A stretch of DNA of 64,000 nucleotides. Origin: a virus. Positions 1 to 64,000 of this stretch are shown here, piece by piece. Position 1 is the first letter of the stretch. Every line of letters starts with the position of its first letter. The stretch is from UHGV virus genome UHGV-1373641; one strand, written 5' to 3'. Made by a program: the position numbers and the translations under genes. Below the pieces are notes generated by a model. The model was not told the origin of the DNA. It did no database searches and saw only the letters and a program-made list of their open reading frames with translations.

Positions 1-1405
1 TTATTTGAATATAATTATGATTTATGGGCTTTACTACTAACGAAAATGTTATATCCTCGTTTAGATGGTTTGGGATATCGGAAGCGGCATACAATCTGTG
101 CATCAGATAATGGTACGAATTCAAACTTGCATCAAGTTTTAAGATGTATGCTGGACCTATAAATTTATCTTGAGTTTCTTCTTTTGTTATTTTAACGGCG
201 GTGAGTGTTTTCGCATAATTCGTTCTTTGTTTTTCAGTGAGCGTAGAAATGAATTTACCTGTTTTATTATCATATAAAGGCCGTTCAACGTCATTTCCGA
301 CAGTTCTCATATATCCTTTCGCATCAAAATACGTAGCTTGTGATGCTCTAGTAAACGTAATCCCGTTATTTATAGAAAACTTGTCTTCGGCTCTTGTAAC
401 TTGGGCGGTTCCTTCCGTAGGAATCGGGGATGTTGGTTTAGTATCAAAATCTTCGGCTTCTTCCATTTGGGGACAAGCGTACCAGAAAGCGGATGTTTTA
501 TCTCCATCTAATGTAACATTAAAAGTTCCATTCGCTGTTTTTTCCGCAAAGGATAATTTAATACCTGTTCTCGCCGTAGCTCCAGTAACACCTTTGATCT
601 TAAACCAGATTCGATACCATTTATCCCCCAGATTTTCTAATCTAAAATTATCATCGGTCGCATTAGCTGATTTTAGTTCTATCATACCAGTTTTTGCGTT
701 CACAACAACCCTGCGACCACTACCCTCAATTGCAATATAGTTAGGTGTATCAATGCTAATGTACGGAAAAGGGCTATTTGGATCGGGTCTAAATAAAATA
801 GAAACAAAATAATTCTTATCATCGCTAGGAATTTCACCAAGAGCAAATATTCCTTGGACACTATTTTGAACGGAACCACATCGAAATTTAGTTACACCTG
901 ATTCGACTTTAAACTTATATGACGCACTTGTTTCCGGAGCATGAATGACATTTGAATCCATACCCGAGACACTAATTTGGGAAATGAGGTTCGTCCGCTG
1001 TGGCTCACGAAGCCACCCAAGGCATTCACCCGTAATGGGATTATGCTCAATGCGAGGAACGTTTGCTTCATGCGTCCGTAGAACTCCATCAGGCCCCCAA
1101 CACGTAGCTGATGAATTACGAGTAAACGTGATTTGCGGAGGAATCTTTCCCCAAGAATATTCATATTCATCAGCGAAAAGATTGAGGGAAGGATTCCGGG
1201 GAAGGACGTTAAATAAAGACAGGCTGTCTTGAATTGATCGCCCTTCCCCGGTTGACGAACTCCCGATAAGCACCCATTCAGTACCATTCCAATATTCAAA
1301 ATTGCGTTTTGAGTAATTCCATCTTACGCAATCCGTACTCAGATTTGATCTGAATGATGATTTCATGCCGACAATAACGTCAACTTTAGAAGGTGCTTCT
1401 GCCAT
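1..1405 (-). CDS. Partial tail fibre / receptor-binding protein; C-terminus lies beyond the window start
   Basis: Manual reverse-strand translation from ATG at 1405 (GGAG 10 nt upstream) stays open to position 1 (>460 aa). Absent from the ORF track because no stop occurs inside the window. Lies directly downstream of the gpJ-like gene. Plus-strand ORFs 237..740 and 945..1232 are antisense artefacts of it. Confidence 0.5.
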   Translation of the reverse strand, partial: MAEAPSKVDVIVGMKSSFRSNLSTDCVRWNYSKRNFEYWNGTEWVLIGSSSTGEGRSIQDSLSLFNVLPRNPSLNLFADEYEYSWGKIPPQITFTRNSSATCWGPDGVLRTHEANVPRIEHNPITGECLGWLREPQRTNLISQISVSGMDSNVIHAPETSASYKFKVESGVTKFRCGSVQNSVQGIFALGEIPSDDKNYFVSILFRPDPNSPFPYISIDTPNYIAIEGSGRRVVVNAKTGMIELKSANATDDNFRLENLGDKWYRIWFKIKGVTGATARTGIKLSFAEKTANGTFNVTLDGDKTSAFWYACPQMEEAEDFDTKPTSPIPTEGTAQVTRAEDKFSINNGITFTRASQATYFDAKGYMRTVGNDVERPLYDNKTGKFISTLTEKQRTNYAKTLTAVKITKEETQDKFIGPAYILKLDASLNSYHYLMHRLYAASDIPNHLNEDITFSLVVKPINHNYIQI

Positions 1406-1426
1406 TTCGGGGGATCTCCATTTTTT

Positions 1427-4400
1427 TTATATTCCTACTGCTTTCCATACTACATTTCCGGTAGTACGGACACCTTTATTATTGAAAAGAGACACTCTGA
1501 AAAACTTGGGAGAAGGTATGTCTTGGAATGAAACCAAAGCTACCAATCCCGCATCTTCACTTTCAGGTGCAGCCGTAACTTCCCATATGTCAAGGAATGG
1601 CATTGAGAAATTCACCAAGTTTCCAGTATCATCTTTATTTTCGGGCCATTCGGGGCCGTTCGTATTTGCCTCAGCTAGTGCGACGCCAGAGTCATTTCGA
1701 ATCTTAACATCGAATTTAAGGTTTAATTCGGATACTCGGATAAGTCCTTTGGAACCCGGAAGCATACTAAGCGTAAATCGGATATACCGGAATCTTTGCA
1801 AAAAGACCTGCGTAGCATTTTCGGTAGCCAATTCCCACGGATCACTCTTATCTATTTTATATTCAATCTTTATCGAATATAAGGGTGTTCCGGAAAGAAC
1901 TTGAATAGTGGGGGTAACAACAAGCCTGATGGACTGCATGATTTGTCCATAATCAAATTCTTCTTGATACCATCCCTCTGAACCTGCTGGTTCCATCCAA
2001 GTGGGTCCGGCAATGTCCACCTTGTTTTTCCATGTGGATGCCGCAGTAGTTCCACCAAATCGTGCGATATTTTGTGCCCACGTTTCATTCTCGTTTACGA
2101 TAGGGCCAATCATCCCACCAACGCCGTCAAGAATAAAATTATGACGTGTTCCAGAGAAAACAGAATCCCAATCGTAGAAAAGAACATAATCAGGAGGTTG
2201 AGAAATAACACAGGTGATAGGTGATGCTGCGCCTTTATTTCCGGCTACGTCTACCGGAACAACCCAATATGTATAATTCCCGGATACAGCTTCAAAGATA
2301 TTGACGATTAAAGCGTTGACATTGAAAATAAGTTCCGCGTATTCCAATTCGTCTCCACGAAGTACTTCATAATGATGAATTGGGAAGAATACCGTGGAAG
2401 GTTCAGTCCAAACAAGAAGCGCGTTATTGTCGATGACGGTAGGAGTTATATAAACTCTGCCGGGAGCTTCGACTCGGAAACTCGTTTGACCCCATGCTCC
2501 AGCATTTCCTCCAGTATCCCAACTACGAACCCTGAAAATGTGGTTTCCGGTTTTTTCAGGAGGTACGACTATCTGTGTCGCATTAATCCTTCCGAAAGAT
2601 TCTCCTGTTGTACTATTTTCTATCTCGTATTCAGTTATTGGTAAATTGATTGTTGAAGGCGCTACCCAAGAAATAAGGATTTTATCTTCTTGAATTGTCG
2701 CTTTTACAGTTGGTGCTGCGGCGGCTTTAATCTCGATAGAAACTTCACCCCAATCTCCATAGTTACCGACGATATCTCGTGCTCGGATTTTCCATTCATG
2801 AAACCCGACAGCTCCCGCAGGAACTCGGAAATAGTTGACTTTCGCTCTACCTACCGGAGTGAAATCCCCTTCAACGATTTCGAATTCATCTATGGGGAAT
2901 GCGGACGGAGTAATAGGCCATTCTAACAGAATATCAGCGCCATCAATTCTTGCTGTCGGCTGGACCCTCCCGAGAAGATCCACTTCAATAAATGTAGGAA
3001 CAGCATTAGATTCATTTCCAAAAATATCTATCGCTTTCACTGTAAATTTATACCTACCTACAGGTCTTGGCGACACATATATTGAAGTCACATTAGAAAA
3101 TTCCGTTCTTGACATATATTCATCATGAACTTCATAATTCTTGATAGGCCAAGAAGTTGTACAATCTGTCCAACTCAATTTAAGGCCATCAATAGTGACT
3201 TCCGTTTTAATGACAGGGTTTTTAGGTTTTTGAATAGTAACAGAAACGGGGGCAGGATTCAAGGAAAAATTTCCAAGCGTATCTACTGCGCTAACTGTCA
3301 TATTCAATGTGCCGAATTTATTTGGGACGGGAAGTATGATACTCGTGTCAATCGTTTTCCCTGTAATGTCCCCTTGAACAGCATAGTAATCTATATCAAG
3401 AGTGGCTACGGGATTCCAACTGATTTTTACCCCGGACGGAGGAAGAAGCTCAGCGGTAACGCCGTCCACATCAGGAGGCGGCGCGGTTTTTCCAATAACG
3501 AAATATCCGGTTTGAGTTATCCAATCACTGCTAATTCCCCGTACAGGATCGGTAACTTGGATAGACAAGTCATATAGCTCACCAGACTCCATATTCGAAA
3601 TGACGACATATCCTTCGGATACGGAAGTTCGAACGGTATTGCCCCAAGCTGCTTCTTGCGTTTTCTTTGCACGGGCGTAAACCACACAATCTAACGAGGT
3701 TCCATCTCCAACCTTAAACCAGATACCAACCTGAGGAATGATATTCTGCCCAATCTTAACGAGCATGGACTCATCGGAAATTATCTGTGTAATAGTAGGA
3801 TTAGGAATAGTATAAGTAGGTAGCTTGTCAATAATAATAGGAGGATTCCAAGGAGGAATTTCTCCTTTATCCGCGTCGAGGACTTCGGGAGAATACGGAA
3901 TCGCCTTAATTTCAGCCGAGGAATTTTCGGCGGGCGCAATCTGAGTTACAAGGTATTTATCATTCGCTTCACCCATTAATGATACGCTAGCTAAATCTCC
4001 AATATAGGGAGTAGTAGCATATGTTATTGCAAAAGTAAAATAAATATGGGAATGTTCCTCTCCAAATTGTGGTTGAATTTGATAAGTAACAGTTTTTCCA
4101 TATGGATTTCTGATTGCAATACCGTAAATAACATCACGTTCGCTAAAGACAATGGAATCATCAAGAACGACACCTACGGCGGGAGTATCAATGGGCCTTT
4201 CGGAATTTTCGTAAATAATATATTCCGTCCCTTCCGTATCCTGATAAATCAACCCTACAACACGAGCCGCCCCGAAAGTGTTCATGAGAACGTCATGGAA
4301 AATTTCAATAACGTCTCCGCGATGACACATTCTGTGCTCCCAGTCAGCATTAATTGTAACGCTTAGGGGACGAAGAAGTTGTGATGCTAAATGATATCTT

Positions 4401-6670
4401 CCTTGCTTCCAGTTATTTGTCCACGTAGTAATGCCGGGAAAATCGATTTCTTGAATATCCGTAGCATTGTTTTTATCAAATCCGTCCGCATAGCAAAAAT
4501 CCTCCGATTGCAAGAAATTATTTTCACTATTAACAAATTTGATTCTAAGAGCATGAGGGACGTTAGGAAAAAGTTTCTCCATGCTGAATCCCCAACTATT
4601 ACGCTGGTTGAATTGCTGCACAGGAGTTTTATTCTTATCGTCAATCACCACACCATATTTTCCATCTATTTCTGTGGTTACGGAAGCACGCGCTGCCGCA
4701 GCGATCTGAGTAAGACGTGACCACAGATTCTCTTCTGTATCACAAACAAAATCGAAAGTCCACCCCATTCGGGTACAATACTTATGAAACTCACGTAGCG
4801 TTGGTTCGTCAAGCTTGTCTTCCGTATAAGGAGAATTTAAAGCATGACGGGATGTCAATACATACCTATAAGCAGATGCAGGATTTCTCGTCTCCCTCCA
4901 TTCCCACGTATTATTGCTAGTATTAAAGTCTGGAATCAGTGCCGTGCAAATAGCATTAAAGTTATCGACGTATCCAGAAAGCTGTTCCGATGCCTGAATA
5001 CGCAATTCAGAAACACATACGGGAACAGGAGTTGAAAAAGATTGACGATTTACAATAGCCCTTTTCGTCGCCCACGTAGCTTCATCATAGATATACTTAT
5101 TTGAATTATCATCAGTAAGTCTTCGAATACGAACATCATAATCTCCGTGAGGAACATTCACAGTATAGGTACGGGTCAAGGGCTTTAATTGCTGTCCAGT
5201 GATGGCAAATTTGTTAATGCCATTCACATATTGGTCAGGAATGACAATTTCATAAGTCGAATAATCATAAACTTCGACGCAAGTATAACTCCAATAAGGA
5301 CTACCTAATCCATATCCGCATTTTTTCGTATAATGTTTTACTTCATTAATATACGGAGCGGCACCGGACACAGAACTTACCCGCAAGTCTTCGCAAGTAT
5401 ATGAATATGTATATGTTACCCGCTGTCTTCCATCATCATCAAATTCATAATGAGGAGTTGATACAAGAATAACTTTTGCTAATGGAACGGTATTAACTGG
5501 AGCTGTTTCTCCATCAGCCATATTGATATTACCAGAAAAATCACTATAGACAATAGAGTTTCTTCCGGCGTTTAAATAAAAGCCAGTTTTTCTTTTAAGC
5601 TCGATAGATGTCCCACGAATAGGGAATGACCCTCCGACAAGTCCTTTCCATACCGTATCATTCTTTAATTTATATTCAGCTTCAAACTCAACGGTACGAT
5701 CATAGTTATCTCCATTTTTCTCATTGATGGAAGTCAGCCCTTTGGAGAATGTGATGTCTAAGCTGATTGTATCGCATTCTCCCATTGTCCGAGTAATATA
5801 TCCAGCTTCTTTCGAGATTAAAGTCCCCACGGTTTCTTCATTAAAGGATTTGCCAAAATAGACAAGCCCTTCACCAGTGGTAGAAGGATGGAATCTGTGG
5901 TCAATATTTTTAAAGTTTTCTAAAGGCGTATCCCCAATTTTAAAATCTCTTACGGACATATCTGGGTGCCCCCAGATAACGCACATATTGAAATAGGTTT
6001 TATCCGATTCAATATTCGTCCAAGATTTCGCTGCCAAAGGAGGAGTGACCTTATTCCTTCCGAAGATAAGAGGAACAAAACCATATGGGTTCGCTCCGTT
6101 TCTTGCCCCGGAAATAGAATAGGTAGGAGATTCTTTTTCGGAAGATTTAGGTCCGCTAAGTTTAGGCGTTGCAGGAGGGCAAAGCATATTGACAGCGAGT
6201 GAGCCAACCGTTAAGATACCAAAACTTACTGCGGCACCAGTCCAAGTCAAGGCTCCCGCCGCTGTCATCAACCCCCATGAAGCCGGAGCAAGTACGGGCA
6301 CTGCGATAGCAGCGACAGCTACAACAATGTTAAGGATTGTAGCAAAAGGATTTTTACCGCCACCTTTACCGGGCTTAATGAAAAATTCGACACGCTGACC
6401 ATCCGCAGGATAAGTAACAGCCCATTTTTCTTTAGGGATATTGATAAAATCCACACGGCAAACACAATGCTTCTTTAGATATTCGGCATATGCGGGAGTA
6501 ATAGCTTGGTTAGCCCGAAGAATTTTTACGGAGTCTGTGATGATGTTTTCAAGGGATTGTCCTTCTTGGACTGTGAGCGAGACACGAGACGAACTTGCCC
6601 AATGCCGACCAAGAACTGTGATTTCCCCTCTTTTACGAGAGGCTCGCTTTTTCATTGCTTTACCGCGCAT
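1427..6670 (-). CDS. Host specificity / central tail fibre protein (lambda gpI-gpJ-like fusion) with repeated FN3/Ig-like beta domains
   Basis: 1747 aa. N-terminal region has a gpI-like hydrophobic segment (AVAAIAVPVLAPASWGL). The middle is a long beta-rich region with repeated ~90-aa modules. Position is immediately after the NlpC/P60 K-like protein, in lambda tail tip order M-L-K-I-J. Confidence 0.8.
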   Translation of the reverse strand: MRGKAMKKRASRKRGEITVLGRHWASSSRVSLTVQEGQSLENIITDSVKILRANQAITPAYAEYLKKHCVCRVDFINIPKEKWAVTYPADGQRVEFFIKPGKGGGKNPFATILNIVVAVAAIAVPVLAPASWGLMTAAGALTWTGAAVSFGILTVGSLAVNMLCPPATPKLSGPKSSEKESPTYSISGARNGANPYGFVPLIFGRNKVTPPLAAKSWTNIESDKTYFNMCVIWGHPDMSVRDFKIGDTPLENFKNIDHRFHPSTTGEGLVYFGKSFNEETVGTLISKEAGYITRTMGECDTISLDITFSKGLTSINEKNGDNYDRTVEFEAEYKLKNDTVWKGLVGGSFPIRGTSIELKRKTGFYLNAGRNSIVYSDFSGNINMADGETAPVNTVPLAKVILVSTPHYEFDDDGRQRVTYTYSYTCEDLRVSSVSGAAPYINEVKHYTKKCGYGLGSPYWSYTCVEVYDYSTYEIVIPDQYVNGINKFAITGQQLKPLTRTYTVNVPHGDYDVRIRRLTDDNSNKYIYDEATWATKRAIVNRQSFSTPVPVCVSELRIQASEQLSGYVDNFNAICTALIPDFNTSNNTWEWRETRNPASAYRYVLTSRHALNSPYTEDKLDEPTLREFHKYCTRMGWTFDFVCDTEENLWSRLTQIAAAARASVTTEIDGKYGVVIDDKNKTPVQQFNQRNSWGFSMEKLFPNVPHALRIKFVNSENNFLQSEDFCYADGFDKNNATDIQEIDFPGITTWTNNWKQGRYHLASQLLRPLSVTINADWEHRMCHRGDVIEIFHDVLMNTFGAARVVGLIYQDTEGTEYIIYENSERPIDTPAVGVVLDDSIVFSERDVIYGIAIRNPYGKTVTYQIQPQFGEEHSHIYFTFAITYATTPYIGDLASVSLMGEANDKYLVTQIAPAENSSAEIKAIPYSPEVLDADKGEIPPWNPPIIIDKLPTYTIPNPTITQIISDESMLVKIGQNIIPQVGIWFKVGDGTSLDCVVYARAKKTQEAAWGNTVRTSVSEGYVVISNMESGELYDLSIQVTDPVRGISSDWITQTGYFVIGKTAPPPDVDGVTAELLPPSGVKISWNPVATLDIDYYAVQGDITGKTIDTSIILPVPNKFGTLNMTVSAVDTLGNFSLNPAPVSVTIQKPKNPVIKTEVTIDGLKLSWTDCTTSWPIKNYEVHDEYMSRTEFSNVTSIYVSPRPVGRYKFTVKAIDIFGNESNAVPTFIEVDLLGRVQPTARIDGADILLEWPITPSAFPIDEFEIVEGDFTPVGRAKVNYFRVPAGAVGFHEWKIRARDIVGNYGDWGEVSIEIKAAAAPTVKATIQEDKILISWVAPSTINLPITEYEIENSTTGESFGRINATQIVVPPEKTGNHIFRVRSWDTGGNAGAWGQTSFRVEAPGRVYITPTVIDNNALLVWTEPSTVFFPIHHYEVLRGDELEYAELIFNVNALIVNIFEAVSGNYTYWVVPVDVAGNKGAASPITCVISQPPDYVLFYDWDSVFSGTRHNFILDGVGGMIGPIVNENETWAQNIARFGGTTAASTWKNKVDIAGPTWMEPAGSEGWYQEEFDYGQIMQSIRLVVTPTIQVLSGTPLYSIKIEYKIDKSDPWELATENATQVFLQRFRYIRFTLSMLPGSKGLIRVSELNLKFDVKIRNDSGVALAEANTNGPEWPENKDDTGNLVNFSMPFLDIWEVTAAPESEDAGLVALVSFQDIPSPKFFRVSLFNNKGVRTTGNVVWKAVGI

Positions 6671-7079
6671 CTACGTGCCTCAAAATTCTCGTAATTCTGT
6701 TTTTCCATTCGGACGTATCGTACCTACGAATCGTACTATGCGCCCCTTCAAGTATGTCCAAAAGCCATCCATCCTCAACCCAAAGTCCGATATGTGTTTC
6801 AAGACCTCCAGTCCTAAAAATAATAATATCAAGAGGTTTGCGAGGCTCATTCGTAACGTCTATATAGCAACCAAGATCAATGTTCTTTTTTACCGTGGAG
6901 TTTACGTCTTTTCTACGATACGCATGAGAATAGGAATCCCCGAGCCACGGAAGATCAATGCCAAGCTCCTCTTTATACACGAGAAGCACAAGGCCGTAGC
7001 AATCACAGCCTTCGGAAGTTATTCCGTGATCCACAAAAGGGATTCCTATGTATTTTGAAAACTTGTCTCTCATTTTCAT
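6660..7079 (-). CDS. Tail assembly protein K-like, NlpC/P60 family peptidase domain
   Basis: Cys-His NlpC/P60 signature GCDCYGLVLLVYKEELGIDLP...H. Position between L-like and J-like genes. Confidence 0.7.
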   Translation of the reverse strand: MKMRDKFSKYIGIPFVDHGITSEGCDCYGLVLLVYKEELGIDLPWLGDSYSHAYRRKDVNSTVKKNIDLGCYIDVTNEPRKPLDIIIFRTGGLETHIGLWVEDGWLLDILEGAHSTIRRYDTSEWKNRITRILRHVDAR

Positions 7080-7082
7080 GTT

Positions 7083-7619
7083 TTATCCGTTATAAAAAAG
7101 ACTGTAAAAATATGCTTGAACAAATCTAAGCCACGGCACGGGTTCTTGAGAAGCCGTATTCAAGGAAATGCTGGCATCTACAGTTTGGGCGTTGATTGTT
7201 ACGGAAGATAAATCAAATTCCGGATACACAGTATCAACAATATCCGGAAAAGCGGTGGTAACTATTTCAAAAGTTACTTTAGGAGTGCGTCGATCTGTTT
7301 TAACAAGATACGGTGCTATATACCGAGAAACATTGTCGATTGAAATTTTGCATTCAGGAGGTGTCTCTTGTCTGGAGTCCGGGGCAATAGCTCTCATGGG
7401 AATATAAAGAAATTCTTTGCCACGGGATATCGTTCCGTAGATAGGAAGATTAGTTTCCGTATCATTCCTGAGAAAAACCGTAGGGTCGGACGATAGATAA
7501 ATAGGTTCCGTCCAGCTTGGATGCGTAATTGTCAAAAGAACTATGTCGGCGTTATCCGTTTCCTGCGCCATCATCGACGCCACCGTACTAGGCGAGAGGG
7601 GCATCGTAAAAAACCTCAA
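7083..7619 (-). CDS. Minor tail protein L-like
   Basis: N-terminus QETDNADIVLLTITHP resembles lambda gpL N-terminus (QETLNE...VVLWEIDLT). Order after M-like. Likely true start at an internal Met near 7604. Confidence 0.55.
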   Translation of the reverse strand: MRFFTMPLSPSTVASMMAQETDNADIVLLTITHPSWTEPIYLSSDPTVFLRNDTETNLPIYGTISRGKEFLYIPMRAIAPDSRQETPPECKISIDNVSRYIAPYLVKTDRRTPKVTFEIVTTAFPDIVDTVYPEFDLSSVTINAQTVDASISLNTASQEPVPWLRFVQAYFYSLFYNG

Positions 7620-7974
7620 AGGTAAAATCTACTTTCCATAGGCCGGGAGCGATGAAATTTATTTCATACAATTCCGTGTCCGACTTCGGCATTATACGTA
7701 CTTTTACATTTTTGTCAAGTCTAGGATGAGGAAATTCAAAGGCTTTTGCCCCACCGCCAAGAATTGTTCGGATAAAGGTTTCTAATTTTTTAGTAGCTGC
7801 CGTAGTCATTTTAAAAGATACATTCATTTTTCCGGGAGTCGCGCTTCCCCTCCGTCTAACTTTACTCGGACCTGTATCCATAGTAGACACAAGAAGGTTG
7901 GACGGCATTGATTCGGAGTACCCTCCGTCTGCGAAGGGTACTTGAGGAAGATCTGCGGGCCAAATAATACTCAT
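7588..7974 (-). CDS. Minor tail protein M-like
   Basis: Motif QVPFADGGYSESMP matches lambda gpM KVRFGDGYSQRAP. Probable start at Met (MSIIWPADLP) at 7974, just after the tape measure stop. Confidence 0.6.
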   Translation of the reverse strand: MSIIWPADLPQVPFADGGYSESMPSNLLVSTMDTGPSKVRRRGSATPGKMNVSFKMTTAATKKLETFIRTILGGGAKAFEFPHPRLDKNVKVRIMPKSDTELYEINFIAPGLWKVDFTFEVFYDAPLA

Positions 7975-7978
7975 ATAA

Positions 7979-10900
7979 TCACCGCTTAATCGTCGGGGGA
8001 GTAGCCCCGGTTTGAGTTCTGATAGCATAATTGGCTTTGGTGCCGGGAGTAAGCATCTGCTGTGCAGCGACATCACCAATTATAACATCTATGCTTTTTG
8101 ACCCATTTGCATTCTGAGTTTGTTTGGTTTGCGCCTTTTGACCAGTAGAGTTATAAACATTTACAAACACCTCGGAAGATGAAGAAGATGTGGGTCGGCT
8201 CGACTCATTTTCTCGTTTGGAAATGACGCCGAGTTTACCTGAGCTTGTTCTCGTCAAAGGCATAATAGCTTCGGGTCCAGCTTCTCCCATCAATCCAGCA
8301 CCATTGGCATACTGGCTGATTTCTTTTCCGTAAGAGAAAAGAGTCGGTGAAGTTACTATCGAATTGCTATGACCAGAAATTCCAGTCATCACGCCACCAT
8401 TGGCTTTTCTATTAATACCGCCGAACCAAGACGAGAATGAAACCGCATTATCGGCACCGCCTCCACCGCCAATACCTCCGGTGAAGAGGCCAAGCGCAGA
8501 TTGGAGAATGCCGGACATAAGCTGTTGCGCAAGCAATTTTGACAGGCTTCTGATCATGTCATTGACCAAGCTATCAAATGCCTCTCCGAAGGACTTAAAG
8601 TCTCGCATACCTCCTACCACAAAATCAGATAAGGCGGCAGCCATGCTATCCGTAGTAGAGGTTACTACTTCTCCCAATCCAAGAGCATAGTTCTTGTGCT
8701 GATCATAGTAGTCTTTGATACCAAGTTTCAGATTATCTAAAACACCACCAGACGTACGGATTCTCTGTTCCGCCATCCATTCATCAATACGGGCAACGGT
8801 ATCGGCATATTCTTGTTCAGCGGCGATTCTTTCTTCTGTGGAAGAGAACGCGGAATTGGATATAGACCTATAGAGCTTCTCAGCGGTGTCTTTCCATTGC
8901 TTAGATTGCTTTTCATAGGATTTAAGTGCGGCCTCACCCTTATCGCCAGAAACGATTTCGGAATAAGCCCTTTCAAAGTCCATCAACTTTTCACGAAGAT
9001 CATCGACAGCTTTTTTTTCTTTTTCCGCTTGCTTGGCGAACAATCCTTCTTTGAGCTTGTTGCTCAGGAACTCTTGCGCCTCAGCAACGGAATGTAATCC
9101 ATCAGGAAGCTCATCTTTGTAGATTTCCGCGACTTTTTTAATATCAAGTTTATGTGTAGCCAGTGAAGCGTTTAATTTTTCAATTTCGGCTTCAACAATT
9201 TTTGCGAAGTTCGTTTCGGTTCCAAACAACTTCTGTACGCGAACATCAAATCCTTCAATATCAAATTCAGGGATTTTCTTTGGCTTTTTATTTGCGTCTC
9301 TTTTTGCTTTGCGATTAGCCTCTTCTGCGGCAACAAGAGCTTCGGATTTTTCAGCGATTTCTTTATAGACTTTAGCTACATCTGCGGCTATTTTATTTCC
9401 TTGTGCATTAAGGAGATTCGTAAAATCACCGGATTCTATAGCTTCTAATATCTGTTTCTCCTGCCCTTTTTGAAGTTCTTTCATTGATGAAAGAGTAGTC
9501 AAAGCAGCACGAGAGGTCTTACTCCCTACTGTTGCTAATTTACCTTCAATAGCAGCGAGTTTTTGTTCCGCAGATTGGAGTGCCGCAACAGACAACGCAG
9601 AATTTAGTTTTGTTCTAAACTCGTCAATATCTTGAGATGAAAGATGGAAAGTCTCCCCAAGTTTTTCAATAATTGAATCGAGAGTAGAAGCGTCCGCTCC
9701 AGAAGATACTGCCGCCTCAGCTACAAGCCGGAAAGCGTTATCAAGTTGACCAGATTGACTAGACATAGAATCAAAAGCTGATTCAAGCTCTCTCATCTTT
9801 TCTTCGGTCAAAGTATTGGCGTTCTGCTGTTCAGTATATGCTGCAAGGAGATTCCGAGTCTTGTTTTCCAACTGCTCTTGAGCTTCGGACATTTGGAGAA
9901 GTCCGCGAATCTGAGCCTCGAAGTCTTCCTGCCCGGCAAGCTGCTTGCCAAATTCTGTGGTCTTTGTTCCTTTACGAATAGCTTCATAGGCTTCCGCGAA
10001 TTTAGCTATGCTATTCCCGCTTTTGTTCGCTTCTCCGGTGAGTGCTTCCAACGCCGCTTTAGCTGCATCTGCGGTATCTTTTGCATTGAGAATGGCACCA
10101 CCGAAATTATCCCATTGCTTAATGACCTCTTCGGATGCACCAGCTTCTTTCATGCCATCTTTGATAGTACGGAACATGATCTTGAAACGATCAAGAGTGT
10201 TCTTAATCATTTCATCTCTGGCTTTCGGGTCGGTTTCTTCGTTTAATGCTTTATCAATAGCATCACGAGTCTCTTTAGCAAGCTTAACGGCTTGACTTCT
10301 TAATGTAAAGAGAGCTTCTGAATCAGTATCGGAAAGAGGCCCGAGTATGGAATCAAAAAAACTAATCACCTTAGTAGAAGAGAATACGTTAGGAAGCTCT
10401 TGAAGGGCTTGGATAAAGTCCATCTGGCGCTTTACGTATTCACCGCTAAGATATTGTTCTTGGAGTCGTTTATTGGAATTTGAAAGATTGTTCTGGCTTG
10501 CCGCAGCCTTTTCAGACTTACTGGCAATCTCGTCGAAGCTCTTGGCATATCCGGAAATAAACTTTTCGGAGTCAGACATCTGGTTGCTAAGAGCGTATGC
10601 CGCAGTACCTACAGCGACTAGCGCAGTGACGGTAAGCGCGATAGGATTGGCGTTAAAAGCAAGTGCGAATTTAGCGATTACAGCTTGTGCGGCTTTCATT
10701 ATGCCGGAAGTTTCCGCTGCGGCTACTCCAGTTAAAGTGAAAGCAGTCCTGAGATTCTTGAGCGCATCTACCGCAACACCGAAAGCCGTAGTAACTTTAA
10801 GCGTTGTATATACAATCCCAATCCACTTCACGAAATTCATTATTGAATCAATGTTCTGTCCAATGAATTTCGTAATTTCCGTAAGTACGCGAATAAAAGC

Positions 10901-12079
10901 TGCCGCACCCTCAGAATCCATCATTGCGGATTTAAGGTCAAACCATGCGGTAGCCAATCTATTAAGCTCGGCTTGCAGACCGTGAGAAGCTTCTTCCGCT
11001 CCCTTAGCATACGTCTTTCCGACTTCTTCCGCAAAGGTACGAAGATGTTCAAGTCCCACTTCGCCTTTTTGGAGCATATCGTCAAGTTGTTTTGTGGTCA
11101 CTCCAATAGCTTTCGCAAAAAGATTCACTGCACCGGGCATTCTTTCAGAAAGCTGCAATCTAAGTTCTTCCGCGCTGACCTTGCCCTTAGAAATCATCTG
11201 AGAGATAGCGAGGAACACAGAGTCCATCTGTTCGCCAGTGAGTTTAAGTGCAACACCCATCTGGGAGAAGCTTTTAAAAATCATCTGAGCGTCGTTTTCT
11301 AAGACAGTGCCTTTCGCGGAAGCGAACAGAGCTTTTGCAGCTTGCGCAGTGTCGATAAAAGACAATCCGAGTTCATCACTTACTTTACGCACAAATCCGA
11401 GGGATTGCTCGGCTACTGCGGATTCTCCGTAAATCGACTTGAAAGAAAGCTGTAAGCTATCAAGAGCGGTGGTAGCGTTAAATACGGACTTGGTAAGCTC
11501 GACCATTCCGTACATACCGAAAGAAACGCCTACAGCGCCCGCTGCGGCTTGAACACCAGAAGTAAGGGAATACGGCGTAAGAAGCCCGGAAACGCCTCTA
11601 CCACCCTGTTTTGTGCGTTCCTGAGTGTCAGCAAATCGACGAAGAACCTCGTCCGACGCATTGATGCTTTTCGCAAACTCAATAGCTTCGGCGGATGTAA
11701 GCCCATACTCACGCTGCATCCGTTTTAACTGAGTTACCGCCCTTTCAACACCGCGCATCTCAAGGAATTTTTGCATCATAGAAGACGCTTTCGTCGCATC
11801 TACGCCGAAAGCACCTTGCAGAGCGTTCCCAATTTTATCAGTCTCACTTTTAATTCCTGCGGCGGCGGTTTTGGCGGACGCTTGAATACTTCCGATTGAC
11901 CTGATAATATTTATAGAAGCATTAGTAATATCAGCAACGGGCAGGGCTTTCTCCATGCTCCGAGAAATTTGCTGGCTTGTTTGAGTGATTACTTCTTTAA
12001 GATTGGTGAGAGTGCTTGCTGTTTTACTATCGTCAAGCTCCACCGGAATAACTAGCCGTGTGAGTCTTTTAGTCGCCAT
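7979..12079 (-). CDS. Tail tape measure protein
   Basis: 1366 aa, Ala/Gln-rich, long coiled-coil segments, glycine-rich C-terminal part. Located between chaperone and tail tip genes. Its start ATG overlaps the stop of the upstream ORF (TAATG). Confidence 0.85.
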   Translation of the reverse strand: MATKRLTRLVIPVELDDSKTASTLTNLKEVITQTSQQISRSMEKALPVADITNASINIIRSIGSIQASAKTAAAGIKSETDKIGNALQGAFGVDATKASSMMQKFLEMRGVERAVTQLKRMQREYGLTSAEAIEFAKSINASDEVLRRFADTQERTKQGGRGVSGLLTPYSLTSGVQAAAGAVGVSFGMYGMVELTKSVFNATTALDSLQLSFKSIYGESAVAEQSLGFVRKVSDELGLSFIDTAQAAKALFASAKGTVLENDAQMIFKSFSQMGVALKLTGEQMDSVFLAISQMISKGKVSAEELRLQLSERMPGAVNLFAKAIGVTTKQLDDMLQKGEVGLEHLRTFAEEVGKTYAKGAEEASHGLQAELNRLATAWFDLKSAMMDSEGAAAFIRVLTEITKFIGQNIDSIMNFVKWIGIVYTTLKVTTAFGVAVDALKNLRTAFTLTGVAAAETSGIMKAAQAVIAKFALAFNANPIALTVTALVAVGTAAYALSNQMSDSEKFISGYAKSFDEIASKSEKAAASQNNLSNSNKRLQEQYLSGEYVKRQMDFIQALQELPNVFSSTKVISFFDSILGPLSDTDSEALFTLRSQAVKLAKETRDAIDKALNEETDPKARDEMIKNTLDRFKIMFRTIKDGMKEAGASEEVIKQWDNFGGAILNAKDTADAAKAALEALTGEANKSGNSIAKFAEAYEAIRKGTKTTEFGKQLAGQEDFEAQIRGLLQMSEAQEQLENKTRNLLAAYTEQQNANTLTEEKMRELESAFDSMSSQSGQLDNAFRLVAEAAVSSGADASTLDSIIEKLGETFHLSSQDIDEFRTKLNSALSVAALQSAEQKLAAIEGKLATVGSKTSRAALTTLSSMKELQKGQEKQILEAIESGDFTNLLNAQGNKIAADVAKVYKEIAEKSEALVAAEEANRKAKRDANKKPKKIPEFDIEGFDVRVQKLFGTETNFAKIVEAEIEKLNASLATHKLDIKKVAEIYKDELPDGLHSVAEAQEFLSNKLKEGLFAKQAEKEKKAVDDLREKLMDFERAYSEIVSGDKGEAALKSYEKQSKQWKDTAEKLYRSISNSAFSSTEERIAAEQEYADTVARIDEWMAEQRIRTSGGVLDNLKLGIKDYYDQHKNYALGLGEVVTSTTDSMAAALSDFVVGGMRDFKSFGEAFDSLVNDMIRSLSKLLAQQLMSGILQSALGLFTGGIGGGGGADNAVSFSSWFGGINRKANGGVMTGISGHSNSIVTSPTLFSYGKEISQYANGAGLMGEAGPEAIMPLTRTSSGKLGVISKRENESSRPTSSSSSEVFVNVYNSTGQKAQTKQTQNANGSKSIDVIIGDVAAQQMLTPGTKANYAIRTQTGATPPTIKR

Positions 12080-12666
12080 TAAGATCCCTCTTCCGTGGAC
12101 AAATATTTTTCAAGCACTTTTTCGGCTGAGTCCGCAGTTTTACGCACATATCCCGCAGGTTGAAAAGGGTTTGGCGTGGATTTACCGGGAATGCCATGCT
12201 CTTCTTTTTTTGAAAAAACGTAGACTTTTCCGTCTACTTTACTTCTTTCCGTAAATCTGATAATTTCTTTCGTAGCTGGATCTCTGAATACTATACCGGG
12301 AGGTACGCCAAGTTTGTCTTCATATCGCATCCATTTTTTAGGACTTCTTTTTCCCTTGACAACATGGGGCTCCGTACCGTATTCAAGAAAATGTGCATAC
12401 CAAGCTCCAGCGTCAACAAGTTTAGCTTTTTTAGGTATTCTTTTTGATGGACGGACAAATGGCGTTTCTCTAAAATTTTCATTGGGCGTTACGTACCAAG
12501 GGTTCTTGGAAAGGGGGATACTTTTAGCATTTTTTATCATCTCAAGACGGAGCGCATTAGAAAAGCCCGTAAGGACTTTCGCACCCTCCGTCTCTATTTG
12601 AAATGAAATTTCAGAGAGAAGTTTGAGCGGGAGTTGTTGTACATTAAAAGCCATGTACACCTCCAA
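12079..12666 (-). CDS. Hypothetical protein translationally coupled to the tape measure gene
   Basis: 195-aa ORF. Stop TAA overlaps the TMP ATG. No recognisable motif. Confidence 0.4.
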   Translation of the reverse strand: MEVYMAFNVQQLPLKLLSEISFQIETEGAKVLTGFSNALRLEMIKNAKSIPLSKNPWYVTPNENFRETPFVRPSKRIPKKAKLVDAGAWYAHFLEYGTEPHVVKGKRSPKKWMRYEDKLGVPPGIVFRDPATKEIIRFTERSKVDGKVYVFSKKEEHGIPGKSTPNPFQPAGYVRKTADSAEKVLEKYLSTEEGS

Positions 12667-12697
12667 TCCATTACGGGCTTTTTAAGGGAGATTAAAA

Positions 12698-12958
12698 ATG
12701 AAAAAATTTTACGTTTTGCTTAGAGTCTTTGTTTCTGTTGAAATCATCGGTGCCTTGATTTTTGCCTTTGGTATTCTTGCGGACGTAAATGGAAAACCTT
12801 ATGGTACAAAGTTGGGCATAATCGGTTTGTATATGGCATTGAGTTGCCATGTGCTACTCAAGAGTGCAATTATTCCGGGCATCAATCAGATTGTTTCGAT
12901 GCGTAAAGAATGGGAGGTGCGCAAACGGCTGGATAAAGAAAACGCTGCGAAGAAGTAG
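12698..12958 (+). CDS. Small membrane protein on the opposite strand inside the tail module (moron-like)
   Basis: 86-aa ORF with two hydrophobic helices (VLLRVFVSVEIIGALIFAFGILA ; IIGLYMALSCHVLL). RBS-like GGGAGATTAAAAATG. Only plus-strand ORF in a 20-kb minus-strand block. Confidence 0.4.
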   Translation: MKKFYVLLRVFVSVEIIGALIFAFGILADVNGKPYGTKLGIIGLYMALSCHVLLKSAIIPGINQIVSMRKEWEVRKRLDKENAAKK

Positions 12959-12967
12959 GCGACTTTT

Positions 12968-13216
12968 TTATTCAATAACTTTTCCGCCATAAAGAGCGAA
13001 CATCGCCTTTTCTTGTTCTTCGGGGGTCATCTCTCTTTTTCTAGGAGATTGGCCCCCTTCTTCATTCTCTTGTTCTTCGTTTTTAATCTTATGGTAGGCA
13101 ACCCATCCCATGAACTCTTCTACGTCCATGTTTTCTAAAAGCTGGTTTACCGTCATATGAAGATCACGCGCAAGAGAATACGCAAACATCCAAAGCCAGC
13201 CAGTAGTTAGTTTTTT
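12968..13216 (-). CDS. GT-type C-terminal extension reached by -1 programmed frameshift from the chaperone gene
   Basis: Slippery A_AAA_AAC (minus strand, plus coords 13210..13216) lies 1 codon before the G stop. The -1 frame is open from the slip site into ORF 12968..13189 (checked codon by codon: K K L T T G W L W M F A Y...). Confidence 0.55.
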   Translation of the reverse strand, partial: KKLTTGWLWMFAYSLARDLHMTVNQLLENMDVEEFMGWVAYHKIKNEEQENEEGGQSPRKREMTPEEQEKAMFALYGGKVIE

Positions 13217-13578
13217 TCTGCCTCTTCCTGAGCCTTTTCATTGATAGTATTCATCTTTGATGCGGCTTCAACCAAGGCAGTAACAACCTGAACATCCTGA
13301 CTCAAAAGCCAATTGATGTCATTTTCAGTAAGCATCTGGTTGCCGTTCTCATCGACAAGGCAAGCAATAACCATGCGGTACATCGCAAAGTTATACTCTT
13401 CGACCTTTTTATCCTCGTCTTGAACTTTCTCGGCGCGGCTATAAATTTTCATTGCTTCCCCGGCGCTCAGTCTACGCATGTAAACTTCCGCGTCCCATAC
13501 GGGGATATAAAACTTGTCTTTCACAACAGTAAGACTATTACGCAGCTCCGCAAATTTTTCAATAGTAAGAATAGCCAT
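13207..13578 (-). CDS. Tail assembly chaperone (gpG-like)
   Basis: 123-aa acidic protein directly upstream of TMP region. Ends ...QEEAEKN-stop with a slippery heptamer just before the stop. Confidence 0.6.
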   Translation of the reverse strand: MAILTIEKFAELRNSLTVVKDKFYIPVWDAEVYMRRLSAGEAMKIYSRAEKVQDEDKKVEEYNFAMYRMVIACLVDENGNQMLTENDINWLLSQDVQVVTALVEAASKMNTINEKAQEEAEKN

Positions 13579-13650
13579 ATGATTCCTCTCCTGAATTTTT
13601 TTTTCGAGAGGGAGACGATTCTCCCTCTCTTTCTATTTGGTTGTTATAGA

Positions 13651-14454
13651 TTAAACGAAAGTGATAGCAATATCGGTCTTCGTACTGCCGGAAATGAGAT
13701 TCGCATCAGCATTAGCAAAAGCGCTATCCATAAAAGTCAAGGCGATATTAGAAACATCTGCCTTATTAGTAGCGGCTCCAGTGAAAGACAATTCAGCAAC
13801 CGTATCACTAACTTTCTTAAGAGCACCAACAAGTCCCGCCGGGGCATTAGCCAATTTATAATGCGTATTTGCGGTAAAGTTTGCGGCGTTTTCAACGCTC
13901 GTAGTAAATTTAGCAGTAGATTCCTTACCCGGAATAAGCGTTACAGTAACTTTACCAGTCACAGCGCCAGACGATTCAGTGCCAGCGAGTGTGCTATCCC
14001 AACTCAAGGTTGCGCGTTTACCACCAAAAACCCATTCAATCTTGCCGGAAACATCGAAAGTGTACGTAGTCGTATTCGCAGCACCGACACCACCAGAAAG
14101 CGGCATCCCGGTAAGCTGGCCCATGAAGTACATAACCGTACCCGTGGGGAATTCTACCTTACACGGACGGTAATCACGAGAGTACAAATCTTGCGTCAGC
14201 AAATTCTGATGCGTTTCACAAAGGTCATCAACATAACCGTTAAAAGTAATAGTGCCGTTATCAGGAATATCCGAGATTTTTTCTACGGCTTCCGATTGAG
14301 TAGTCGTAACGGTAATTGTAGGTTTGGAAATGTTAGGTCCATTCCAAGCCGAAATTCCCGGAACGTGTTCCCATACTGCCGTAGCGAAAGAAGACCCCGT
14401 ACCACGGAAGAATTTCAGTCCTTTACTCGTTCTGGCTTGATAAGATACAGCCAT
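13651..14454 (-). CDS. Major tail protein with C-terminal Ig-like domain
   Basis: 267 aa, beta-rich, T/S/A-rich C-terminal ~90 aa typical of Ig-like decoration on major tail proteins. Position upstream of the chaperone. Confidence 0.7.
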   Translation of the reverse strand: MAVSYQARTSKGLKFFRGTGSSFATAVWEHVPGISAWNGPNISKPTITVTTTQSEAVEKISDIPDNGTITFNGYVDDLCETHQNLLTQDLYSRDYRPCKVEFPTGTVMYFMGQLTGMPLSGGVGAANTTTYTFDVSGKIEWVFGGKRATLSWDSTLAGTESSGAVTGKVTVTLIPGKESTAKFTTSVENAANFTANTHYKLANAPAGLVGALKKVSDTVAELSFTGAATNKADVSNIALTFMDSAFANADANLISGSTKTDIAITFV

Positions 14455-14456
14455 TG

Positions 14457-14894
14457 TTAAGCTCCTTCTTCAAGGATAAAATCTACAGATTGGATATGCC
14501 AAATATTTTGCCCAATCTGCGTTGTTCCATAATGATCTCCATCTACGCAAGATGGAAACTCCGTTTCCGATAAACTTCTGATAATTTCGGAACCCTCTGT
14601 GGCGTCTGCATAGTTGGTGCTCATTACATCAACTTGTACACGGACTGACCGCAATAAGTCTCCCCTATCAGAAAGTGTTTTGTCCAAGGGATCTCCGGAA
14701 ATTCGATGAATTAGAACGAAGCGTTTAGTATTAGCTACAGTGTTCGCTTCGACGATTCCTTGGAAAATATTTTCACCAAAAAATTTTTTTACTTCTTGAG
14801 ACTTTATGAAAAGTTGAAAAAGTTTTGTTTCCGCTCTTTGGACAAGCTTTAATGGCGTATTAAGCATCGGAAAGTCTCCTACACATAACTTCAA
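14457..14894 (-). CDS. Tail terminator / tail completion protein (neck)
   Basis: 145-aa ORF between head-tail adaptor and major tail protein. Assignment by gene order only. Confidence 0.4.
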   Translation of the reverse strand: MKLCVGDFPMLNTPLKLVQRAETKLFQLFIKSQEVKKFFGENIFQGIVEANTVANTKRFVLIHRISGDPLDKTLSDRGDLLRSVRVQVDVMSTNYADATEGSEIIRSLSETEFPSCVDGDHYGTTQIGQNIWHIQSVDFILEEGA

Positions 14895-15219
14895 GATAAG
14901 TATTCTCTTTATTTATAGGAGGTGACTTTACTTCCAAAACAATATCGCCTTCATGATCCGAATGTAATATGAATCTACTTCTATCTGAAACGTCCGAACG
15001 AAATCTCATGGAAAGTCGTATCGTCCCTTCTCCTTGAGACTGAGAAGCAATCCAATATTCTCTCCCAGACATATATTCAATGCCAACATAGATGTCAGCT
15101 ACAGGATGATATAAACTTGTCGGTGAACCAGTAACGTCTCTTGATCGAACTTCTTTAAGCAATGTCGCTCTTTTATTTAATACGGCAGGATTTGAAGTAT
15201 AATCAAGCATATCAAACAA
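14860..15219 (-). CDS. Head-tail adaptor / head closure protein
   Basis: 119-aa ORF. Assignment by order after the gp6-like connector. Confidence 0.35.
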   Translation of the reverse strand: MFDMLDYTSNPAVLNKRATLLKEVRSRDVTGSPTSLYHPVADIYVGIEYMSGREYWIASQSQGEGTIRLSMRFRSDVSDRSRFILHSDHEGDIVLEVKSPPINKENTYLEVMCRRLSDA

Positions 15220-16174
15220 ATCCTATAATTTTAAATGTGTCCAATATATTATCTATAAAATTGCTTGGGAATAATGCGTCGTTAGATTTGCCAGCACGAA
15301 GGGCTATTTCAGACCTTTGCTGAAAGAGCGTTCCTGTACGAACCATAATCCATTGTTTCAAAGGATGAGGACAATTGCTTACAAAAACTTTTTGAGTTGG
15401 GATCGCATCAGGCGCAATATATAATTTCGGAATTTCCGTGATAGGAGGAAGCTTTACAGATTGGGCATCTACATAATTATGAAATTCATCGTGAATGAAA
15501 CCACCAGCATAATTTATGATGAGGGATGCACCTTTTACAATTGATGCTTCCGTAGTCTGAATTTCTACAACATCATCCTTGACAAAAATGGCAAGCACGG
15601 GTACGTTGTTTCCAACGGAATCATAGATTTGAAAATTTTCTGGTTTTGCATCGCCCATAATGGGTCGATTGAATACGAGAGTAACACTAGATTCAGTGAA
15701 TCCGGTTTTAGCTGGCTCAATGAAAGGAGATTCGTTAGTTACAATTTTTTCCAATTTTTCTTCTACCGTATATCCAGCGCGAAGAACAATCTTTGGATTA
15801 AGGGGAAATCCGCTCAAAGGGGAGAGAGATCCAATAAGCGGATTTCCTTGCGGCGACAACGCAGGGTATTCAACAGTATACAGGTCAGGAGAGACAGGCT
15901 GGCCCGAAGAGTCAAACACTTCTACGGATGTAACGGGAACCACGGGGAGAGGAACCGCAGACCCATTCATCTCTTTTTCGGAGGGAGTCCACGACCATTC
16001 TGAATCTACAAAAACTCGCCCGGTCTTCTGTTCCGCGTGAGTTGTAGCGGAAGCTATAAGATTTTCAATATAAAAATCTTCTTCCGCAGTTGTGGTATTC
16101 AGCCTCAAATGCTGCTTGACCTCTTCTACAGAAACAGGGTAGCATTTAGGGGCAATGGTCATGTCAAGACTCAT
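15212..16174 (-). CDS. Head-tail connector protein (gp6-like N-terminal domain) with C-terminal extension
   Basis: N-terminus ...VSVEEVKQHLRLNTTTAEEDFYIENLIASATTHAEQKTGRVF matches the gp6-like head-tail connector signature (xxEAKxHLRVD...). Extra ~200 aa beta-rich C-terminal part. Confidence 0.6.
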   Translation of the reverse strand: MSLDMTIAPKCYPVSVEEVKQHLRLNTTTAEEDFYIENLIASATTHAEQKTGRVFVDSEWSWTPSEKEMNGSAVPLPVVPVTSVEVFDSSGQPVSPDLYTVEYPALSPQGNPLIGSLSPLSGFPLNPKIVLRAGYTVEEKLEKIVTNESPFIEPAKTGFTESSVTLVFNRPIMGDAKPENFQIYDSVGNNVPVLAIFVKDDVVEIQTTEASIVKGASLIINYAGGFIHDEFHNYVDAQSVKLPPITEIPKLYIAPDAIPTQKVFVSNCPHPLKQWIMVRTGTLFQQRSEIALRAGKSNDALFPSNFIDNILDTFKIIGFV

Positions 16175-16179
16175 ATCGT

Positions 16180-16491
16180 CTATTTCCCTTCGTTAATTTT
16201 ATGCTTTACTTTATCGGCAAGTTCGGTAAGAACAATCTCGGCGGAACCGAAACCGGAACGACCACCGACAAAAGCAACGATAGTAAGATTTTCCCTTTTA
16301 AGGCGTTCATCAAGCCCGGCCTTTTTCAGGTCTTCTACGATACCCATAACATCTTCTGAAACGGAGGGGGCGGGAACCGCCCCACTCACAATTTCTTTTG
16401 ATGATTTAGGCTTCGCAGAGGACTTCGGAGTTTCATCAGCGATGACTTCTGTAGAAGCCATAACGCTGGTAGTCGCTTCATTGATAGCCAT
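16180..16491 (-). CDS. Hypothetical head-module protein
   Basis: 103-aa ORF between capsid and connector genes. Confidence 0.3.
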   Translation of the reverse strand: MAINEATTSVMASTEVIADETPKSSAKPKSSKEIVSGAVPAPSVSEDVMGIVEDLKKAGLDERLKRENLTIVAFVGGRSGFGSAEIVLTELADKVKHKINEGK

Positions 16492-16497
16492 AGAGAA

Positions 16498-16848
16498 TTA
16501 CTCCACCGGAACGAGGTCGGCACGCATCAGGACCGCATGAACGGTAGGAGTGCCTTCGGACTTAGTGACGGTTACTTTCACGAACTGGCGGCTACCGATG
16601 TAACCGACTTTAGCACTCTTGGCGGACGCAGTGACTTTCACTTCCGCAATGGGTTTAGTGAGGTCCAGAGGTTCAAGTTCCTCGGTAGCGGTAGAATCCG
16701 TGTCGCCATGCGTAATAGCAAGCGAAGCTTCATTGGTGCCGTCACCTTCGAGCACGAAAGTAACGGAATTGAACCCCTGAATGTCAATGGGAGTTCCCGA
16801 AGTAACCGGGACCACCTTCATATGAGATGCAAGATCTTTCATAGCCAT
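16498..16848 (-). CDS. Hypothetical head protein (possible decoration protein)
   Basis: 116-aa beta-rich ORF directly downstream of the major capsid gene. Confidence 0.3.
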   Translation of the reverse strand: MAMKDLASHMKVVPVTSGTPIDIQGFNSVTFVLEGDGTNEASLAITHGDTDSTATEELEPLDLTKPIAEVKVTASAKSAKVGYIGSRQFVKVTVTKSEGTPTVHAVLMRADLVPVE

Positions 16849-16868
16849 AATGATTTCTCCTTTTTTGC

Positions 16869-18170
16869 TTAGGCCGCGAACTTGAGCAGCTTAATAGCTT
16901 CAAAGTTCTGAATGCCGCCGCCAGTACGCAGGTCAATGTTGAAGATAACGAGAGGGGCCTTGGTCACGGTGTCTCGCTGGATACGCATACCGCGACGTTC
17001 GACAACAAGATATCCCTTACGGAAGTTGCCGAAGGCTATAGAGAAAGCATTGGCTTCAATGTCGGGCATATTTTCGTCAATTTCGATGTTGTAGCCGAGC
17101 AGGGTGTTCGGCTTGCCCATCTGCAAGGATGGCTGCCACAGATAGTTACCATCGTTATCCTTGAGCTTACGCACGGAGGACTCGGTAAAGGAGTTCATCA
17201 ACCAGTTAGCGCCCTGACGATAACCACGTTTCAGGAAGGTGGTCATATCGATAAGGCAATCGGCGGGGCCTTTATCCTTAGAGGCAGAATCGTAAGGAAG
17301 GAACGCACCAGACTTGCCAGTCTTAGCAAAACCGAGCTTGCCCCAATCAACACCAGCCTTGCCAGTCTGTTCGGCAACGGGATAGGCAAGAATGCCGAAA
17401 GGCTTCTTCACGCCATTGCCCCACACATGGGCATGAGCAATCGTTTCACCGAAGGCGATACGGGTACTGTCCATGAGTTCGGCTTCGATGTCGACATAAG
17501 AGTCTTCGATGAGTTCGGAAGACAAGGTGGGCTTCGCCATGAGCGTGTGAACATCCCACTTGAGCTGACCGTAATCCGGAGTCTTGGTTTCGCGGCGCGT
17601 TTCGACTTCACCAGTCCACACAGCGGATGATTCGGAAAGACGGACAGGACGTTCATAGCTTGACGTACCCGTGGTCTTCTTTTCAGCAAGACGGTAAATC
17701 GCAGAGTCATCACGAGCGAGTTTCAGGATATCACGTTCGACTTCCACAGGGACGAAAATGCCACCATAGGTATCAATACCAGACAGGAGGGTCTTCATTT
17801 CCGTTTCTGACTTGGGAAGGCCATAAGCTTTCGCGGCGCGCATTTCAGCTTCAATAAGAGCTGACTTTGATTCCTCGGGAAGATCCTGATAATTGGTCTT
17901 GTGGACGGTACGGAAGAAAGCGGACTTAACCATATCTTCACGAGTCTTCGGATCACCAGAAGGGGCGCTTGAAATCTTGAGACGCTTAATCTCTTCGTCC
18001 GCCTCAGCCTTATACTTCTTAAAGTCTTCGTCCTGTTTAGCAAGCATTTCTTTGAGATCGGAAATAGCGGCAGAGCTATCCTTTTTCAGGAGTTCGTCAC
18101 GCTTGTCGAGAGCAGCCTTCTGCTCCTCCCAAAGTGCATTGATCTTGTCGATAATAGTATTTTCAGCCAT
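16869..18170 (-). CDS. Major capsid protein, HK97 fold, with N-terminal delta (scaffold) domain
   Basis: Probable start MAENTIIDKINALWEEQ at 18170 (SD AGAGGA upstream). N-terminal ~110-aa coiled coil, then capsid core. Downstream of the prohead protease. Confidence 0.85.
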   Translation of the reverse strand: MAENTIIDKINALWEEQKAALDKRDELLKKDSSAAISDLKEMLAKQDEDFKKYKAEADEEIKRLKISSAPSGDPKTREDMVKSAFFRTVHKTNYQDLPEESKSALIEAEMRAAKAYGLPKSETEMKTLLSGIDTYGGIFVPVEVERDILKLARDDSAIYRLAEKKTTGTSSYERPVRLSESSAVWTGEVETRRETKTPDYGQLKWDVHTLMAKPTLSSELIEDSYVDIEAELMDSTRIAFGETIAHAHVWGNGVKKPFGILAYPVAEQTGKAGVDWGKLGFAKTGKSGAFLPYDSASKDKGPADCLIDMTTFLKRGYRQGANWLMNSFTESSVRKLKDNDGNYLWQPSLQMGKPNTLLGYNIEIDENMPDIEANAFSIAFGNFRKGYLVVERRGMRIQRDTVTKAPLVIFNIDLRTGGGIQNFEAIKLLKFAA

Positions 18171-18380
18171 AAAAACACTTCCTCTTTTCGAGATTTTTAA
18201 AATAGATAAAGTAAAAAGTACCTCCCATTCATCCCGAACTGAGGCATTGCCAATATTGACTTTGATAGTGTAAATCATATTTTTACATTTTTGTCAACCC
18301 CTTTTTTAAAAAGAACAAAAAAATTACGCCGTCTCAATTAAGAAAACGACGTAATAATCAGTCATATTTTTTATTAAAAA

Positions 18381-19319
18381 TTATTTTCTAAACAATGCTT
18401 CCAAGGCTTCCAGAGCTTCCCTTTCTGCATTTTCTTTACGTTTGGCAGCAATAGCCTCATCAAGCCATGCGGAAAGTTCTTCGTCCATTTTAGCTTCTTC
18501 TGTGTTTTCAGAAACAGTTTCGCCTTTCGTTTTATCTTCGGCGTTATTTTCGGGAGTATTGTTTTCGGGCTCATTCGACTCTTCGGAAATATTTACGGAT
18601 TCCTCTTGGATGCCCTTGGGTTCTTCATGAGTCTCCTTAGATTCTTCCGGCTGTTTAATTCCTTTGATTTCCGCATCAATATCAGCGGAGATAATGGATT
18701 TAAGCTGGACAACGATATCTTTGGCTTCCTTATTAGAAAAACCTTTTTCACGGAGGAATTGTTCGGCATCTCGCAGAGTGCCGATATTTTTCACCGCGTC
18801 AATAGTAGCTTCCGTATTCATGGGAAACGTCACCACAGACCCTTCAATGAGATGTACTTTATTTAATTCTCGGACAGTATATGCGGAAAATTTCCGACCG
18901 TATTTCTTTCCTTCCACATATTTATAATCTCTGGCTTGATAGCCAATGCTCATGCCCATAGAACCGGGATCTGATTCTTTCAAGACTGTCCACATATCTT
19001 TGCCAGACGTGGTGCTGAAAAGTTTCCCTTCTACATAAAGACCCTTTTCATCCTCACGCATAAGCGTCCATTTTCCAATAGGCTCAAGATCATCAGCGGT
19101 AAGTTTCATGCCGCCATGCTGCTTTAGCATTGGAGGATAATGCCCCTTATTTTTCCATTCTCGGAGAGTGTCTTTAAATGCGCCGGGCATGATAACGTCC
19201 ATACCTTGGTCGACATTATTACAAACGGCGAGATATCCGGAAAATGTATATTGATCTCCGTCATCACTTTTACATTCAAGATCACTAAAAGGGCAAAAAT
19301 GTTTCGTTTCAACTGTCAT
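18381..19319 (-). CDS. Prohead protease (HK97 family) with acidic C-terminal scaffold-like tail
   Basis: Motif DGDQYTFSGYLAVCNNVDQGMDVIMPGAFKDTL typical of HK97-type prohead proteases. C-terminal E/N-rich tail. Confidence 0.8.
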   Translation of the reverse strand: MTVETKHFCPFSDLECKSDDGDQYTFSGYLAVCNNVDQGMDVIMPGAFKDTLREWKNKGHYPPMLKQHGGMKLTADDLEPIGKWTLMREDEKGLYVEGKLFSTTSGKDMWTVLKESDPGSMGMSIGYQARDYKYVEGKKYGRKFSAYTVRELNKVHLIEGSVVTFPMNTEATIDAVKNIGTLRDAEQFLREKGFSNKEAKDIVVQLKSIISADIDAEIKGIKQPEESKETHEEPKGIQEESVNISEESNEPENNTPENNAEDKTKGETVSENTEEAKMDEELSAWLDEAIAAKRKENAEREALEALEALFRK

Positions 19320-19495
19320 TATTTTTTCTCCGAATTTCCTTTAAATTCGCTCTCCAGTTCCGCCAACTCTTTTTTAATGAGTTCATATTCAGTACAGGTT
19401 GGGTCGACGCCTTGCCGCAAAAGCTCCTCTACCCAATCCAAATCACGTTTCTTGAAATAAATAAGCTTAGAAAGGGTGGCTTTATCTTTACTCAT
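19319..19495 (-). CDS. Small hypothetical protein overlapping the portal stop
   Basis: 58-aa ORF (MSKDKATLSKLIYFKKRDLDW...). ATGAGTAA overlap with the portal stop suggests coupling. Confidence 0.3.
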   Translation of the reverse strand: MSKDKATLSKLIYFKKRDLDWVEELLRQGVDPTCTEYELIKKELAELESEFKGNSEKK

Positions 19496-20816
19496 TGTCT
19501 TCGTCATTCCGTTGATCGCCATTGTTCGTCTCTCCGTTTTTAGGTTTTTTCGGAATTGTACTACCTGATTGAGGAATCTGTGCATCCATTACGTCCGCTT
19601 CCTTAACAATGGATTCTACAGTCCTCATAGCTCCCTGCATAAATAGCTCATCACCGCCCTTGACGGGATTCATTTCAGACAGGGCTCGAACTTCGTTAGG
19701 AGTCATATACCCGGAATTGATGGCAGTACGATAAACTTCGGCACGGCTTTTCGCGTCGCCACGAAGCAATCCATCATCCATGAACTTGAAATACAGACCT
19801 TCCTTTCTACGCTGTTCTTCTGTGAGCAAGAATTTATTGGCACTCGTTTCAATACGCCGATACCACGGATCAAGCGTATGAATTTTATGCTGCAAGAAAA
19901 GCTGTTCGGAAGATGCGTACGTTGTGGTCTTCATATAATCAAAGACCATGATTGGCATCACTCCCCAATTTCGACAAAGATCCGCAACTTGGAATTGACG
20001 ATTCTCAACAAACTGAGCGTCCTGATTAGTCATGGACATCTGCTGATATCGAAAATCGTTGCTCAAGATAATTGTCTTATTGGCATTTCTTGAACCGCTA
20101 TATTCTCTCTCCCACGTCTCACGAATACGCTTTCTCTGTTCCTCTGTCAAGTCATTTACTGCGGTAAGAATTCCGGAAGGTTTAACTCCATTCTTTAAAG
20201 ATGTTCCAAGATATTTATCCGAAGACAAAGAAAGACCAATAGCATTTTTTGCCAGTTTGACAGGAGACAGTCCACGAATAACATCGTACCCTCTCCACTT
20301 CAAATGCCACATATCCTTTTCAGGAATTTCAATATATCGCCCGTTTTCGGTCGTTACAAAATATTTTGACCGAAGCCCAAGAGAATCAGATTCATCCATC
20401 TGAACATTAACCATGCCGGGAGGGAAAGGATACATCTCCTTAATCTCTCCACGTACTCTTACAAGCCAAACGAAAGCTTCTCCAGTCAGCGCGAGATGCA
20501 AGCCGAGAGTCTCCCGAAATTCAAATTGACTTTGATATGGATTTGGGCCTTCCTCAAAAAGCCAATACAATGGGTGGTTTTCCGCTGGCTTTCTAGTATT
20601 TCCCTTTTTTTGATACAAACGAAAAGGAACCTGAGCGATACCATTGGAAATAACGGAAACACAAGCCAAGACGACAGAGCAATCAAGCGCTGTCCGCGTA
20701 GTTACTGGAGTACCGGAATCGGAAACAGAGATCGAATTTAAGAACGAATCGTCCATATTCGATTTAGACTCTGAATCCTTTTTTCGGAAGTTATTGAAAA
20801 TATTTAAAAAACCCAT
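19488..20816 (-). CDS. Portal protein (HK97 family)
   Basis: 442 aa. Motifs LGLHLALTGEAFVWLVR and acidic C-terminus. First gene of the minus-strand structural block. Confidence 0.85.
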   Translation of the reverse strand: MGFLNIFNNFRKKDSESKSNMDDSFLNSISVSDSGTPVTTRTALDCSVVLACVSVISNGIAQVPFRLYQKKGNTRKPAENHPLYWLFEEGPNPYQSQFEFRETLGLHLALTGEAFVWLVRVRGEIKEMYPFPPGMVNVQMDESDSLGLRSKYFVTTENGRYIEIPEKDMWHLKWRGYDVIRGLSPVKLAKNAIGLSLSSDKYLGTSLKNGVKPSGILTAVNDLTEEQRKRIRETWEREYSGSRNANKTIILSNDFRYQQMSMTNQDAQFVENRQFQVADLCRNWGVMPIMVFDYMKTTTYASSEQLFLQHKIHTLDPWYRRIETSANKFLLTEEQRRKEGLYFKFMDDGLLRGDAKSRAEVYRTAINSGYMTPNEVRALSEMNPVKGGDELFMQGAMRTVESIVKEADVMDAQIPQSGSTIPKKPKNGETNNGDQRNDEDNE

Positions 20817-20851
20817 AATACCCGCCCTGCGGTAAAAATTTACTACTACGT

Positions 20852-20880
20852 CCTATACGACATATATTTTCCTTTGTCAA
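20852..20880 (-). promoter_or_regulatory. Sigma70-like promoter for the structural (late) operon
   Basis: Minus strand TTGACA (plus 20875..20880) - 17 nt - TATAGG (plus 20852..20857) upstream of the portal ATG. Confidence 0.35.
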
Positions 20881-20918
20881 GTAAAAAATTGACAAAATTG
20901 TAAAATATAGAAAATTAA

Positions 20919-20936
20919 GGGGCGTAAATACGCCCC
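20919..20936. terminator. Bidirectional intrinsic terminator hairpin between nucleotide-metabolism and structural blocks
   Basis: GGGGCG-TAAATA-CGCCCC perfect hairpin flanked by T-rich tracts on both strands. Confidence 0.5.
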
Positions 20937-21034
20937 GTTATTAGTTTTTATTTATATCAAAAATAATCAAGCATAGATTATGAAGTTGAAGTGTAACTGC
21001 TCTTTATAGAACACTAAAGACCTAAAATTGACCC

Positions 21035-21610
21035 TTACCACTCATGAATGGATTGTTGTCTATGGTGGCTTCCTTTATGATTTAAAAGGATTTCGTCAAT
21101 CACAGCGTTGTATCCGTATTCATCCCCAATAATATAGAATTGAGAAGATAAATTAGTGTGCTTTTCAAAAATTTCTTTAAGAATTACGTCTTTCTCTTTT
21201 GCTTCCGTTTCCGTTTGGATTCTACCTACCATAGAATATTTTTTAACCCTTTTAATAAAAACATCCATTGTCTTTACGGAGCGGTGCAGATTGAGGATCA
21301 ACTCGGATAAAGACGCGGAATAATATGACCTAGGAGCGATATATGCCAGTCCAATCAAAATAGGCGAGTCCGTAATAATATAATCGACTTTTCCAAGAAG
21401 CCTATCTACTCGATGCCATTGCTGCGCAGTAACGAGCAATTGATCATTCAGTAGGTCGACGCTATTGTCCCATACACAATCTTTAGCAAACTCAGTTACA
21501 AGCTCGCAAGAAATCCCACACAGCTTTAGCTCCGAGAATATATGGGCGGCTCCGGTACTTTTCCCACATCCGGGGCCTCCATAAAGATTGATAACTTTAG
21601 TATCCTTCAT
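21035..21610 (-). CDS. P-loop NTPase, putative nucleoside/nucleotide kinase
   Basis: Walker A LYGGPGCGKST at the N-terminus, ~190 aa, sits in the nucleotide-metabolism block. Confidence 0.5.
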   Translation of the reverse strand: MKDTKVINLYGGPGCGKSTGAAHIFSELKLCGISCELVTEFAKDCVWDNSVDLLNDQLLVTAQQWHRVDRLLGKVDYIITDSPILIGLAYIAPRSYYSASLSELILNLHRSVKTMDVFIKRVKKYSMVGRIQTETEAKEKDVILKEIFEKHTNLSSQFYIIGDEYGYNAVIDEILLNHKGSHHRQQSIHEW

Positions 21611-22076
21611 ATACTACGGCTCCTTTCTTAATCAAATCTTCCCAAAGCTCTTCTCGCTGCTCCAAAGGGATGAGGGCTATGCTAAGATGCAAAGGGGCTT
21701 TGAAAATTATATCTATTTCCCTTTTTTCTTTTAACTTGCACCATCCATCCCCATACGCCACTTTCTTATTTGAAAACCAATGCTTACGAGCATAATAGAT
21801 TTCAGAATCGTCCTTATCGTATTTATCAATTTCTTCTTCTGGTATTTGCTCCTTAAAAAGAAGATCATATTGAGAATAGCGTCCCTTAACCCGAAAAAGG
21901 TTAAGACCATTTGCAAAAGAGAGAGTTCCATCCTCGATAGGAAAGGCGTCATCCCCAATATCCACAATTCTGCATCTATGAGTTCCAAGAACAATTCTAT
22001 GAATGGGGCGTTCTCTGGTAGGGATGAACAGTGTAAATTTAGGTATTTCTATAATAGTTTGCGTCAGCTCTTCCAT
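21597..22076 (-). CDS. Hypothetical protein, start-stop overlapped with the kinase gene
   Basis: 159-aa ORF. No recognisable motif. Confidence 0.3.
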   Translation of the reverse strand: MEELTQTIIEIPKFTLFIPTRERPIHRIVLGTHRCRIVDIGDDAFPIEDGTLSFANGLNLFRVKGRYSQYDLLFKEQIPEEEIDKYDKDDSEIYYARKHWFSNKKVAYGDGWCKLKEKREIDIIFKAPLHLSIALIPLEQREELWEDLIKKGAVVYEGY

Positions 22077-22078
22077 AT

Positions 22079-22324
22079 TTATACCTCCTTAGTATTTTCT
22101 TTTCCACTATTAAGCCATTCCTCGTAAAGAATATCGCATATACCTACAAAGTCTGGACGGGCTTTTTCTCTAAGCTCCTTTCTAAAATCAGGGTCGCACA
22201 TTTCTGCGGGGGTTACGGGCCGCCCAAAAAGTTCCTCAACATAAGAATGATATTCACTCCACGCGCCCATCAAGAATCCGGTAAATGCGGAAACTATTGC
22301 GCCTTCTCGATTCGTAAACTCCAT
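22079..22324 (-). CDS. Hypothetical protein
   Basis: 81-aa ORF. Confidence 0.3.
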   Translation of the reverse strand: MEFTNREGAIVSAFTGFLMGAWSEYHSYVEELFGRPVTPAEMCDPDFRKELREKARPDFVGICDILYEEWLNSGKENTKEV

Positions 22325-22386
22325 AGATCCTCCTTTTTTAATATGGAGTACGTAAGATTAAATGTACTTACGTACTCCATATTTAG

Positions 22387-22830
22387 CTACAACTTTACGA
22401 TTCTTTGGTTATTCGATGCCAACTTTATTCCGAATAAAGGTTCTATATAAGATGGTTTTGTTTTATCATACATTCCGAGCTTGGCATATTTTAACAGGTG
22501 GTGAAGCGGCTTAGGAATTTTTTCATATCTTGTCCATAACCAAATCTCCTGAAAATACGCATTCAATCGAATGATAAAGTTTTGAAGAGAAATCAAATTC
22601 TGATCAAGAGGTTCTCCTCCCAAAATCCAAACTTTTTTTACTAATAGTTCACTGTCTTTAAAAAGTCCAGAATTTTCTTGAGTTTTAAGCCATTCCTGAT
22701 ACGGAATCCCCTGATTGAATTCCCAAAGTTCTTTGTTATGACATCCCTCACAATGAGGTGCCTTACATCCGGAAAGATATATTTCCAGTGCCCGATGAGC
22801 CAGATTAAATTCTGTGCCCGCTACTCGCAT
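22387..22830 (-). CDS. nrdG: Anaerobic ribonucleotide reductase activating protein (radical SAM)
   Basis: Cys cluster CKAPHCEGCHNKE and GGEPL motif typical of NrdG activases. Overlaps the nrdD stop. Confidence 0.75.
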   Translation of the reverse strand: MRVAGTEFNLAHRALEIYLSGCKAPHCEGCHNKELWEFNQGIPYQEWLKTQENSGLFKDSELLVKKVWILGGEPLDQNLISLQNFIIRLNAYFQEIWLWTRYEKIPKPLHHLLKYAKLGMYDKTKPSYIEPLFGIKLASNNQRIVKL

Positions 22831-25766
22831 CTCATTTCTTCCTTACCATAGAACTGGCGATTGGGACGGTCTTTTTCACGGCGAACCTTATTCCAATTTT
22901 TTACATTAGTAAAGAATCCGACAACACGGGTAATCTCCTCAGACCATTCTTTGCCACAGGTAGGGCATCTGTCGGAACCCACCCAAGTATGGTTATCATC
23001 GCAGATCCGAAGAAGATAGTTTACTGCCCAATAAACAACGCCAGACTTTGCGGCATAGATGATAAGGTCTTCGATGTTCTTCGTGTCCTCAATTCTCTCA
23101 CCAACATTGACATGGCAAATCGCTCCACCCGAAAACAATCCATCGAATTTTCCTTGGAGTCTAATACGGTCGAGCATATTGGCTTTAGCGATAAGCGGAA
23201 TAAACTGATTCGAATAGAAGGATACTCCACAATCGTAACCAAGGACTTTATCTTTCTTCGCGAGTTTCACAGAGGATGACTCGGCAGGAACCTGTTCACA
23301 ATTATGAGGAGCTTGATACAATTCTTGAGCTTCATCAATCCAAAGGTTAATCTGTTCAAGAGTCCGCATCACAAGATCTTGCCCATCCTCATCCAAAATG
23401 TCCTTTCCGAGGATGCTCACTGCTTCATAGAGTCCGGTGACTCCAAAAGTCGAATATTGTTTAGTAATATCCATGTATCCATGCGTGTACAAAGGCGCTG
23501 CGCCAAGGTCAATTCGACGCTGTACAATCTTGCGTTTAGCGTTATTGATTTTCGCTGCGGTAAAAAACGCATCCCTAAGCTTATCAATAAACACGCCCTC
23601 ATCTCCCCCCGACTGCATTGCAAGGCGAGGGAAGTTTGCCGTCACAACACCAAGAGATCCAATTTTTGTGCTTCCGGAGCCGAAAGAATTAAAATACTCA
23701 TTTTTCCTGTCCGAGCGCAAACGACAGTTATGGGTGATTACGCCATTGGGCAAAGTGAAGTAAGGTTCTTCCGGATTCTGCATTTCAAAACAATATACGT
23801 ATTCTTCGTCGTAAGGAACTTCTTCGACACTTTCTACCTTAAAATACACAGAGTTGTTTCTTACCTTGTATACGCCCGGATGCTCACGACGATTCTTCAA
23901 ATCATACCAACGGATACAATATAGGGGGTAATTCCGAGAATAGTTCTTTCCGCGAATCTCCACCAACTCATCAGTGCGATCCGACAGGTCGATGTTGCTA
24001 ACCATACCCAGAGAAGTAAGGATGGCTTCTCCAGTTTCGATAAGCTCTTTAGACGTAGAATAAATACGATTGCTATTTCCTCCGTCAGTTGCATACCATC
24101 CGGCGATGATGCCCTTGCGGAACTCTGTGGATTGAAGAAGAATGTTCATATCAAACGACTTCTCTTCCGCATAAGAACCTTTAACATACTTCCCAATAAT
24201 ATCATATATCGCCTTAGAATAAATTTTGGCAAACACAACTTTGTTCCGGGACGGATTAATATGGAAGTCCTCTTCAATACCCCAATCTTTTGCGGCTTGA
24301 ATAAGCGTGTCGATACAACCGCGCTTCGCTTCACTCAAAGAAAAAGTCACATCGTAACTTTCGACGCCCTCTCTTGCATATCGGCTTCCATCGCCAGCAT
24401 AGGCCCCAATGAGATACCCCTGAGCATAGGTAAGGTGCTCATCTTTTTCATTATAAGAGTTAAGCTCCCTCATACTGAATCCGATATAATCATCAGTAGT
24501 CAAATCAACAGTAGTTTTATCCCCAGAGAGAGTATAGTTGATATGATTATCCGTTACAACAAATTCCTTCTTATTAGAAAGAACGACCTTATACATCTTA
24601 TGGCCCAAAACAGGAAGCATCACGGGCTTTGCCTTGACCCAAGACCCATTGTGGAATACAGCGAAGTTCTTCCTATAAAGATCATAGTTGGATGATTTTA
24701 CGATATCACGAATATCCGCAAGAACCACGCCATTACTGGATTTCGTAAGGACTTTCTGCCCTCCAGAAAAACAGCATGAACTCAAAGTTGACATTTTGCC
24801 ATTATACATATTGATAAATCCGAACTCTTTGTTCTTCTCAGCAATGAACTTTACAAAGTCCTTATCTACGATATTTCGGTCGTCATCAATAGAAAAACAA
24901 GCTGTCGTTACGGGAAACGTAAGAGGCGTTCTCCGCATCTCTTCATTCATGGCGTCGAGGAAAAGCCCCTGCAACTCATGAACAGTTTCAGGATTAGCGG
25001 CTTTTCCGTCCATCATGTAATCAGGACAGAGGGATTCAAGGAAATTACGGTCGAATACAGAAAGATTGGAAAATGGGCTTTGATTTCCCCGGAATTCCCA
25101 ATTCACCGTATAAATAAAATTGATAAGTTTTTCCTTTACATATGTTTTATAATCATCAACTTTAATCCGACCATCGTATCCGATCTTTTTCATTTTTTCT
25201 ACGAAAAGAGATGCCACAATAAGAAAATCTGCAAATCCGGTAGCTCCCAAGGTTGAGTTTGCAGCAACAACCATAAACTGTTCTACTTGACGCACAAACG
25301 TCTCCAAAGATTTAGGAGCGCTCACACGAACTCGCTTAGATACGCCTTCCAAACCATTAAGAGCGATATCATAAGTAGAATAATTAAAACAATAGGGAAG
25401 GGCTACATCAGTGGAGTCGTTAACATAAAGATCACCACGAAGCACTTTTTCCACGACAGTATTAGCTTCAAGGAGCCCATAATCCTTTTTAATCTGTTTC
25501 CAGAGGAGGAAATAACTATTGTACTTTTTAATGGGCTTCGGCATTTCATGATTATACTCAATAGATGTCCGCGCACATACATTGGCATTAGAGTCTACGG
25601 AAACATCTGCCGTTGTAGTATCCGTATTAAAAAAATCTTTAGAAAACTTATTGATATCCATCTGATCGCCAATTCCATCCAAGGTCAAAAAGTCCCTGCC
25701 ATATTTAGCGATAAGATACATCATAAGGTCATAGAACTCTTGATCCCAAGTAATCTTAATATGCAT
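22821..25766 (-). CDS. nrdD: Anaerobic (class III) ribonucleoside-triphosphate reductase, interrupted by an intein
   Basis: N-terminal ATP-cone-like region. C-terminal CPTCGKEW zinc ribbon and TRVVGFF glycyl-radical region. 981 aa against ~630 expected. Intein junctions SSC/CFSGGQ... and ...VITHN/CRLRSD. Confidence 0.85.
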   Translation of the reverse strand: MHIKITWDQEFYDLMMYLIAKYGRDFLTLDGIGDQMDINKFSKDFFNTDTTTADVSVDSNANVCARTSIEYNHEMPKPIKKYNSYFLLWKQIKKDYGLLEANTVVEKVLRGDLYVNDSTDVALPYCFNYSTYDIALNGLEGVSKRVRVSAPKSLETFVRQVEQFMVVAANSTLGATGFADFLIVASLFVEKMKKIGYDGRIKVDDYKTYVKEKLINFIYTVNWEFRGNQSPFSNLSVFDRNFLESLCPDYMMDGKAANPETVHELQGLFLDAMNEEMRRTPLTFPVTTACFSIDDDRNIVDKDFVKFIAEKNKEFGFINMYNGKMSTLSSCCFSGGQKVLTKSSNGVVLADIRDIVKSSNYDLYRKNFAVFHNGSWVKAKPVMLPVLGHKMYKVVLSNKKEFVVTDNHINYTLSGDKTTVDLTTDDYIGFSMRELNSYNEKDEHLTYAQGYLIGAYAGDGSRYAREGVESYDVTFSLSEAKRGCIDTLIQAAKDWGIEEDFHINPSRNKVVFAKIYSKAIYDIIGKYVKGSYAEEKSFDMNILLQSTEFRKGIIAGWYATDGGNSNRIYSTSKELIETGEAILTSLGMVSNIDLSDRTDELVEIRGKNYSRNYPLYCIRWYDLKNRREHPGVYKVRNNSVYFKVESVEEVPYDEEYVYCFEMQNPEEPYFTLPNGVITHNCRLRSDRKNEYFNSFGSGSTKIGSLGVVTANFPRLAMQSGGDEGVFIDKLRDAFFTAAKINNAKRKIVQRRIDLGAAPLYTHGYMDITKQYSTFGVTGLYEAVSILGKDILDEDGQDLVMRTLEQINLWIDEAQELYQAPHNCEQVPAESSSVKLAKKDKVLGYDCGVSFYSNQFIPLIAKANMLDRIRLQGKFDGLFSGGAICHVNVGERIEDTKNIEDLIIYAAKSGVVYWAVNYLLRICDDNHTWVGSDRCPTCGKEWSEEITRVVGFFTNVKNWNKVRREKDRPNRQFYGKEEMRCE
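23727..24773 (-). mobile_element. Intein with LAGLIDADG homing-endonuclease domain inside nrdD
   Basis: Block A CFSGGQKVLT. Two LAGLIDADG motifs (LIGAYAGDGS, IIAGWYATDGG). Terminal HN followed by +1 Cys. 349 aa; removing it restores the conserved SCCRL region. Confidence 0.75.
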
Positions 25767-25850
25767 GTGCTTTCCTCTTTTTTTTATTTATGTTTTTATA
25801 CATTTTTCAATGGCTAAATATTGACATCTAGCCATTGAAATTTTTTCTAT

Positions 25851-26306
25851 TTACACACCAGTGCTGCCAAACCCGCCAGTGCCTCGAACGGTTGTGGAAA
25901 GCTCCTCAGTCTCCACCCAATCGACAGGAAGATACGGAACAATGACAATCTGGCAAATCCGATCGCCCGTTACATAAATTTTATTCGCAAGGCTAGGATC
26001 TTGGAAGTAATTCTTGGGAATACGGAAGACAGCCTTGATCTCTCCGCGATAATCGGAGTCAATGACGCCTACGCAATTAGAGAGCGTCATTTCCTTCTTG
26101 AATACAGAAGACCGAGGAAACACGAGGCCCACGTACCCCGCAGGGATTTCCATACCGATTCCGGTTCCATAGGTAACAAGCCCTTTATCCCAATCGATAT
26201 CGCAGGTGACTGCATGGAGGTCATATCCAGCGGACCAATCGGTTCCACGGAGGGGCATACTGGCATTTTCATGAAAACGCTTGAAGTTGATAATGTGATT
26301 GCTCAT
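25851..26306 (-). CDS. dut: dUTP diphosphatase
   Basis: Motifs RSS..., AGYDL, GVIDSDYRGE typical of trimeric dUTPases. 151 aa. Confidence 0.85.
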   Translation of the reverse strand: MSNHIINFKRFHENASMPLRGTDWSAGYDLHAVTCDIDWDKGLVTYGTGIGMEIPAGYVGLVFPRSSVFKKEMTLSNCVGVIDSDYRGEIKAVFRIPKNYFQDPSLANKIYVTGDRICQIVIVPYLPVDWVETEELSTTVRGTGGFGSTGV

Positions 26307-26320
26307 GTAGATTCTCCTTA

Positions 26321-26974
26321 TTAGTTAAAGATTGTATATCCGATAAACATCTTCTCAGGATAGGGCATTTTCCCATTTTCAAGAAAAATGATTCCCTTTA
26401 TAATCTCGGGGAGATGTTTAAGAACATTAATTTTTTCATCCGGGGATACTCCTACGATATTAGATAAATTACGAACATATTTTTTTGTATCGTTTTCGTG
26501 AGGAGGTCCCATTCTATACACCATGCTCCGCAATGTGTCAAGGCCGTTCTTGTGTTGATAATTCTTTAGATTTTTTGCACAAGCCCGGATACCATACTCA
26601 GGGGATTCAAAAATGATGAACTTGCCATCACTTCCAATTTGACCGTCCCATTTCGTATTCTTCGAGCTTTTGAGATTACAAGGATTGTTATTCCGCAATC
26701 CTCTAGTATCTCCATACGTCTCTTTTTTATCTTGAGACGTATTTTCCTTTTTTTGATAAGGGGCTTCTAACTTCTGCTTCATAATAGCATTTTCAGAGGC
26801 CATACTTCCTAACGCTGTACTTAAAAATTCTATCTTATGATGAAGTTCCTCTATCTGAATATTCTTACTTTTTCTAAAATTTGTAAGTGTTACATAATTA
26901 TGTACTGAATTAGCAATAAATACGCTAATTAAAAGAGCTATAAGAATCCTATCCAAATAATTGAATTTAAACAT
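26321..26974 (-). CDS. N-terminally membrane-anchored protein with coiled coil and C-terminal domain carrying an RNNNPCNL motif
   Basis: TM helix ILIALLISVFIANSV. Coiled-coil 40-90. C-terminal ~120-aa domain (GLRNNNPCNLK...). Possible cell-wall-acting function, speculative. Confidence 0.35.
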   Translation of the reverse strand: MFKFNYLDRILIALLISVFIANSVHNYVTLTNFRKSKNIQIEELHHKIEFLSTALGSMASENAIMKQKLEAPYQKKENTSQDKKETYGDTRGLRNNNPCNLKSSKNTKWDGQIGSDGKFIIFESPEYGIRACAKNLKNYQHKNGLDTLRSMVYRMGPPHENDTKKYVRNLSNIVGVSPDEKINVLKHLPEIIKGIIFLENGKMPYPEKMFIGYTIFN

Positions 26975-27139
26975 CCACCCTACCTTAATATTTTTTATCT
27001 ACTATTTTCAATTCTTACGTTTTCCCAATATTCTCTTTCGGCTTTTTCACATTTTTGAAAACCCCAAATGAAAACAGAAACAAAAACCGCCAATAAAATC
27101 ATACCTTTGATTTTCATAATAACTATTTTCTTTCTGTGT

Positions 27140-27745
27140 TTATTCATTATTACTCTCTCCCTTTACGGCAGGGATAAACCTATCATCAAGATACATGAGA
27201 ATCTGGTCGCAGAAAAACCTCCATTCTTTCAGCTTATGGTTCTTGCGCTGATGGTACATATTCCGAAGAACCTTATAATTAGTACATACGATTCTCCGCT
27301 GCAAAAATCCTTCGGGGAGATTTTCTTTTACACCTTCAAAGTCCTTTTCGTCAATCATTTTATTCAGAATATCGATAATTTCCTGACGAACTTTGTCGGA
27401 GAAATCGTCCTTCGTGAGATGCCGCTTCATAATCGTGTGCATCGTAGACTCGGACTGTTTGGATGTTCCCACACGATAGGTATCGAATTGCGACCAGAAA
27501 TAGCGGGGTGCAGTAATATCGATCCAAACTACGATACTTTCTAAAAATTTATTATGCCCTCCATCAAGTCCAGCAAGTTTATGCGCACGAGCAGAAAGTT
27601 TATTTAAAGTATTTTCGGCTTTCACCCTCCCATCGCATTCGATGTCGCCTATAGTTTTATCAGACGTAAGGCCATAAGACAAACCCATCCCAAGAAACGC
27701 AGCGACGTGTCCAGCTTCCCCAATAAACTCAACTTTCATGTTCAT
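27140..27745 (-). CDS. ThyX-like (flavin-dependent thymidylate synthase fold) protein with divergent active-site motif
   Basis: Start MNMKVEF at 27745 (SD GAAGGA). Segment GGHNKFLESIVVWIDITAPRYFWSQFDTYRVGTSKQSES aligns from memory with ThyX [38 protein letters not shown]. The RHR-x7-S motif is replaced by TYR-x7-S. C-terminal NYKVLRNMYHQRKNH..W matches the ThyX NARSLMNFLNLR...W region. Confidence 0.5.
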   Translation of the reverse strand: MNMKVEFIGEAGHVAAFLGMGLSYGLTSDKTIGDIECDGRVKAENTLNKLSARAHKLAGLDGGHNKFLESIVVWIDITAPRYFWSQFDTYRVGTSKQSESTMHTIMKRHLTKDDFSDKVRQEIIDILNKMIDEKDFEGVKENLPEGFLQRRIVCTNYKVLRNMYHQRKNHKLKEWRFFCDQILMYLDDRFIPAVKGESNNE

Positions 27746-27758
27746 TTGTTTTTCCTTC

Positions 27759-28880
27759 TTATGCTTTAAAGTTATATACTGGCTTAATAGTGAACAAGGC
27801 TTCCACCGATTGAAGATTGTTACGAATCTCTGATCCATCCTTGTATGCCATAGGGCTTTCGTCAAGAGTAGAAGTATTTACGCAAGAAGAATAAATACCT
27901 TCCATTTCATTTTTAAAATCATTCATATCAAGACTGCGCTTGGCTTCACCTCTGCTTAGTCTACGTCCAGCTCCATGAGGTGCGGAATAGTTCCAATCTT
28001 CAAGCCCTTTACCAAAACCAAAAATAATACCGTCTCTCATATTCAAAGGGATCATAAGAGCCTGTTCTTTTTTAGCGGAAACGGCTCCCTTGCGCAGCAT
28101 GAACACATCATTGTCAATACGTTCTATATAGTTATGAACGGTTTCATAAACATCATCTTTCTTAATCCCAATGTGTAGCATGATATCGTTAATGATCGCC
28201 TCACGATTCAAAGAGGCATAATATTTCATGATTTCCATATCATACATATATTCATCGAACATCTCCCCTGAAAGATACGCTAGATGTTTGGGGGTGCCCG
28301 GACATTCTTTAATAGCGACATTTTGATAATAAGTAGCTACTTCTTTTCCAATATTCCTAGAACCAGAATGTACGGTAAGGAAATAAGAAAAAGTACCATC
28401 GAAATTATCGGATTCCCCTATTTCAATAAAATGATTCCCTCCCCCCAAAGTCCCAATACTGTGCTCCGCACGAGCGATATTAACTTCATTACGACACGCA
28501 AGCATATTCAAATTGATGGCGCTAACCAATTCATGCTTGTCGTTACGAATATTAAATCCTGCGGGAATATGCTTTCGAATAATTCGATCAATTTCTTCAA
28601 AAAAGCTATTGTTAAGTTTATCGTCCAAAGTAAATTCACAGGAAAGTAATCCACAACCTATATCGACTCCGACAAGATTAGGAACGATTTTCTTGTTTTC
28701 GATAGTCATCGTCGTTCCAATAACGCATCCAGCGCCAGCATGTACATCTGGCATAATGCGAATCCTACTACCTTCGGTGAACTCTTGATTACACAATTCG
28801 ATAATTTGAGCCATAGCTGTCGGCTCAACATAATCCGTGAAAACCTTAGCTGTACTTACTGAGCCTTTTACTTCAAACAT
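27759..28880 (-). CDS. rtcB: RtcB family 3'-phosphate RNA ligase
   Basis: Motifs MPDVHAGAGCVIGTT, GGGNHFIE and HGAGR. 373 aa. Confidence 0.85.
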   Translation of the reverse strand: MFEVKGSVSTAKVFTDYVEPTAMAQIIELCNQEFTEGSRIRIMPDVHAGAGCVIGTTMTIENKKIVPNLVGVDIGCGLLSCEFTLDDKLNNSFFEEIDRIIRKHIPAGFNIRNDKHELVSAINLNMLACRNEVNIARAEHSIGTLGGGNHFIEIGESDNFDGTFSYFLTVHSGSRNIGKEVATYYQNVAIKECPGTPKHLAYLSGEMFDEYMYDMEIMKYYASLNREAIINDIMLHIGIKKDDVYETVHNYIERIDNDVFMLRKGAVSAKKEQALMIPLNMRDGIIFGFGKGLEDWNYSAPHGAGRRLSRGEAKRSLDMNDFKNEMEGIYSSCVNTSTLDESPMAYKDGSEIRNNLQSVEALFTIKPVYNFKA

Positions 28881-28902
28881 TTGAACTCCTTATTTCCAAT
28901 AA

Positions 28903-29439
28903 TTAATCTTCACTACAAAAAATAGCAATGAAATCTTCTTTTTGTCCGAGTCTTGCATCATCCCAATCTTTCATTAATGTATAAGCAACTTTATGCGCTG
29001 AGGAACATGCATCTCCCTTTATTGCCTCTCTTATCGCCGCCATTACTTCTACGAGTCCATATGTATATTTAGTATCATAGTTATACCATCTTACAATTTC
29101 TTCCGCTTTTAATAACTTAGCATATACTATGATAAGCTCCTCATCAGTAACCTCTCCAATTGCATATGCCTCAACTATATCAAGAGCATTCAAAGACAAT
29201 TCATTGAAAAGCAAAGACGGGACCTGCCTGATACATCGTACAGCAAAAAGACGAACTTCCGGAGCTTTAATAGTTCTCAATGCCCAAATTGCTGTATCGA
29301 GTCCATTTGAATCAAGAATAGTTTTAAAAGATAAGGGCTCATCATCAGCTTTCATTTTTCCAAGGTACTTAAGAAGTCTCTGCCAGTCTTGGGTAGAAGG
29401 GCCGTACTCACGAATTTCATTCAATGTAGTGTAAAACAT
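28903..29439 (-). CDS. Hypothetical protein
   Basis: 178-aa ORF, helical, no recognised motif. Confidence 0.3.
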   Translation of the reverse strand: MFYTTLNEIREYGPSTQDWQRLLKYLGKMKADDEPLSFKTILDSNGLDTAIWALRTIKAPEVRLFAVRCIRQVPSLLFNELSLNALDIVEAYAIGEVTDEELIIVYAKLLKAEEIVRWYNYDTKYTYGLVEVMAAIREAIKGDACSSAHKVAYTLMKDWDDARLGQKEDFIAIFCSED

Positions 29440-29527
29440 TCTTACGCTCCTTTTTTTACTAGAAATATTTGCTTCCGATGAATGGAGTATTCATCAATCG
29501 GAAGCAAATGTCAACACGTTTTTTAGG

Positions 29528-32458
29528 TTATTTTCTATAAAATTCTCCCCTCCATCCTTCGGCCTTTACTGGCAGACCTTCCGCCCATTGAGGAAGCTTG
29601 CACATGATATTTTCAAATTCCTCGACAGACCCAAACCCTTTAGGAACCTCAGCAATGATTTCATCGTGAACATGAAACACTACCGGATAGTTGGCTTCTT
29701 CGAGATTGAACATCGCATTCACCATCAGATCTCTACAGAAAGCTTGTGTAACATTTTCTGAAAGTATGAGATGGTTAAGCGGCCTTCTCACAAATTGTTT
29801 TTCTGGCGTCAAGGTCATCGCCGTAACAAGCTTCTTGAACGCTGGCTTTTCTGGAGTAGACCATGCCATCTCCACATCTTCAAGTTTAGGCTCGAAGTAG
29901 AAGAGGAACCTGCCACTAGGGAGCTTCATAAGGAGGAATCTCTTATAGTATTGGAATGATACTCCACGATAAGAATAAATTCCGCCCTTATTCGTCATAG
30001 CCATGACAGCAGCTTCAACGAGTTTGTGCCAAAGCTTAACCGTCATTGGGTGCCCGTCTCTCCATGCAGCAATAATCTTCTTTCCTTCCTCTTCATCAAT
30101 GCCCATTCTATCAGCTCCAAAGCGAAGGAACGCGCCATAACCACCTCCGTATCCACAGTTATGCACAATGCGTGGACCGCAGGATGTATGTATCATAAAC
30201 CTGCTTTTATCTCCACAATTCAAAAGATCATAAACTTTTTCTATTTTAGTATAACCATCTCTATTAGATAAAATGCTCCCAGTAAGAATAATTTCATCGC
30301 TATCATCTTTTTTGATAAACTTTAAAATCGCCATATTTATTTTATTATAGTCCTTAATAACGGCTTCACTCACTTTAATATTCAGATAATTTTGAGCTGT
30401 TGAATACTTAGAAAAAATCGTAGCTAAAAAGACGATAATGGAGCATACATATTTAACTTTATCTTCAAGACTCGTGTTCCTTAAGCTTTCACCCAAGTAT
30501 ACATAAACACCTTTTCTACTTTTAGAATCAACAAAGGATACATTAAAGTCATCTTCGTCAAAATCGGAAAGAATTACTTCAATTCCCATTTCAGCTATAG
30601 TTACTTTTACTGGGTATTTCTTCAAACTATAAATAATTTTATCTTGAACTTTTGAGATTTGATAACTAACCCAACTAGAGAATATTTGATATTGCTCGCT
30701 AGAATAAACTTTCCCATCTCCTAGCCATTTACACAATTCAATAGCTGCATCGGAGTCTATCCAAATATTTTCATCCATCAACCATTTTTGATCAGGCGTA
30801 GATTCTACTCCCAAAAAATTAACGATTTCTTTAATACCTTGGCAATATGCTCCATCTGTCAAACACCAGTTTTCTCCATCCCATACATAATCATCTTTAG
30901 TTATGTCGACGATTTTTTTTATTCCATAGCTCGTATAAACCATTGTATCCGCAGAGAAGCAAGCCAACGTAGCCGTCTTACCTACTTGACGCTGCTTCTT
31001 ATCCACATCTTCATATTTCACCCCATAGATAGTCGTAGCTGCAACTTTATACGGGTCGAGGCCATCCCTAAAACCTTGAAGAACATACTCTTCGCCAGCG
31101 AGATATGCCAATGCTCGGGCTTCAATCCCACTATAGTCGGCACAGATAAAATCGTATCCTTTTCTAGCGTGAATCATTGCGCGAAGGCAATCGGAGGCAA
31201 GGACTTTAGGGTCTTTCCAATACTGCTGGATAAGATCTAAATCCCCGCTAGCTGCAAGTTCGATATCCATTTCACTGATATCATAATTATCCAAAGGCTT
31301 GGAACCTTCGGGTATATTCATATTATTTGTTGAAGGTCTAGTCAAATTTTGCGGTTGAATAAGAGCACCAGCAAATCTTCCCGTAGAGGCTCCATGATAT
31401 ATCATCGTTCCATGCGCCCTGCCATCATAGCACGAAGTACAAAGCATGGTCTGATATTTTGCCGTAGAAGACATGGCAATAGTCTGACGAATCTCAAGGA
31501 ATCTACGAACATCGGAGGGGAGATCAGTCCGTTCAAGAAGGTCGGAGATAGCTTGCTTGCTTGCCGAATCAGTATCAACCCCACGAGATTGAAGCCATTC
31601 AATAATAGACTTGGAAGACTTCATGGTAGATACAGCACCATACGTAATCTCGGAAGCTTCCTCCGTCAAAATATCTTCTACTTTATTAACCATATCCATA
31701 ATTTTGACCGCGTGAAACCTGTCAATTCCTACTCCACGGTCATTGATCGTCTGGTCGAGCCGCCACACTTTAAGCTCCCGCTCAGGGATAGGAGGAAGCT
31801 CCATAAAAAGAACTTCTTCCGCAACCACGTCCTGTCGACAATATTCAACATATCGTTTAAACATTGGCTCGTCACAAGGATAGACAATATATTGATGGTA
31901 GTTTTTAATGGTAGGAATGCCACCTTTTGAAAGCACGGCATAGACGTACTCTTGAGTAGCCTTAGCCTTTTCGGGGTCTGGAAATGCGGAAAGTTCGGCT
32001 TTACGGAATTTCCTAGGCTTTGACATTTTCATCATCAGCTTATGCCCTTCATTATCCTTCTGAGGAGCGTCTTTTCGCCAAACCTTTACCGCTTGTTCCA
32101 GTTTACGGGGAAGGTTGCACATAAGGGCCTGAGACATCGTGCATCGAATTTTCTCTAATGGCAATGGCTTAAACCAGAGAGGCTCCATCTTGAACTTCCA
32201 AATGGCTCTTTCGAAAGGGGCGTTATGTGCTGCAATCTCTTCACAATTATTAATAATATCCTGCAATTCATCGTCGCTCAATTCAGTATCAAGAAAATGC
32301 CTATATGCCGGAGCTACCCATACACGAGCCTCCTGTCCACATATACGGACGGCAAGCATCATCACCTCAGTATCAGGGTGCGCAGCATATGCGTAAGCTC
32401 CACAGGTTTTAATATCTACAGGGGACCTCGTTTCAAAGTCAATTACGGATTTCATCAT
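29528..32458 (-). CDS. Family A DNA polymerase with N-terminal DnaQ-like 3'-5' exonuclease, interrupted by an intein
   Basis: Exo I IDFETRS. Motif A CADYSGIEARALAYLAGE. Motif B RQVGKTATLA / CGYGGGYG split by a 268-aa insert. C-terminal HVHDEI motif C. Confidence 0.85.
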   Translation of the reverse strand: MMKSVIDFETRSPVDIKTCGAYAYAAHPDTEVMMLAVRICGQEARVWVAPAYRHFLDTELSDDELQDIINNCEEIAAHNAPFERAIWKFKMEPLWFKPLPLEKIRCTMSQALMCNLPRKLEQAVKVWRKDAPQKDNEGHKLMMKMSKPRKFRKAELSAFPDPEKAKATQEYVYAVLSKGGIPTIKNYHQYIVYPCDEPMFKRYVEYCRQDVVAEEVLFMELPPIPERELKVWRLDQTINDRGVGIDRFHAVKIMDMVNKVEDILTEEASEITYGAVSTMKSSKSIIEWLQSRGVDTDSASKQAISDLLERTDLPSDVRRFLEIRQTIAMSSTAKYQTMLCTSCYDGRAHGTMIYHGASTGRFAGALIQPQNLTRPSTNNMNIPEGSKPLDNYDISEMDIELAASGDLDLIQQYWKDPKVLASDCLRAMIHARKGYDFICADYSGIEARALAYLAGEEYVLQGFRDGLDPYKVAATTIYGVKYEDVDKKQRQVGKTATLACFSADTMVYTSYGIKKIVDITKDDYVWDGENWCLTDGAYCQGIKEIVNFLGVESTPDQKWLMDENIWIDSDAAIELCKWLGDGKVYSSEQYQIFSSWVSYQISKVQDKIIYSLKKYPVKVTIAEMGIEVILSDFDEDDFNVSFVDSKSRKGVYVYLGESLRNTSLEDKVKYVCSIIVFLATIFSKYSTAQNYLNIKVSEAVIKDYNKINMAILKFIKKDDSDEIILTGSILSNRDGYTKIEKVYDLLNCGDKSRFMIHTSCGPRIVHNCGYGGGYGAFLRFGADRMGIDEEEGKKIIAAWRDGHPMTVKLWHKLVEAAVMAMTNKGGIYSYRGVSFQYYKRFLLMKLPSGRFLFYFEPKLEDVEMAWSTPEKPAFKKLVTAMTLTPEKQFVRRPLNHLILSENVTQAFCRDLMVNAMFNLEEANYPVVFHVHDEIIAEVPKGFGSVEEFENIMCKLPQWAEGLPVKAEGWRGEFYRK
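30158..30961 (-). mobile_element. Intein inside polymerase motif B
   Basis: Block A CFSADTMVYT. Terminal IVHN followed by Cys. Internal LCKWLGDG resembles a single degenerate LAGLIDADG motif. Excision restores KTATLACGYGGGYG. Confidence 0.7.
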
Positions 32459-32518
32459 GCCTCCTTTATTAAAAAAGATACCAGAATTTTTAACAAACGC
32501 TGGTATCTTTTTTTTTAT

Positions 32519-32710
32519 TTATTTCGTTTCCATGTTTATATGATTTAGATAAAGCGGCTGTATACTTTCGCCTTTTACCCTACGTTTCGCTGGATATGCC
32601 AATTGGCAGACTAGATATTTTTCATCCCACATCATACACCTCTTTTCCTTACACGGCGCATTCAAGAAAGGACAAATTTTTTCTACTACCCTGAAAGTTC
32701 CTTTTGCCAT
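32519..32710 (-). CDS. Small Cys-rich hypothetical protein
   Basis: 63-aa ORF with CPFLNAPCKEKRC. Confidence 0.25.
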   Translation of the reverse strand: MAKGTFRVVEKICPFLNAPCKEKRCMMWDEKYLVCQLAYPAKRRVKGESIQPLYLNHINMETK

Positions 32711-32724
32711 TATATCCTCCGTGC

Positions 32725-33774
32725 TTACAGAATTTCAATGCTTCCGGAACAAAAGTCCCCACGGCCCCAATGAATAAGCGGAGTAGGAGGCAGCGGGTCG
32801 CCTACCGCATTAAGCTCAATATATTCCTCCATCAAAGAATCAATAAGAGCAAAAGCTTCGTCGATATGAATCTTTGCATGTTCAAATTCTTCAAACACGT
32901 CGCTCGGCTTTTCTTCCATCTTAGGAATAGGGAGCCCGGAAATATTGAGGCTTTCATTATTCAAAGTAAACTCAATATTGATGCCGGAGCCAGCGCAGCA
33001 AGTAACCGCTGCCTTTTCCGCACGAAGACCACGCAGAAGGGCCATACGAGCCTCGTGAAGCTGGTCCGACTTCTCCGTGACCTTCTCCCCGGTTTCCGCC
33101 GAACTTACCGTTACAGTGCCGCTCATGGAGCATTCGTAGGAAGTATTCTCGGTGGTGACAGGTTTGGTGGGATCATTCTCCATGCGCCACCAGAACCACG
33201 TCAGGAACGTCTGGCTATCGACTGTGAAATCAAGGTTTCGAGATTCCACAATTTCTTCGAGATTCTTAACATTTGGAATCCCGGCGACCAACTTGAACGA
33301 CGCCCGGAACTTCTCAAAGACACTATTGGAAGTAGCGAAAAGATACCCTTCCCCTGTTTCGGGATTAAACATGACCGGATAGAAAGAGGGCTTGGCTTTT
33401 TCTTCATTGAGCAGTTTGTTCTTCACAGTGACCTGAATGTCCTTACGTTCTTCACGATTGGGTTTCTTTCCATGAGTTTCGGAGAAACGTTCAATCCGGT
33501 CAGAAATTTCACGCTTGAGAAGATTGGGATCTACCCGCTTAGTGTCGGTACGGAAAAAGAATGCAATAAACCCATTCGCCTTGATGTTGCCTTCGTGGAA
33601 ATCAGAGGAGCCCCAACGGTCATTAAGGGGGCAGAAGCCTTGCATGGAATCCATTCCCGCTTCCCACTTTTCCTGAAAACGTGCGGCGTTAAGCCCATTG
33701 ATGATAGTTTCCAGATTGTCTTCAACTTCGGTGATAAAACGGATAACGGAAACCTTGGACTTGAGAATAGACAT
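32725..33774 (-). CDS. RdgC-like recombination-associated protein
   Basis: 349 aa. Several segments line up (from memory) with E. coli RdgC (N-terminal K-x-L-x-VYR-like start, MGW/MQGF region, LTEW-like LTWFWW). Confidence 0.4.
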   Translation of the reverse strand: MSILKSKVSVIRFITEVEDNLETIINGLNAARFQEKWEAGMDSMQGFCPLNDRWGSSDFHEGNIKANGFIAFFFRTDTKRVDPNLLKREISDRIERFSETHGKKPNREERKDIQVTVKNKLLNEEKAKPSFYPVMFNPETGEGYLFATSNSVFEKFRASFKLVAGIPNVKNLEEIVESRNLDFTVDSQTFLTWFWWRMENDPTKPVTTENTSYECSMSGTVTVSSAETGEKVTEKSDQLHEARMALLRGLRAEKAAVTCCAGSGINIEFTLNNESLNISGLPIPKMEEKPSDVFEEFEHAKIHIDEAFALIDSLMEEYIELNAVGDPLPPTPLIHWGRGDFCSGSIEIL

Positions 33775-33838
33775 ATTTGCTCTCCTTGTTGATGTTTTTT
33801 ACAACCTATTAAATTACGCTTTTCGTGTCAAGAACTTT

Positions 33839-34027
33839 TTATGCGGAAGGATACCCTTTTCCATTCCAATAACGTATAGCATTGATTTCATTATCGGATA
33901 TAGGGCCTCTAGCACGACATTTATTGCATTGCACCTGATAAATATCGACTTTACGATAATTCTTTAATCCGGATCGAATTACGAGCTTCCCCTTTCCCCC
34001 GCAGTACAAACAGTTTGATATGGTCAT
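33839..34027 (-). CDS. Lar-family-like zinc-ribbon protein
   Basis: 62 aa with CLYCGG...CNKC paired CxxC motifs. Confidence 0.3.
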   Translation of the reverse strand: MTISNCLYCGGKGKLVIRSGLKNYRKVDIYQVQCNKCRARGPISDNEINAIRYWNGKGYPSA

Positions 34028-34107
34028 AGCGTATCTCTCAGTATAAACGTAGAGTCCCCGCTCTTTGCTTTTTTTAGCTCGGATGCGGGGACTTTTGTTA
34101 TAGGGTT

Positions 34108-34410
34108 TTAGTTCTTCTCATTAATCTGGAGTCGGGAGGAAAGCTTCACACGAACACGTTTTCGTGCGGGCTTACGAACAATTTCTCCGGTAAGGTTTGA
34201 ACGGAACTCACGGGGGGCCAAGTCTACGACCTTGAAAGTACACAGCCGATGCAGCTTCACGCTACGCCCTGCTTTAAGATTGGCATAAATCACCTCGGTA
34301 TACGCATTGATAACCTTTTCGATATCAGCACGGCGGAATCCGGTAATACGCATGACGGCATTCGTCAAATCGCGGCGGCAAACATTGTTGGTCTTTTCAT
34401 TCTCTGACAT
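34108..34410 (-). CDS. HU/IHF-like DNA-binding protein
   Basis: 100 aa. Pattern ...GF..F.V..R..R.GRNP.TGE... conserved (CTFKVVDLAPREFRSNLTGEIVRKPARKRVRVKLS). Confidence 0.7.
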   Translation of the reverse strand: MSENEKTNNVCRRDLTNAVMRITGFRRADIEKVINAYTEVIYANLKAGRSVKLHRLCTFKVVDLAPREFRSNLTGEIVRKPARKRVRVKLSSRLQINEKN

Positions 34411-34434
34411 TATTTTATTTCCTTATTTTTTTTA

Positions 34435-35094
34435 TTAGAACGGCACATCATCGGAGGAAGAATCTTCCGAACCACCGTAGGTTACATCGTTATTTTCTTC
34501 GGTGCCATAGAGTTCGCCAAGGTCGACGGGAGAGCTTCCGGCAAGACGCTGCCCTTCACCAGTCTTTACGACACCCTTGAGGGAAAGGAAGCACCCGGAT
34601 TCGGTTCCCGGCTTGTCATTATAGTAAACATCCATGATGACATCAGCGATACAGCCCGCATAAAGTTCCTTTTCGATTTCTTCTTTCGATTCGAGCTTCC
34701 GATAAGTCGTAGGGCCAGTCTTGACACCAAGAGCAATAGGATACTTGTTTTTGACGCTCATGAAAACAATATCGTCGCAATCGCCACTCGGCTTGTACTT
34801 GCCGTCTCGAAGAGGGAAACCATCCTTACCTTGCTTCGACAGATACGTATCAAAAAATCCGGGCTCACGGAAATCAACTTTCCACTTCTTCTTATCCGGG
34901 CCAGCGCCCTCGGTATAAACTTCCTCAAGCACGGAGCGCACTTTCTTAATCGTGTCTACGTCGCTCTTGGGAATGCGCGCTTCAATGCTGTACTGAGGGT
35001 CTTTGTTCTTATCATTAGGATTGACTACGGGCTCGGAAAGATGAGGATAAGAAATAGAAGCCTTGAAAATAACGCGCTTAGTAACTCTTGCCAT
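34435..35094 (-). CDS. Phage ssDNA-binding protein (DUF2815/gp2.5-like) with SSB-type acidic C-terminal tip
   Basis: 219 aa ending SSSDDVPF, like the SSB DDDIPF tip. Immediately downstream of the DUF2800-like nuclease, a common phage replication-module arrangement. Confidence 0.5.
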   Translation of the reverse strand: MARVTKRVIFKASISYPHLSEPVVNPNDKNKDPQYSIEARIPKSDVDTIKKVRSVLEEVYTEGAGPDKKKWKVDFREPGFFDTYLSKQGKDGFPLRDGKYKPSGDCDDIVFMSVKNKYPIALGVKTGPTTYRKLESKEEIEKELYAGCIADVIMDVYYNDKPGTESGCFLSLKGVVKTGEGQRLAGSSPVDLGELYGTEENNDVTYGGSEDSSSDDVPF

Positions 35095-35095
35095 T

Positions 35096-36358
35096 TTAGT
35101 TTTCCTCTTGTTGCGAATAAAATTCGTCGATAGATGTTAATGGATTTACGGATTTACGTTTATCGTTTTCTGGTTTTAATTCCATACCGGATTCCGGTCT
35201 AAATGAGTAGAGATCAATTTCCTCTCCTGTCAAAATACCTTCTAACTTAGATGGCGATTTTAACTTTCTCTCCTCAAAAATTTCATCTCCATATTTCAAA
35301 CTTAGCTCTTGGGCGGTGAGCGCATTGTCCCTCCAAACTCGTCTCGATTTTCTTTTTTTAACTAGCTTAAACCCCGGAACTAATCTTCCAGCGACAGCGT
35401 CTTCATAAGCGGATTTTGCTACCGCTTCGATCCAAGGGGCGTACACAATCGATAGATGCAATATACGAGACTTTTCTTCACTTGTCAAGTGTCTTGGGTC
35501 TGGAAGTTCAATATTTTTTTTCTTTTCTTCTATATAGTTGTTATAATTTACTAAATATCCAAGGTCTTTTTCGATCTGAGGACAAACTCCAAAAGCCGGG
35601 CACCATTTACAGTGATCTCCTGATGAAAATTCGGCATCAGGGTCTTCTGTCTTTTCCACCGCAGGACGTAATTCCGTTTCAGCCCAGAGATAGAGGTCAT
35701 CGATCTTTAAACTATACGAACTTACTCCAAAACAATCGTTTCTCGGCTGGACAATAACCATTACTACTTCGTCAAAGTCGTCATTCGATAACGGCTCTCC
35801 TACAATACCCAAAGCATAATATTTCATTTGGGAATTATCGATGGCGGTTACTGGCGTGCTCTTTCCATATTTTAGGTCGAATACATAGAGTCTCCTATTC
35901 TTATAATCTTTGTAATTACAGTCGCATGTACCGAACATCCCTTCCTTTATCCAAGTAAGAGCGAATTTTTCCTCGACGGACAGCTTCTTGCTATCCCCTT
36001 TCTCAAACTTTTCAAAATGGACATTTTCGGTGTCGATTTGAACAAGGTCGCCATTCTCGTCCATCCACAATTTTTGATTATGAACTACGTAAAGAATGTG
36101 GCCTACGTAAAGAGAGACGCTTTTTATCATCTCTTCTTCTATCTCAAAGGAATCTCCCTTTACGTAGATCTTTTTTCCTTTCTTACAGGCGGGATACATC
36201 TCATTTTTAAGGCAGAACTCCGCTAGAGCATGTGCAGCAGTGCCCTCTCTTGCTGCAAGGCTGTCTTCATTTTTGAGCCCAACACTCATCCTGACGGAAG
36301 CGGGACACGCCATCCATCTTTCTGAGGAAGAGGCTCCTATCCTGCTATGTTTTCCCAA
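35096..36358 (-). CDS. PD-(D/E)XK nuclease, Cas4/DUF2800-like, with C-terminal Cys cluster
   Basis: N-terminus SSERWMACPAS. Conserved acidic/Lys core. Cys cluster CKWCPAFGVCP. Confidence 0.6.
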   Translation of the reverse strand: MGKHSRIGASSSERWMACPASVRMSVGLKNEDSLAAREGTAAHALAEFCLKNEMYPACKKGKKIYVKGDSFEIEEEMIKSVSLYVGHILYVVHNQKLWMDENGDLVQIDTENVHFEKFEKGDSKKLSVEEKFALTWIKEGMFGTCDCNYKDYKNRRLYVFDLKYGKSTPVTAIDNSQMKYYALGIVGEPLSNDDFDEVVMVIVQPRNDCFGVSSYSLKIDDLYLWAETELRPAVEKTEDPDAEFSSGDHCKWCPAFGVCPQIEKDLGYLVNYNNYIEEKKKNIELPDPRHLTSEEKSRILHLSIVYAPWIEAVAKSAYEDAVAGRLVPGFKLVKKRKSRRVWRDNALTAQELSLKYGDEIFEERKLKSPSKLEGILTGEEIDLYSFRPESGMELKPENDKRKSVNPLTSIDEFYSQQEEN

Positions 36359-36379
36359 TACATTTACCTTTCATTTTTT

Positions 36380-37183
36380 TTATTCATTGGTTGAATTATG
36401 GTCTTCTCGCAAAAGATCTATGTGATTATGAAGTTTCGTCACAATCGTATTGTAATATTTCTCCTCAACTTCAATGACTTTGCGAGTTACACCCGTCACA
36501 TTTTGAAGAATATCGGCAAGCATTCTATGGGACGTATCAAGATCTCTGCCAGTCCGCATTACCCGACTGCAATACCGCTTGCACTCATCCAGAAATTCTG
36601 CGGGAGTATAAGTTCTTTCGGGCTCTTCCTCAAACTTGAGCGGAGCGGAAGGAACATCCACATAGTCCTCTTCTTCGGAGGCACAGCCTTCCCCGCCGTT
36701 ATATTCTTCCTGCCCGGTCTTCTGCAAAATAGTCGCCGCAGGGTCTTCCATGACTGGAGGAACATCGTCATTTTCGATAATTTCGGGTTCAGGTTCTTTG
36801 GTGGTTTCTTCGACAGTGTTATCGGAATCTTCTACGAGCTTCTTCAATGTGGCAAGACGTGCACGAGGAGAAAACTCGATGCCACGTTCGGTAAGAATAG
36901 ACTTCAAATGCTCACGTTCTTCGTCACTATTCGTAGGCTTGTTTTCTACGTCAGATGCCTCTTCTTCATTTTCAACGGGCTTATCTTCGATGGAAGACGT
37001 GTTCTTTTCATCTTTCGTATCAATCTTTTCTACCACTTGTTCGGGTTTATGTGGATCGGTAGGATTGGGCGATTCTACTGCTTCATTAAATCCGGACTTC
37101 ATTCCTCCAAGACGCAAGAAAAACTCGGCAACCGCTTCGGGGGAACCTTCCACATTTACTCGGATATTATCAGATGCCCACAT
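36380..37183 (-). CDS. Highly acidic, largely disordered protein
   Basis: 267 aa with long E/D/T/P-rich central region flanked by short folded-looking termini. Confidence 0.3.
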   Translation of the reverse strand: MWASDNIRVNVEGSPEAVAEFFLRLGGMKSGFNEAVESPNPTDPHKPEQVVEKIDTKDEKNTSSIEDKPVENEEEASDVENKPTNSDEEREHLKSILTERGIEFSPRARLATLKKLVEDSDNTVEETTKEPEPEIIENDDVPPVMEDPAATILQKTGQEEYNGGEGCASEEEDYVDVPSAPLKFEEEPERTYTPAEFLDECKRYCSRVMRTGRDLDTSHRMLADILQNVTGVTRKVIEVEEKYYNTIVTKLHNHIDLLREDHNSTNE

Positions 37184-37202
37184 TAAGTTCTCTCTCCTTT
37201 AA

Positions 37203-37700
37203 TTATTTATTAAAAAAATTTTCAAAAATAAGGTCTGCAAGCTCAGATTCCGACATACTTTTTATAAGAATAGCTAAAGACTTTCTTTCCTCCACAGGAA
37301 TATTTTCCAAAGAATCTAAAATTTCAGGGATAAGAACTTCTTTCACATAAACGGAAATTATGGCTAGTTTACTCGGATCTCTGAAAATAAGTTCCTCCTT
37401 ATTTCGCATGGCATAGGAACCAATTTCTCTTTCAAGGCCCATAAATTTTGCGCCATGCAAAACCAATCTTTCATATTCGGAGCTTTCTTGACATTTAATA
37501 AGTTTAACGTACTTTTTAATAAGAGGAAGATATGACCTGCCATGACAATCTTCTTCTTTCACTAATGCAAACCCCAATTCCCTACGAGCTTTCAAAGAAA
37601 TCTCTTCCATAAAACATGGATTTCCATCAAGAACAGAGGTTAGGATATCACGAAATTCACCTATCTCCACACCTACGATACTATCAAAATTAAGCTTCAT
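37203..37700 (-). CDS. Hypothetical protein
   Basis: 165-aa helical ORF. Confidence 0.3.
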   Translation of the reverse strand: MKLNFDSIVGVEIGEFRDILTSVLDGNPCFMEEISLKARRELGFALVKEEDCHGRSYLPLIKKYVKLIKCQESSEYERLVLHGAKFMGLEREIGSYAMRNKEELIFRDPSKLAIISVYVKEVLIPEILDSLENIPVEERKSLAILIKSMSESELADLIFENFFNK

Positions 37701-37714
37701 ATTATCCCTATTTA

Positions 37715-39316
37715 TTAATTTAAAATTTTATCTGCAATTTCCTGTTTATGAATAAGCATGGAACAAAGTTCTTTATCAAGGGATTTTTCTAAGACTAAAT
37801 GCTGAACAAGCACATAATCCGCTGTAGCCCCGATTCGTACACAACGATCCTCAGCTTGACTCATAAGACCGGGCACAAATGCCAATTCTACAAATATCAC
37901 TATTGAGCTTTTTGTCAAGGTGTATCCGACACCAGCAGCTTGGATATTTCCGATAAAAAGATGCACATTATCATTTTCTTGAAATGAATCAACACTTTCC
38001 TGCTTTTGTTTGTCCGACATTCCTCCTACAACTTTTACGGGATTGTACTCTTTAAGCTCGTCAGTTAGTAAATCAACAACAGCCCTATGATGCGCGAAAA
38101 CGACGACTTTGTCAACCCCCTCAAGCAAATCTTTTAAATATTCTACACAAAATGGGATTTTGCTCAATGCAACTTCCTTGCGCTTTGCCGCCATCTCGGT
38201 AAACGCGACTCCCTCACCAAACTCCATCTGGCGCACGCATTCTTCGTATCCATAAAGATCACATAATTTAGCCCATCGTTTGGCTTCTTCTTTGATAGCT
38301 GCCTTACAATCTTTCGTTTCCAAAGGTATTTCGATAAGTTGTCTTCTTTTCTTGGGAAGCTGCGGAAGCACATCTGATTTCAATCTTCGAATCATCATCG
38401 ACCCACGGAGCTTCTCAGATAAGGATGGAAGATTGCTAGCTCCACTCATATTGAGTACGGATTTTTTTACCGCATGTCCTTTTTGCTTATCATATATGTA
38501 TATATCTTCATAATGTGCGGAACAATACTCGAATGCAAACGCGAATTTATTAGGCCATCTTTTTTCGTCAAGACAGTTCAGGAGCGGGAATAATTCTATG
38601 GGCCTATTCACCAAAGGAGTTCCGGTCATCAAGACTTTCCGAAATGCTTTTTTTGCGAGATGAAGCGATTGAATAGTCTTTTTCGCTTCGTCATTCTTAC
38701 AATTGTGAGCTTCGTCAATAGCCACGACATCGTATTTTCTCTTGTCGAGGAAAGGGAATACGTTCGGCCTCCATACACTCGAAAAGCTTACGATATGCGC
38801 GAAAGCCTCATCGTCTTTAGGGTCCAAAGTTACTTTACGGGATTTATCGACAAGCCATTTATCCAATTCCCTTTTCCAATTCAGCCGGAGAGATGATGGA
38901 CATATAATTAAAGCTCTCTTTATTTCCGGAAGGCTGTTCAGATATCCGGCAATCTGAATGGTTTTCCCCGTTCCCGGTTCATCAGCAAGTAAGACTCCGG
39001 GGTTCCTCATCATATATTCTATACCTGCCAACTGATAATCTAAATACTGCAAGCCTTCATTAGATGGTACGGAAAATCCTTTCGACGGAGCTGTGGCCCA
39101 AGAAAAATCCCATTTTTCTGAAAAACTCTCAAGAATGCTTCTAGTCCTGTAATCGTGAGAACTTTCTATAAATTCCTTCGCAATCCTGAATAGCTTTGTC
39201 TCGAACCAATCTTCTTCCTTATTATATGTTACGTGTTTCATTTTACTAAGGGCACCCCGTTCTTCCTGTGTATGTGCCCGTATTTGAAAAAGTTTTCCGT
39301 TATACCTCAACCTCAT
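37715..39316 (-). CDS. SNF2-family helicase
   Basis: Motifs LLADEPGTGKT, VVAIDEAHNCKN (DEAH) and helicase C motifs. Probable start MRLRYNG at 39316 with GGAGG 5 nt upstream. Confidence 0.8.
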   Translation of the reverse strand: MRLRYNGKLFQIRAHTQEERGALSKMKHVTYNKEEDWFETKLFRIAKEFIESSHDYRTRSILESFSEKWDFSWATAPSKGFSVPSNEGLQYLDYQLAGIEYMMRNPGVLLADEPGTGKTIQIAGYLNSLPEIKRALIICPSSLRLNWKRELDKWLVDKSRKVTLDPKDDEAFAHIVSFSSVWRPNVFPFLDKRKYDVVAIDEAHNCKNDEAKKTIQSLHLAKKAFRKVLMTGTPLVNRPIELFPLLNCLDEKRWPNKFAFAFEYCSAHYEDIYIYDKQKGHAVKKSVLNMSGASNLPSLSEKLRGSMMIRRLKSDVLPQLPKKRRQLIEIPLETKDCKAAIKEEAKRWAKLCDLYGYEECVRQMEFGEGVAFTEMAAKRKEVALSKIPFCVEYLKDLLEGVDKVVVFAHHRAVVDLLTDELKEYNPVKVVGGMSDKQKQESVDSFQENDNVHLFIGNIQAAGVGYTLTKSSIVIFVELAFVPGLMSQAEDRCVRIGATADYVLVQHLVLEKSLDKELCSMLIHKQEIADKILN

Positions 39317-39382
39317 AATTCCCTCCAAATCTGTGATTTTTTCAAAGTAACCTATCCAACCAAAAAATTCAAGACTTTTCCC

Positions 39383-39411
39383 TTGACAAAAACTTCTTCG
39401 TGAAATAGTAT
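39383..39411 (+). promoter_or_regulatory. Sigma70-like promoter for the plus-strand replication/regulatory operon
   Basis: TTGACA-17-TAGTAT followed by GAGGAGGA RBS and ATG at 39437. Confidence 0.45.
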
Positions 39412-39436
39412 GGGAAAAAATTGAGGAGGATGAATT

Positions 39437-39757
39437 ATGGATTATCATTGGGTAGACATATCGACATGCGGGCAAGAAAGGTATCTCCTTCGTACGAAAA
39501 GCGTGATAAGTCCAGATGCGACTGTTTTTAAAGATGAAAAAGGAAATTGGGGATTTACAGCATTTGGTAGGACGTTTCTGTCGAGTTCGAGACATGTAAC
39601 TAAATATAGAGCGATGCAAAATTGCGAAAAACTTATCCGCTCGGAGTTAAAGTCTCTTTTAGATGAACTTACTCCAACGGAAAATGTCTCTATCGATGAT
39701 GAAGAGAATCCATATCTCTCTACTATCGAAAAACTGAAATCTATATTTCATATGTAA
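39437..39757 (+). CDS. Hypothetical protein
   Basis: 106-aa ORF with strong RBS. Confidence 0.35.
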   Translation: MDYHWVDISTCGQERYLLRTKSVISPDATVFKDEKGNWGFTAFGRTFLSSSRHVTKYRAMQNCEKLIRSELKSLLDELTPTENVSIDDEENPYLSTIEKLKSIFHM

Positions 39758-39811
39758 GGAGAACACAGATGGAAACTATTATGACACTTTTGTATGGTGG
39801 CCTGATTTCTT

Positions 39812-40129
39812 TTGCTGCGGTCATCATTTGTGTTTTTATCATCCCTGTACCTAATAAAGAAAAACTCGAAAAAGAATGGGAAGAGGAGGCTCTTAAAAAT
39901 GGATTCAAAAATTGGAACGTGTAAGTGCGCCTATGTGGATATTCCTGAAAATGAAAATAGGCTTGTTGTACGATGCGTAAGATTTGTTTACAAAAATCCT
40001 GAAAATGAAGATGAAGTAATCGCGCCTATCACTTCTGGCGAGGTATGCTCCGTTTGTAGGGAATATGAGCCTTTCATTGAAGATACTGAAAATACCGATG
40101 ATTCCGAAATTGAATTTGAAACACTTTAA
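39812..40129 (+). CDS. Hypothetical acidic protein (start uncertain; a 51-aa membrane ORF 39769..39924 overlaps upstream)
   Basis: ORF-track frame. Likely true start MDSKIG at 39899. Confidence 0.3.
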   Translation: MLRSSFVFLSSLYLIKKNSKKNGKRRLLKMDSKIGTCKCAYVDIPENENRLVVRCVRFVYKNPENEDEVIAPITSGEVCSVCREYEPFIEDTENTDDSEIEFETL

Positions 40130-40140
40130 TAGGACGCTTC

Positions 40141-40686
40141 ATGATTATAAAAGACCTGCGGCATTGCCCTGAAAAATACGATGTCATTTACGCGGACCCG
40201 CCTTGGAGCTATTCCAATAAAGGTCTTAATGGCTCGGCAGAAAAACATTATTCTACTATGAACATAAAAGATATTGGGGAGCTTCCCGTAGAATCCATTA
40301 GTAAAGACAACTGTGTGCTTTTCATGTGGATGACATATCCATTAATCAAGGAAGGTCTTTGGTTGATGGAAAAATGGGGATTCAAATATAAGACAATCGG
40401 TTTTCAGTGGATTAAGCTGAATCGCATTAATAAAAAACCTTTCTTCGGATTGGGCAATTGGACTCGCGGAAATTCGGAGCCTTGCTTTATAGGAGTGAAA
40501 GGCAAGATGGCTCGGAATTGCGCTGGAGTACATCAAGTCATAATGTCTGAGATTGAGAAACACTCTAAAAAACCAGATGAAGCCCGCCACAGGATAGAAC
40601 AGCTTGTCGGCCCGGATTGTAGGAAAATAGAGTTGTTCGCTAGACAGGAATACAATGGTTGGGATTGTTGGGGAAATGAAATCTAA
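40141..40686 (+). CDS. MT-A70 family N6-adenine DNA methyltransferase (DPPW motif)
   Basis: VIYADPPWSYSN catalytic motif. 181 aa. Confidence 0.75.
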   Translation: MIIKDLRHCPEKYDVIYADPPWSYSNKGLNGSAEKHYSTMNIKDIGELPVESISKDNCVLFMWMTYPLIKEGLWLMEKWGFKYKTIGFQWIKLNRINKKPFFGLGNWTRGNSEPCFIGVKGKMARNCAGVHQVIMSEIEKHSKKPDEARHRIEQLVGPDCRKIELFARQEYNGWDCWGNEI

Positions 40687-40703
40687 TAAGCAAAGGTAAT
40701 ATT

Positions 40704-40922
40704 ATGGAATTTATGTTTTCCACAAAATGGTTCTTCGACATATTGTTCATATGCTCGGCGGTGATTTGGGGTTTTCTCATTCATGCGCTTTCTTTTCATC
40801 TTGCATATGATGAAGAATACGACACTGAGGAAACAAAAAATATTGTATTTTACATTATGGTTTGCACTTGCTTTTTTATCCCCTATCAGGCGGGGCAAAT
40901 CGCATTGCATTTTGTAAAATAA
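40704..40922 (+). CDS. Small membrane protein
   Basis: 72 aa, two hydrophobic helices. Confidence 0.3.
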   Translation: MEFMFSTKWFFDILFICSAVIWGFLIHALSFHLAYDEEYDTEETKNIVFYIMVCTCFFIPYQAGQIALHFVK

Positions 40923-40943
40923 AAAAATCGGGAGAGAGAAATT

Positions 40944-41633
40944 ATGAATCAGATTGCTATTAGGAATTTTTGTGTCGGTGGCAAAGAAGTACCTGCTGTG
41001 ACTTCATTGCAGATTGCGGATAGTTTTTGCAAAAACCACAAAGACGTTTTGAGGGATATCCGCGTAATTATTGAAAAATGTTCACTGGAATTTACTGAGC
41101 GCAACTTTGCGCTGAGTGAATATGGGGATTCCACAGGACGCAAGCTTCCCATGTACGTTCTTTCCAAAGACGGATTCATGATGGTAGTTATGGGGTATAA
41201 TACTCCAGAAGCTATGAAAATAAAAGAAGCCTACATCGCTCGCTTCAATGAAATGGAAGAACAAATCAAAAATGCTGTCGCGCTTCCCTCAAACTATCTG
41301 GATGCTCTCAAGGCTCTTGTAGCTTCCGAAGAAGAAAAGATGAAAGCTCTGGAAACAGTCGAACAACAAAAGCCGATGGTCATGGTAGCCGAGGAACGAA
41401 TTGAAAAGAAAGGCTGCCTGTCCATCACGGACGTTACAAAATCACTTGGATTGAAACGCGGAGAAATTACAAATTGGGCGAAGGCAAAAGGCTTCATCCA
41501 TAAAAGGCTGTGTGAGGTGAATAAGGCGGGAGAGGAATACTTTAAGGTATATTCAACAGACAAAGTTCATAACCAAATCGGAATTACGGAAGAAGGGCTC
41601 AGGTTGATCAAATTCGAGCTTCTTCCATTTTAA
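40944..41633 (+). CDS. Rha-family phage regulatory protein / antirepressor-like
   Basis: N-terminus VTSLQIADSFCKNHKDVLRDIRVI matches the Rha N-terminal signature (..SSLEIAE.FgK.HKNVLRDI). Confidence 0.6.
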   Translation: MNQIAIRNFCVGGKEVPAVTSLQIADSFCKNHKDVLRDIRVIIEKCSLEFTERNFALSEYGDSTGRKLPMYVLSKDGFMMVVMGYNTPEAMKIKEAYIARFNEMEEQIKNAVALPSNYLDALKALVASEEEKMKALETVEQQKPMVMVAEERIEKKGCLSITDVTKSLGLKRGEITNWAKAKGFIHKRLCEVNKAGEEYFKVYSTDKVHNQIGITEEGLRLIKFELLPF

Positions 41634-41651
41634 CAAAACAGGAGTTTAATT

Positions 41652-41882
41652 ATGTATTGGTTTAAATCTAAGGAAACACAGGTTTTGTATAAAGAAATCG
41701 AAGATCTCAAACGTACTAATTCAGCATTGGAAGCAAAACTTAAAAGTAAAGAAGTTGCCCTCAATTCCGCTTTTACGGAAAATCAAAAAATGCGTCAAGA
41801 CCTCGTTAGTCTTAAAATGTGGATTAATGAAGCCTGTTCTGTACTTCTTACTGTAAAGAAAAAACTTAATATCGAAGAATAA
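41652..41882 (+). CDS. Small coiled-coil protein
   Basis: 76 aa, heptad-like. Confidence 0.3.
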   Translation: MYWFKSKETQVLYKEIEDLKRTNSALEAKLKSKEVALNSAFTENQKMRQDLVSLKMWINEACSVLLTVKKKLNIEE

Positions 41883-42000
41883 CTTAAATTTTTCTATTGA
41901 CTCCCCACAAAATCCGATCTATCATTCTTGGGTATTTCGGATTTTGTGTGTTTTAAATAGGATGTTTTTCAAAGTATTTTTTTCAAAGGAGGTTTTATAC

Positions 42001-43227
42001 ATGGGAGTCATCCTAACTCCTCATCAAAATGAGGCAATTGAAAAAATCATTCGGCATAAAAAGGATTGGGAGCCCTTTATGCTAGGTGGCTGTGCGGGTA
42101 CGGGCAAGACTACGCTGCTTTATGCCTTGGCGGAATACTATAAAGATGAATTGATCATGCTCGCTCCTACGGGGAAAGCCTGTCAAGTACTTTCTCGAAA
42201 AATGCCAGCGGGGACGCTCATAAAGACGGTGCATTCTGCGCTCTATTCCGTTAGAGAAATCAGCGATGAAGAACTGGAGGAAGCAAGAAAAATAGCTGAT
42301 GAGTCCGGTGAAGACCAAGACATCGTAAGATACACGTATTTGCTGGAGGCAAAAAATAATTTAGGCATAGAGTTCACATATTCTCCGTGCCCGGAACTCT
42401 TTTCGAGGGTTGTTGTCATTGACGAATCCTCCATGTTGGGGTATAAAGAGTTTAAGGCCCTGAAACAGATCTGCAAGAAACTTATTCTTGTTGGAGATCC
42501 GTTCCAACTGCAACCTGTAAAATCCGCTCAAGTCCTTCCTTCCAATCCCTCGGATTTTGATGCGTTTCTGTCGGAGGTGCATCGTGCCGCATTGGAATCC
42601 CCGATTACTCGTCTAGCCACGGAAATTCGTATGGGAGGCTTCCAAGGATGGGAATATTGGAAAAACGAAGGAATAGGATTCTCCTATGGGTTGCCTAAAG
42701 AAGAGTATGCTATCGCGGATCAGGTCATTACGGGCCAGAACTCTACCAGAATGAAGCTCAATCGTTGGCTTCGTGAAGAAAAAAATCAGGTATTTCCGGT
42801 TGTTGGCGATAAAATAATCGTCAAGCAGAATATCCGGGAATCTGTTTCAAAAAAATATAATAAGCTGATATTGGTCAATGGAGATATCGGAAGTGTTGTA
42901 GGATCTCATGAAAGTCAAAATAAAATTACTTTATATTTTGACTATAAGGAAGATGGAGACACGCATCACACTATAAAAGTGAATGATTCCCTTCTTCGGG
43001 CGGCATTTGAACTTCCTGAAAGCAATAAGCCGAAGTGGGGGTCTATCGTCGTCGACTTTGCCTATGCAATTACCGCACACGCATCTCAAGGAAGCGAATG
43101 GCCTTACGTTATTATATTTGATGATGAAATGAGAAAAAACGATATTCAAAACAGAAAGCACTGGATGTATACGTCGATTACTCGGGCAAAAGAAAAAGTG
43201 CATATCGTAAAGCCTAGAAATAAATAG
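42001..43227 (+). CDS. Dda/RecD-like SF1B DNA helicase
   Basis: Walker A GGCAGTGKTT. Motif AITAHASQGSEWPYVII (RecD/Dda motif V-VI). Confidence 0.7.
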   Translation: MGVILTPHQNEAIEKIIRHKKDWEPFMLGGCAGTGKTTLLYALAEYYKDELIMLAPTGKACQVLSRKMPAGTLIKTVHSALYSVREISDEELEEARKIADESGEDQDIVRYTYLLEAKNNLGIEFTYSPCPELFSRVVVIDESSMLGYKEFKALKQICKKLILVGDPFQLQPVKSAQVLPSNPSDFDAFLSEVHRAALESPITRLATEIRMGGFQGWEYWKNEGIGFSYGLPKEEYAIADQVITGQNSTRMKLNRWLREEKNQVFPVVGDKIIVKQNIRESVSKKYNKLILVNGDIGSVVGSHESQNKITLYFDYKEDGDTHHTIKVNDSLLRAAFELPESNKPKWGSIVVDFAYAITAHASQGSEWPYVIIFDDEMRKNDIQNRKHWMYTSITRAKEKVHIVKPRNK

Positions 43228-43239
43228 AAAAATAAGGAG

Positions 43240-45843
43240 ATGAGGGTGGCATATATGCAACGCTTTGTATATTGGAAAGTTGAAGAAAGAGAAAGCGCTT
43301 GGAAGATTTGTAAAATCGACAAAGTGCCGAATATCGCTATGTTCTCTACGTCAATGTCTTTTGAAACGGAGCCCAATTATAAGGATGAAAATAAGGATAT
43401 CCTTAATTTGGCTGTAGTACGATATGGGGATTTGACTCTCGATTTCGACTCAAAAGATGCTGAGGAGAGCCGTATCGATACAGTAAATGCTTTGAATAAA
43501 TTGGTTCTTTTGGGATTGGATTCGGAGTCTCTTAGAATCTATTATTCGGGGCAGAAGGGTTTTCATATCGTCGTTCCTGCGGAGGCTTTTGGCGCGGAAA
43601 ATGGGCATCGCGTCCTTCCTTGGATTTACAAAGAAGTATGCCTTGAACTTTTCCCTAGCGAGGAAGGCTATAAGACTCTCGACTATTCCATGTTCGCTAT
43701 GAAGCGTGGAAAGATGTTCCGAATTGCGAATAGGCTTCGTTCCAATGGCAGATACAAAATTCGTATTAGCGCGGACGAGCTTATCAATAATACCATCGAA
43801 TATTTCCAGAGCAAAGCTCTATCGCCTCAACCTGACGAACAAGCGAAGAAACCCGCCAGAATTGACTATCTGAGCGATCTTTTCCGTAGATGTGAAGCGA
43901 ATGTCGTAGGGGCCATCAAAGCCCGCTCAGGAAGGAAGCAAGCCCCGCTTAATATTAAGGACAAGGAAATCGTTCCTTGCCTAAAGGCGATTCTTGGGCT
44001 TACAAAGAAAGCTGGAGACTACTCCTTCAATCAGATGTGCTTCTCCGCCATTGTCCCCGCTCTCAGATCTGCGGGATTTACAAAGTCGGAAGCCATTAAC
44101 CATCCTCTCGTAGTCGACTTTCTCGAAAACTTCGAAGAGTCTCAAGGTTATACTTCGGCTATGGACAGGACGCACCATCTTGAAAGCGTGTGGGATACTG
44201 ACGAGAAATCCCCGTGCGATTTCGGTTGCGGAGCGATGATTACGATTCTGGGAAAAGAGCGTTCGAGGGTCTGTGGAAGCTGCCCAATCTATGCCGAACG
44301 CATGTTTGAGATGATTATGAAAGACTACGGAACAGAAGACCCTAAAACCGAAAACAAGGAATCCCCGACCAATGTAGAGGATAATCCTTTCGGAAATTCG
44401 GAGGATTCCTCATCCGATATTGTTAAAAACGCCGAAAAGGAAGAAGATTCCGATCAGGACTACGTGCACCCTCTGATCAAAAAAATGAATGGCCTTTTCG
44501 CTTTTACTTTTATCGGAGGGAAATCGGCAATCATTTACGAAGATCCTGACGGGGAATCCAAATTCCTTACTCCTAGGGCCGCCGAAGAGTTCTCCGCAAA
44601 CCTTCCCGCATTCGAGTTTCTTGATGCAAAAGGGAACGTGAAGCAAAAGCCCCTCTTCAAAGCATGGATGGAAAGCAAGAACCGCCGTCAATACCGTGGG
44701 GTTGAATTTGCTCCGCAGGGGGCTCCAAAAGGCTATTACAATCTCTGGCGTGGATTTAAATACGCAAACTCGGAGATGGGAATTGCCGAGGCCACTGAAC
44801 GCTGCAAATTGTTTAGGAGCCATGTCAATGAAGTAATCTGTGATGGCAATGAAGACCACCAACGGTATATGTGGGCTTGGCTTGCACATATGGTCCAAAA
44901 GCCGGAGGATAAGCCCGGCGTAGCCGTTGTGCTTCGTGGTGAGGAAGGTACTGGTAAAGGCTCTTTCGTATCTCCGTTCATGAGCATGTTGGGCAAGCAC
45001 GGCCTGTCCGTAGCGAATAGGCAGCATTACTTTTCTAACTTCAACGGAGCCACCGAAGGGAAAGTCCTTATCTATCTCGACGAAGCTGTCTGGGCCGGAA
45101 GCAAACAGGACGAAAGCATTCTCAAGTCACAGATCACGGAGCGTACTCAGGTGATCGAAAGGAAAGGCTTCGAATCATACTCTGTGCATTCCTGTTCCCG
45201 GTTCATCATGTCTTCTAACGAGGACTGGGTTATCCCCGCAGGTAAGGACGCCCGCAGATTCTTTGTTCTCGATGTGTCCTCGAAGCATAAGCAGGACACT
45301 CAAGGATACTTCAAAGACCTTAATGAGGAATTTGAGAATGGCGGTGACGAGGCCCTTTACGTCTATCTGAAACATTATGACTTTAGCGGAGTGAATATCC
45401 GAGAGGCTCCCCAGACGAAGGCTCTCATGGAACAGAAACTCCTTTCTTTGAGTAGTGTGCAGAAATGGTGGTATGATATTCTTTCTGAGGGGGCATTCCC
45501 GAGGGAAGAAATCGAAGATGAAAAGTCAGTAAAGCTTTTTGAGGACTCAGACTGCCCATCTTGGCCTAGCTATTTGTCACTTGGAAAGGCGCATGAAAAG
45601 TTTAAACAAGAAATGGTTAGAAGTAGAGCATCCTCCTACGATATTGTATCTTTAAAAAAATTCAGTATCGAAACAAAACGTATTTTTGGATTAGGAGATC
45701 ACACTTTCAGGGTTCTTCAAATTGCAAACAGGAATGAAAGAATGAAAGTACACGCCTTTCCGAAATTGGACGATTGCATTGGTTTGTTCTGTGAATATCT
45801 GAATATCCCAAAAAACGAGTTTGACGAATTGAGCACAGATTAG
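43240..45843 (+). CDS. Bifunctional primase-polymerase (N-terminal) / D5-like SF3 helicase (C-terminal)
   Basis: N-terminal DLTLDFDSKD acidic prim-pol motif. Central NLWRGF and Walker A VLRGEEGTGKGS. Motif B YLDEA. Confidence 0.7.
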   Translation: MRVAYMQRFVYWKVEERESAWKICKIDKVPNIAMFSTSMSFETEPNYKDENKDILNLAVVRYGDLTLDFDSKDAEESRIDTVNALNKLVLLGLDSESLRIYYSGQKGFHIVVPAEAFGAENGHRVLPWIYKEVCLELFPSEEGYKTLDYSMFAMKRGKMFRIANRLRSNGRYKIRISADELINNTIEYFQSKALSPQPDEQAKKPARIDYLSDLFRRCEANVVGAIKARSGRKQAPLNIKDKEIVPCLKAILGLTKKAGDYSFNQMCFSAIVPALRSAGFTKSEAINHPLVVDFLENFEESQGYTSAMDRTHHLESVWDTDEKSPCDFGCGAMITILGKERSRVCGSCPIYAERMFEMIMKDYGTEDPKTENKESPTNVEDNPFGNSEDSSSDIVKNAEKEEDSDQDYVHPLIKKMNGLFAFTFIGGKSAIIYEDPDGESKFLTPRAAEEFSANLPAFEFLDAKGNVKQKPLFKAWMESKNRRQYRGVEFAPQGAPKGYYNLWRGFKYANSEMGIAEATERCKLFRSHVNEVICDGNEDHQRYMWAWLAHMVQKPEDKPGVAVVLRGEEGTGKGSFVSPFMSMLGKHGLSVANRQHYFSNFNGATEGKVLIYLDEAVWAGSKQDESILKSQITERTQVIERKGFESYSVHSCSRFIMSSNEDWVIPAGKDARRFFVLDVSSKHKQDTQGYFKDLNEEFENGGDEALYVYLKHYDFSGVNIREAPQTKALMEQKLLSLSSVQKWWYDILSEGAFPREEIEDEKSVKLFEDSDCPSWPSYLSLGKAHEKFKQEMVRSRASSYDIVSLKKFSIETKRIFGLGDHTFRVLQIANRNERMKVHAFPKLDDCIGLFCEYLNIPKNEFDELSTD

Positions 45844-45868
45844 TCTACCACCCCAAAACCTAAACTCG

Positions 45869-45940
45869 GACGAAAAGAAGATCCGAATCTCTTTTGCCGA
45901 TCTGTCGGGCTCCGAGATTCGGATCTTCTTTTCGTCTTTT
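45869..45940 (+). terminator. Intrinsic terminator after the primase-helicase gene
   Basis: 23-bp perfect stem (GACGAAAAGAAGATCCGAATCTC / GAGATTCGGATCTTCTTTTCGTC) followed by TTTT. Confidence 0.6.
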
Positions 45941-45949
45941 GATCAGTTT

Positions 45950-46520
45950 AAAAGGTGATCCAATTCCTTTTAACTCAGAAAGTTTCCGTTTAAAACTCTT
46001 TTAAAAGCCGAAATTTCTTTCTCTTGGAAATAATTGACATTTTTATTTTGGGTTTCTTTTAGTTTTAATTCGGAAACTTTCTGAGTTAAAAGAGTTTAAA
46101 TTGGAAAATAAAAAAGTCAATTAAATCGGTCGATAAGAAATTCCGGCTTTTAAAAGGAATTAAAAGAGTTTTAAACCGTAAAGTTTACAAAAGAAACCCA
46201 AAATAAAAAATTGAGTTATTTCAACTACAAAGAAATTTCGGCCTTTAAAAGAGTTTTAAACGGAAAAGAAAAGGAAATGGAACTCCAAAAGTTTACATAA
46301 TGCCCAAAATGGGACATTCGGAGCTTATAATCTTTCTTAAAGTTTCTTTTAGACAGAAAACTTTCCGAATTAAAACTAAAAGAAACCAAAAATAAAAAAG
46401 TCAATTAAATCGGTCGATAAGAAATTCCGGCTTTTAAAAGAGTTTTAAACGGAAACTTTACGAGTTAAACCTTAAATAAAAAGTCTAGTTATTTCAACTA
46501 CAAAGAAATTCTTAGAGTTA
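45950..46520. repeat. AT-rich iteron region (candidate replication origin)
   Basis: Motif GAAATTYCGGCYTTTAAAAGAGTTTTAAAC in 3 direct copies plus 1 inverted. Exact 45-bp repeat AAAAAAGTCAATTAAATCGGTCGATAAGAAATTCCGGCTTTTAAAAG at ~46114 and ~46397. Several other inverted repeats. Confidence 0.5.
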
Positions 46521-46584
46521 CACTTTAAGTTTTTAGCTTTCCCACAGATTGGGAGGGGAGCTTCAAAAAATGGGATTTTAACAG

Positions 46585-47010
46585 AAGTGTGATCCGAATA
46601 TCGGGATCACAAATTGGATCGGGATCACAATCGGGATCACATTTTTATTCTTTTATTTTATATATTTATATTTATGTGATCCTTGTGATCCCGATAGAGA
46701 GAAGATAAGTCCATAAGAAGAAAAAATGATCAGTCTCAAATATGCAACATACCCCCTATACCCCCCCTCGTGATCATATATAAAAAGACTTGGGAGGTAC
46801 CCGGATCAAGATCATCCGGATCACAAGGGTCTAAAGTATCGAAACTATTGAATCGAGTGTGATCCGTGTGATCCCGATTTTTTAAATCACAATATATTCT
46901 AGTTAGTTATATGAGCGATTTTCAGGTTCAATTTTAAGGACCTATTTTAAGTCTTTACAATATATTTCAATTAGTTATTGTAGATCCGTGTGATCCGGGT
47001 GTGATCTACA
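46585..47010. repeat. Array of ~18 GATC-containing 8-9-mers (TGTGATCC / GGATCACA), direct and palindromic
   Basis: About 18 GATC in 430 bp against ~2 expected. Units such as GTGATCCgaatatcGGGATCAC and tandem GGGATCACA x3. Confidence 0.55.
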
Positions 47011-47106
47011 CCCCTTATCCTTGACTTCCTTCGACTCTTCTGCTACACACATCGGATAATCAAAAAATCTACACAGTATAAAATGTTACACAGGAGTAAA
47101 TATTCG

Positions 47107-47622
47107 ATGGCTAAATCAAAATTCAATAAACCGTATTTCATCGGCATCGACCCCGGAAAAACTGGTGCCGTAGCTATAATCTCCGACGATGGATCATTTT
47201 GTTCTCTCTGCGATTTTACGAATCACCCAATCTCGTTTCTTCGCAAGTTCAATAAACACGTCAGCCATGCTTATATTGAGAAAGTCCATGCCATGCCGAA
47301 GCAAGGAGTAGTTTCCACATTTTCCTTCGGAGAGAATTTTGGGACTTGGCAAGGAATCCTGCGGACGCTCGAAATTCCGTATTCTCTCGTTCCTCCTCAG
47401 TACTGGCAACGCGAGCTTAATCTCGTCAAAATCGACAAGAAGGACAAACCGTCGCTCCCGATGGCCCGAGAGATGTTCCCTGACGCCCCTCTTCATTTAA
47501 AGAAACACCACAATCGTTCTGATGCTCTGCTCCTAGCATACGTAGCCCTGCAAGATTACAAGAAAAATCAATTAAAGAACGTCATCCTGACCACCGAAGA
47601 CTATCTGAATGATCTTGTTTAA
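47107..47622 (+). CDS. RuvC-like Holliday junction resolvase
   Basis: N-terminus KPYFIGIDPGKTGAVAII (RuvC/YqgF-like fold, catalytic Asp). Start MAKSK at 47107 with AGGAG RBS. Confidence 0.6.
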   Translation: MAKSKFNKPYFIGIDPGKTGAVAIISDDGSFCSLCDFTNHPISFLRKFNKHVSHAYIEKVHAMPKQGVVSTFSFGENFGTWQGILRTLEIPYSLVPPQYWQRELNLVKIDKKDKPSLPMAREMFPDAPLHLKKHHNRSDALLLAYVALQDYKKNQLKNVILTTEDYLNDLV

Positions 47623-47828
47623 TAAATGTAAATCTATGAAATTCTAAAAGTTCCTACACAAATCGTTTTTAAGGCCACATTCATCTCTTACACGACCAAA
47701 TACTCACGAAACACATTTCAAGCCTTAAAAACACCCTCCTAGCCTCCGTATCACCCATAATCCCTCCTTTCATTTGGTTCCATTCACGTACGGCATACCT
47801 ACGTTGGAGCACATTCGGAATGGATACC

Positions 47829-47868
47829 CGGATATTCCTTCTGGAATATTCCTTCGGGGATATTCCCT
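47829..47868. promoter_or_regulatory. Three tandem GGAATATTCC-type palindromic operator-like sites
   Basis: ccGGATATTCCttc tGGAATATTCCttc gGGGATATTCCctag. Confidence 0.45.
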
Positions 47869-47907
47869 AGAGTCAGAAACAAGTATTTTTTTTTCGTAAA
47901 AAAGTTG

Positions 47908-47936
47908 TTGACACTCTACGAATATCCGGGTATTCT
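47908..47936 (+). promoter_or_regulatory. Sigma70-like promoter with overlapping palindromic operator GAATATCCGGGTATTC
   Basis: TTGACA-17-TATTCT. Palindrome 47920..47935 spans the spacer and -10. Confidence 0.45.
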
Positions 47937-47972
47937 GCGTTTATTGGAGAAACATCGAAAGGAGGTAAATAA

Positions 47973-48206
47973 ATGATCGTATGGCATGTAACCACGGCGA
48001 AGAAACTTAATCGGTATAGAGCTTCCGGAGGCATTCTCCCTCCTGTACGGGCATGGGAGAGCTTGCCCTCGGCGGAACGTTTTTCAAAGCAGACGGGGCG
48101 CAAAGTTATTTTGAGGCTTAAATTTCCGGATACAGCAGAGAGACTTCCGGGCCATCGTGGAGAAGCCTTCGTCCTGTATGAAAAGTACAGGCTTACGAGT
48201 GTGTAG
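47973..48206 (+). CDS. Hypothetical protein
   Basis: 77 aa, strong RBS AAAGGAGGT. Confidence 0.35.
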   Translation: MIVWHVTTAKKLNRYRASGGILPPVRAWESLPSAERFSKQTGRKVILRLKFPDTAERLPGHRGEAFVLYEKYRLTSV

Positions 48207-48210
48207 TGAA

Positions 48211-48798
48211 ATGGGGGTTCATATGAGCACAAGAAGATGCCCGCATTGTGCTAATGCCGCAACTGCCAAGAAGGTTCTAATCGACTCTTTTGTTGGTCCA
48301 TATGAAATGTGGCATGTGACTTGCAATAGCGTTTTCTGTAATAAAAAGTCGGATTTTTTCAAAACCAAGGAAGCCGCAGAAGCTGATTGGGACGCTAAAT
48401 TTCCGATTAAAGACCTATACAACAAAGAAAGCTATAGATTTCAACTTAAAGATAGCGAAAAGGAGTGGTTGGAAAACAGAAAAGACGTATGTTTTAGGTG
48501 CGGAAGGGATAAAAAGACCGAGTGTATTTATAGATTCTATTATTATGCTCAATGCGTTGGTCAAAATTATCCTATGAATCCAAAACGATACGCTCTGTCT
48601 GGTTTTAGTCAAGATGTAGCTAAATTTGAGGCAAGGGTAGCTCTTTTGCTGGCGAAAGTTTGCGAAATGAATATCATGCCGTGCGAAATGATTGGCGAGG
48701 GTTGTATAGAGATAGGTCTATTAAGATATAAATGCGTGCAATGTCGCCTTAAACATGCAAGAATTACGGTCGAGCAAGAAATGGAGGAAGAATCATGA
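48211..48798 (+). CDS. Multi-zinc-ribbon protein
   Basis: CPHC...CNSVFC, CFRC...C, CVQC paired-Cys motifs. Confidence 0.35.
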   Translation: MGVHMSTRRCPHCANAATAKKVLIDSFVGPYEMWHVTCNSVFCNKKSDFFKTKEAAEADWDAKFPIKDLYNKESYRFQLKDSEKEWLENRKDVCFRCGRDKKTECIYRFYYYAQCVGQNYPMNPKRYALSGFSQDVAKFEARVALLLAKVCEMNIMPCEMIGEGCIEIGLLRYKCVQCRLKHARITVEQEMEEES

Positions 48799-49166
48799 AC
48801 GAGGTGGAATTGCTTTTTCATCAGGTGAGGCTTGGAGAATCGTCTGAGAAAACGCTTGAGAAATTAGCGCAAGAATTGTTGGATAAACATAATGAAGTTT
48901 ATCCTAGTGATAAATTACAGCTAAGTTTTTGGGATGAAGGGCATCCCGTTGAATTGAAAAGTGGAGAACGCTTTAATGTCGTAATAAGTGCACGAAGCGC
49001 CTACAATGATTTGCCAACTTATATCTACTGTTCCACACAGGAACTTGATAACCCTTATATTTATTATGATCGTATAAAGGAAGAAAAGGAGAATCGTAAA
49101 CGAGACGATACATATAAGGAAGATCTTGCCATGTACATGAAGCTCAAAGCAAAATTGGGACTCTAA
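48795..49166 (+). CDS. Small protein, paralog family member 1
   Basis: Shares ELFH..., VYP(S/D), ICST/YCST, DP(H/Y)IY, ERI(K)EEKE(D)(N/F)RKR(D/E)D blocks with the next ORF. Confidence 0.5.
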   Translation: MNEVELLFHQVRLGESSEKTLEKLAQELLDKHNEVYPSDKLQLSFWDEGHPVELKSGERFNVVISARSAYNDLPTYIYCSTQELDNPYIYYDRIKEEKENRKRDDTYKEDLAMYMKLKAKLGL

Positions 49167-49182
49167 AAATGGAGGAAGAATT

Positions 49183-49560
49183 ATGTCAGAAAAAGGAAGT
49201 TTTTCTATGGAGATTGTAGAACTCTTTCACATTGCAGATAAAGCCAATGAGGAAATTGAGAGGCTTGTACACGATGTTCTGAAATTCCATAACGTGGTAT
49301 ACCCCGACAATATGTTACAGTTGAACTATTCTTTCGACACCCCTGTAAAATTAAGATATGACGATGATAGCGGCTTCTTTGTTAAGATACGTGCGCAGAG
49401 TATAAATGACGGACACATTGAGTACATAATTTGTTCTACAGGAGAGTTTATCGATCCACATATTTACCAAGAGCGGATAGAGGAGGAGAAAGATTTCCGT
49501 AAACGTGAAGATGCTCGCCTAGCCTTGTATAGAGCGCACAAATCCGAATTTCACCTATAA
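49183..49560 (+). CDS. Small protein, paralog family member 2
   Basis: See member 1; ~35 percent identity by eye. Confidence 0.5.
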   Translation: MSEKGSFSMEIVELFHIADKANEEIERLVHDVLKFHNVVYPDNMLQLNYSFDTPVKLRYDDDSGFFVKIRAQSINDGHIEYIICSTGEFIDPHIYQERIEEEKDFRKREDARLALYRAHKSEFHL

Positions 49561-49573
49561 AAATGGGGTACAT

Positions 49574-49879
49574 ATGACCAGAATATCTTGCGAAGAAGCA
49601 ATCAATTTGTTTCGTCAATACGGTGAAATCGATGAAAAGATTGAGAATCTTGCATCAGCTATTGTGTCCGCAGAAAACGAAGCATGTAGCAAAAAGTTGG
49701 AATTGAGTACTTACTTAGACGATGATGGCGTTGAGCTCGTAGAATATAAGGGGAAACAAGTAGTTCGTGTCGTAGCGTATGGTGAATATGCGGAAAGATA
49801 CGAACTTGATTGCAGTATCGAGGAATTTGTTAATCCTCTTTTGTATTATTTTAGAAGATTGAACGATTATAAGGCGTGA
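49574..49879 (+). CDS. Small protein, divergent paralog family member 3
   Basis: Same size and pattern (CS.EEF.NP..YY.R). More divergent. Confidence 0.4.
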   Translation: MTRISCEEAINLFRQYGEIDEKIENLASAIVSAENEACSKKLELSTYLDDDGVELVEYKGKQVVRVVAYGEYAERYELDCSIEEFVNPLLYYFRRLNDYKA

Positions 49880-49911
49880 GGTCTTTGGTGCCAAGAATCT
49901 GAGCGAAAGAA

Positions 49912-49957
49912 AGATCTTGCTCAGTATGAAAAGCTCAAAGCAAAACTAGGTCTGTAG
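49912..49957 (+). pseudogene. Orphan 3' fragment duplicating the C-terminus of paralog 1 (...LAQYEKLKAKLGL-stop)
   Basis: ATCTTGCTCAGTATGAAAAGCTCAAAGCAAAACTAGGTCTGTAG is near-identical to 49122..49166. Confidence 0.4.
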
Positions 49958-49973
49958 GAAAAGGAGGTATTGA

Positions 49974-50537
49974 ATGGACGCGCATAAATTTCTTGAAAAA
50001 TTGGAGCATCTTGCGAAATACGCTACTCCGGGGCCGTGGAGTGAAAGCAAGCAAGGAACTAATGAAACATATCATCATCGTATCGAACGGTATTATGGTG
50101 GTAAGGAGGTCCCCGAGCATATAGCATATGTCGTCTTGCCGAATGTTTTTGGGAACGTAGACGACGCTGCTTATATTGTCGCCGCGTGTAATGCAGTTCC
50201 GCGATTGGTGGAGATGGTAAAATACTTATCCGAAGAGTCAAGAGTAGAAACAAATGGTACTAATACTTGGAGGATAAGAAAATCGCAAGACATCCTTCAA
50301 GAGGCATATGAAGCCACTGACCCAAAAAGAAATCTTGAATCCGAAGAACCTTCCAATACTTTGACATGGACAAATGAAATTCCGAAGGTTCCCGGATTTT
50401 ATTGGATGAGGAGCAGTCTCTTCCCAGAGCCTCATATTATGAATTTTAGTATTGAGGTGGTCCCCCTGTGTGCTGATGACCTTCTTCCGGATTTAGAGTT
50501 TGCTGGCCCTATTCCTGAACCAACAGAATCGATGTAG
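49974..50537 (+). CDS. Hypothetical protein, possibly Ea22/Ead-like (ATPGPW motif)
   Basis: N-terminal LAKYATPGPWSE motif recalled from Ead/Ea22-like prophage proteins. Confidence 0.3.
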   Translation: MDAHKFLEKLEHLAKYATPGPWSESKQGTNETYHHRIERYYGGKEVPEHIAYVVLPNVFGNVDDAAYIVAACNAVPRLVEMVKYLSEESRVETNGTNTWRIRKSQDILQEAYEATDPKRNLESEEPSNTLTWTNEIPKVPGFYWMRSSLFPEPHIMNFSIEVVPLCADDLLPDLEFAGPIPEPTESM

Positions 50538-50543
50538 CTACTT

Positions 50544-51056
50544 ATGGAAGTATTGCCCGTGAACTGTTATAAAGGGATTACTATTCCGGAAGGAATGACT
50601 GATCAAGATATGTTAAAAATGTTTCGTGACGGATTTTATACTGAATTTGTTAAAAACAGATATAAAGGAGGATCTATGTATACTTTAGGAAATGAGATTA
50701 TTAATGAATATAAAGTAGAAGGCAACCGTGAGATCACCAATGGGGAAAGGAAAGTCAGTGAGGTTATCCATCAGGCTATGTTACGATGCTTCTCTGGTAA
50801 AGGGAAGGAGCGTCATAATATAGAAGGCACTGTAGACTTTATGGACCAGCCTCTCATGGAAATCTCTCGTAGAGTAGGCATAGGTGGACCGCTCTATCAA
50901 GTCCATAAGAAGGCATATGAGGCTCATGATATGGTTCGCAAAGGCGATTTTGAACGTGCCAGAAATGAGCTTCTTGATATCATCATCTATACCGCAGCAA
51001 CTGTTCTTCTTCTGGATGAGCAGTCAAATAATAATCAAAAGGAGCGCGAATCCTAA
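50544..51056 (+). CDS. Hypothetical all-alpha protein, possibly MazG-like nucleotide pyrophosphohydrolase
   Basis: 170 aa. Helical ELLDIIIYTAATVLLL segment. Weak call. Confidence 0.25.
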   Translation: MEVLPVNCYKGITIPEGMTDQDMLKMFRDGFYTEFVKNRYKGGSMYTLGNEIINEYKVEGNREITNGERKVSEVIHQAMLRCFSGKGKERHNIEGTVDFMDQPLMEISRRVGIGGPLYQVHKKAYEAHDMVRKGDFERARNELLDIIIYTAATVLLLDEQSNNNQKERES

Positions 51057-51379
51057 TGAATACTCAGCATTATTTGACCGATGAATTTGTGGAAGACCTT
51101 GTAAAAGACATTTCCGCTAACATGGATTACGTCGACGGGGTGAATATTCTAAATAAAATCGTCGAAAATATGTATAAAATCTCAAAGAAATTTGTTTTTC
51201 AAACGGGTAATGTTTTTGCAATGGGGGAAGTATATAAAGTTCTGGATGAAGCTGACAAGATGATCAAAAAACTGGAAAATCCAGATGATATGACGCCAGA
51301 AATCCAAGAAAAACTATTCTTCGCCGCGTCGCTTACCCTGATGATTGCTCAAAAAGAACTCCAAATTACCCCAGAATAA
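51056..51379 (+). CDS. Hypothetical protein
   Basis: 107-aa ORF, ATGA overlap with the previous gene. Confidence 0.3.
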   Translation: MNTQHYLTDEFVEDLVKDISANMDYVDGVNILNKIVENMYKISKKFVFQTGNVFAMGEVYKVLDEADKMIKKLENPDDMTPEIQEKLFFAASLTLMIAQKELQITPE

Positions 51380-51390
51380 TCATTAATAAA

Positions 51391-51426
51391 AAAGAGCATC
51401 CATAATTTAGATGCTCTTTTTTATTA
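51391..51426 (+). terminator. Intrinsic terminator
   Basis: AAAGAGCATC-loop-GATGCTCTTT followed by TTTTATT. Confidence 0.55.
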
Positions 51427-51455
51427 CAAAATTGTAAAATTATTGGAATGGATAC

Positions 51456-51484
51456 TTGACAAAATTGTAAAATTGATTTACGCT
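51456..51484 (+). promoter_or_regulatory. Promoter for the lysis cassette with direct repeat CAAAATTGTAAAATT x2
   Basis: TTGACA-17-TACGCT. The 15-mer repeat occurs at 51427 and 51460, and a near-identical TTGACAAAATTGTAAAAT occurs at 20889. Confidence 0.35.
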
Positions 51485-51514
51485 ATTTCCTAAAAAATAA
51501 ACAGGAGAAAATGT

Positions 51515-51904
51515 ATGCGTAAATTTTCTAAGCGCTCATTGAACAATCTTGAAGGTGTGCATCCGAAGCTCCGTGCCGTTGTAGAAGCCGCGTTACAGCG
51601 AAGCGAAGTCGATTTCACGGTAGTTGAGGGGCTGCGCACGTATGAAAGACAGGTTCAGTTGAAGAAGGATGGGTTCTCAAAGACCTTGAAGTCCTACCAT
51701 CTGAAACAGTCAGACGGGTATGGGCACGCTGTCGACCTGTATCCTTACTACAATGGGTCTGTGCAGGTTGAACCCGATAAGGAAAAGTGGTTGATGATTA
51801 ATAAGGCCATGATGGAATGCGCAGAAGAACTTGGTGTGAATCTTACGTGGGGCGGAAATTGGAAGACTATCGTTGACCAGCCGCATTATCAGATTGAGTT
51901 TTAA
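51515..51904 (+). CDS. Endolysin, peptidase M15 (VanY/L-Ala-D-Glu peptidase-like)
   Basis: Zinc-binding SxHxxGxAxD motif (SYHLKQSDGYGHAVDL) and second His near the C-terminus. Confidence 0.7.
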   Translation: MRKFSKRSLNNLEGVHPKLRAVVEAALQRSEVDFTVVEGLRTYERQVQLKKDGFSKTLKSYHLKQSDGYGHAVDLYPYYNGSVQVEPDKEKWLMINKAMMECAEELGVNLTWGGNWKTIVDQPHYQIEF

Positions 51905-51950
51905 CAGGTAACAAAAAATTCATAGGAGAGGGAAGGATGAAGGAAAAACT

Positions 51951-52526
51951 ATGGATTTTGATTGGAAAAGTGTCGTTGGAACCGTTGCTCCAACAATCGC
52001 TACCGCTCTTGGTGGCCCTCTTGCTGGAGTTGCAGTATCATCATTAGCAGCGGCATTCGGGCTTTCCTCGGATGCTGACGAAAAGCAAGTAGCTCAATGT
52101 GTGCAGAAAGCATCTTTCGAGCAACTCGCAGAATTAAAAAAGGTTGATTCCGACTTTAAAGCAAAGTTAGCTGAGTTGGAGGTAGACCTTGTTCGTATTT
52201 CTGCTGATGACAGAAAGGACGCCCGCCAACGTGAAATAGACGCTGACGACTCTTCGACGCCGAAACTTCTTGCCATTATAAACGTGATTGGCAACCTTGC
52301 CGTTTCTGCCGCGATATTTTATGCTATGGCCTTGTATATGAATGGAACTCTCTCAGATATAAAAGTTCCTGAGTTCCTTGTCGCTCTGATTGGTGGTGTT
52401 GTGTCGAATATCTATTCTAGCTCGAAACAAGTGATGGAATATTACTTCGGATCGTCTAATTCATCAAATTCGCAGAATAGACTTTTGTACCATTCCTCTC
52501 CGATAGGAAGCACTTCAAAAAAGTAG
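51951..52526 (+). CDS. Putative holin / lysis membrane protein
   Basis: Three hydrophobic helices with a charged coiled-coil insert. Follows the endolysin. Confidence 0.4.
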   Translation: MDFDWKSVVGTVAPTIATALGGPLAGVAVSSLAAAFGLSSDADEKQVAQCVQKASFEQLAELKKVDSDFKAKLAELEVDLVRISADDRKDARQREIDADDSSTPKLLAIINVIGNLAVSAAIFYAMALYMNGTLSDIKVPEFLVALIGGVVSNIYSSSKQVMEYYFGSSNSSNSQNRLLYHSSPIGSTSKK

Positions 52527-52533
52527 GAAGATC

Positions 52534-52845
52534 ATGGCGGACAATACGCAGCACTCGGCATCACCTAATCTCGGGTGCCTAGCTTGCCACAATATGACGA
52601 ACGAGGAAACAATACGGCATATTCTTATTCTTGCCCACCGTATTGATGAACGGACTGGAAACCAAAGCATGTTGATTGAAGAAATGCGTAAAAAGCTCGA
52701 TAAAATCGACATTAACAACATCACGGAAATGAAAGAAACTCTTAAACGACATGATAGACAAATTTCGATCTGGAAAGGCGCGTTAGGCATCTTATCCGCC
52801 GCATTCACGATATTCGTTACATGGTTTATCAACGTGTACAAGTAA
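52534..52845 (+). CDS. C-terminally membrane-anchored small protein (lysis accessory?)
   Basis: 103 aa, single C-terminal TM helix GALGILSAAFTIFVTWFINVY. Confidence 0.35.
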   Translation: MADNTQHSASPNLGCLACHNMTNEETIRHILILAHRIDERTGNQSMLIEEMRKKLDKIDINNITEMKETLKRHDRQISIWKGALGILSAAFTIFVTWFINVYK

Positions 52846-52850
52846 CAAAA

Positions 52851-52890
52851 GAAGGCCCCTAAAACATATTGAATTGTTTTAGGGGCCTTC
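52851..52890. terminator. Bidirectional terminator hairpin
   Basis: GAAGGCCCCTAAAACA / TGTTTTAGGGGCCTTC, 16-bp perfect stem. Confidence 0.6.
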
Positions 52891-53000
52891 GCTTTCGTGG
52901 TTTTTATTGCGATGGAGATGTTCGCAGCACCTTTATCCATCTGTAAAGATTACGAGGAATGACTTATGGAACCACGAAATTTATTATTTTTCATTTAGAT

Positions 53001-53207
53001 TTACAGAGATTTCGGTGCGGAGTCTTTTTTGTCCTTATTGGCGTTTCTAGCCGTCATAAACGCGCTTATGCCAATAAACGAGATAAGATACATAACTTCG
53101 TTCGGATCTAATAGATTTATCCAGTCCCATCTGAGCGCACTACAAATAACCCAGAGCGCAAACATAGAATCAATAAAATAAATTGCTGAGGATTTAAACT
53201 TTTCCAT
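53001..53207 (-). CDS. Small two-TM membrane protein (holin-like)
   Basis: Likely start MEKFKSS at 53207. Two hydrophobic helices, basic C-terminus. Confidence 0.35.
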   Translation of the reverse strand: MEKFKSSAIYFIDSMFALWVICSALRWDWINLLDPNEVMYLISFIGISAFMTARNANKDKKDSAPKSL

Positions 53208-53759
53208 TACACCATTCCTTTTTTTTAATTGTGTCCGAGTGGCGGGAGTTGCACCTAAAATGCTGATCAAGCATTCGCATTTTCTTCGAAGCTGTTTACT
53301 TCGCGCAGATGTTTTAACTGTGGCCCGTCAGAATCAATATCTTTTTTTTTCAATGAGTGCCTACTAGTATGCGGTTTTCTCATCTAGATCCTGACTAAGC
53401 TCTTAAACTACACCCGGAGATTTGTGGGGCCAAACGGACCTCGATAGGATACGCAAGGAGGTCGAATCGTTCCTTTCAAGATCACGTTTGGCTTTTATCG
53501 ATGAAGAGGATCTTGCGTTCTCGATCCACACGGGGAGATACGTAGATCAACTCAATCCATCGAAATATTATCGATATTTAATAGGGTCTTGCAAGTAACG
53601 AAGCATCGTAACCACGAGTTTGATATGCTAGTTCTATCTATCGTCATAGAAGGTCTATTGCGTCGCAGCTACTATTAGTCTATGTCTTTCGACATATCCG
53701 TCAGTTTTTCAACGCACTTGTCTGCTCTACTTCGTATCCCGTATAAATATCGATAAATT

Positions 53760-53849
53760 TGGCGGACAAGGTAGGATTCGAACCCACGGACGCTCCTGCG
53801 CCAACGGTTTTCAAGACCGCCCCAATAAGCCTGACTCTGGCACCTGTCC
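53760..53849 (-). tRNA. tRNA-Ser (anticodon UGA), class II with long variable arm
   Basis: Cloverleaf folds. Anticodon arm CGGTCTTGAAAACCG. TTCGAAT T-loop. CCA encoded. Confidence 0.8.
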
Positions 53850-53864
53850 TGTTTTTAATTCTTC

Positions 53865-53941
53865 TGGCTGTGGGAGACGGGATTGAACCGCCAACACCTT
53901 GATTAACAGTCAAGTGTTCTACCAAACTGAACTATCCCACA
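53865..53941 (-). tRNA. tRNA-Asn (anticodon GUU)
   Basis: Cloverleaf folds. Anticodon loop CTGTTAA. CCA encoded. Confidence 0.8.
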
Positions 53942-53950
53942 ATATTTTTT

Positions 53951-54027
53951 GGTACTACCGATGGGATTCGAACCCAATACTGTAGGGTTTTTAAGACCCT
54001 TGCCTCTACCTGTTGGGCTACGATAGT
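53951..54027 (-). tRNA. tRNA with anticodon UAA (Leu by anticodon) but short class I variable loop
   Basis: Acceptor ACTATCG/CGGTAGT. Anticodon arm AGGGT-CTTAAAA-ACCCT. Variable loop only ~5-6 nt. CCA encoded. Confidence 0.6.
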
Positions 54028-54031
54028 ATGA

Positions 54032-54107
54032 TGGTAGACCCGATAGGACTCGAACCTATAACTTCCCGGTTATGAGCCGGATCTTCTGCCAATTGAAGTA
54101 CGAGTCC
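54032..54107 (-). tRNA. tRNA-Met or Ile2 (anticodon CAU)
   Basis: Cloverleaf folds. Anticodon loop CTCATAA. CCA encoded. Confidence 0.75.
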
Positions 54108-54244
54108 ATTAAAAATTTTGATTATGGGAGACGCAATAAAGGAGGAAATTGCGTCTCCCGATTCGAGGAGCAAACGTATGAATGAATTGATGGAAACCTT
54201 ATACTAAACTTAAATCAGAATGTCAAGAACTTTTTTAATAGTTT

Positions 54245-54511
54245 TTAAGGTCGTTCGATCATACTGGGAACAAGTGTTGCGGAATAAATGATTTTTTCTT
54301 CATCCGGGCCATCCTCGTTCTCAACGAAGGCTTCAAATTCGATCTTACTGACACTAAAAAGGACAGTAATAGCGTCAATCTTGTCGCCTTTCTTAAAATC
54401 GCCAATATCCATGTTCAAAGTGCAATCATAAAACACAAAGTCGAAAGTGTCAAGCTGATCCCAACCTTCACAAGAAAACATTCTTTCAAAGAAATCAGTG
54501 CTCGTGTCCAT
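54245..54511 (-). CDS. Small acidic hypothetical protein embedded in the tRNA cluster
   Basis: 88-aa ORF. Confidence 0.3.
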   Translation of the reverse strand: MDTSTDFFERMFSCEGWDQLDTFDFVFYDCTLNMDIGDFKKGDKIDAITVLFSVSKIEFEAFVENEDGPDEEKIIYSATLVPSMIERP

Positions 54512-54537
54512 CTATGGATCTCCTTTTTATAGATTTA

Positions 54538-54614
54538 TGGTGCGACCGATGGGGCTTGAACCCATAACTTGCCAATTAAAAGTCGGCTACTCTTGCCAAT
54601 TGAGTTACGGTCGC
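54538..54614 (-). tRNA. tRNA-Lys (anticodon UUU)
   Basis: Acceptor GCGACCG/CGGTCGC. Anticodon loop CTTTTAA. CCA encoded. Confidence 0.8.
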
Positions 54615-54619
54615 ATGGA

Positions 54620-54688
54620 GTGTGGGAAGCGGGATTGAACCGCCAACATATACCTTTGTATTGTTCTACCAAATTGAACTACCCCACA
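54620..54688 (-). ncRNA. tRNA-like element (Asn-tRNA-related acceptor, D and T arms) with the anticodon arm replaced by a 12-nt mini-hairpin; candidate Y-RNA-like tRNA mimic or tRNA pseudogene
   Basis: Acceptor TGTGGGG/TCCCACA. D arm GTTC-AATTTGGTA-GAAC. T arm GGCGG-TTCAATC-CCGCT. Anticodon region is ATACAAAGGTAT (4-bp stem, 4-nt loop). No encoded CCA. Lies 10 nt 3' of the Ro60-like gene on the same strand. Confidence 0.5.
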
Positions 54689-54701
54689 CACACATCAATT
54701 T

Positions 54702-56222
54702 TTATCTGATACGAGCATACCTTTCCGAGCCAAGGATGTCAAGCATAACTTCGATAGGTTTTTTGTTTTGTACTGCCATCTTGAACGCAGAAGGCGACAG
54801 ACCGGAAACTATCGTTGCTCCCACCTCATCTTTCTGGACAGGAAGATTTCTTCCTCGACTATTCACATTCCAGAATACGATGGTAGGCAGCGAGTATCCA
54901 TGTGCTCGGAAAGATTCTTTCATGTATTCAAAAGCTGTCTTCGAATAGTCCGTAGATTCATTAAACTCCATATCGGAAATGATATACAGAGTTTCCGGAA
55001 GGTCTTCTTGCTTCAATTTATGCCTCATGGCGGTGGAGAGAATCAAAGAAAACACAGCTTCAATGTTCGTGCCATAGCCCCAATTGGCGGAAACCATGTT
55101 CGAGAGTTTTTCTCGCATCGTATTTCCGTAGATTTTTACAAGCTCCGGTTCGGTACTGAAAGTAAAGAAATGGTCTTTGAACGGGCCTTTGCTTCTTTCA
55201 GCGAAATACAATCCAAGAGAAATAGCCACGTCAAGAGCCGTGACACTTGAAGATTTGGATACTCGGGACAGCATAGAGCCACTGGTATCTACTACGCAAA
55301 TAGCATTTTTGTTTCGACCAGTATAGTCCGGCAACGCTCTCCACATTTCATCGTAGATATCTTCATATTCCTCTCCGTCCCGCTGAACACCATAAACAAT
55401 GTCGTAGGGGTAAAGAACGCTCGAATTTACCTTTTTCTTGCCGCGTTTAACAGCTTCGGTATATTCTGAAAAACCAAAAGGGTCATTTCTTGTAAATGCC
55501 TTTGTGTGTTTCATCAAAGCATAGGAAGGGAGCTTGCTATAATCAATGTCGCTCCATTTTTTCGAGCACATTTCCTGTTCGACAATATTCAGATGCTTTC
55601 GGATATTTACGATGGTCTTGCGGCATTTCTTCTCGTTCCCATCGAAAATATCGTCCACAAGTTTCTTTGCGAGGTTTTTTCTCCATTGAGAGGACACACT
55701 GTTCTTTAGCGGAAACCATTTCGCGCAAAGAGTCAGATTTTCGTAATGTCCGAGATTGATTTTACCTTCATCGAGGTCGAGAATCGTTTTCACGAAATTA
55801 ACCATAAAATCATATATGGATTCGTTACTCGGATAGATAGCCTCCATAATCCAGAAAAAATCATCCCATCTGCCATATTTGGGGATTTGTCCGATGTTAT
55901 AGATGATATCGTTTCGGTCGTCAGTATAACCGTTTTTGATAATATCATACAACATACAGACCCTAAAAATGTCCCTTTCACCCTGTCCGCCGCGAACATC
56001 ACGCAGATAGAAGAGGTTTTTCCTTGCCAAACTCTTATTTTCTTCTAATGCTTCCTCAAAAAGCTCCTTCGCGGAATTGAGGGAGTCTCGTTTAGCGGAG
56101 GCCAATGCGAAAAAGTTCAGATTGGCATTATCGGAATCAGAATAGGTAAGGCATCCGTTTTCCGTAACAGAATTAAGATTTTTGTTAAATGCCGAAATAA
56201 AAGGCGAAATTTTCGTACTCAT
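54702..56222 (-). CDS. Ro60/TROVE-like protein with C-terminal vWA domain (DUF2828-like)
   Basis: 506 aa. MIDAS VVDTSGSMLSRVSKSSSVTALDVAISLGLYF and later TLYIISDMEFNES align from memory with human Ro60 AVDVSASMNQRVLGS... and DVFIVFTDNET. N-terminal ~300 aa helical (TROVE-like). Confidence 0.5.
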   Translation of the reverse strand: MSTKISPFISAFNKNLNSVTENGCLTYSDSDNANLNFFALASAKRDSLNSAKELFEEALEENKSLARKNLFYLRDVRGGQGERDIFRVCMLYDIIKNGYTDDRNDIIYNIGQIPKYGRWDDFFWIMEAIYPSNESIYDFMVNFVKTILDLDEGKINLGHYENLTLCAKWFPLKNSVSSQWRKNLAKKLVDDIFDGNEKKCRKTIVNIRKHLNIVEQEMCSKKWSDIDYSKLPSYALMKHTKAFTRNDPFGFSEYTEAVKRGKKKVNSSVLYPYDIVYGVQRDGEEYEDIYDEMWRALPDYTGRNKNAICVVDTSGSMLSRVSKSSSVTALDVAISLGLYFAERSKGPFKDHFFTFSTEPELVKIYGNTMREKLSNMVSANWGYGTNIEAVFSLILSTAMRHKLKQEDLPETLYIISDMEFNESTDYSKTAFEYMKESFRAHGYSLPTIVFWNVNSRGRNLPVQKDEVGATIVSGLSPSAFKMAVQNKKPIEVMLDILGSERYARIR

Positions 56223-56480
56223 AATTTTTTCTCCAAGGTTCTGCGTCCTTTGGGGACGCTACTTCCAGTATGAATGTTGTGTTGTTGCTGTGAGAACCTT
56301 TATTTAAATAACTAGGTGCTTTTACATTATTGCTTAACAGGCAAGTGTAATTTTTGTTGCTGTGAGCACCTAAATGATTATGAGCTGTGTATGAGTTTTA
56401 ACTAGATGCCGTTTTAAATAATCATAGTATTTAACTTTAATATGCTGTCTGCATCTGCTCATTCGCTCATCGTGAAAAGG

Positions 56481-56509
56481 AATATAGTTAAACTTTTTTG
56501 ATTTGTCAA
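56481..56509 (-). promoter_or_regulatory. Sigma70-like promoter driving the Ro60-like gene and the tRNA cluster, with ~250-nt structured leader
   Basis: Minus strand TTGACA (plus 56504..56509) - 17 - TATATT (plus 56481..56486). Confidence 0.4.
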
Positions 56510-56541
56510 CTACTTTTTTAAAATATTTTTAAATTATTGGT

Positions 56542-57012
56542 TTAATTGAAGAAACCTTCCGGAGATCCGAAAGAATCTTCACCTCCTAGATTAAGTTCTC
56601 CCTTCTTCCTAGCTACTCGGCTACGAGAATCCGGCGTGAGTCCAAACCTTTGTAGAAGGGTATCAACTTGCTTTTCTGCTTCCATAACAAGTTTCGCAGT
56701 AGGATTGTTTTTCCTGATACCTGACGGCGTAATATACGTCTCGCCGCCTTGGGCTTTCAAATCCCTGCGGAGTTTAAGCATCCTATTCACCGCATAAACT
56801 AGGAGTTCCAAAGCCAGAGAGTATTCAGCGTGGTCAAGGCCCTTCTGTGCGATAACATCAGCAATCGTGTTATAAATATCTTCCGAGGACATTTTGTCCC
56901 AATTGATTTTTCTTAGCGGTCCCTCAGCCAATGGAACGTCTACTCCATGCTTCGTAGAATTGTATGTACCATCTTGCTTATGGGCTTCGATTGATTTAGT
57001 TTGACGGCGCAA
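56542..57012 (-). CDS. Terminase small subunit, P27 family
   Basis: 156 aa. Motif LLQRFGLTPDSRSRV matches the P27-family GLTPaSR signature. NPTAKL motif. Confidence 0.6.
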   Translation of the reverse strand: MRRQTKSIEAHKQDGTYNSTKHGVDVPLAEGPLRKINWDKMSSEDIYNTIADVIAQKGLDHAEYSLALELLVYAVNRMLKLRRDLKAQGGETYITPSGIRKNNPTAKLVMEAEKQVDTLLQRFGLTPDSRSRVARKKGELNLGGEDSFGSPEGFFN

Positions 57013-57344
57013 TGATTTTCTCCTTTTTTAGATTAAATTTATTAAAAATATTAAGCCATAAACGAATTTTTGTCAATAGTTTTATTAAAAATTCGTTTAA
57101 AAAATTTACATGAATAATTACAACCGGATAAAAGCTCAGAAATCGAAAAAAATGTTTTTTTGAGTCAACGACGGTACTATAGCGCGTTTCACGTGAAACA
57201 TCCGACCCTCCCCCTCCCATCTAGTTGAAATCATTTACAATTTAAAATGGTGTTTCACAAAGAATTGTATGCAATATTAATACCAAGTTGTAAGTAGTTG
57301 ATTGTATTAATAGTTATTTCTTGAACAATCGTTGAAAATCCCCG

Positions 57345-57500
57345 TGCACGACCGTCAACAGCCGTCAACAAGCGTCACAAACTGTCAACGATCGTCATCT
57401 ACAGTCAACTACTGTCAACGATCGTCATCTACAGTCAACTACTGTCAACGATCGTCATCAGGTGTCATTGACTTGGGACCATCGGGACCATCATAGAATA
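57345..57500. repeat. CGTCAAC-type repeat array including 30-bp tandem ACTGTCAACGATCGTCATCTACAGTCAACT x2.6 and GGGACCATC x2
   Basis: Direct reading. 57381..57459 carries the 30-bp units. Upstream GTCAACAGCCGTCAACAAGCGTCAC. Confidence 0.6.
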
Positions 57501-57593
57501 GCCATACCGATATTGTGGCACAGTACTTGCAATACCTTATATAATATATGGGTATACGAATGTTTTTTCTTTTCGATTATTTCATAGATTCGC

Positions 57594-57622
57594 TTGACAG
57601 TGATTTAGGAGTTGCGTAGAGT
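57594..57622 (+). promoter_or_regulatory. Sigma70-like promoter of the plus-strand small-gene block
   Basis: TTGACA-17-TAGAGT upstream of the GNAT gene. Confidence 0.4.
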
Positions 57623-57653
57623 CTCTTTAAACGAATCGCACGGAGGAATTACT

Positions 57654-58037
57654 ATGAACCAGATCACTATCACCGTAGACAAGCATGTAGGCATTATCTT
57701 TAAGTCTCCGTTCGGCGTCTGTACCTTGTCGCATGATGTCGAGTTTAGAGATGTTCCTTGTTCTCCGGAAAACCCCGAGGGCTACGAGGAAGAACCCTAC
57801 GCGCTGATAAGCGGCATTGATGTAAGCCGTGGACATCGTCGTCAAGGGCATGGTAGGGCATTGCTTCGCGCCGCTATAGACTATGCAAAGAGGGAGTTTC
57901 CGCACCTTCCTTTGAGGCTTTCGGCTGTCCCTGATTCTGACGATGTGAGCCTTAAAGCCCTCATTGATTTTTACACTAGTGAGGGATTCGAGGCGATTGA
58001 GACAGTTCCTGTAGTCTGCATGGAATATCGGGGCTAA
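57654..58037 (+). CDS. GNAT-family N-acetyltransferase
   Basis: Acetyl-CoA motif RRQGHGRALL. 127 aa. Confidence 0.55.
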   Translation: MNQITITVDKHVGIIFKSPFGVCTLSHDVEFRDVPCSPENPEGYEEEPYALISGIDVSRGHRRQGHGRALLRAAIDYAKREFPHLPLRLSAVPDSDDVSLKALIDFYTSEGFEAIETVPVVCMEYRG

Positions 58038-58126
58038 CAATCAAAAAAGTTGTTGACGACATTCATAGATTCCGATAAAGTCTTTTCAACGATTCAGGAA
58101 ACTATTCAACAAAAGAGGTTATCAAG

Positions 58127-58453
58127 ATGAAGCTTACTACCGCTTGCCGTAACTACCTTTCCGCGTCTTTTGACGCTAAGTCCCTTGCTTTTGCTAACCT
58201 TACCTTGCGAAAGACTGGTGTTCGCATCGAATCCCGGCGTGTAGGCGTCAAGTCCCGTGTCTACGTTGCCGTTGGCGGCGGCGTCAATGGCATTTCTGGG
58301 AAAAGCATTTCTGACGTTATGCGCCAGATTGTAGCGCAGGACGAAAACACGAATTTTCTCGGGTTCCTGAACAGCGTTCTTCATATGTGTGGGTTCATGG
58401 CGTTGCCGTGTGTAGCTTTTACTGCCCTTCATAGCGCTGTCTCCTATCTGTAA
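58127..58453 (+). CDS. Hypothetical protein
   Basis: 108 aa. Conserved AAAGAGGTTATCAAGATG start context and own TTGACG-17-TAAAGT promoter. Confidence 0.35.
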   Translation: MKLTTACRNYLSASFDAKSLAFANLTLRKTGVRIESRRVGVKSRVYVAVGGGVNGISGKSISDVMRQIVAQDENTNFLGFLNSVLHMCGFMALPCVAFTALHSAVSYL

Positions 58454-58693
58454 ATCACGCGGAAAAAAAAGGGGGGGGTTACCATGTATAAAGGATCTGC
58501 CATAAGCAAGCTATCTTTCAAGCGTAACGCAAGCGTAGCTCTATCTCGTGTCGCGCTAACGATTGCCTTTATTGTCGTGGTGATCTCCCCTTTTTTCGCT
58601 AGAATCTTTTTCTAAAAAATCAGAATTTTTTGTTGACAGAAAAATATAAAATCGGTAGATTGATTTCAACGAAACAGCAAAGAGGTTATCACC

Positions 58694-59104
58694 ATGAAAG
58701 TTATTGACATTCGAAAGGTTATTGAATCCCTTCCCGCCGAACGCTCCGCATGGCGCAGGGGAGTTCGGCAGTACGCTATGGACCTTATCGAAGATTTACC
58801 TGATTTTCAGGATCTTAACCCTGAAAATAGTCGTGGGGTTCTTCTTAATGGCGCGGTGTCGTGGAAGGAATGGGCTTATAGCGGGTATGGGCTTGTGTAT
58901 GACTGCGCAATTGCTGAAAGGTTGTGCACGCCGTCCGAGCTTCACAAGAAACGCGGCGGGGAACTTGAACCTAACTTACACGAATCTTGGCTTGACGTTG
59001 AAGCTCGTGCCGTAAGTCAGGCCGCCGCCGCGATTAAGGTCATAGTTTCCGTAGGACAACTTAAGGCGGGTAAAAAGCTCCTGTTGACAGTAAGTCCTTT
59101 TTAG
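58694..59104 (+). CDS. Hypothetical protein
   Basis: 136 aa. AAAGAGGTTATCACCATG context and promoter TTGACA-17-TAGATT at 58632. Confidence 0.4.
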   Translation: MKVIDIRKVIESLPAERSAWRRGVRQYAMDLIEDLPDFQDLNPENSRGVLLNGAVSWKEWAYSGYGLVYDCAIAERLCTPSELHKKRGGELEPNLHESWLDVEARAVSQAAAAIKVIVSVGQLKAGKKLLLTVSPF

Positions 59105-59158
59105 TCTAGGGTCAATTTCAACACAACAACACTTTAACTACATAAAGAGGTTATTATC

Positions 59159-59477
59159 ATGCACAAGCGTATTTATCTTTCCGACTTTATGGAAGCCTTT
59201 GACGACCACGGGCTCAATGATCAATTTTCCCCCGCCGCTCTTGAAGCCCTGTTTGAATTCTTTGAAGAACTTGAGGATGAAACCGGGGAACTTGTGGAAC
59301 TGGACGTTTGTCGCTATCTGTTGCTCTTTTACGGAATATGACAGTCCGCAGGATTGCGCCGAAGATATGTTTCTTGACGTTGAAGGCATGGAGGATAGGG
59401 ATATCATTAGCCTTCTTCAAGAACGAACTATTGTTATCCCGCTTAAATCCGGCGGCATTGTGATTCAGAATTATTAA
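59159..59477 (+). pseudogene. Small acidic protein gene split by a -1 frame change at a T-run (59325..59332)
   Basis: ORF 59159..59341 (60 aa) continues in the +1 frame as ...EYDSPQDCAEDMFLDVEGMEDRD... to 59477. Conserved AAAGAGGTTATTATCATG start. Confidence 0.3.
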
Positions 59478-59575
59478 AAAAAAGCTCTTGACTCTGATAA
59501 AAGAAGGGTATATACCCTTCTTTAGAATGATGCAGGAACTTTTCAAAAATGAGCTTTAACGAAAGAGGTTTTATC

Positions 59576-59932
59576 ATGGGCTGGACAGTATCGAACATCG
59601 TAGCGGATACCAGAGCCAAGGCCGTAAAAGCTGATATTCTGTTCCAAATGAGTGGAAGCAAAGTCATTTATGTATCCAACTGCGCCTTATCCACTATTTT
59701 CGTAGCATATTGCGAAAAAGGGGAAGTCCGCGGCATCGTGGTAAAGGCTACAGCAAAGAAAAGCTTTTACAGTAGCTTGCGGGAAGTTACAACAAAATTT
59801 ATCCCGCTGGAAATGGGGCCTTTTGATTACGCTTGCCCGAAAAAATTTCTTGACATGATCACGCCTCCCACGGTACAAGAAAAGTACTTTCTGAACTGGT
59901 ACTTGAACGCTTGCAAGTATCACGGGATCTAA
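59576..59932 (+). CDS. Hypothetical protein
   Basis: Start MGWTVSN after AAAGAGGTTTTATCATG. Promoter TTGACT-17-TATACC overlapped by palindrome GAAGGGTATATACCCTTC. Confidence 0.4.
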   Translation: MGWTVSNIVADTRAKAVKADILFQMSGSKVIYVSNCALSTIFVAYCEKGEVRGIVVKATAKKSFYSSLREVTTKFIPLEMGPFDYACPKKFLDMITPPTVQEKYFLNWYLNACKYHGI

Positions 59933-59978
59933 CTAAAAATTCTTTTCATATCCTGTTAAATTTAAAGAGGTTATCAAA

Positions 59979-60962
59979 ATGAGAAGTTACGTTACTGTTA
60001 AAGCTCCTAAGTCTTACGTCCGGGATTTCTATAACCGCATGATCACAGAAAAGGGGGTTGACTTCCTTTTTCGTGGGATTTATGCAGAGGTGAACTTTCG
60101 TCTTGAGCATGGAGATCCTGTTTACTACTTGCACCGGGCTTGCATCGTGAAGAAGGCAAGCGACGATAGGGAAACCTATACCGTATTCAATTATGATACT
60201 CGAAAGAATGAAAAGATCTCTTTCGTAGATATCCTTGACTTTGCCTTTTGGGATGAGGCCGGGGCAAAGGCCGTATCCGACAAGCTCTTGAATCGCTTGA
60301 CTTTTCTGCTCGACATGGACGGGGGTGCTTGTCTTGATGACTGGATTGCTCCTCTTTTGCCGTTCCTGAACATCGAATGCCCGAATTGCCAAGAGCGCGG
60401 ATTTATTGACGTTTGGGACACGATTCTTGATCTTACTGTGAAGTATGAAGTAAATCAACCCGTTGAATCCTACTTTGAAAAGCGCAAAAATGAGATCATG
60501 AAGGATATAATGGATCTCTACTGTGGTCACAAGGTAGAATCTGTATACAAGTACAGCGATATTGAAATGGTTCCTTGCTTCCACGATTTACTCCCCAATC
60601 TGCATATTGGAGATATCTTTGCTGGCTCATGGGGCTACAATATGACCATTCCCCATATTTTCCAGATAGTTGCATTCTCTGATTCTGGGAAGTGCGCTAT
60701 CATGAAGCAAATACCGTACCAGCCAGATCCCGAAAGCCCTTTCTCTGGGACAGGAAAAATTCAAGGTCTGGAAGCAAGTACCATAGCTTATATCCGGGAA
60801 GAAGCAAAGAAAAACGGCGGCTTTAACCCTAAGAAATTCATAAGGAAAAAGATTCAGGTGACAAATGGTGTTGCATATCCGCAGTACTATATCGCAACCA
60901 GCAAAACAACCCTGTTCAAGGCGAATGACGGGGATGCAATCCCCTATAACCTTGTGGATTAA
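59979..60962 (+). CDS. Hypothetical protein (327 aa) with paired Cys motif CPNCQERG
   Basis: AAAGAGGTTATCAAAATG start context. Largest gene of the block. Confidence 0.4.
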   Translation: MRSYVTVKAPKSYVRDFYNRMITEKGVDFLFRGIYAEVNFRLEHGDPVYYLHRACIVKKASDDRETYTVFNYDTRKNEKISFVDILDFAFWDEAGAKAVSDKLLNRLTFLLDMDGGACLDDWIAPLLPFLNIECPNCQERGFIDVWDTILDLTVKYEVNQPVESYFEKRKNEIMKDIMDLYCGHKVESVYKYSDIEMVPCFHDLLPNLHIGDIFAGSWGYNMTIPHIFQIVAFSDSGKCAIMKQIPYQPDPESPFSGTGKIQGLEASTIAYIREEAKKNGGFNPKKFIRKKIQVTNGVAYPQYYIATSKTTLFKANDGDAIPYNLVD

Positions 60963-61119
60963 TTCAATTTTCAATAAGTAAATCAATCATTCAATTACTA
61001 AATCACGTCAATACGATTTTTCTACATGAAAAAGTATTAACGTGATTTAGTAATTTCTGTATTGTGTCTTTGTTGGCAACGGGGAATATTCCTTGAACAC
61101 TAAAAAAGAGGTTACTATA

Positions 61120-61386
61120 ATGTTTATTAAAGATTTGAAGGACGGCGTTGTTTTTCGCGTTGAGGGTGATATTCCTGCGGAGTTTAAGGGCGGTGATATT
61201 GTCAATGCTTGCGATCGTGTGGAAGGTAACTCTTGCGTAGGCTTGACTAGCGTAAAGATTAGCCGAGCTAAGGGCCTCCCCCGTGGCTGGAAAACTATGT
61301 GCGATTGCTACGTAGCGCAATGGGACGGCCAGCACAGTATCTTTGTTTTTGTCGAAAACGAGCCCATTTTCCCGGACTGGTATTAA
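61120..61386 (+). CDS. Hypothetical protein
   Basis: Start MFIKDLK after AAAGAGGTTACTATAATG. Confidence 0.4.
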   Translation: MFIKDLKDGVVFRVEGDIPAEFKGGDIVNACDRVEGNSCVGLTSVKISRAKGLPRGWKTMCDCYVAQWDGQHSIFVFVENEPIFPDWY

Positions 61387-61403
61387 AAAGGTAGGTCGCG
61401 AAT

Positions 61404-61682
61404 ATGAAAAGTTATTCTGAGATTGTTATGTCGCACATAGACGGCGTTATGAGGGATTGCGCTAAGGGCAACTTTAGCAACGATTTTGCTATTCAAAAAA
61501 TTAAGGCTGTGGTAGAGGCATATACCGTATATAAAAACTGTCTTGCAAAGGTAGAGGGTGTAAAGGACCGTGCCGCAATGATTCGTGCGGAACTGAGGGA
61601 AGTAGAAAGAGACTTTGACGCGGAGTGCCATGAGCGCGACGACGCGCTTGAGGCTCTTGATTCCATGCTTGACGGTATATAA
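61404..61682 (+). CDS. Hypothetical protein
   Basis: 92-aa ORF, RBS AAAAGGTAGGTCGCGAATATG. Confidence 0.35.
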   Translation: MKSYSEIVMSHIDGVMRDCAKGNFSNDFAIQKIKAVVEAYTVYKNCLAKVEGVKDRAAMIRAELREVERDFDAECHERDDALEALDSMLDGI

Positions 61683-61776
61683 CGGATTCTAATAAAACGG
61701 GAAATTTCTATTTCCCGTTTTAAACTGGACTCGTTATAACAGCCTTTGAAAATCTGAAAAAAGAGGTTATTCTATT

Positions 61777-62499
61777 ATGGAAAGTAGATTTTTTGGTCGT
61801 CGGTTCTCCCCCGTCAGTACTTTGCACATGATTAAAGAATACAAGGGAATGCGTTCCTATCATGAGAAAACGCCAGATAGGAAAAACTATATTCAGGGGC
61901 TAGGCGTATATATTGGAGATCCGTTTGCTAAGGGCAACTCCAAACTTGCAAAAAATATTCTTATATTTGACTTGCTTGCTGTTGATACGTGCCTGAACTG
62001 CGCCGATTGTGCGGGGTTTTGTTATGCTCGGAAGGCGCAACGGCAATATGCCCCAACTTATAACAAACGGCTTTTCCATACGTATCTTGCCTTCAATGAC
62101 CTTGCGTGTCTTGAACGTATCACATCGGATTCATTGAAAAAGTCCGACCGTCCTTTTGTGCGGATTCATTCCTCTGGTGATTTTGTTTCACAAGCGTATG
62201 TCAATATGTGGAAACGGATAGCCGATAAATTCCCGAAAAAGCGTTTCTACTTTTATACGAAAGTGTCAGAAATTTTTGACTTTTCGGAATTTGTGGCGCT
62301 TCCCAATGTGAACATGGTCGAATCTGTGTTGCCGGATGGATCTATCAACTTTGGGGATGAATCCTACATTCAGGAGAAAAGTCAAATATTTGGCTATCAT
62401 ATATGCCCATATGGTAGGGAAGGCTATGCCCCGGTTCACTGCGGGGATGAGTGCACGCTTTGCATGGAAAAGCCGCATATTTTGTTTAAACTGCATTAA
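61777..62499 (+). CDS. Cys-cluster protein (CLNCADCAGFCYA)
   Basis: 240 aa. N-terminal C-x2-C-x2-C-x3-C cluster and C-terminal CGDECTLC. Preceded by terminator 61695..61724 and AAAGAGGTTATTCTATTATG. Confidence 0.4.
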   Translation: MESRFFGRRFSPVSTLHMIKEYKGMRSYHEKTPDRKNYIQGLGVYIGDPFAKGNSKLAKNILIFDLLAVDTCLNCADCAGFCYARKAQRQYAPTYNKRLFHTYLAFNDLACLERITSDSLKKSDRPFVRIHSSGDFVSQAYVNMWKRIADKFPKKRFYFYTKVSEIFDFSEFVALPNVNMVESVLPDGSINFGDESYIQEKSQIFGYHICPYGREGYAPVHCGDECTLCMEKPHILFKLH

Positions 62500-62513
62500 T
62501 TCAGATAGTTAAA

Positions 62514-62538
62514 GGCGGAAGGGATCTACCCTTCCGCC
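62514..62538 (+). terminator. Intrinsic terminator
   Basis: GGCGGAAGGG-ATCTA-CCCTTCCGCC hairpin. Confidence 0.5.
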
Positions 62539-62656
62539 TGTTAGTAGTTTCTTTGTATTACATGATGCAAGGGCTCTTTTGTTATATCTGTATCAGATAT
62601 TCTATAAAGGGAATCTTGTATCTTGTGGTATAAAGAAAGGCATCTTTGCGCATGTG

Positions 62657-62770
62657 CACGGTACAGCTTGAGCACGGTACAGCTTGAGCACGGTACAGCT
62701 TGAGCACGGTACAGCTTGAGCACGGTACAGCTTGAGCACGGTACAGCTTGAGCACGGTACAGCTTGCCCG
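62657..62770. repeat. Perfect 16-bp tandem repeat CACGGTACAGCTTGAG x7
   Basis: Direct reading; units at 62657, 62673, ... 62753. No spacers. Confidence 0.85.
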
Positions 62771-63059
62771 TATCCATGAGAAAGAAAAAAGACGCTCACA
62801 AATGCCGATTTAAGAAGCGATTTATTGAAACGTAAAGGATAACCCATGAAAGAAACAAAAAGGCCGCATAATCGATTTATGAAGGAACAAAGGGATAGGC
62901 AATGAAACATAACACTATCACGAAAAGAAAAGCATGGGCGGCGTCTAATGTATAAGCTCGCGTCTTTGCACAGTCGTGCCTCACCTTGCGGCGTCCCGCT
63001 CCCGCATCTGTGGGCGCGCTCTTGCTCTGTACCCGTGAAGCAACATTGGTTGCGTGTAC

Positions 63060-63125
63060 AATCAATCTATTCTGATTGTGCAATCAATCAACCTACCTTG
63101 GTTGAGCGAGCAATCAATCAAGGTC
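63060..63125. repeat. Three spaced copies of GCAATCAATCAA
   Basis: Direct reading. Confidence 0.4.
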
Positions 63126-63135
63126 GCGTGCGCTC

Positions 63136-63335
63136 TAATACAAGGTGGGGGACTCGATCCAAGCTAACATTTTTGGGGCAGGTGGGGAATGCCAGCCGAG
63201 CTAACGTAAACGAAAGAGGTGGGGGATGCGAGGCAAGCTAACATTTTTGGACGAGGTGGGGATCTCGATCCAAGCTAACATTTTTGGGACAGGTGGGGAG
63301 TATTTTCGGAGCTAAAATTTTTTCATAAAATAGAA
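63136..63335. repeat. Five degenerate ~38-bp direct repeats (AGGTGGGGR-N8-10-AGCTAACATTTTTGG)
   Basis: Copies start near 63143, 63182, 63221, 63258, 63294. Confidence 0.6.
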
Positions 63336-63396
63336 AATTTTGTTGCATGAAAACTCAAAGTAGGGTAGGTTGATCTTAACACAAGGAGATGAGGTA

Positions 63397-63885
63397 ATGA
63401 AAGATAACTCGGAAACTCGTCATTTCATAGGATACCTTCACACGCATAATATCACAGGTGTTATCATTGGTGTTGATTCCAATGAAATTCTTGGTTTCGT
63501 AAAATCGTTTGTAACCAATCGCCGGGACAGAGTTAAAGCGGGGATGCTTGAGGTTTTTAATTCCAATAAAGGCGAATTTGAACCTGCTGTGATGCTCGTA
63601 GAAAAGGTAAAGTTCTCCTTTAATTTTGAAAACACGAAAAAGTATTGGAAGAGTGGAGGGCGTGAGATTTTTATATATAGGTCCAGATTACCTTATAGAG
63701 GAACTCCGTATTTTGTAAAAGAGAATGGTGCTTTGAGTGATACGCGGATGCAAATGTATATCAGAAATTACCGCGAAGCAAATAACGGTGCAAATCATGG
63801 AAGAACAAATCAATGGATTGTTCCTCCGGGAATTTTGGGTGGTGAGATATGGAGGCAGAAGCGAAAAGAATTTAATAAATCATAA
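63397..63885 (+). CDS. Hypothetical protein
   Basis: Start MKDNSETRHF after AAGGAGATGAGGTAATG. Confidence 0.35.
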   Translation: MKDNSETRHFIGYLHTHNITGVIIGVDSNEILGFVKSFVTNRRDRVKAGMLEVFNSNKGEFEPAVMLVEKVKFSFNFENTKKYWKSGGREIFIYRSRLPYRGTPYFVKENGALSDTRMQMYIRNYREANNGANHGRTNQWIVPPGILGGEIWRQKRKEFNKS

Positions 63886-64000
63886 AATCACGAAGTCATA
63901 AAATCACGAAGTCATAAAATCACGAAGTCATAAAATCACGAAGTCATAAAATCACGAAGTCATAAAATCACGAAATCATAAAATCACGAAATCATAAAAT
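63880..64000. repeat. 16-bp tandem repeat TCATAAAATCACGAAG x7 (last copies GAAATC variant), running off the window end
   Basis: Direct reading. Confidence 0.85.

What the first reader, a model, noticed from the sequence alone, without database searches (positions are those of the whole stretch)
53760..56510. Candidate phage Ro60 / Y-RNA-like RNP locus co-transcribed with a tRNA cluster, with RtcB elsewhere in the genome
A 506-aa protein pairs a helical TROVE-like N-terminal region with a Ro60-type vWA/MIDAS domain (VVDTSGSM...). Immediately 3' of it, on the same strand, lies a tRNA-like element whose acceptor, D and T arms are intact but whose anticodon arm is replaced by a mini-hairpin. Then come tRNA-Lys, a small ORF, tRNA-Met/Ile, a UAA tRNA, tRNA-Asn and tRNA-Ser, apparently all driven from one promoter with a 250-nt structured leader. 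Bacterial Rsr (Ro60) operons in Salmonella and Deinococcus pair Ro60 with Y RNAs that carry a tRNA-like domain lacking a normal anticodon arm, and with the RtcB/RtcA ligase/cyclase. This phage also encodes RtcB at 27759..28880. The combination suggests a phage-borne RNA quality-control or tRNA-repair RNP.
Basis: partly seen in the sequence, partly recalled or inferred. Interest (0 to 1): 0.85.

Follow-up and report, generated by a model that had tools for sequence, protein, structure and literature searches.

The report
Phage Ro60-like protein with RNA motif
This phage gene encodes a ring-shaped Ro60-like RNA-binding protein. Its most likely RNA partner is not the odd tRNA-like element next to it but an apparently undescribed hairpin-plus-ACAGCAA motif, which sits in the gene's own leader here and inside tRNA-shaped RNAs next to the same gene in many other phages.

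Summary

The 74-nt element at 54689..54616 is a copy of the phage's own tRNA-Asn whose anticodon arm is replaced by a mini-hairpin. It does not have the YrlA arrangement, it varies about as much as the intergenic spacers, and few distant relatives have one.

The stronger lead is the 252-nt leader. It carries two copies of a hairpin + ACAGCAA motif, plus a third half-site abutting the ribosome-binding site. I found this motif next to DUF2828 genes, always on the gene's strand:
- 59 of 80 diverse viral loci have it, either in the leader or inserted in the anticodon stem of 104-147-nt tRNA-shaped RNAs.
- Searching by the RNA pattern alone recovered DUF2828 in 51 of 120 loci, against 1 of 31 for a scrambled pattern.
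- The hairpin covaries strongly.
- No Rfam family or paper matched.

Best reading: a Ro-like protein with a cognate RNA operator or partner, probably acting on tRNA. Direct binding is untested.

The parts
56481..56509 (-). Sigma-70-like promoter TTGACA-17-TATATT; the transcript would start near 56474
   Evidence: 11 of 12 consensus matches. Invariant in all 7 close relatives.
56223..56474 (-). 5' leader of the Ro-like gene, carrying the motif array
   Evidence: No minus-strand ORF of at least 40 aa. Fold z = -3.07. Alignment columns 160-300, which hold the motifs, vary in only about 5 columns; the first about 60 nt and the module-1 loop are riddled with substitutions and indels.
56356..56409 (-). 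Module 1: 7-bp stem GCAUCUA (56409-56403) / UAGGUGC (56372-56366) with a 30-nt variable loop, then UC, then ACAGCAA (56363-56357)
   Evidence: R2 model hit 56400-56352, 13.5 bits, third-best hit in the whole window. The stem was read from the sequence. Stem strands and ACAGCAAC are conserved while the loop varies.
56322..56350 (-). Hairpin UUACA-CUUGC-[CUGUUAA]-GCAA-UAA-UGUAA with an Asn-type anticodon loop. Compare the phage tRNA-Asn arm CUUGA-CUGUUAA-UCAAG.
   Evidence: Sequence and fold. Invariant in relatives. The same CUGUUAA loop follows ACAGCAA in L028 and in mycobacteriophage Faith1.
56280..56325 (-). Module 2: GCACCUA (56319-56313) ... AAGGUUC, then UC, then ACAGCAA (56291-56285)
   Evidence: Best R2 hit among 128 kb searched (both strands): 18.0 bits, E 0.07. 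One variable column in 7 relatives.
56231..56242 (-). Unpaired 5'-type strand AGAACCUU (56242-56235), directly followed by the ribosome-binding site GGAG (56234-56231). It is complementary to AAGGUUCU (56300-56293), the strand preceding the last ACAGCAA.
   Evidence: 8-bp closing stem in the minimum-energy fold, z = -3.69. An equivalent strand ending CUU/CUA + G lies 6-50 nt before the start codon in 17 of 18 leader-type loci. In L001 an A-to-G change keeps the pair as G-U.
54702..56222 (-). 506-aa Ro60-fold protein (DUF2828 + DUF7788/vWA, MIDAS D312-S314-S316...T385...D417)
54616..54689 (-). tRNA-like RNA: a paralogue of tRNA-Asn whose anticodon arm is replaced by a mini-hairpin. It has an encoded CCA, starts 12 nt after the stop codon and ends 1 nt before tRNA-Lys.
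   Evidence: RF00005 33.8 bits. Aligned with tRNA-Asn. Retained in 6 relatives. Cloverleaf-like minimum-energy fold, z = -1.84.
53760..54614 (-). tRNA array: Lys-UUU, an 88-aa ORF (54245-54511), Met/Ile2-CAU, Leu-UAA, Asn-GUU, Ser-UGA. All encode CCA.
27759..28880 (-). RtcB-family RNA ligase, 26 kb away on the same strand
   Evidence: Pfam RtcB 4.8e-56; NCBIfam RtcB-family hits below the curated cut-offs

Best explanation
The gene encodes a Ro60-fold ring protein of the DUF2828/DUF7788 family. Phage annotators already label this family 'Ro-like RNA-binding protein'.

I infer that its cognate RNA is the hairpin + ACAGCAA motif. That motif consists of an A-rich run, a 5-7-bp stem whose 5' strand ends in CUU/CUA followed by G, 2-3 further nt, and then ACAGCAA.

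In this phage the leader holds two motif copies plus a third 5'-type strand that abuts the ribosome-binding site. The strands can pair in two registers. In one, the region next to the ribosome-binding site is free. In the other, it is locked in an 8-bp stem. I infer that the protein binds these sites, feeds back on its own translation, and/or assembles an RNA-protein particle on the leader.

In many other phages the same motif is grafted into the anticodon stem of tRNA bodies encoded next to the gene. The result is a tRNA-shaped partner RNA, analogous to bacterial YrlA Y RNAs but with unpermuted tRNA topology.

The particle most likely acts on tRNA (surveillance, protection or repair during infection), together with phage RNA ligases (RtcB here).

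The adjacent 74-nt tRNA-like element is a non-decoding copy of tRNA-Asn, processed as part of the tRNA array. Its link to the protein is unproven.

Shown: the fold, the motif, its covariation, and its two-way linkage with the gene. Inferred: binding, autoregulation and the tRNA-directed function.
For: Fold:
- AlphaFold2 pLDDT 92.5.
- Foldseek top six PDB hits are all Ro60/TROVE.
- MIDAS residues are invariant in 66 homologues.

Motif:
- The hairpin covaries in a structure-blind MAFFT alignment of 37 modules: 86.7% of cells paired against 58.9% in shuffles and 30-49% when slid; all 7 pairs show double changes; 0 of 500 shuffles reach the score.

Linkage, from the gene to the RNA:
- 88 R1 hits of at least 52 bits, all on the gene strand, in 37 of 80 diverse loci. 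Ordinary tRNAs score 48 bits or less.
- Among 62 loci without strong R1 hits (the 43 remaining IMG/VR loci plus 19 GenBank, close-relative and contig loci), 43 of 46 R2 hits are on the gene strand, all within about -560 to +900 nt of the gene. They add 22 loci, giving 59 of 80.

Linkage, from the RNA to the gene:
- The pattern ACAGCAATT...GGTTCGANTCC found at least 120 viral stretches. 51 hold a DUF2828 ORF, 51 of 51 on the same strand, at a median distance of 287 nt.
- A scrambled 9-mer found 31 stretches, 1 with DUF2828. That one locus has two strong R2 hits (31.7 and 31.0 bits) just upstream of the gene.

This window:
- The best and third-best R2 hits of 128 kb both lie in the leader, 58-178 nt before the ATG.
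- This part of the leader is the most conserved non-coding stretch among 7 relatives.
- The strand next to the ribosome-binding site is present here and in 17 of 18 leader-type loci.

Context:
- tRNAs lie on the gene strand within 3 kb in 36 of 80 loci.
- RNA ligase is tied with an HNH protein as the commonest neighbour family.
- RtcB lies 1.3 kb from the gene in Listeria phage LP-124.
- YrlA-like permuted tRNA mimics lie next to DUF2828 in Enterococcus phage EA1 (45.9-47.8 bits, E about 1e-8 to 1e-7) and Sinorhizobium phage phiN3.
- TROVE-type phage Ro60 from phiLo binds Y-like RNAs encoded upstream of its gene (PMC12135203).
Against: - There is no binding or expression data.
- The two window hits are individually weak (18.0 and 13.5 bits), because their loops are enlarged.
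- 21 of 80 loci show no motif within 3 kb at E <= 1.
- Several cultured phages (Listeria LP-124, Bacillus FADO, Vibrio ValKK3, Fusobacterium FNU3) show none.
- Co-location proves linkage, not that the protein is the ligand. Another factor could read the motif.
- Per-locus shuffle tests of the pairing next to the ribosome-binding site are only moderately significant. The argument rests on its recurrence and on the shared CUU/CUA + G ending.
- The downstream function (repair, protection or decoy) is not resolved.
- RtcB is not adjacent in this phage.
Confidence: 0.55

Rival explanations
1. The anticodon-less tRNA-like element (54689..54616) is the Y-RNA/YrlA-type partner of the Ro-like protein and forms a Ro/Y-RNA particle that works with RtcB.
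For: - The element is real and abuts the gene.
- It is kept in all 6 close relatives. Changes in the T stem preserve pairing, and the mini-hairpin shows A-U to G-C via G-U.
- Two other lineages (L096, L098) have unrelated anticodon-less tRNA-likes 268 nt after their DUF2828 gene.
- YrlA RNAs do mimic tRNA (PMC4201824).
Against: - The order of arms is that of a normal tRNA. YrlA runs T arm, then a closed acceptor-like hairpin, then D arm, with a Ro-binding stem formed by the two ends.
- There is no YrlA or Y_RNA hit; the only hit (19.8 bits) spans the junction of two true tRNAs.
- 13% of its columns vary, like the intergenic spacers, whereas tRNA-Lys does not vary at all.
- It lacks the ACAGCAA motif that tracks the protein family.
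- In relatives an alternative helix (D loop UUUGGUA with UACCAAA) competes with the mini-hairpin, so the single compensatory change is ambiguous.
- Leader-type loci in other phages have no such element.
Confidence: 0.15
2. The motif is an intervening sequence. Phage tRNAs would be made with the module in the anticodon stem. The Ro-like protein would recognise it, and an endonuclease plus a phage ligase (RtcB or Rnl) would remove it and reseal the RNA. This would be a new protein-dependent tRNA intron or a conditional tRNA activation. The leader copies would be operators derived from it.
For: - Removing the 38-54-nt insert in silico restores a 5-bp anticodon stem in 37 of 56 elements, almost all with canonical 7-nt loops (U33, purine 37). 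Many identities appear (Asn, Pro, Thr, Gly, Lys, Arg and others), against roughly 9% expected by chance.
- The Asn-type anticodon arm is kept across the divergent L045, L046 and L047 elements.
- RNA ligase is tied as the commonest neighbour family, and RtcB is present here and next to the gene in LP-124.
Against: - No endonuclease is consistently linked.
- I could see no bulge-helix-bulge or self-splicing fold, and no ribozyme family was hit.
- The insertion point varies (after positions 26 to 31).
- In about a quarter of elements the loop cannot be restored, because U33 is lost.
- Several phages also carry an uninterrupted tRNA of the same anticodon (Asn in L045 and L046, Pro in L039 and L041).
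- Leader copies have no tRNA body to splice.
Confidence: 0.12
3. The motif is a cis-regulatory or processing signal read by something other than the Ro-like protein, for example a host RNase, an antitermination factor or a small ligand. It would simply control expression of this gene and of neighbouring tRNAs.
For: - The hairpin-plus-linear-box layout resembles nut-like or operator sites.
- The position in the leader and the alternative pairing next to the ribosome-binding site fit any riboregulator.
Against: - The motif tracks DUF2828 across unrelated phage lineages and hosts (Campylobacter, Mycobacterium, cyanophage, Aeromonas, gut phages), which argues against a host-specific factor.
- It occurs both upstream and downstream of the gene and inside tRNA bodies, always on the gene strand.
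- Viral tRNA regions without the gene essentially lack it.
Confidence: 0.12
4. The tRNA-like element is only a decaying duplicate of tRNA-Asn with no function of its own. This is compatible with the best explanation.
For: - Outside the anticodon arm it is nearly identical to the phage tRNA-Asn.
- Its variability is like that of the spacers, with indels in the central region.
- L003 has a broken D-stem pair.
Against: - It is retained with intact acceptor and T arms and an encoded CCA in 7 of 7 genomes.
- T-stem changes keep pairing.
- It sits so that RNase P cleavage would define the 3' end of the mRNA.
Confidence: 0.4

Closest known systems
Ro60/Rsr with Y RNAs, including phage TROVE-type Ro60 (mycobacteriophage cluster C; Thermus phage phiLo with Yrl1 and Yrl2)
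   Same: - Same two-domain ring architecture: HEAT-repeat ring plus vWA/MIDAS.
- Non-coding partner RNAs encoded next to the gene on the same strand.
- A link to tRNA mimicry and RNA ligases (PMC4201824, PMC12135203, PMC7824862).
   Different: - No sequence-level TROVE match.
- The linked RNA is a hairpin + ACAGCAA motif, not the bulged Y-RNA helix.
- In this phage it lies in the mRNA leader, with a half-site at the ribosome-binding site.
YrlA (Rfam RF02553), the bacterial tRNA-mimicking Y RNA
   Same: - The tRNA-embedded form of the motif in other phages also joins a tRNA-like body to a module that projects from the anticodon-stem position.
- Genuine YrlA-like permuted elements sit next to DUF2828 in Enterococcus phage EA1 and Sinorhizobium phage phiN3.
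   Different: - The new RNAs keep normal tRNA topology (open acceptor stem, often an encoded CCA) and usually an anticodon-like loop. YrlA is circularly permuted and has no anticodon loop.
- The window itself has no YrlA hit.
Translational operators of RNA-binding proteins (T4 RegA and gp32, MS2 coat protein, ribosomal-protein leaders)
   Same: Copies of the protein's presumed RNA target lie in its own leader, and one overlaps the ribosome-binding region.
   Different: Repression has not been tested. The array of interchangeable strands, with two pairing registers, is unusual.
Salmonella rsr-yrlBA-rtcBA RNA repair operon
   Same: Ro-type protein, tRNA-like RNA and RtcB are encoded by one genome.
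   Different: RtcB is 26 kb from the gene here. There is no RtcA or RtcR, and no operon.

Membership tests
Ro60 / TROVE protein family | HEAT-repeat (TROVE) ring followed by a vWA domain | tested here: met
Ro60 / TROVE protein family | Sequence match to Pfam TROVE (PF05731) or to solved Ro60 chains | tested here: not met
   No TROVE hit at E <= 1. phmmer and a 66-sequence profile against PDB sequences find no Ro60.
Ro60 / TROVE protein family | MIDAS motif (DxSxS...T...D) in the vWA domain | tested here: met
   D312, S314, S316, T385 and D417 are invariant in 66 homologues. DUF7788 4.8e-49, VWA_2 weak.
Ro60 / TROVE protein family | Binds a Y RNA or misfolded RNA | not testable with these tools
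   Only genomic linkage to an RNA motif is shown.
Pfam DUF2828/DUF7788 (PHROG 850 'RNA-binding protein') | Scores above the family thresholds over the full length | tested here: met
   DUF2828 98.5 bits (cut-off 29), DUF7788 167 bits (cut-off 27.1). PHROG 850 2.1e-138 over aa 13-503. 709 phage records hold homologues.
YrlA / Y RNA (applied to the tRNA-like element and the leader) | Covariance-model score at or above the gathering score (RF02553, 69 bits), or any significant Y_RNA hit | tested here: not met
   The only hit is 19.8 bits, across the tRNA-Leu/tRNA-Asn junction. Nothing at E <= 1 in the whole window.
YrlA / Y RNA (applied to the tRNA-like element and the leader) | Permuted order (T arm, closed acceptor-like hairpin, D arm) with a terminal Ro-binding stem | tested here: not met
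   The element runs acceptor, D, mini-hairpin, T, acceptor, like a tRNA. Contrast EA1.
tRNA (applied to 54689..54616) | Acceptor, D and T arms (RF00005 at or above 29 bits) | tested here: met
   33.8 bits.
tRNA (applied to 54689..54616) | 5-bp anticodon stem with a 7-nt loop | tested here: not met
   4-bp stem with a 4-nt loop here; 4-bp stem with a 5-nt loop in relatives. ARAGORN does not call it here, and calls a forced 'Phe-AAA' in three relatives.
Hairpin + ACAGCAA motif linked to DUF2828 (defined here) | Stem whose 5' strand ends CUU/CUA + G, then ACAGCAA 2-3 nt after the 3' strand, on the gene strand within about 600 nt upstream or 900 nt downstream of the gene | tested here: met
   Window hits 56325-56280 (18.0 bits, best of 128 kb) and 56400-56352 (13.5 bits). 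Family statistics.
Hairpin + ACAGCAA motif linked to DUF2828 (defined here) | A terminal unpaired 5'-type strand next to the start codon, complementary to the strand before the last ACAGCAA | tested here: met
   AAGGUUCU pairs with AGAACCUU, followed by GGAG, 12 nt before the ATG. The same holds in 17 of 18 leader-type loci.
Rsr-RtcB RNA repair operon | The Ro gene and rtcB are adjacent and co-transcribed | tested here: not met
   RtcB at 27759-28880 is 26 kb from the gene.

The most novel reading that the evidence does not exclude
The hairpin + ACAGCAA module is a protein-recognised intervening sequence. Under this reading, phages make some tRNAs as interrupted precursors that cannot decode and may resist nucleases. 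The Ro-like ring would bind the module in the anticodon stem. With an unidentified nuclease and a phage RNA ligase (RtcB or Rnl), it would excise the module or gate the tRNA. This would be a new kind of tRNA intron or conditional tRNA activation. The leader copies in this window would then be the autoregulatory echo of that system.
Probability: 0.12. Interest if true: 0.95.

Novelty: new variant of a known kind. Interest (0 to 1): 0.72.

Why it matters
Ro60 and Y RNAs are studied in a handful of bacteria and in animals, and what they do is still debated. DUF2828 proteins are far commoner in phages than TROVE-type Ro. They occur in 709 GenBank phage records, including Felix O1-like, Listeria P100-like, cluster L mycobacteriophages, Campylobacter Fletchervirus and KVP40-like vibriophages. 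No RNA partner has been described for them.

A defined, covarying motif of about 35 nt gives a direct handle for binding, structural and genetic experiments in cultured phages. It tracks the gene in both directions and appears in three settings: in leaders, downstream of the gene, and inside tRNA bodies.

It also explains a class of 104-147-nt 'undetermined' or 'pseudo' tRNAs in phage annotations. And it ties Ro-like proteins to tRNA more tightly than the YrlA mimicry did.

Tried and rejected
- Nucleotide search of the locus against GenBank phages found nothing. PolA is only about 28% identical to its best phage hits, so the phage has no close cultured relative.
- Sequence searches against solved structures found no Ro60.
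- Rfam found only tRNAs at gathering thresholds. At E <= 10 over the locus and E <= 1 over the whole window it added only sub-threshold chance hits, including a spurious YrlA hit spanning two tRNAs.
- The full tRNA-embedded model R1 finds only ordinary tRNAs in the window, at 38 bits or less, so this phage has no complete insert-bearing tRNA.
- PADLOC and NCBIfam give nothing for the protein.
- Literature searches for DUF2828, DUF7788, PF11443, PHROG 850, and for phage tRNA introns with RtcB, found no description of the RNA or of the protein's function. The only experimental note is that LeBron gp53 is moderately toxic when overexpressed (PMC13148394).
- A bipartite or trans pairing between the leader's Asn-type hairpin and the tRNA-like body was considered. 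By eye I saw no complementarity beyond the local hairpin.
- A third ACAGCA copy at about 56447 is not conserved in relatives, so I dropped it.

Full report
**1. What is at the coordinates**

All features lie on the minus strand.
- ORF 54702..56222 encodes 506 aa, including VVDTSGSM.
- ARAGORN finds five tRNAs: Lys-UUU (54538-54614), Met/Ile2-CAU (54032-54107), Leu-UAA (53950-54027), Asn-GUU (53865-53941) and Ser-UGA (53760-53849).
- Rfam adds a sixth tRNA-model hit at 54621-54688 (33.8 bits, gathering score 29). Its anticodon arm is collapsed.
- An 88-aa ORF lies between tRNA-Lys and tRNA-Met.
- A near-consensus promoter (TTGACA-17-TATATT, 56509..56481) precedes a leader of about 252 nt that holds no minus-strand ORF.
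- RtcB is confirmed at 27759..28880.

Two small corrections apply. The 'UAA tRNA' is tRNA-Leu(UAA). Other promoter-like sites (54742-54714, 54453-54425, and about 54229 by eye) mean that a single transcript is not established.

**2. The protein**

- Pfam assigns DUF2828 plus DUF7788 and a weak VWA_2. TROVE is not hit.
- PHROG 850 ('RNA-binding protein') matches over the full length.
- Sequence and profile searches of solved structures find no Ro60.
- An AlphaFold2 model built on 66 homologues is confident (pLDDT 92.5, pTM 0.91).
- The MIDAS residues D312, S314, S316, T385 and D417 are invariant.

So the protein works like, and is a remote structural member of, the Ro60 family, although it fails the sequence-level TROVE test.

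The family is large. It has 709 GenBank phage records at 30-39% identity, already labelled 'Ro-like RNA binding protein' in cluster L mycobacteriophages. More than 7,000 metagenomic homologues were found. I found no functional study. The only experimental note is that LeBron gp53 is moderately toxic when overexpressed (PMC13148394).

**3. The tRNA-like element**

- Aligned with the phage's own tRNA-Asn, it is nearly identical in the acceptor, D and T arms and in the variable loop. The 17-nt anticodon arm is replaced by a 12-14-nt mini-hairpin.
- It has an encoded CCA, begins 12 nt after the stop codon and ends 1 nt before tRNA-Lys.
- Six relatives with 95-98% protein identity all keep it. T-stem changes preserve pairing. 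The mini-hairpin changes from A-U to G-C, with a G-U intermediate.
- Against a conserved role, 13% of its columns vary. That is like the spacers (15-17%) and unlike tRNA-Lys (0%).
- In the relatives an alternative helix between the D loop and the central region competes with the mini-hairpin.
- Its order of arms is that of a tRNA. It is not the permuted YrlA order seen in, for example, Enterococcus phage EA1.
- No Y RNA or YrlA model hits the window.
- Unrelated anticodon-less tRNA-likes do lie 268 nt after the gene in L096 and L098, but such elements are rare overall.

I therefore rate it as a non-decoding tRNA-Asn paralogue with an unproven link to the protein.

**4. Genomic context of the family**

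- In wV8 (Felix O1-like), the gene heads a 19-tRNA array.
- In Bacillus phage FADO, 17 tRNAs precede it.
- In Listeria phage LP-124, tRNAs precede it and RtcB follows 1.3 kb later.
- Among 80 diverse IMG/VR loci (35-44% identity), 37 have tRNAs within 3 kb, and 36 have them on the gene strand. Only four of about 290 tRNAs are on the other strand.
- The commonest neighbouring protein families are an RNA ligase (PF09414) and an HNH protein (10 loci each). Next come an unassigned 243-aa family with metallophosphoesterase-like motifs (9), two unassigned families and a class-V aminotransferase (8 each), and Band-7 (6).

**5. An apparently undescribed RNA class next to these genes**

Annotated 'undetermined' or 'pseudo' tRNAs of 110-117 nt lie beside the gene in Synechococcus phage B23, Citrobacter phage Ci1 and Aeromonas phage 4_4572. 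That prompted a scan for tRNA bodies, defined as a T arm, a 7-bp acceptor stem and a D arm. The scan gave 555 raw hits against 2 in shuffled sequence.

It revealed many 104-147-nt RNAs with normal tRNA ends but an insert of about 40-55 nt in the anticodon arm. The insert consists of:
- an A-rich run;
- a hairpin whose 5' strand ends CUU/CUA followed by G;
- 2-3 nt;
- the box ACAGCAA (variants CUGCAA, CAGCAU).

Removing the insert in silico restores a 5-bp anticodon stem in 37 of 56 elements, almost all with canonical loops (U33, purine 37). The identities include Asn (7 elements), Gly, Thr, Leu, Pro, Lys and Arg. In about a quarter of elements the loop cannot be restored.

The hairpin covaries strongly in a MAFFT alignment that was not fitted to any structure. 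86.7% of cells are paired, against 58.9% in shuffles and 30-49% when slid. All seven pairs show changes on both sides, and 0 of 500 shuffles reach the score.

**6. Linkage with the gene, tested both ways**

From the gene to the RNA:
- A covariance model of the whole element (R1) gives 88 hits of 52-106 bits in the DUF2828 loci, all on the gene strand. Ordinary tRNAs score 48 bits or less. 37 of the 80 IMG/VR loci carry at least one, often 2-5 in tandem.
- A model of the module alone (R2) was run on 62 loci without strong R1 hits: the other 43 IMG/VR loci plus 19 GenBank, close-relative and contig loci. It gives 46 hits at E <= 1.
- 43 of these are on the gene strand, and all 43 lie within about -560 to +900 nt of the gene. 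Typically they form a pair in the 5' leader.
- Together, 59 of 80 loci carry the motif.

From the RNA to the gene:
- 51 of them contain a DUF2828 ORF, 51 of 51 on the same strand, at a median distance of 287 nt.

Controls:
- A scrambled 9-mer gave 31 stretches, only one with DUF2828.
- In those control stretches R2 found just three weak hits in 30 loci.
- It found two strong hits (31.7 and 31.0 bits) directly upstream of the gene in the single DUF2828-positive control.

No Rfam family matches these RNAs apart from the tRNA model, and I found no paper describing them.

**7. Back to the window**

The window has no complete insert-bearing tRNA. Its leader, however, carries the motif twice.
- Scanning all 128 kb (both strands) with filters off, the best R2 hit is 56325-56280 (18.0 bits, E 0.07). 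The third best is 56400-56352 (13.5 bits). They lie 58-178 nt before the ATG, the typical position.
- Read directly, module 1 is GCAUCUA...UAGGUGC-UC-ACAGCAAC, with a large loop.
- A hairpin with the Asn-type loop CUGUUAA follows. It resembles the phage's own tRNA-Asn anticodon arm.
- Module 2 is GCACCUA...AAGGUUC-UC-ACAGCAAC.
- Among the seven close relatives this stretch varies in only about 5 of 140 columns. The module-1 loop and the 5' end of the leader are full of substitutions and indels. This is the pattern expected for a selected stem and box.

**8. A half-site at the ribosome-binding site**

- After the last ACAGCAA, the strand AGAACCUU (56242-56235) is complementary to AAGGUUCU (56300-56293). 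It is directly followed by the ribosome-binding site GGAG, 12 nt before the ATG. This stem closes the minimum-energy fold (z = -3.69).
- In 17 of 18 leader-type loci from unrelated phages, the best partner of the strand preceding the last ACAGCAA ends in CUU, CUA, CCU or CUC followed by G. It lies 6-50 nt before the next ATG.
- Single-locus shuffle tests are only moderately significant. The weight lies in the recurrence and the shared ending.
- Because all strands within one leader are near-copies, two pairing registers exist. In this window the register that locks the region next to the ribosome-binding site has two perfect stems of 7-8 bp (UAGGUGC/GCACCUA and AAGGUUCU/AGAACCUU).
- This is the anatomy of a translational operator. 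I infer autoregulation by the protein, but that is not shown.

**9. Relation to Y RNAs**

- TROVE-type phage Ro60 proteins are known to pair with Y-like RNAs encoded beside the gene (PMC4201824; PMC12135203; PMC7824862). Those surveys started from TROVE-annotated proteins, so DUF2828 proteins would not have been included.
- Two DUF2828 phages carry sub-threshold but significant YrlA-like permuted tRNA mimics next to the gene. Enterococcus phage EA1 has three copies (best 45.9-47.8 bits, E about 1e-8 to 1e-7), with a closed 7-bp acceptor hairpin. Sinorhizobium phage phiN3 has one (35.9 bits).
- The insert-bearing tRNAs can be read as the unpermuted counterpart of YrlA: a tRNA body with a protein-binding module projecting from the anticodon stem.

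That supports 'works like a Ro/Y-RNA system' without making either RNA in this window a YrlA member.

**10. Verdict**

- The likely partner is the leader motif rather than the tRNA-like element, and the RNA is not a known Y RNA.
- The protein is a new member of a known, annotated family. The motif and its three settings appear to be new.
- Mechanism is unresolved. Options include an autoregulatory operator plus an RNA-protein particle acting on tRNA, and an intron-like module. All are directly testable in cultured phages.

Noticed in passing
L010:4363-4472 (Synechococcus phage B23), L016:4385-4499 and 4506-4619 (Citrobacter phage Ci1), L015:3-119 (Aeromonas phage 4_4572), and about 85 more in L024-L098: 104-147-nt tRNA-shaped RNAs with a 38-54-nt hairpin + ACAGCAA insert in the anticodon stem. 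They occur in 1-5 tandem copies next to DUF2828 genes on the same strand. GenBank annotates some of them as 'tRNA-Undet' or 'tRNA-Pseudo'. Removing the insert restores canonical anticodon arms in about two thirds of them.
   Followed up: yes
L017:821-921, 1928-2021, 2100-2221 (Enterococcus phage EA1); L018:1044-1146 (Sinorhizobium phage phiN3): YrlA-like permuted tRNA mimics (28-48 bits, below the gathering score of 69 but down to E about 1e-8) lie just upstream of DUF2828 genes. These phages would not have been covered by the 2014 YrlA survey, which started from TROVE-annotated proteins. After the D arm, the EA1 copies continue with AACGUAUAAAAUA..CUUGUU, which resembles the start of the ACAGCAA-type insert.
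   Followed up: partly
L008:5465-5687 (Mycobacterium phage Faith1, the non-coding gap after gp55); also L054, L040, L055, L084: Actinophage version of the motif: two or three ACAGCAA modules, then an anticodon-like hairpin (CUGUUAA in Faith1), then a T arm. It lies immediately downstream of the 'Ro-like RNA binding protein' gene, in a gap annotated as empty.
   Followed up: partly
L007:6308-6438 (Escherichia phage wV8): A module plus a tRNA 3' half (R1 37.8 bits) lies inside the tRNA array. It overlaps the annotated hypothetical ORF gp48 on the opposite strand, so that ORF call may be spurious.
   Followed up: no
window 56322-56350 and 54616-54689: The leader holds an Asn-type anticodon arm without a tRNA body. 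The element after the gene is a tRNA-Asn body without an anticodon arm. Together they look like the two complementary parts of one insert-bearing tRNA-Asn. I have no explanation for this.
   Followed up: partly
L001:4534-4609, L002:2470-2545, L006:4533-4608: ARAGORN calls the tRNA-like element 'tRNA-Phe (AAA)' in three relatives, using a register with a perfect 7-bp acceptor stem, U73 and CCA. Automatic annotation would report a tRNA that probably does not exist.
   Followed up: yes
window 54690-54701 and relatives (alignment A1, columns 22-27): A (TG)n run just upstream of the tRNA-like element varies in length among close relatives.
   Followed up: no
window 54121-54160 and about 54201-54229 (minus strand): A perfect 12-bp hairpin (GGGAGACGCAAU..AUUGCGUCUCCC) follows a TTGACA-17-TATAAG promoter-like site, just upstream of tRNA-Met. 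This spacer is greatly expanded (137 nt to 557 alignment columns) when the relatives are aligned.
   Followed up: no
window 54245-54511 (minus strand): An 88-aa acidic ORF lies between tRNA-Lys and tRNA-Met. It is conserved in relatives (9.7% variable columns) and has no Pfam or NCBIfam match.
   Followed up: partly
L003:3381-3456: One relative has a 1-nt deletion in the anticodon loop of its tRNA-Asn and a broken D-stem pair in the tRNA-like element. This may be decay or an assembly error.
   Followed up: no
flanks of L007-L102: Recurrent same-strand neighbour families of DUF2828 genes: RNA ligase PF09414 and an HNH protein (10 loci each), an unassigned 243-aa family with metallophosphoesterase-like motifs (9), a class-V aminotransferase (cysteine-desulfurase-like; 8), and Band-7/SPFH (6). 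A macro domain (phiN3) and NADAR/DUF1768 (L102, LP-124) are seen once each.
   Followed up: partly

What the first reader, a model, noticed from the sequence alone, without database searches (positions are those of the whole stretch)
54620..54688. tRNA-like element with a deleted anticodon stem-loop
The sequence keeps a 7-bp acceptor stem, a canonical D arm (GTTC-AATTTGGTA-GAAC) and a canonical T arm (GGCGG-TTCAATC-CCGCT), nearly identical to the neighbouring tRNA-Asn. Where 17 nt of anticodon arm are expected there are only 12 nt (ATACAAAGGTAT, a 4-bp stem closing a 4-nt loop). No CCA is encoded, unlike the five genuine tRNAs here. It cannot decode. It could be a tRNA mimic: a Y-RNA-like module, a decoy for anticodon nucleases or tRNA-modifying enzymes, or a processing signal.
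Basis: seen in the sequence. Interest (0 to 1): 0.7.

Follow-up and report, generated by a model that had tools for sequence, protein, structure and literature searches.

The report
Anticodon-less tRNA mimic beside Ro60-like gene
A gut phage carries a conserved copy of its own asparagine tRNA in which the anticodon arm is replaced by a tiny hairpin. It sits 13 bases after a Ro60-like RNA-binding protein gene whose relatives in hundreds of phages are flanked by a previously unlisted family of tRNA-shaped, Y-RNA-like RNAs.

Summary
On the minus strand, 54688..54621 scores as tRNA in Rfam (33.8 bits, cut-off 29), but ARAGORN does not call it. Its anticodon arm is a 4-bp stem with a 4-nt loop.

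One correction: CCA is encoded if the acceptor stem is read as 8 bp (G-1:C73, then U-CCA; 54689..54616).

The element is a paralogue of the phage's tRNA-Asn.
- It is present in 32 of 33 related contigs.
- Outside the mini arm only 9% of columns vary, against 37% at synonymous sites (p=3e-6).
- The mini arm varies at a neutral rate but stays paired.
- One lineage has lost the element.

Across 80+ distant phage loci this gene is flanked, always on its own strand, by a conserved 'stem + CAGCAA' RNA motif. The motif is usually built into tRNA-shaped RNAs, either ordinary or circularly permuted like YrlA. In this window the motif occurs twice in the gene's leader, once next to a tRNA-Asn-type anticodon hairpin.

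Best reading (confidence about 0.4): a non-decoding tRNA mimic, excised by the tRNA-processing enzymes, that serves as the tRNA-like module of the phage's Ro60/Y-RNA-like system. Its function is inferred, not shown.

The parts
54616..54689 (-). The tRNA-like element in the 8-bp-acceptor register: G-1, then positions 1-73, then U-CCA. The 7-bp core is 54621..54688.
   Evidence: Rfam tRNA 33.8 bits. No ARAGORN call in the window. ARAGORN fold of relatives with an 8-bp stem and U-CCA. Cloverleaf is the minimum-energy fold.
54650..54661 (-). Mini 'anticodon' arm AUAC-AAAG-GUAU, which replaces tRNA positions 27-43.
   Evidence: There are two main types, AUAC-AAAG-GUAU and GUAC-CAAAA-GUAC. The first pair is A-U, G-C or G.U and the fourth pair is C-G or U.G, so the stem is always paired. 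7 of 17 columns vary.
54628..54644 (-). T arm GGCGG-UUCAAUC-CCGCU.
   Evidence: Variants are U51.G63, G49.U65 and G50.U64, which keep pairing. One contig (L114) has an A51 mismatch.
54663..54679 (-). D arm GUUC-AAUUUGGUA-GAAC.
   Evidence: The only common variation is A/G at position 15. L003 has a G22-to-U mismatch.
54702..56222 (-). Ro60-like protein gene (506 aa, DUF2828 + DUF7788). Its stop codon is 13 nt upstream of the element.
56347..56422 (-). Leader copy 1 of the 'stem + CAGCAA' motif: GCAUCUA (56409..56403), UAGGUGC (56372..56366), CAGCAAC (56362..56356).
   Evidence: Model R1, 28.7 bits, not in the training set. Sequence.
56329..56345 (-). tRNA-Asn-type anticodon stem-loop in the leader: C-UUGC-CUGUUAA-GCAA-U.
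   Evidence: 17 of 21 positions match the phage's tRNA-Asn positions 24-43. This is the best non-self match in the window; the maximum in 20 shuffles was 14-16. The loop is identical. A31-U39 has become C31-G39. The hairpin is invariant in the relatives.
56275..56332 (-). Leader copy 2 of the motif: GCACCUAG (56319..56312), AAGGUUC (56300..56294), CAGCAAC (56290..56284). GCACCUAG can alternatively pair with UUAGGUGC (56373..56366) of copy 1, which would enclose CAGCAAC and the Asn hairpin.
   Evidence: Model R1, 30.6 bits. Sequence. The 3' part of the leader has only 8% variable columns.
56235..56259 (-). Hairpin GCGUCC-CCAAA-GGACGC followed by GAACCUU. GAACCUU is complementary to AAGGUUC of copy 2 and abuts the ribosome-binding site GGAG (56234..56231).
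   Evidence: Read. Variants in relatives keep pairing: U-A to U.G, and A-U to G.U.
56481..56509 (-). Sigma-70-like promoter TTGACA-17-TATATT upstream of the leader.
   Evidence: 11 of 12 consensus positions. This is a consensus match only.
54714..54742 (-). Second promoter-like site, TTGACA-17-TATGCT, about 25 nt upstream of the element and inside the end of the Ro60-like ORF.
   Evidence: 10 of 12 consensus positions. This is a consensus match only.
54538..54614 (-). tRNA-Lys(UUU), which starts 1 nt after the element's CCA.
53865..53941 (-). tRNA-Asn(GUU), the intact paralogue from which the element derives.

Best explanation
The element is a non-decoding tRNA mimic derived from the phage's own tRNA-Asn. 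It is transcribed with the Ro60-like gene and tRNA-Lys, either from the leader promoter or from the promoter-like site just upstream.

Because it keeps a full acceptor stem, D/T elbow and a 3' CCA, it should be cut out by the host's tRNA-processing enzymes. RNase P would cut at its 5' end. RNase P acting on tRNA-Lys, followed by 3' trimming or RNase Z with CCA addition, would define its 3' end. The product would be a stable L-shaped RNA of about 68-74 nt with no anticodon.

It most likely serves as the tRNA-like module of this phage's Ro60/Y-RNA-like system. The candidate Ro-binding module (stem + CAGCAA, with a tRNA-Asn anticodon hairpin) lies in the leader of the same operon. In other phages the two modules are fused in one RNA.

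Shown: the sequence anatomy, descent from tRNA-Asn, purifying selection on the tRNA body, the Ro60 fold of the neighbouring gene, and the family-wide link between that gene and motif-bearing tRNA-shaped RNAs.

Inferred: transcription, processing, stability, any contact with the Ro60-like protein, and the biological role.
For: 1. tRNA body.
- It is intact and tRNA-like.
- It is present in 32 of 33 contigs, across 12% nucleotide divergence of the neighbouring gene.
- 5 of 57 columns vary outside the mini arm, against 189 of 507 at third codon positions (Fisher p=3e-6). The mini arm varies at 7 of 17 columns yet stays paired.
- Substitutions in stems are mostly G.U-preserving.

2. The neighbouring gene has the Ro60 fold over its full length.

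3. Model R1 (stem + CAGCAA).
- It gives 123 hits at E<=1 in 648 kb searched on both strands. All are on the strand of the Ro60-like gene, immediately upstream or downstream of it. Hits include untrained loci from cultured phages.
- The window's only two hits are in the gene's leader.

4. Most motif copies are built into tRNA-shaped RNAs.
- A strict classifier finds 32 with an open acceptor stem and 10 in the YrlA-like permuted topology.
- The closest outgroups give sub-threshold Rfam YrlA hits (sequences).
- The motif hairpin covaries in a set that was not selected for having it.

5. The leader carries a tRNA-Asn-type anticodon hairpin next to CAGCAAC, which is the very part the element lacks.

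6. Established knowledge: the tRNA-like domain of YrlA also lacks an anticodon loop. M. smegmatis YrlA is cut by RNase P and receives CCA (PMC4201824; bioRxiv 10.1101/312249).
Against: - The element itself has no stem+CAGCAA motif and no Rfam YrlA match. Nothing shows that the Ro60-like protein binds it.
- It shows no significant complementarity to the leader.
- No other short-arm tRNA-like element was found in 86 other Ro60-like loci, so it is specific to this lineage.
- One natural lineage (L122) has deleted it, leaving tRNA-Lys directly after the gene.
- Two contigs carry stem-breaking changes: L003 in the D stem and L114 in the T stem.
- It is less conserved than tRNA-Lys (1 of 77 variable columns).
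- Gene conversion with tRNA-Asn could inflate the apparent conservation. Against that, fixed differences (G7, C64/U65, C73) persist.
- There are no expression data.
Confidence: 0.4

Rival explanations
1. Pure punctuation. The element is only a cis processing signal, like plant mitochondrial t-elements or the mascRNA at the MALAT1 3' end. RNase P/Z cleavage there defines the 3' end of the Ro60-like mRNA and separates it from tRNA-Lys. The released RNA has no function of its own.
For: It lies 13 nt after the stop codon and 1 nt before tRNA-Lys, with no terminator between them. Only the parts that RNase P, RNase Z and the CCA-adding enzyme recognise (acceptor stem, T arm, elbow) are conserved; the anticodon-arm substitute drifts. 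tRNA-like structures with reduced anticodon arms serve this role elsewhere (t-elements, PMC1920247; mascRNA, from my own knowledge).
Against: tRNA-Lys directly downstream would give the same cleavage, and lineage L122 uses exactly that layout, so a dedicated signal seems redundant. This reading does not explain the link with the Ro60-like system, or the Asn anticodon hairpin in the leader.
Confidence: 0.2
2. Relic. The element is a duplicated tRNA-Asn that lost its anticodon arm and is on its way out. It is kept similar to tRNA-Asn by occasional gene conversion rather than by selection.
For: It is lineage-specific, lost in L122, and carries stem-breaking variants in L003 and L114. The arm evolves at a neutral rate. 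L003's T stem, CCGTC, equals that of tRNA-Asn, which is compatible with conversion.
Against: It is retained in 32 of 33 contigs, including the most divergent lineage at 88% identity. The body varies four-fold less than synonymous sites (p=3e-6). The mini arm stays paired through a G-C/A-U exchange. Fixed differences from tRNA-Asn persist (G7, C73 pairing with G-1, encoded U-CCA), so homogenisation is incomplete.
Confidence: 0.17
3. Decoy. The uncleavable tRNA-Asn body titrates a host factor that docks on the tRNA body. Candidates are an anticodon nuclease of a defence system or a tRNA-modifying enzyme. This would protect the phage's and host's real tRNAs.
For: This is circumstantial only. The phage's tRNA set includes Lys(UUU) and Asn(GUU), which are targets of the PARIS effector AriB in E. 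coli. AriB cuts 40|41 after a UAAU motif (PMC12409363). The phage tRNA-Asn carries U36-A-A-U-C, whereas the leader hairpin has UAAG. The element has no anticodon loop to cut.
Against: The host and its defences are unknown. Nothing ties the element to any nuclease. Titration would need high expression. The element was lost in L122.
Confidence: 0.1
4. Chargeable, anticodon-independent acceptor. The G-1:C73 pair, which is the main identity mark of bacterial tRNA-His, lets histidyl-tRNA synthetase charge the mimic for some non-ribosomal use.
For: G-1:C73 is present in all haplotypes and absent from the parent tRNA-Asn, which has U-1 and G73. The identity rule for tRNA-His is from my own knowledge.
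Against: An extra U lies between C73 and the encoded CCA. G-1 is part of a variable (TG)n run and may be there by accident. No other His identity feature was tested.
Confidence: 0.03

Closest known systems
YrlA-type bacterial and phage Y RNAs (Rfam RF02553; Chen et al. 2014, PMC4201824; structure in bioRxiv 10.1101/312249)
   Same: Encoded next to, and on the same strand as, a Ro60-fold protein gene. tRNA-like D arm, T arm and acceptor stem with the tertiary-contact nucleotides. No anticodon loop. M. smegmatis YrlA is cut by RNase P and receives CCA.
   Different: YrlA is circularly permuted: its acceptor stem is closed and its 5'/3' ends lie in a Ro-binding stem bearing GNCGAAN0-1G. The flagged element has an open acceptor stem with CCA, a closed mini arm and no Ro-binding motif. 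It gets no YrlA hit. The neighbouring protein is DUF2828-type and resembles TROVE only at the fold level.
The 'stem + CAGCAA' tRNA-shaped RNAs found here beside DUF2828-type Ro60-like genes (not in Rfam 15; no paper found)
   Same: Same genomic niche and strand. Same tRNA body plan. The anticodon-arm position is the site of remodelling. The window carries two motif copies in the same operon.
   Different: Those RNAs carry the hairpin + CAGCAA(U) insert. Many also keep a canonical anticodon loop: Thr UGU, Pro UGG with G37, Arg UCU, Asn GUU. The flagged element has neither.
mascRNA (MALAT1 3' tRNA-like) and plant mitochondrial t-elements (PMC1920247)
   Same: tRNA-like cloverleaf with a reduced anticodon arm, placed at the end of a longer transcript and used by RNase P/Z as a cleavage signal. 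mascRNA receives CCA (my own knowledge).
   Different: These are eukaryotic or organellar and unrelated in descent. Here a real tRNA follows immediately, and a Ro60-like system surrounds the element.
tRNA-like domain of tmRNA
   Same: Acceptor stem, T arm and a D-loop analogue, with no anticodon arm. Processed by RNase P.
   Different: tmRNA is charged with alanine (G3.U70), needs SmpB and carries a reading frame. None of these features is present here. ARAGORN finds no tmRNA in the window.
Yrl1/Yrl2 of Thermus phage phiLo with its Ro60 (PMC12135203)
   Different: The phiLo RNAs are stem-bulge-stem Y RNAs with a CGAA motif, not tRNA-shaped. Binding was shown experimentally there and not here.

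Membership tests
Canonical decoding tRNA | 7-bp acceptor stem, D arm, and T arm with the UUC-purine-A loop | tested here: met
   (Rfam tRNA 33.8 bits, at or above the cut-off of 29).
Canonical decoding tRNA | 5-bp anticodon stem closing a 7-nt loop with U33 and a purine at position 37 | tested here: not met
   The arm is a 4-bp stem with a 4- or 5-nt loop in all haplotypes. ARAGORN makes no call in the window. The forced call in relatives has a 3-bp stem and C33.
Canonical decoding tRNA | 3' discriminator followed by CCA in register | tested here: inconclusive
   C73-UCC in the 7-bp register. U-CCA in the 8-bp register with G-1:C73.
YrlA / bacterial Y RNA (RF02553) | Within about 4 kb of a Ro60 orthologue and on the same strand | tested here: met
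   13 nt downstream of a Ro60-fold gene. The protein is DUF2828-type, not Pfam TROVE.
YrlA / bacterial Y RNA (RF02553) | tRNA-like T and D arms with tertiary-contact nucleotides, and no anticodon loop | tested here: met
YrlA / bacterial Y RNA (RF02553) | Permuted topology: closed acceptor-like stem-loop, with the 5'/3' ends in a Ro-binding stem | tested here: not met
   The acceptor stem is open and the mini arm is closed.
YrlA / bacterial Y RNA (RF02553) | GNCGAAN0-1G motif, and a covariance-model score at or above the gathering score | tested here: not met
   No YrlA hit on the element at E<=10. The only YrlA hit in the region is a 19.8-bit match spanning two adjacent tRNAs.
YrlA / bacterial Y RNA (RF02553) | Bound by the Ro60 protein | not testable with these tools
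   Needs pull-down or gel-shift experiments.
DUF2828-associated 'stem + CAGCAA' tRNA-shaped RNAs (defined here) | Hairpin followed by N1-4 and CAGCAA(U), detected by model R1 | tested here: not met
   The window's R1 hits are only 56275..56332 and 56347..56422. There is none on the element.
DUF2828-associated 'stem + CAGCAA' tRNA-shaped RNAs (defined here) | tRNA body (acceptor, D, T) on the gene's strand, adjacent to the Ro60-like gene | tested here: met
tRNA-like processing signals (mascRNA, t-elements) | tRNA-like fold with a reduced anticodon arm at the end of a longer transcript | tested here: met
   13 nt after the stop codon, with no terminator predicted between.
tRNA-like processing signals (mascRNA, t-elements) | Cleavage by RNase P/Z at the predicted ends | not testable with these tools
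   Needs an in-vitro RNase P assay or RNA end mapping.
tRNA pseudogene | Neutral evolution of the whole sequence | tested here: not met
   Body 5 of 57 variable columns against 189 of 507 at synonymous sites, p=3e-6. The arm is neutral. Caveats: one loss (L122), two stem-breaking variants, and possible gene conversion.
Ro60/TROVE proteins (the neighbouring gene) | HEAT-repeat ring plus a vWA domain with a MIDAS motif | tested here: met
Ro60/TROVE proteins (the neighbouring gene) | Sequence-level membership (Pfam TROVE, or an HMM hit to Ro60 chains) | tested here: not met

The most novel reading that the evidence does not exclude
The phage has split a tRNA-Asn mimic into two RNAs that work with the Ro60-like protein. 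One is the anticodon hairpin joined to the stem+CAGCAA module in the operon leader. The other is the anticodon-less L-shaped body released after the gene. Together with the fused versions in other phages, which keep Thr, Pro, Arg or Asn anticodon loops, they would form a phage Ro60/Y-RNA machine. Such a machine would sense, shield or repair the tRNAs that host anticodon nucleases attack.
Probability: 0.12. Interest if true: 0.85.

Novelty: new variant of a known kind. Interest (0 to 1): 0.66.

Why it matters
The role of the tRNA-like domain of bacterial Y RNAs is still open, and so is the reason why phages carry tRNA arrays.

This locus links the two questions. A large family of Ro60-fold proteins, found in 709 cultured phage records including Felix O1-like, Listeria, Staphylococcus, Campylobacter and mycobacteriophages, turns out to be flanked by a conserved RNA motif that is unannotated in the records I examined. 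The motif is built into tRNA bodies in two circularly permuted forms.

The flagged element is the extreme case, a tRNA body with the anticodon arm removed. It is a natural separation-of-function variant. It can be used to ask what the tRNA-like module does without a Ro-binding motif and without decoding.

The E. coli Felix O1-like phages offer a tractable system for the wider family.

Tried and rejected
- A real decoding tRNA. Rejected: there is no 7-nt loop with U33, and ARAGORN's Phe(AAA) call in relatives is a forced fold.
- Membership of Rfam YrlA. Rejected for the element.
- Base-pairing between the element, or its mini arm, and the leader. Not better than shuffles.
- Other short-arm tRNA-like elements beside Ro60-like genes. 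Strict and relaxed descriptor scans of 86 loci, plus Rfam scans of 32 loci, found none.
- Wider relatives of the element. Pattern scans of IMG/VR and of the metagenome collection returned only the same clade. No protein homologue lies between 46% identity and the window's own 90%-identity cluster, whose members are 88-100% identical at the DNA level. blastn against cultured phages finds only generic tRNA matches.
- A source of the mini-arm sequence elsewhere in the window. None found.
- RNA-repair genes (RtcB, ligases, kinases) in the window. None found among the ORFs tested.
- Sequence-level homology of the neighbouring protein to Ro60. None; the similarity is at fold level only.
- Co-variation between mini-arm types and leader variants. 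None; the haplotypes are recombinant.
- Literature. No paper was found on RNA partners of DUF2828 proteins. The supplements of Chen et al. 2014 are not held, so I could not check which 22 phages they listed.
Full report
**1. The observation**

The flagged stretch lies on the minus strand. Read 5' to 3' from 54689 to 54615 it is G-UGUGGGG-UA-GUUC-AAUUUGGUA-GAAC-A-AUAC-AAAG-GUAU-AUGUU-GGCGG-UUCAAUC-CCGCU-UCCCACA-C-U-CCA-U. G1 of tRNA-Lys follows directly.

ARAGORN finds five tRNAs in the window: Ser UGA, Asn GUU, Leu UAA, Met CAU and Lys UUU. All lie on the minus strand between 53760 and 54614. It does not call this element. Rfam's tRNA model matches 54688..54621 at 33.8 bits (gathering score 29, E=6.8e-5). 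It aligns every part except the anticodon loop, where 4 nt stand in place of 9 model positions. RNAfold returns the four-armed fold as the minimum-energy structure.

The nucleotides that build the tRNA elbow are all present: U8, A14, G18G19, U54U55C56 and A58.

Two points need correcting.
- G at 54689 pairs with C at 54620. This gives an 8-bp acceptor stem followed by U and an encoded CCA (54618..54616). ARAGORN draws this fold when it force-calls the element in three relatives. 'No CCA' therefore holds only in the 7-bp register.
- The arm is a replacement, not a plain deletion. Its stem AUAC/GUAU is unrelated to CUUGA/UCAAG of tRNA-Asn. Exactly positions 27-43 have been exchanged.

Outside that segment the element is about 90% identical to the phage's tRNA-Asn at 53941..53865. 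It is therefore a paralogue of that gene.

**2. Conservation**

The window is part of an uncultured tailed phage of about 85-90 kb. It encodes portal, major head, DNA polymerase, helicases and an anaerobic ribonucleotide reductase. No close cultured relative exists.

I collected 33 contigs of the same clade from several sources: protein-guided scans, DNA pattern scans, and exact look-ups of members of the neighbouring protein's 90% cluster. These give 26 distinct sequences. The neighbouring gene is 88-100% identical at the DNA level across them.

The element is present in 32 contigs, including the most divergent lineage (L114-L117). It is absent from L122. There a 76-nt deletion joins the (TG)n run to tRNA-Lys, and tRNA-Lys C2 becomes U. 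L122 is nested inside the gene tree, so this is a secondary loss.

Fractions of variable alignment columns:

| Region | Variable columns |
|---|---|
| Third codon positions of the neighbouring gene | 189/507 (37%) |
| Third codon positions of the 88-aa ORF | 29% |
| Spacers | about 31% |
| Element outside the mini arm | 5/57 (9%; Fisher p=3e-6 against third positions) |
| Mini arm plus its two flanking bases | 7/17 (41%; p=0.004 against the rest of the element) |
| tRNA-Lys | 1/77 |

The mini arm comes in two main types, AUAC-AAAG-GUAU and GUAC-CAAAA-GUAC, with recombinant and point-mutant forms. The first pair is A-U, G-C or G.U, and the fourth pair is C-G or U.G. No haplotype has an unpaired stem. 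Changes in the T stem are mostly G.U-preserving (U51.G63 in four contigs). Two contigs carry a stem-breaking change, L003 in the D stem and L114 in the T stem.

In summary, the tRNA body is under purifying selection. The arm needs only to be a small hairpin. The element is not indispensable.

One caveat applies. Gene conversion with tRNA-Asn could add to the apparent conservation. However, fixed differences from tRNA-Asn (G7, C64/U65, C73) persist across the clade.

**3. The neighbouring gene**

The ORF 56222..54702 (506 aa) ends 13 nt before the element. It matches Pfam DUF2828 and DUF7788 and PHROG 850, 'RNA-binding protein'. It shows no sequence-level similarity to any solved structure.

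An AlphaFold2 model built on 40 homologues has mean pLDDT 89.6.
- Foldseek against the PDB puts eleven Ro60/TROVE chains first, with E from 6e-9 to 9e-7.
- The MIDAS residues are invariant in the family.

The gene thus encodes a Ro60-fold protein: a HEAT-repeat ring plus a vWA domain.

The family is large.
- More than 7000 relatives were found in the protein collection.
- Full-length matches occur in 709 cultured phage records: Felix O1-like, Listeria, Staphylococcus, Enterococcus, Campylobacter, Vibrio and mycobacteriophages.
- There it is variously annotated 'Ro-like RNA binding protein', 'vWFA protein' or 'DUF2828'.
- In 80 distant viral loci the gene is very often embedded in same-strand tRNA arrays. 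In E. coli phage momo it directly precedes the array.

**4. What surrounds such genes elsewhere**

They cluster just downstream or upstream of the Ro60-like gene.

Reading them shows a shared insert between the D arm and the anticodon region. It consists of an A-rich linker, a 5-8-bp hairpin (often AUCUUG...AAGAU), 1-4 nt, and then CAGCAA(U).

A covariance model of hairpin + CAGCAA (R1) gave 123 hits at E<=1 when searched over 648 kb on both strands.
- Every hit is on the strand of the Ro60-like gene and lies immediately upstream or downstream of it.
- Hits include loci not used for training, such as Mycobacterium phage BigCheese and Listeria phage LMTA-94.

In an alignment of 28 full-length RNAs chosen without regard to the hairpin, six of its seven pairs are kept, with changes on both sides.

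The closest outgroups of the window's protein (46% identity; loci L099 and L100) give sub-threshold Rfam YrlA hits to the tRNA-like part of that model, at 34.7 and 32.6 bits. Their sequence reads: stem strand, CAGCAAU, small hairpin, T arm, closed 7-bp acceptor-like stem-loop, D arm, A-rich linker, complementary stem strand. This is the circular permutation of the 'tRNA with insert'.

A strict classifier finds 32 open-acceptor and 10 permuted examples. The permuted ones include an unannotated RNA in the tRNA array of phage momo that is conserved in more than 230 Felix O1-like records.

Many open-acceptor forms keep a canonical anticodon loop: Thr UGU, Pro UGG with G37, Arg UCU, Asn GUU.

None of this is in Rfam 15, and I found no paper on it. 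In topology it corresponds to YrlA, the tRNA-mimicking Y RNA encoded beside bacterial Ro60 (PMC4201824). The conserved motif differs, though: CAGCAA instead of GNCGAAN0-1G.

**5. The window's own version**

R1 hits the window only twice, at 56347..56422 and 56275..56332 on the minus strand. Both lie in the 320-nt leader between a promoter-like site (56509..56481, 11 of 12 consensus positions) and the Ro60-like start codon.

Neither copy carries a T or D arm. Instead, copy 1 is followed by C-UUGC-CUGUUAA-GCAA-U (56345..56329).
- This hairpin matches positions 24-43 of the phage's tRNA-Asn at 17 of 21 positions.
- The anticodon loop is identical.
- A31-U39 has been exchanged for C31-G39.
- It is the best non-self match in the whole window and exceeds the maximum of 20 shuffles.

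The strands can also pair in the YrlA-like way.
- UUAGGUGC with GCACCUAG would enclose CAGCAAC and the Asn hairpin.
- AAGGUUC with GAACCUU would enclose the second CAGCAAC and a GCGUCC-CCAAA-GGACGC hairpin, ending at the ribosome-binding site.

This 3' part of the leader has 8% variable columns, against 22% for its 5' part.

So the operon holds three derivatives of tRNA-Asn: the intact tRNA, the anticodon hairpin next to the candidate Ro-binding motif, and the body without the anticodon arm (the flagged element). In three distant loci (L064, L068, L085) the same pieces are fused in one RNA in the order D arm, hairpin, CAGCAA, Asn anticodon arm, T arm.

**6. Interpretation**

The best-supported reading is that the element is a non-decoding tRNA mimic belonging to a phage Ro60/Y-RNA-like system.

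Its intact acceptor stem, elbow and CCA make it a substrate for RNase P and the 3'-end enzymes. It should therefore be released as a stable L-shaped RNA of about 70 nt. That step is inferred from established knowledge of tRNA processing and from the precedent of M. smegmatis YrlA (PMC4201824).

The pattern of constraint fits a role that depends on tRNA shape and not on decoding. The YrlA tRNA-like domain likewise lacks an anticodon loop (bioRxiv 10.1101/312249).

Several points weaken this reading.
- The element lacks the CAGCAA motif.
- It shows no complementarity to the leader.
- It is confined to one clade.
- It has been lost once.

The rivals are:
- a mere processing signal, which is redundant with tRNA-Lys 1 nt downstream;
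- a slowly decaying relic, which is contradicted by the selection test but not excluded;
- a decoy for a nuclease or enzyme that docks on the tRNA-Asn body, which has no direct evidence, although Lys UUU and Asn GUU are targets of the PARIS effector in E. coli (PMC12409363);
- a histidine-chargeable mimic through its G-1:C73 pair, which is speculative.

**7. Verdict**

The element is a new variant of a known kind, a tRNA-mimicking RNA beside a Ro60-type gene. The more important result is the surrounding family of 'stem + CAGCAA' tRNA-shaped RNAs linked to DUF2828-type Ro60-like proteins across many phages. I could not find it described.

Noticed in passing
window 56235..56422 (minus strand): The leader of the Ro60-like gene holds two copies of a hairpin + CAGCAAC motif, a tRNA-Asn-type anticodon hairpin (56345..56329) and a further hairpin that ends at the ribosome-binding site. 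Alternative pairings would enclose each CAGCAAC in a YrlA-like closing stem. This suggests autoregulation or Y-RNA-like modules cut from the leader.
   Followed up: yes
L007-L101 (e.g. L029:4738-4850, L028:4850-4963, L100:4276-4388, L099:5152-5277, L097:~5357-5480, L096:4002-4192): A conserved 'stem + CAGCAA' RNA motif flanks DUF2828-type Ro60-like genes in distant phages, always on the gene's strand (123 of 123 model hits). It is usually built into tRNA-shaped RNAs, in either the open-acceptor or the circularly permuted (YrlA-like) topology. It is not in Rfam 15 and is unannotated in the cultured-phage records examined.
   Followed up: yes
L029:4738-4850, L028:4850-4963, L028:5111-5224, L040:4592-4705, L064:2603-2717, L068:1842-1959: Many motif-bearing tRNA-shaped RNAs keep a canonical 7-nt anticodon loop after the insert: Thr UGU, Pro UGG with G37, Arg UCU, Asn GUU. 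They may still decode, or the insert may be removed. Which is true is unknown.
   Followed up: partly
L122:2215-2335 (contig ERR13966095_33037): A natural variant of the window's clade lacks the flagged element. A 76-nt deletion joins the (TG)n run to tRNA-Lys, whose C2 becomes U (U2.G71).
   Followed up: yes
window 54690..54697 (minus strand) and the same site in relatives: A (TG)n run directly 5' of the element varies in length between contigs, from 3 to 6 or more repeats. It supplies the G-1 that pairs with C73.
   Followed up: partly
L001:5534-5609, L004:2469-2543: In the GUAC-CAAAA-GUAC haplotypes, the mini arm contains UACCAAA, a perfect complement of the D-loop UUUGGUA. The minimum-energy fold pairs these two and is 1.8-1.9 kcal/mol better than the cloverleaf. 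In the window's haplotype the complementarity is broken and the cloverleaf is the best fold.
   Followed up: partly
L098:1425-1976 (Listeria phage LMTA-94): A ROOL-like RNA (84.4 bits, below the gathering score of 99.1) lies among tRNAs about 1 kb upstream of the DUF2828 gene. An RtcB-type 'tRNA-splicing ligase' gene lies 1.3 kb downstream.
   Followed up: no
L022:958-1346, L031:736-1148: Phage-encoded tmRNA genes (68.6 and 86.3 bits) lie 1-2 kb upstream of the Ro60-like gene on the same strand.
   Followed up: no
L020:5164-5457: A tRNA-Arg(UCU) interrupted by a group I intron (Rfam Intron_gpI, 53.6 bits) lies downstream of the Ro60-like gene.
   Followed up: no
L079:2345-2402: A partial tRNA match (33.4 bits, model positions 8-63) that lacks an acceptor stem sits at the end of a tRNA array upstream of the Ro60-like gene.
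   Followed up: no
L003:3381-3456: In this relative, ARAGORN reports the tRNA-Asn with a two-base anticodon ('tt'), meaning a shortened anticodon loop. The same contig carries the D-stem mismatch in the flagged element. This points to either sequencing errors or a decaying lineage.
   Followed up: no
window 29528..32458 (minus strand): The DNA polymerase ORF (976 aa) matches polymerase families in two separated parts. An endonuclease-family match lies at residues 735-810, which suggests an inserted homing-endonuclease-like or intein-like segment.
   Followed up: no
window 54245..54511 (minus strand): An 88-aa ORF (PHROG 4991, function unknown) with its own ribosome-binding site is wedged between tRNA-Lys and tRNA-Met. 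It is conserved in all relatives.
   Followed up: no

Follow-up and report, generated by a model that had tools for sequence, protein, structure and literature searches.

What are the short tandem repeats that crowd the early region of this phage, and do they share one origin and one role? We addressed this question in a window of 64,000 nucleotides (the whole stretch of DNA analysed), which PHROG and Pfam matches together with sample names identify as ∼64 kb out of the 86–91 kb genome of a lytic siphovirus from human-gut metagenomes. It has the genes of a lytic phage, with a T7-like replication and recombination set (PHROG/Pfam) that includes a gp2.5-like SSB, an exonuclease and a Holliday junction resolvase. 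Transfer RNAs are the sole Rfam matches at the gathering threshold; at E≤1 the search adds just microRNA-precursor-type matches, which merely flag long hairpins. Near and distant search modes alike gave no match between the window and GenBank phage DNA, the portal protein shares no more than 39% identity with that of any deposited phage, and terL was located neither in the window nor in the adjoining sequence, covered for 9 kb upstream by L031 and for 10 kb downstream by L009. The GP88-family protein encoded at 61777–62499 (+ strand, Pfam match) has no relative in the bacterial and archaeal genome collection, and none of 185,579 bacterial and archaeal genomes contains the 37-bp motif array described below. 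These searches thus provide no clue to a host or prophage and no host repeat that the phage could be mimicking.

The small genes of the region appear to be expressed from a promoter set of the form TTGACA-N17-TAG(A/G)TT, one for each small early gene (consensus matches and paralogs), with consensus matches at 57594, 58053 and 58633. An earlier note on this DNA had placed the arrays on the flanks of the small-gene block. In relatives the small + strand genes run on for at least 10 kb beyond the window end, with more arrays among them, and all arrays lie inside this long block of small early genes instead of bordering it. The labels 'early' and 'transcribed' used here rest on the promoter consensus and the gene layout, from which we infer that the untranslated stretches holding the arrays belong to early transcripts.

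We called the arrays with Tandem Repeats Finder and an exact-period scan over the 64 kb, and the two agree that the arrays exist as previously noted, with small corrections. The perfect 16-bp, seven-copy array (array 1) spans 62656–62766 with 6.9 copies that are 100% identical, and the second 16-bp array (array 4), at 63880–64000, runs off the window end after 7.6 copies at 99%. The spaced copies were recovered as GCAATCAATCAA at 63080 and 63110 and ACAATCAATCTA at 63058. The degenerate repeats do number five, but their period is 37 bp and not 38 bp; likewise, the array at 57.3 kb is present but is a 10-bp-phased GTCA array, with a perfect 30-bp repeat (×2.6, 57381–57459) nested in it, rather than a 30-bp tandem array. 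With a minimum of three units and 50 nt, the exact-period scan found no other perfect array in the 64 kb, and no dispersed single copy of any array unit occurs elsewhere in the window. The arrays are of two classes: (A) young and perfect, and (B) old and degenerate with conserved cores.

Comparison with related genomes, as the note had proposed, revealed that repeat number varies and that arrays are sometimes deleted; far from being absent or collapsed elsewhere, the arrays turn up in many samples across the JGI, ENA and Logan assemblies. Samples carrying the phage include those behind ERR525889, ERR414327, SRR33526922 and IMG 3300045988. They also break assemblies. At least 15 contigs terminate inside array 1, N-gaps occur there in two scaffolds and in array 4 of L041 (3 scaffold gaps in arrays overall), and arrays cut off by a contig end measure 30, 55, 71, 127 and 140 bp. 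Copy numbers from short-read assemblies are partly set by the assembler's k, so that some of the apparent variation is technical, and those of arrays at or above k are lower bounds. Could the arrays themselves be artefacts of assembly? Copy numbers and contig breaks do follow k, and one contig (L042), aligned to the window over 4,992 bp with 0 mismatches, departs from it only in arrays 1 and 4. Against this, identical units were obtained by different assemblers from different samples in the three collections, contigs run through the arrays shorter than k into both flanks, and de Bruijn assemblers collapse tandem repeats and do not invent them. We give this explanation almost no credence.

Array 1 lies downstream of the GP88-family gene, beyond two predicted hairpins. 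The first (62513–62539, + strand) is GC-rich and terminator-like, with a weak U-tract, and stands just after the gene. The second (62548–62638, + strand) is a long imperfect hairpin of ∼90 nt with a z-score of −8.9; it folds at −65.2 kcal/mol as the + strand versus −44.2 as the − strand, being far more stable as + strand RNA because of its G:U pairs. It is kept in 10 orthologs and paralogs, with 2 compensatory pairs and many one-sided changes from G:U to A:U or G:C, and its predicted fold is like that of the sites at which RNase III processes early transcripts of phages. Array 1 itself is made of the 16-bp unit GCACGGTACAGCTTGA (+ strand). Across relatives it counts 1.3, 2.3, 4.3, 4.9, 7.6 or 7.9 copies, is deleted, or is replaced by a 17-bp variant: in L001, L036 and L044 a homologous, diverged 17-bp unit has expanded at the same site. 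Single-copy alleles retain the flanking direct repeats GCTTG...GCTTG. The 16-bp unit is identical among lineages whose flanks are 5–10% apart, and the array is apparently long in most populations. Fold prediction leaves both array 1 and array 4 unstructured as single-stranded DNA. Downstream, a mini-ORF MKETKRPHNRFMKEQRDRQ with an AAAGGA ribosome-binding site (62847–62906, + strand; sequence reading and alignment) is open in all orthologs and in a paralogous module, where it reads MKEKKRPQKRFMRE. Array 1 is, from its position and its alleles, a hypervariable minisatellite within a predicted untranslated leader.

Array 4 shows the same behaviour at the other side of the 37-bp repeats. Between the two stands an ORF for a 162-aa early protein (63397–63885, + strand), preceded in L034–L037 by an additional 99-aa gene. 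The 162-aa protein has no Pfam or PHROG match, falls into 9 clusters only among 5.8 billion proteins, all of this phage group, and gave an unusable AlphaFold model (7 sequences, pLDDT 36.5). Array 4, made of at least 7.6 copies of TCATAAAATCACGAAG (+ strand), begins at the stop codon of this gene, carries a G-to-A variant in its last units, and occupies the gap ahead of a gene for a 26-aa hydrophobic peptide that is seen in relatives. There the array has 1, 1.9, 2.2, 3.2, 3.9 or at least 12.2 copies, and its single-copy allele displays the microhomology AAATCA...AAATCA. These 5–6 bp direct repeats of single-copy alleles look like slippage seeds.

The closest described phenomenon is the perfect tandem repeats of the extrachromosomal elements called Borgs, repeats which are perfect at the nucleotide level, arise from local sequence and are flanked by partial repeats, differ in unit number between close relatives or are absent, have units divisible by three within genes while most intergenic ones do not, and are collapsed or broken in short-read assemblies (PMC9879509). 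The phage arrays share each of these traits. Firstly, the units are head-to-tail and nearly identical (100% and 99%), and their number varies down to absence. Secondly, local origin with flanking partial repeats is apparent from the GCTTG and AAATCA seeds and from the lack of copies elsewhere. Thirdly, the units within genes are divisible by three: arrays of 18 bp (REANIQ) and 15 bp lie in frame in a 331-aa ORF of relatives, so that coding units measure 15 and 18 bp and noncoding ones 10, 16, 17, 26, 37 and 48 bp, the exception being a 15-bp array in a 5′ UTR. Fourthly, assemblies break in them. Repeat density is also similar, at 0.32% of the window versus 0.29–1.02% of Borg genomes (PMC9879509). 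The two cases differ in that the carrier is here a bacterial virus of ∼88 kb and there a giant archaeal element, in that the phage arrays are confined to ∼12 kb of the early region whereas Borg repeats are genome-wide, and in that the phage arrays have no clear adenine bias (25% A in array 1, 50% A in array 4).

We then considered whether the repeats mark the ends of the linear virion DNA, as terminal-repeat boundaries, a packaging site or a T5-like injection stop ∼5–6 kb from an end near terS. Like the present phage, T5 is a large lytic siphovirus with tRNAs and its own DNA polymerase, and large untranslated gaps that separate its small, non-conserved early genes hold clusters of direct and inverted repeats and palindromes. 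The pre-early (first-step-transfer) block of T5 and its relatives contains three untranslated repeat regions, one of them with nine direct repeats; their order and content are highly conserved, with paired DnaA boxes, and they lie within the long terminal repeat (bioRxiv 10.1101/866236). Here, the phased array at 57.3 kb adjoins terS, and the cluster at 62.5–63.4 kb lies ∼5–6 kb downstream of it. Just two contigs, L010 and L011, end in the 57.3-kb array, both of them within repeats. Unlike the T5 regions, the phage arrays are hypervariable, differing in number and being deletable, and DnaA boxes are not enriched (5 observed versus 6.2 expected, none in 57–64 kb). Moreover, contig ends are scattered over 16-, 17-, 48-, 37- or 10-bp arrays, whichever is locally long, and other contigs span the same arrays, which points to assembly breaks rather than one fixed end. 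Relatives assemble as circular maps, and the 88,206-bp contig (L002, L025) begins and finishes in array 1, closing into a circle through it. A collapsed terminal repeat could conceivably lie behind the circular contigs; the circular maps and scattered ends nevertheless give little support to the terminal repeats suggested earlier, and we regard a role of the arrays as genome ends as very unlikely.

In the central part of the cluster, a GC-rich segment (62936–63140, + strand) is predicted to be structured, with three CAATCAATCA-type hairpin modules at 63058–63121; its z-score is −3.7 on the + strand versus −2.35 on the − strand, and its consensus fold is accompanied by wobble and compensatory changes among aligned relatives. 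In L003, L011, L014, L024, L026 and L034–L037 this segment is expanded into tandem arrays of 26 bp (×2.3–3.8) and 48 bp (×2.4–3.4). It is followed by the five degenerate 37-bp units (63143–63323, + strand; Tandem Repeats Finder and register analysis), for which Tandem Repeats Finder reports a period of 37 bp, 4.2 copies and 70% matches at 63143–63299. The element AGGTGGGG recurs five times at exact 37-bp spacing (63143, 63180, 63217, 63254 and 63291), as the first half of an invariant bipartite core, AGGTGGGG-N11-AGCTAA(C)ATTTT, and only 11 + 3 positions of each unit vary. The units lie upstream of a putative early promoter, at about −45 to −225 relative to it. This promoter (TTGCAT-N17-TAGGTT followed by GATCTTAAC; 63343–63371, + strand) was recognized by eye against the consensus matches and paralogs, and just upstream of it an A/T-rich, UP-element-like inverted repeat, AAAATTTT...AAAATTTT (63311–63341), has only a weak hairpin-type Rfam match.

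Most relatives carry 4.2–4.4 copies of the 37-bp repeat and others 2.8, while L005 and L018 have repeats of a second sequence type. A paralogous set precedes another early promoter, and the module stands ahead of different early genes in different genomes. L016 lacks the whole segment at 62.70–63.31 kb, yet has a paralogous module elsewhere; every genome examined holds at least one copy, which hints at an essential role. In a scan of viral contigs only this phage lineage had the motif, a match in L030 being a chance occurrence within an ORF. Several readings of the units were discarded. The spacing of their blocks, judged by eye on either strand, fits tandem promoters of neither the sigma-70 nor the sigma-54 kind. 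RNA hairpins are not predicted from them (z-scores of +1.1 and −1.4). A CRISPR-repeat mimic, that is, an RNA anti-CRISPR, was suggested by a resemblance, by eye, of the unit ends to type II-A repeats and found no support in Rfam or in the bacterial and archaeal genome collection. The 37-bp units most likely constitute multi-site protein-binding DNA that would control an early promoter cassette from upstream. The SV40 early control region, with its 21-bp and 72-bp repeats, has a comparable layout. A hypervariable, rearranging control region is described for JC polyomavirus (PMC9144386). These viruses resemble the phage in having tandemly duplicated short G-rich or enhancer-type units that vary between isolates upstream of an early promoter; they differ in that they infect eukaryotes and that the transcription-factor sites in their repeats are known, so that the parallel is no more than an analogy.

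The arrays are not a CRISPR locus, in which repeats of 23–47 bp alternate with unique spacers of about the same length, as the note had concluded: arrays 1 and 4 are head-to-tail, unstructured and without spacers, the 37-bp units differ only at the 11 + 3 variable positions, no CRISPR-DR family of Rfam matches at E≤1, and no cas-like PHROG or Pfam match occurs among the annotated ORFs. An iteron-type replication origin was also considered. Iteron arrays are known from lambda ori, from P1 oriR and incA, and from lactococcal theta plasmids; the 37-bp repeats resemble them in their common orientation, their conserved core, the adjacent A/T-rich tract and their place upstream of a gene. The 162-aa protein would then bind the repeats and the A/T-rich inverted repeat, with the outer arrays exerting copy control as in P1 and F. 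The order of the elements (repeats, A/T-rich tract, gene, second array) and the presence of the module in every genome agree with such an arrangement. Several observations speak against it. The period is ∼3.5 helical turns and the units of the flanking arrays are unrelated; the 162-aa protein belongs to a tiny lineage-specific family without a match to any Rep family, and no gene for a Rep initiator was found by PHROG or Pfam; the 99-aa gene intervenes in L034–L037; the segment is deleted in L016, where a paralog is kept elsewhere; and the module is linked to varying genes. In addition, the region at 45.85–47.08 kb, which adjoins the primase gene and has ten GTGATCC copies, 22 GATC sites and the lowest GC, is by its sequence a better origin candidate than the repeats at 63.1–63.35 kb. 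We therefore disagree with the replication element proposed in the note, and consider an iteron origin at the 37-bp repeats very improbable.

The second degenerate array lies at 57.3 kb. A GTCA core recurs there at an exact 10-bp phase over ∼13 turns (57351–57470; Tandem Repeats Finder and phase display), and Tandem Repeats Finder assigns to 57351–57459 a 10-bp period with 10.7 copies and 69% matches. The phase is found in nine of nine genomes, with the core conserved and the flanks and the number of turns (9–26) variable. The array occupies a promoter-free gap of ∼520 bp between divergent promoters (consensus matches at 57076 on the − strand and 57594 on the + strand) that serve terS and the early genes respectively, and stands 340–460 bp upstream of terS (56542–57012, PHROG match). 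A place beside terS and phased motifs in nine genomes are what is expected of a terminase-recognition (pac/cos) site, and the array is most likely a one-face protein-binding array adjoining terS. Protein titration, one of the functions offered in the note, is plausible for these 10-bp-phased repeats and for the 37-bp repeats with their conserved core.

The same gap harbours a palindrome, CGTTTCACGTGAAACA (57185–57200), which matches 15 of the 16 positions of the ParB/Spo0J consensus and is the one observation in favour of partition (centromere-like) sites in a plasmid-like phage. This palindrome occurs in one allele only, is missing from most relatives and lies outside the arrays, whose units are unrelated to parS. 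Neither ParA, ParB, Rep nor an integrase is present among the annotated ORFs (∼5 kb of the genome lies outside), and the genes present are those of a lytic phage. The partition-like element evoked in the note can hardly be upheld, its probability being in our view close to nil.

Taken together, we think it fairly probable that the untranslated spacers of the early region combine young perfect minisatellites with older conserved protein-binding repeats. Class A would comprise arrays 1 and 4 and, here or in relatives, the 30-bp, 15-bp, 26/48-bp and in-frame 18-bp arrays. These would be born of local sequence, the 5–6 bp direct repeats serving as the points of slipped-strand replication or of unequal recombination, a mechanism with which the recombination genes of the phage agree. 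They would grow and shrink quickly, and would persist because they are located where length is tolerated: in an RNA leader after a processing-type hairpin, in an intercistronic gap, in a 5′ UTR or, where they lie within a protein, in frame. Most probably they would act by altering the length of the leader or intercistronic gap and so tuning the expression of neighbouring early genes, with neutrality as the null expectation. Class B, the 37-bp and the 10-bp-phased GTCA repeats, would be older, their cores having been conserved while the remainder drifted.

The identity of array 1 units despite diverged flanks, together with the length of the arrays, could also reflect selection on the sequence itself as a binding site. 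The perfect arrays would then be selected sequence-specific platforms, as DNA or as unstructured RNA in early transcripts, acting as a decoy, sponge or operator array to recruit or titrate a factor of the host or the phage, with copy number as the dose. Consistent with such platforms, assemblies of most samples break at the arrays owing to their length, the arrays are unstructured, keep one strand orientation and occupy leaders or intercistronic gaps, and the 15-bp repeat has at least 1.9 copies in every relative. Natural single-copy or deleted alleles (L003, L006, L017, L016, L011 and L018) establish, however, that the arrays are dispensable; the site of array 1 is also served by the different 17-bp unit, the units have no dispersed copies in the window, PHROG and Pfam identified no DNA- or RNA-binding protein beside the arrays, and recombination among co-circulating phages can account for identical units. 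We hold selected platforms to be unlikely. Somewhat more doubtful still is an extension of this proposal, in which the Borg-like repeats are selected as unstructured platforms, RNA in early leaders or DNA, that sequester a factor of the host, for instance a defence protein or one that binds RNA, and in which copy number and the switch between 16- and 17-bp units at one site reflect an arms race.

The combination of young minisatellites and older binding repeats has consequences for the study of this phage group. In human-gut metagenomes the arrays repeatedly leave its contigs broken or mis-joined and its copy numbers uncertain; since 3 scaffold gaps and no fewer than 15 contig ends fall in arrays, its 'complete' genomes need long-read checking. 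Fast-changing, locally derived perfect repeats are best described in Borgs; here a bacterial virus has them at similar density in its accessory early region, inside genes (in frame) as well as between them. The conserved 37-bp and 10-bp-phased motifs are candidate binding sites for regulators or for the small terminase. If the perfect arrays do tune or protect early expression, they would offer a lytic phage a simple and reversible route of adaptation.

Tandem Repeats Finder, run on the whole window, confirmed arrays described in the earlier note: a 16-bp unit, GCACGGTACAGCTTGA, repeated 6.9 times with 100% matches (array 1, 62656-62766), a degenerate array of 4.2 copies with 70% matches (63143-63299), a second 16-bp unit, TCATAAAATCACGAAG, repeated 7.6 times with 99% matches and truncated by the window end (array 4, 63880-64000), and an array at 57351-57459. 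The period of the degenerate repeats is 37 bp, not 38 bp, and five copies of AGGTGGGG are spaced exactly 37 bp apart. Near 57.3 kb the perfect 30-bp repeat stands (2.6 copies), nested within an underlying phase of 10 bp (10.7 copies). Copies of the CAATCAATCA type lie at 63059, 63081 and 63111. Across the 64 kb, an exact-period scan turned up just two perfect arrays with 3 or more units and a length of 50 nt or more, both within the last 1.4 kb, and no dispersed copies of any array unit were found elsewhere in the window.

The window comes from a phage. On the minus strand at 1-21 kb are the genes for tail fiber, tape measure, major head and portal proteins; NrdD/NrdG, RtcB ligase, family-A DNA polymerase, gp2.5-like SSB, exonuclease, helicases and primase lie at 22-46 kb, Holliday junction resolvase and endolysin at 47-52 kb, five to six tRNAs at 53.7-54.7 kb and, on the minus strand, a Ro-like DUF2828/DUF7788 protein (54702-56222) and the small terminase, terS (56542-57012). 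Beyond 57.6 kb every gene is small and on the plus strand, each with its own promoter (TTGACA-N17-TAG(A/G)TT), then GATCTT and a AAAGAGGT-type ribosome-binding site, a layout from which we infer an early accessory region transcribed by a Firmicutes-type host RNA polymerase. In relatives, this block extends at least 10 kb past the window end and carries more arrays; hence the arrays lie within it and do not flank it, as had been thought. The relatives come from human-gut metagenomes and assemble to 85.8-90.1 kb, and no DNA-level similarity to GenBank phages was detected. One contig of 88,206 bp (L002, L025) both starts and ends within array 1, indicating a circular map. A large terminase gene was found neither in the 64-kb window nor in ∼19 kb of relatives' flanks (L009, L031); the small terminase gene lies ∼36 kb from the portal gene, an unusual split of packaging genes. 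The polymerase ORF (29528-32458) matches polymerase families in two separate stretches with an endonuclease-family match between them (residues 735-810), suggesting that a homing endonuclease or intein has been inserted. The Ro-like protein (PHROG label 'RNA-binding protein') adjoins the tRNA cluster (span 54621-56222), beside an extra weak tRNA-like Rfam match (54621-54688, 33.8 bits) not called by ARAGORN, and RtcB is also phage-encoded (27759-28880). By analogy, this set is reminiscent of the Rsr, Y-RNA and RtcB modules for RNA repair in bacteria, and the tRNA-like element might be a Y-RNA-like partner.

The comparison covered some 30 distinct contigs taken from JGI, ENA and Logan. Spanned copies of array 1 number 6.9 in the window, 7.9 in L009 and L042, 7.6 in L011, 4.9 in L010, 4.3 in L020, 2.3 in L040 and 1.3 in L003, L006 and L017; in L016 the array is gone along with 62.70-63.31 kb. 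The 1.3-copy allele reads GCTTG-AGCACGGTACA-GCTTG, a 5-bp direct repeat 16 bp apart, which is the seed expected for slippage, and a diverged homologous 17-bp unit, GCATGAGCATAGATGCA, is expanded at the same site in L001, L036 and L044. Array 4 is a single copy in L011, L016 and L018 (AATAAATCATAAAATCACGAAAAAAGG, with AAATCA twice), and other relatives carry 1.9, 2.2, 3.2 or 3.9 copies. The window shows 7.6 or more and L042 12.2 or more, with G/A unit variants inside the arrays. Relatives further carry a 15-bp array, ACGAAGAGTTTATCT, of 1.9-7.9 copies ahead of a 331-aa gene, separating the gene's ribosome-binding site from a TTGACA...CATAGT promoter; the gene itself contains 18-bp (REANIQ x3-4) and 15-bp arrays in frame. 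The copies of these perfect repeats in this early protein (L009 10571-11566, ∼1-2 kb past the window end) differ among relatives, giving variable low-complexity protein segments. Several relatives have the CAATCAATCA stretch turned into 26-bp or 48-bp arrays. Contig L042 (JGI 3300045988, Ga0495776_078666, 87,965 bp), compared over 58777-64000 (4,992 comparable bases), departs from the window only in arrays 1 and 4: there are 0 mismatches in 3,879 bp before array 1 and in the 1,113 bp between the arrays, array 1 has one more copy, and array 4 combines G-type and A-type units differently, the contig ending there at 12.2 copies. These differences are either real micro-variation or one genome's repeats resolved differently by two assemblies. 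The perfect arrays behave as minisatellites, slippage probably being seeded by short flanking direct repeats. In T7, gp2.5, exonuclease and resolvase-type proteins are tied to recombination between short repeats, with which the phage's own gp2.5-like SSB, exonuclease and resolvase would fit.

Assemblies often break in the arrays. Contigs break off within array 1 in L001, L002 and L025 (a single contig, at each of its ends), L005, L014, L019, L026, L035, L036 and L043-L049, and scaffolds L034 and L041 have 100-N gaps there, L041 having a further gap in array 4. Array 4 is also where L042 stops; the starts of L024 and L037 fall in the 48-bp array, those of L018, L038 and L039 in the 37-bp array, and those of L010 and L011 at the 57.3-kb arrays. 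At contig ends the arrays measure 30, 55, 71, 127 and 140 bp, lengths that follow the k settings usual in assemblers; arrays of at least k are therefore lower bounds and copy-number variation is partly technical, reliable counts coming from arrays shorter than k spanned with both flanks and from one-copy alleles. Scattered ends in five unrelated arrays, together with spanning contigs, fit assembly breaks better than one physical terminus. Less probably, the arrays could be termini or injection-stop regions like those of T5, whose architecture is similar; unlike in T5, however, the arrays are variable and DnaA boxes are not enriched. Assembly artefact is excluded as the origin of the arrays, which recur in independent assemblies.

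Shuffled versions of arrays 1 and 4 fold better than the arrays themselves (z +1.8 to +3.0), which are unstructured spacers. Upstream of array 1, the GP88-family gene (61777-62499) is followed by a terminator-like hairpin (62513-62539) and by a ∼90-nt hairpin with many G:U pairs (62548-62638), of -65.2 kcal/mol as plus-strand RNA versus -44.2 for the minus strand. Its conservation in 10 homologs (orthologs and the paralogous module), where many G:U pairs have changed on one side to A:U or G:C and two pairs are compensatory, points to a plus-strand transcript; it resembles RNase III sites of phage early RNAs, and is possibly an RNase III processing site or a small RNA. Downstream lie a conserved mini-ORF (62847-62906) and a GC-rich segment that folds (z -3.7, plus strand). 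Around array 1 and three tiny basic ORFs (62639-62946) lie three segments that can pair with one another, namely GGCATCTTT at 62639, AAAGACGCT at 62788 and GGCGTCT at 62940; alternative pairings are possible, in an attenuator-like layout, and only the second ORF (62847-62906) is open in all relatives. Array 4 takes up the space from the stop codon that closes the 162-aa gene to a gene, present in relatives, for a hydrophobic peptide of 26 aa. All array sites tolerate length change, coding arrays preserving the reading frame: this placement is the pattern of a repeat-generating process filtered by selection.

Aligned in strict register, the 37-bp units share an unchanging AGGTGGGG and AGCTAA, joined by variable linkers of 11 nt and 3-4 nt, and folding revealed no RNA structure in this region. 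They lie ∼45-225 bp upstream of a promoter, TTGCAT-N17-TAGGTT (63343-71), in a module made of hairpin, array-1 site, mini-ORF, CAATCAATCA stretch, GGTCGCGTGCGCTCTAA, 37-bp units, A/T tract and promoter. L010, L011 and L016 also have the entire module as a diverged paralog, which there precedes a different early gene, and L005 and L018 carry a second sequence type of the unit. L016 has no module copy at this locus and keeps the paralog, the window has this copy only, and every genome seen has at least one. Among 2.9 million viral contigs the motif array occurs in this lineage only, and it was not found in bacterial or archaeal genomes. We read the units as putative multi-site protein-binding DNA of an early promoter cassette.

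At 57.3 kb, between the divergent terS and early promoters, a GTCA core recurs at exact 10-bp phase over 9-26 turns in 9/9 genomes examined, with varying flanks and turn number, and young perfect sub-arrays occur there, of 30 bp in the window and 40 bp in L003 and L011. The likeliest reading is a putative binding array contacted by a protein along one face, for which the small terminase is the first suspect. In the terS-proximal gap, L011 1-98 holds CTCTGGAAGC/CTCCCGATGT (perfect 40-bp x2.5) and L003 4564-4699 holds GTGTCATNAT (40-bp x3.1); the 10-bp phase is retained even when the unit changes. The proposed partition-like role is disfavoured: no ParA or ParB was found among annotated genes, and the lone parS-like palindrome (57185-57200, CGTTTCACGTGAAACA, a perfect 14-bp palindrome) is allele-specific, carried only by the window and contig 150955 (L006/L013), five other relatives having an unrelated allele with different palindromes. 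It fits the chromosomal ParB/Spo0J parS consensus, TGTTTCACGTGAAACA, at 15/16 positions, and could let the phage use host ParB, as reportedly occurs in phi29.

As first noted, the arrays are not CRISPR, which is excluded by the absence of spacers, of cas genes among the annotated ORFs and of any Rfam repeat family match. The suggested replication element is unlikely: an iteron origin would be without initiator, and the segment is deletable (L016). The 162-aa neighbour of the repeats belongs to no family (9 clusters only) and its predicted model is unusable (pLDDT 36.5). A better origin-like region, 1.2 kb of noncoding DNA with the window's lowest GC, adjoins the primase gene (45.85-47.08 kb). 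It contains 10 of the window's 14 copies of GTGATCC (5.9 expected), as GTGATCC/GGGATCACA in both orientations around an A/T-rich core, 22 of the window's 175 GATC sites, and dispersed 60-70-bp repeats (46086-46510), and 45850-47080 is the best candidate for a replication origin. A DNA methyltransferase is also phage-encoded (40141-40686).

Of the phenomena described so far, the perfect tandem repeats found in Borg elements come closest. They arise locally, sit between partial repeats, differ from relative to relative, have genic units divisible by three, cause assembly errors and make up 0.29-1.02% of Borg genomes (PMC9879509). Perfect arrays make up 0.32% of the window (exact-period scan); unlike Borg repeats, they occur in a bacterial virus, are confined to the early region and have no clear adenine bias. 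A function of the arrays beyond length tuning is unproven, and a sequence-specific one seems to us improbable. On the overall reading, which we consider reasonably probable, the perfect arrays are viral variable-number tandem repeats, a kind already known, and the conserved-core repeats are candidate binding sites, as yet unassigned.
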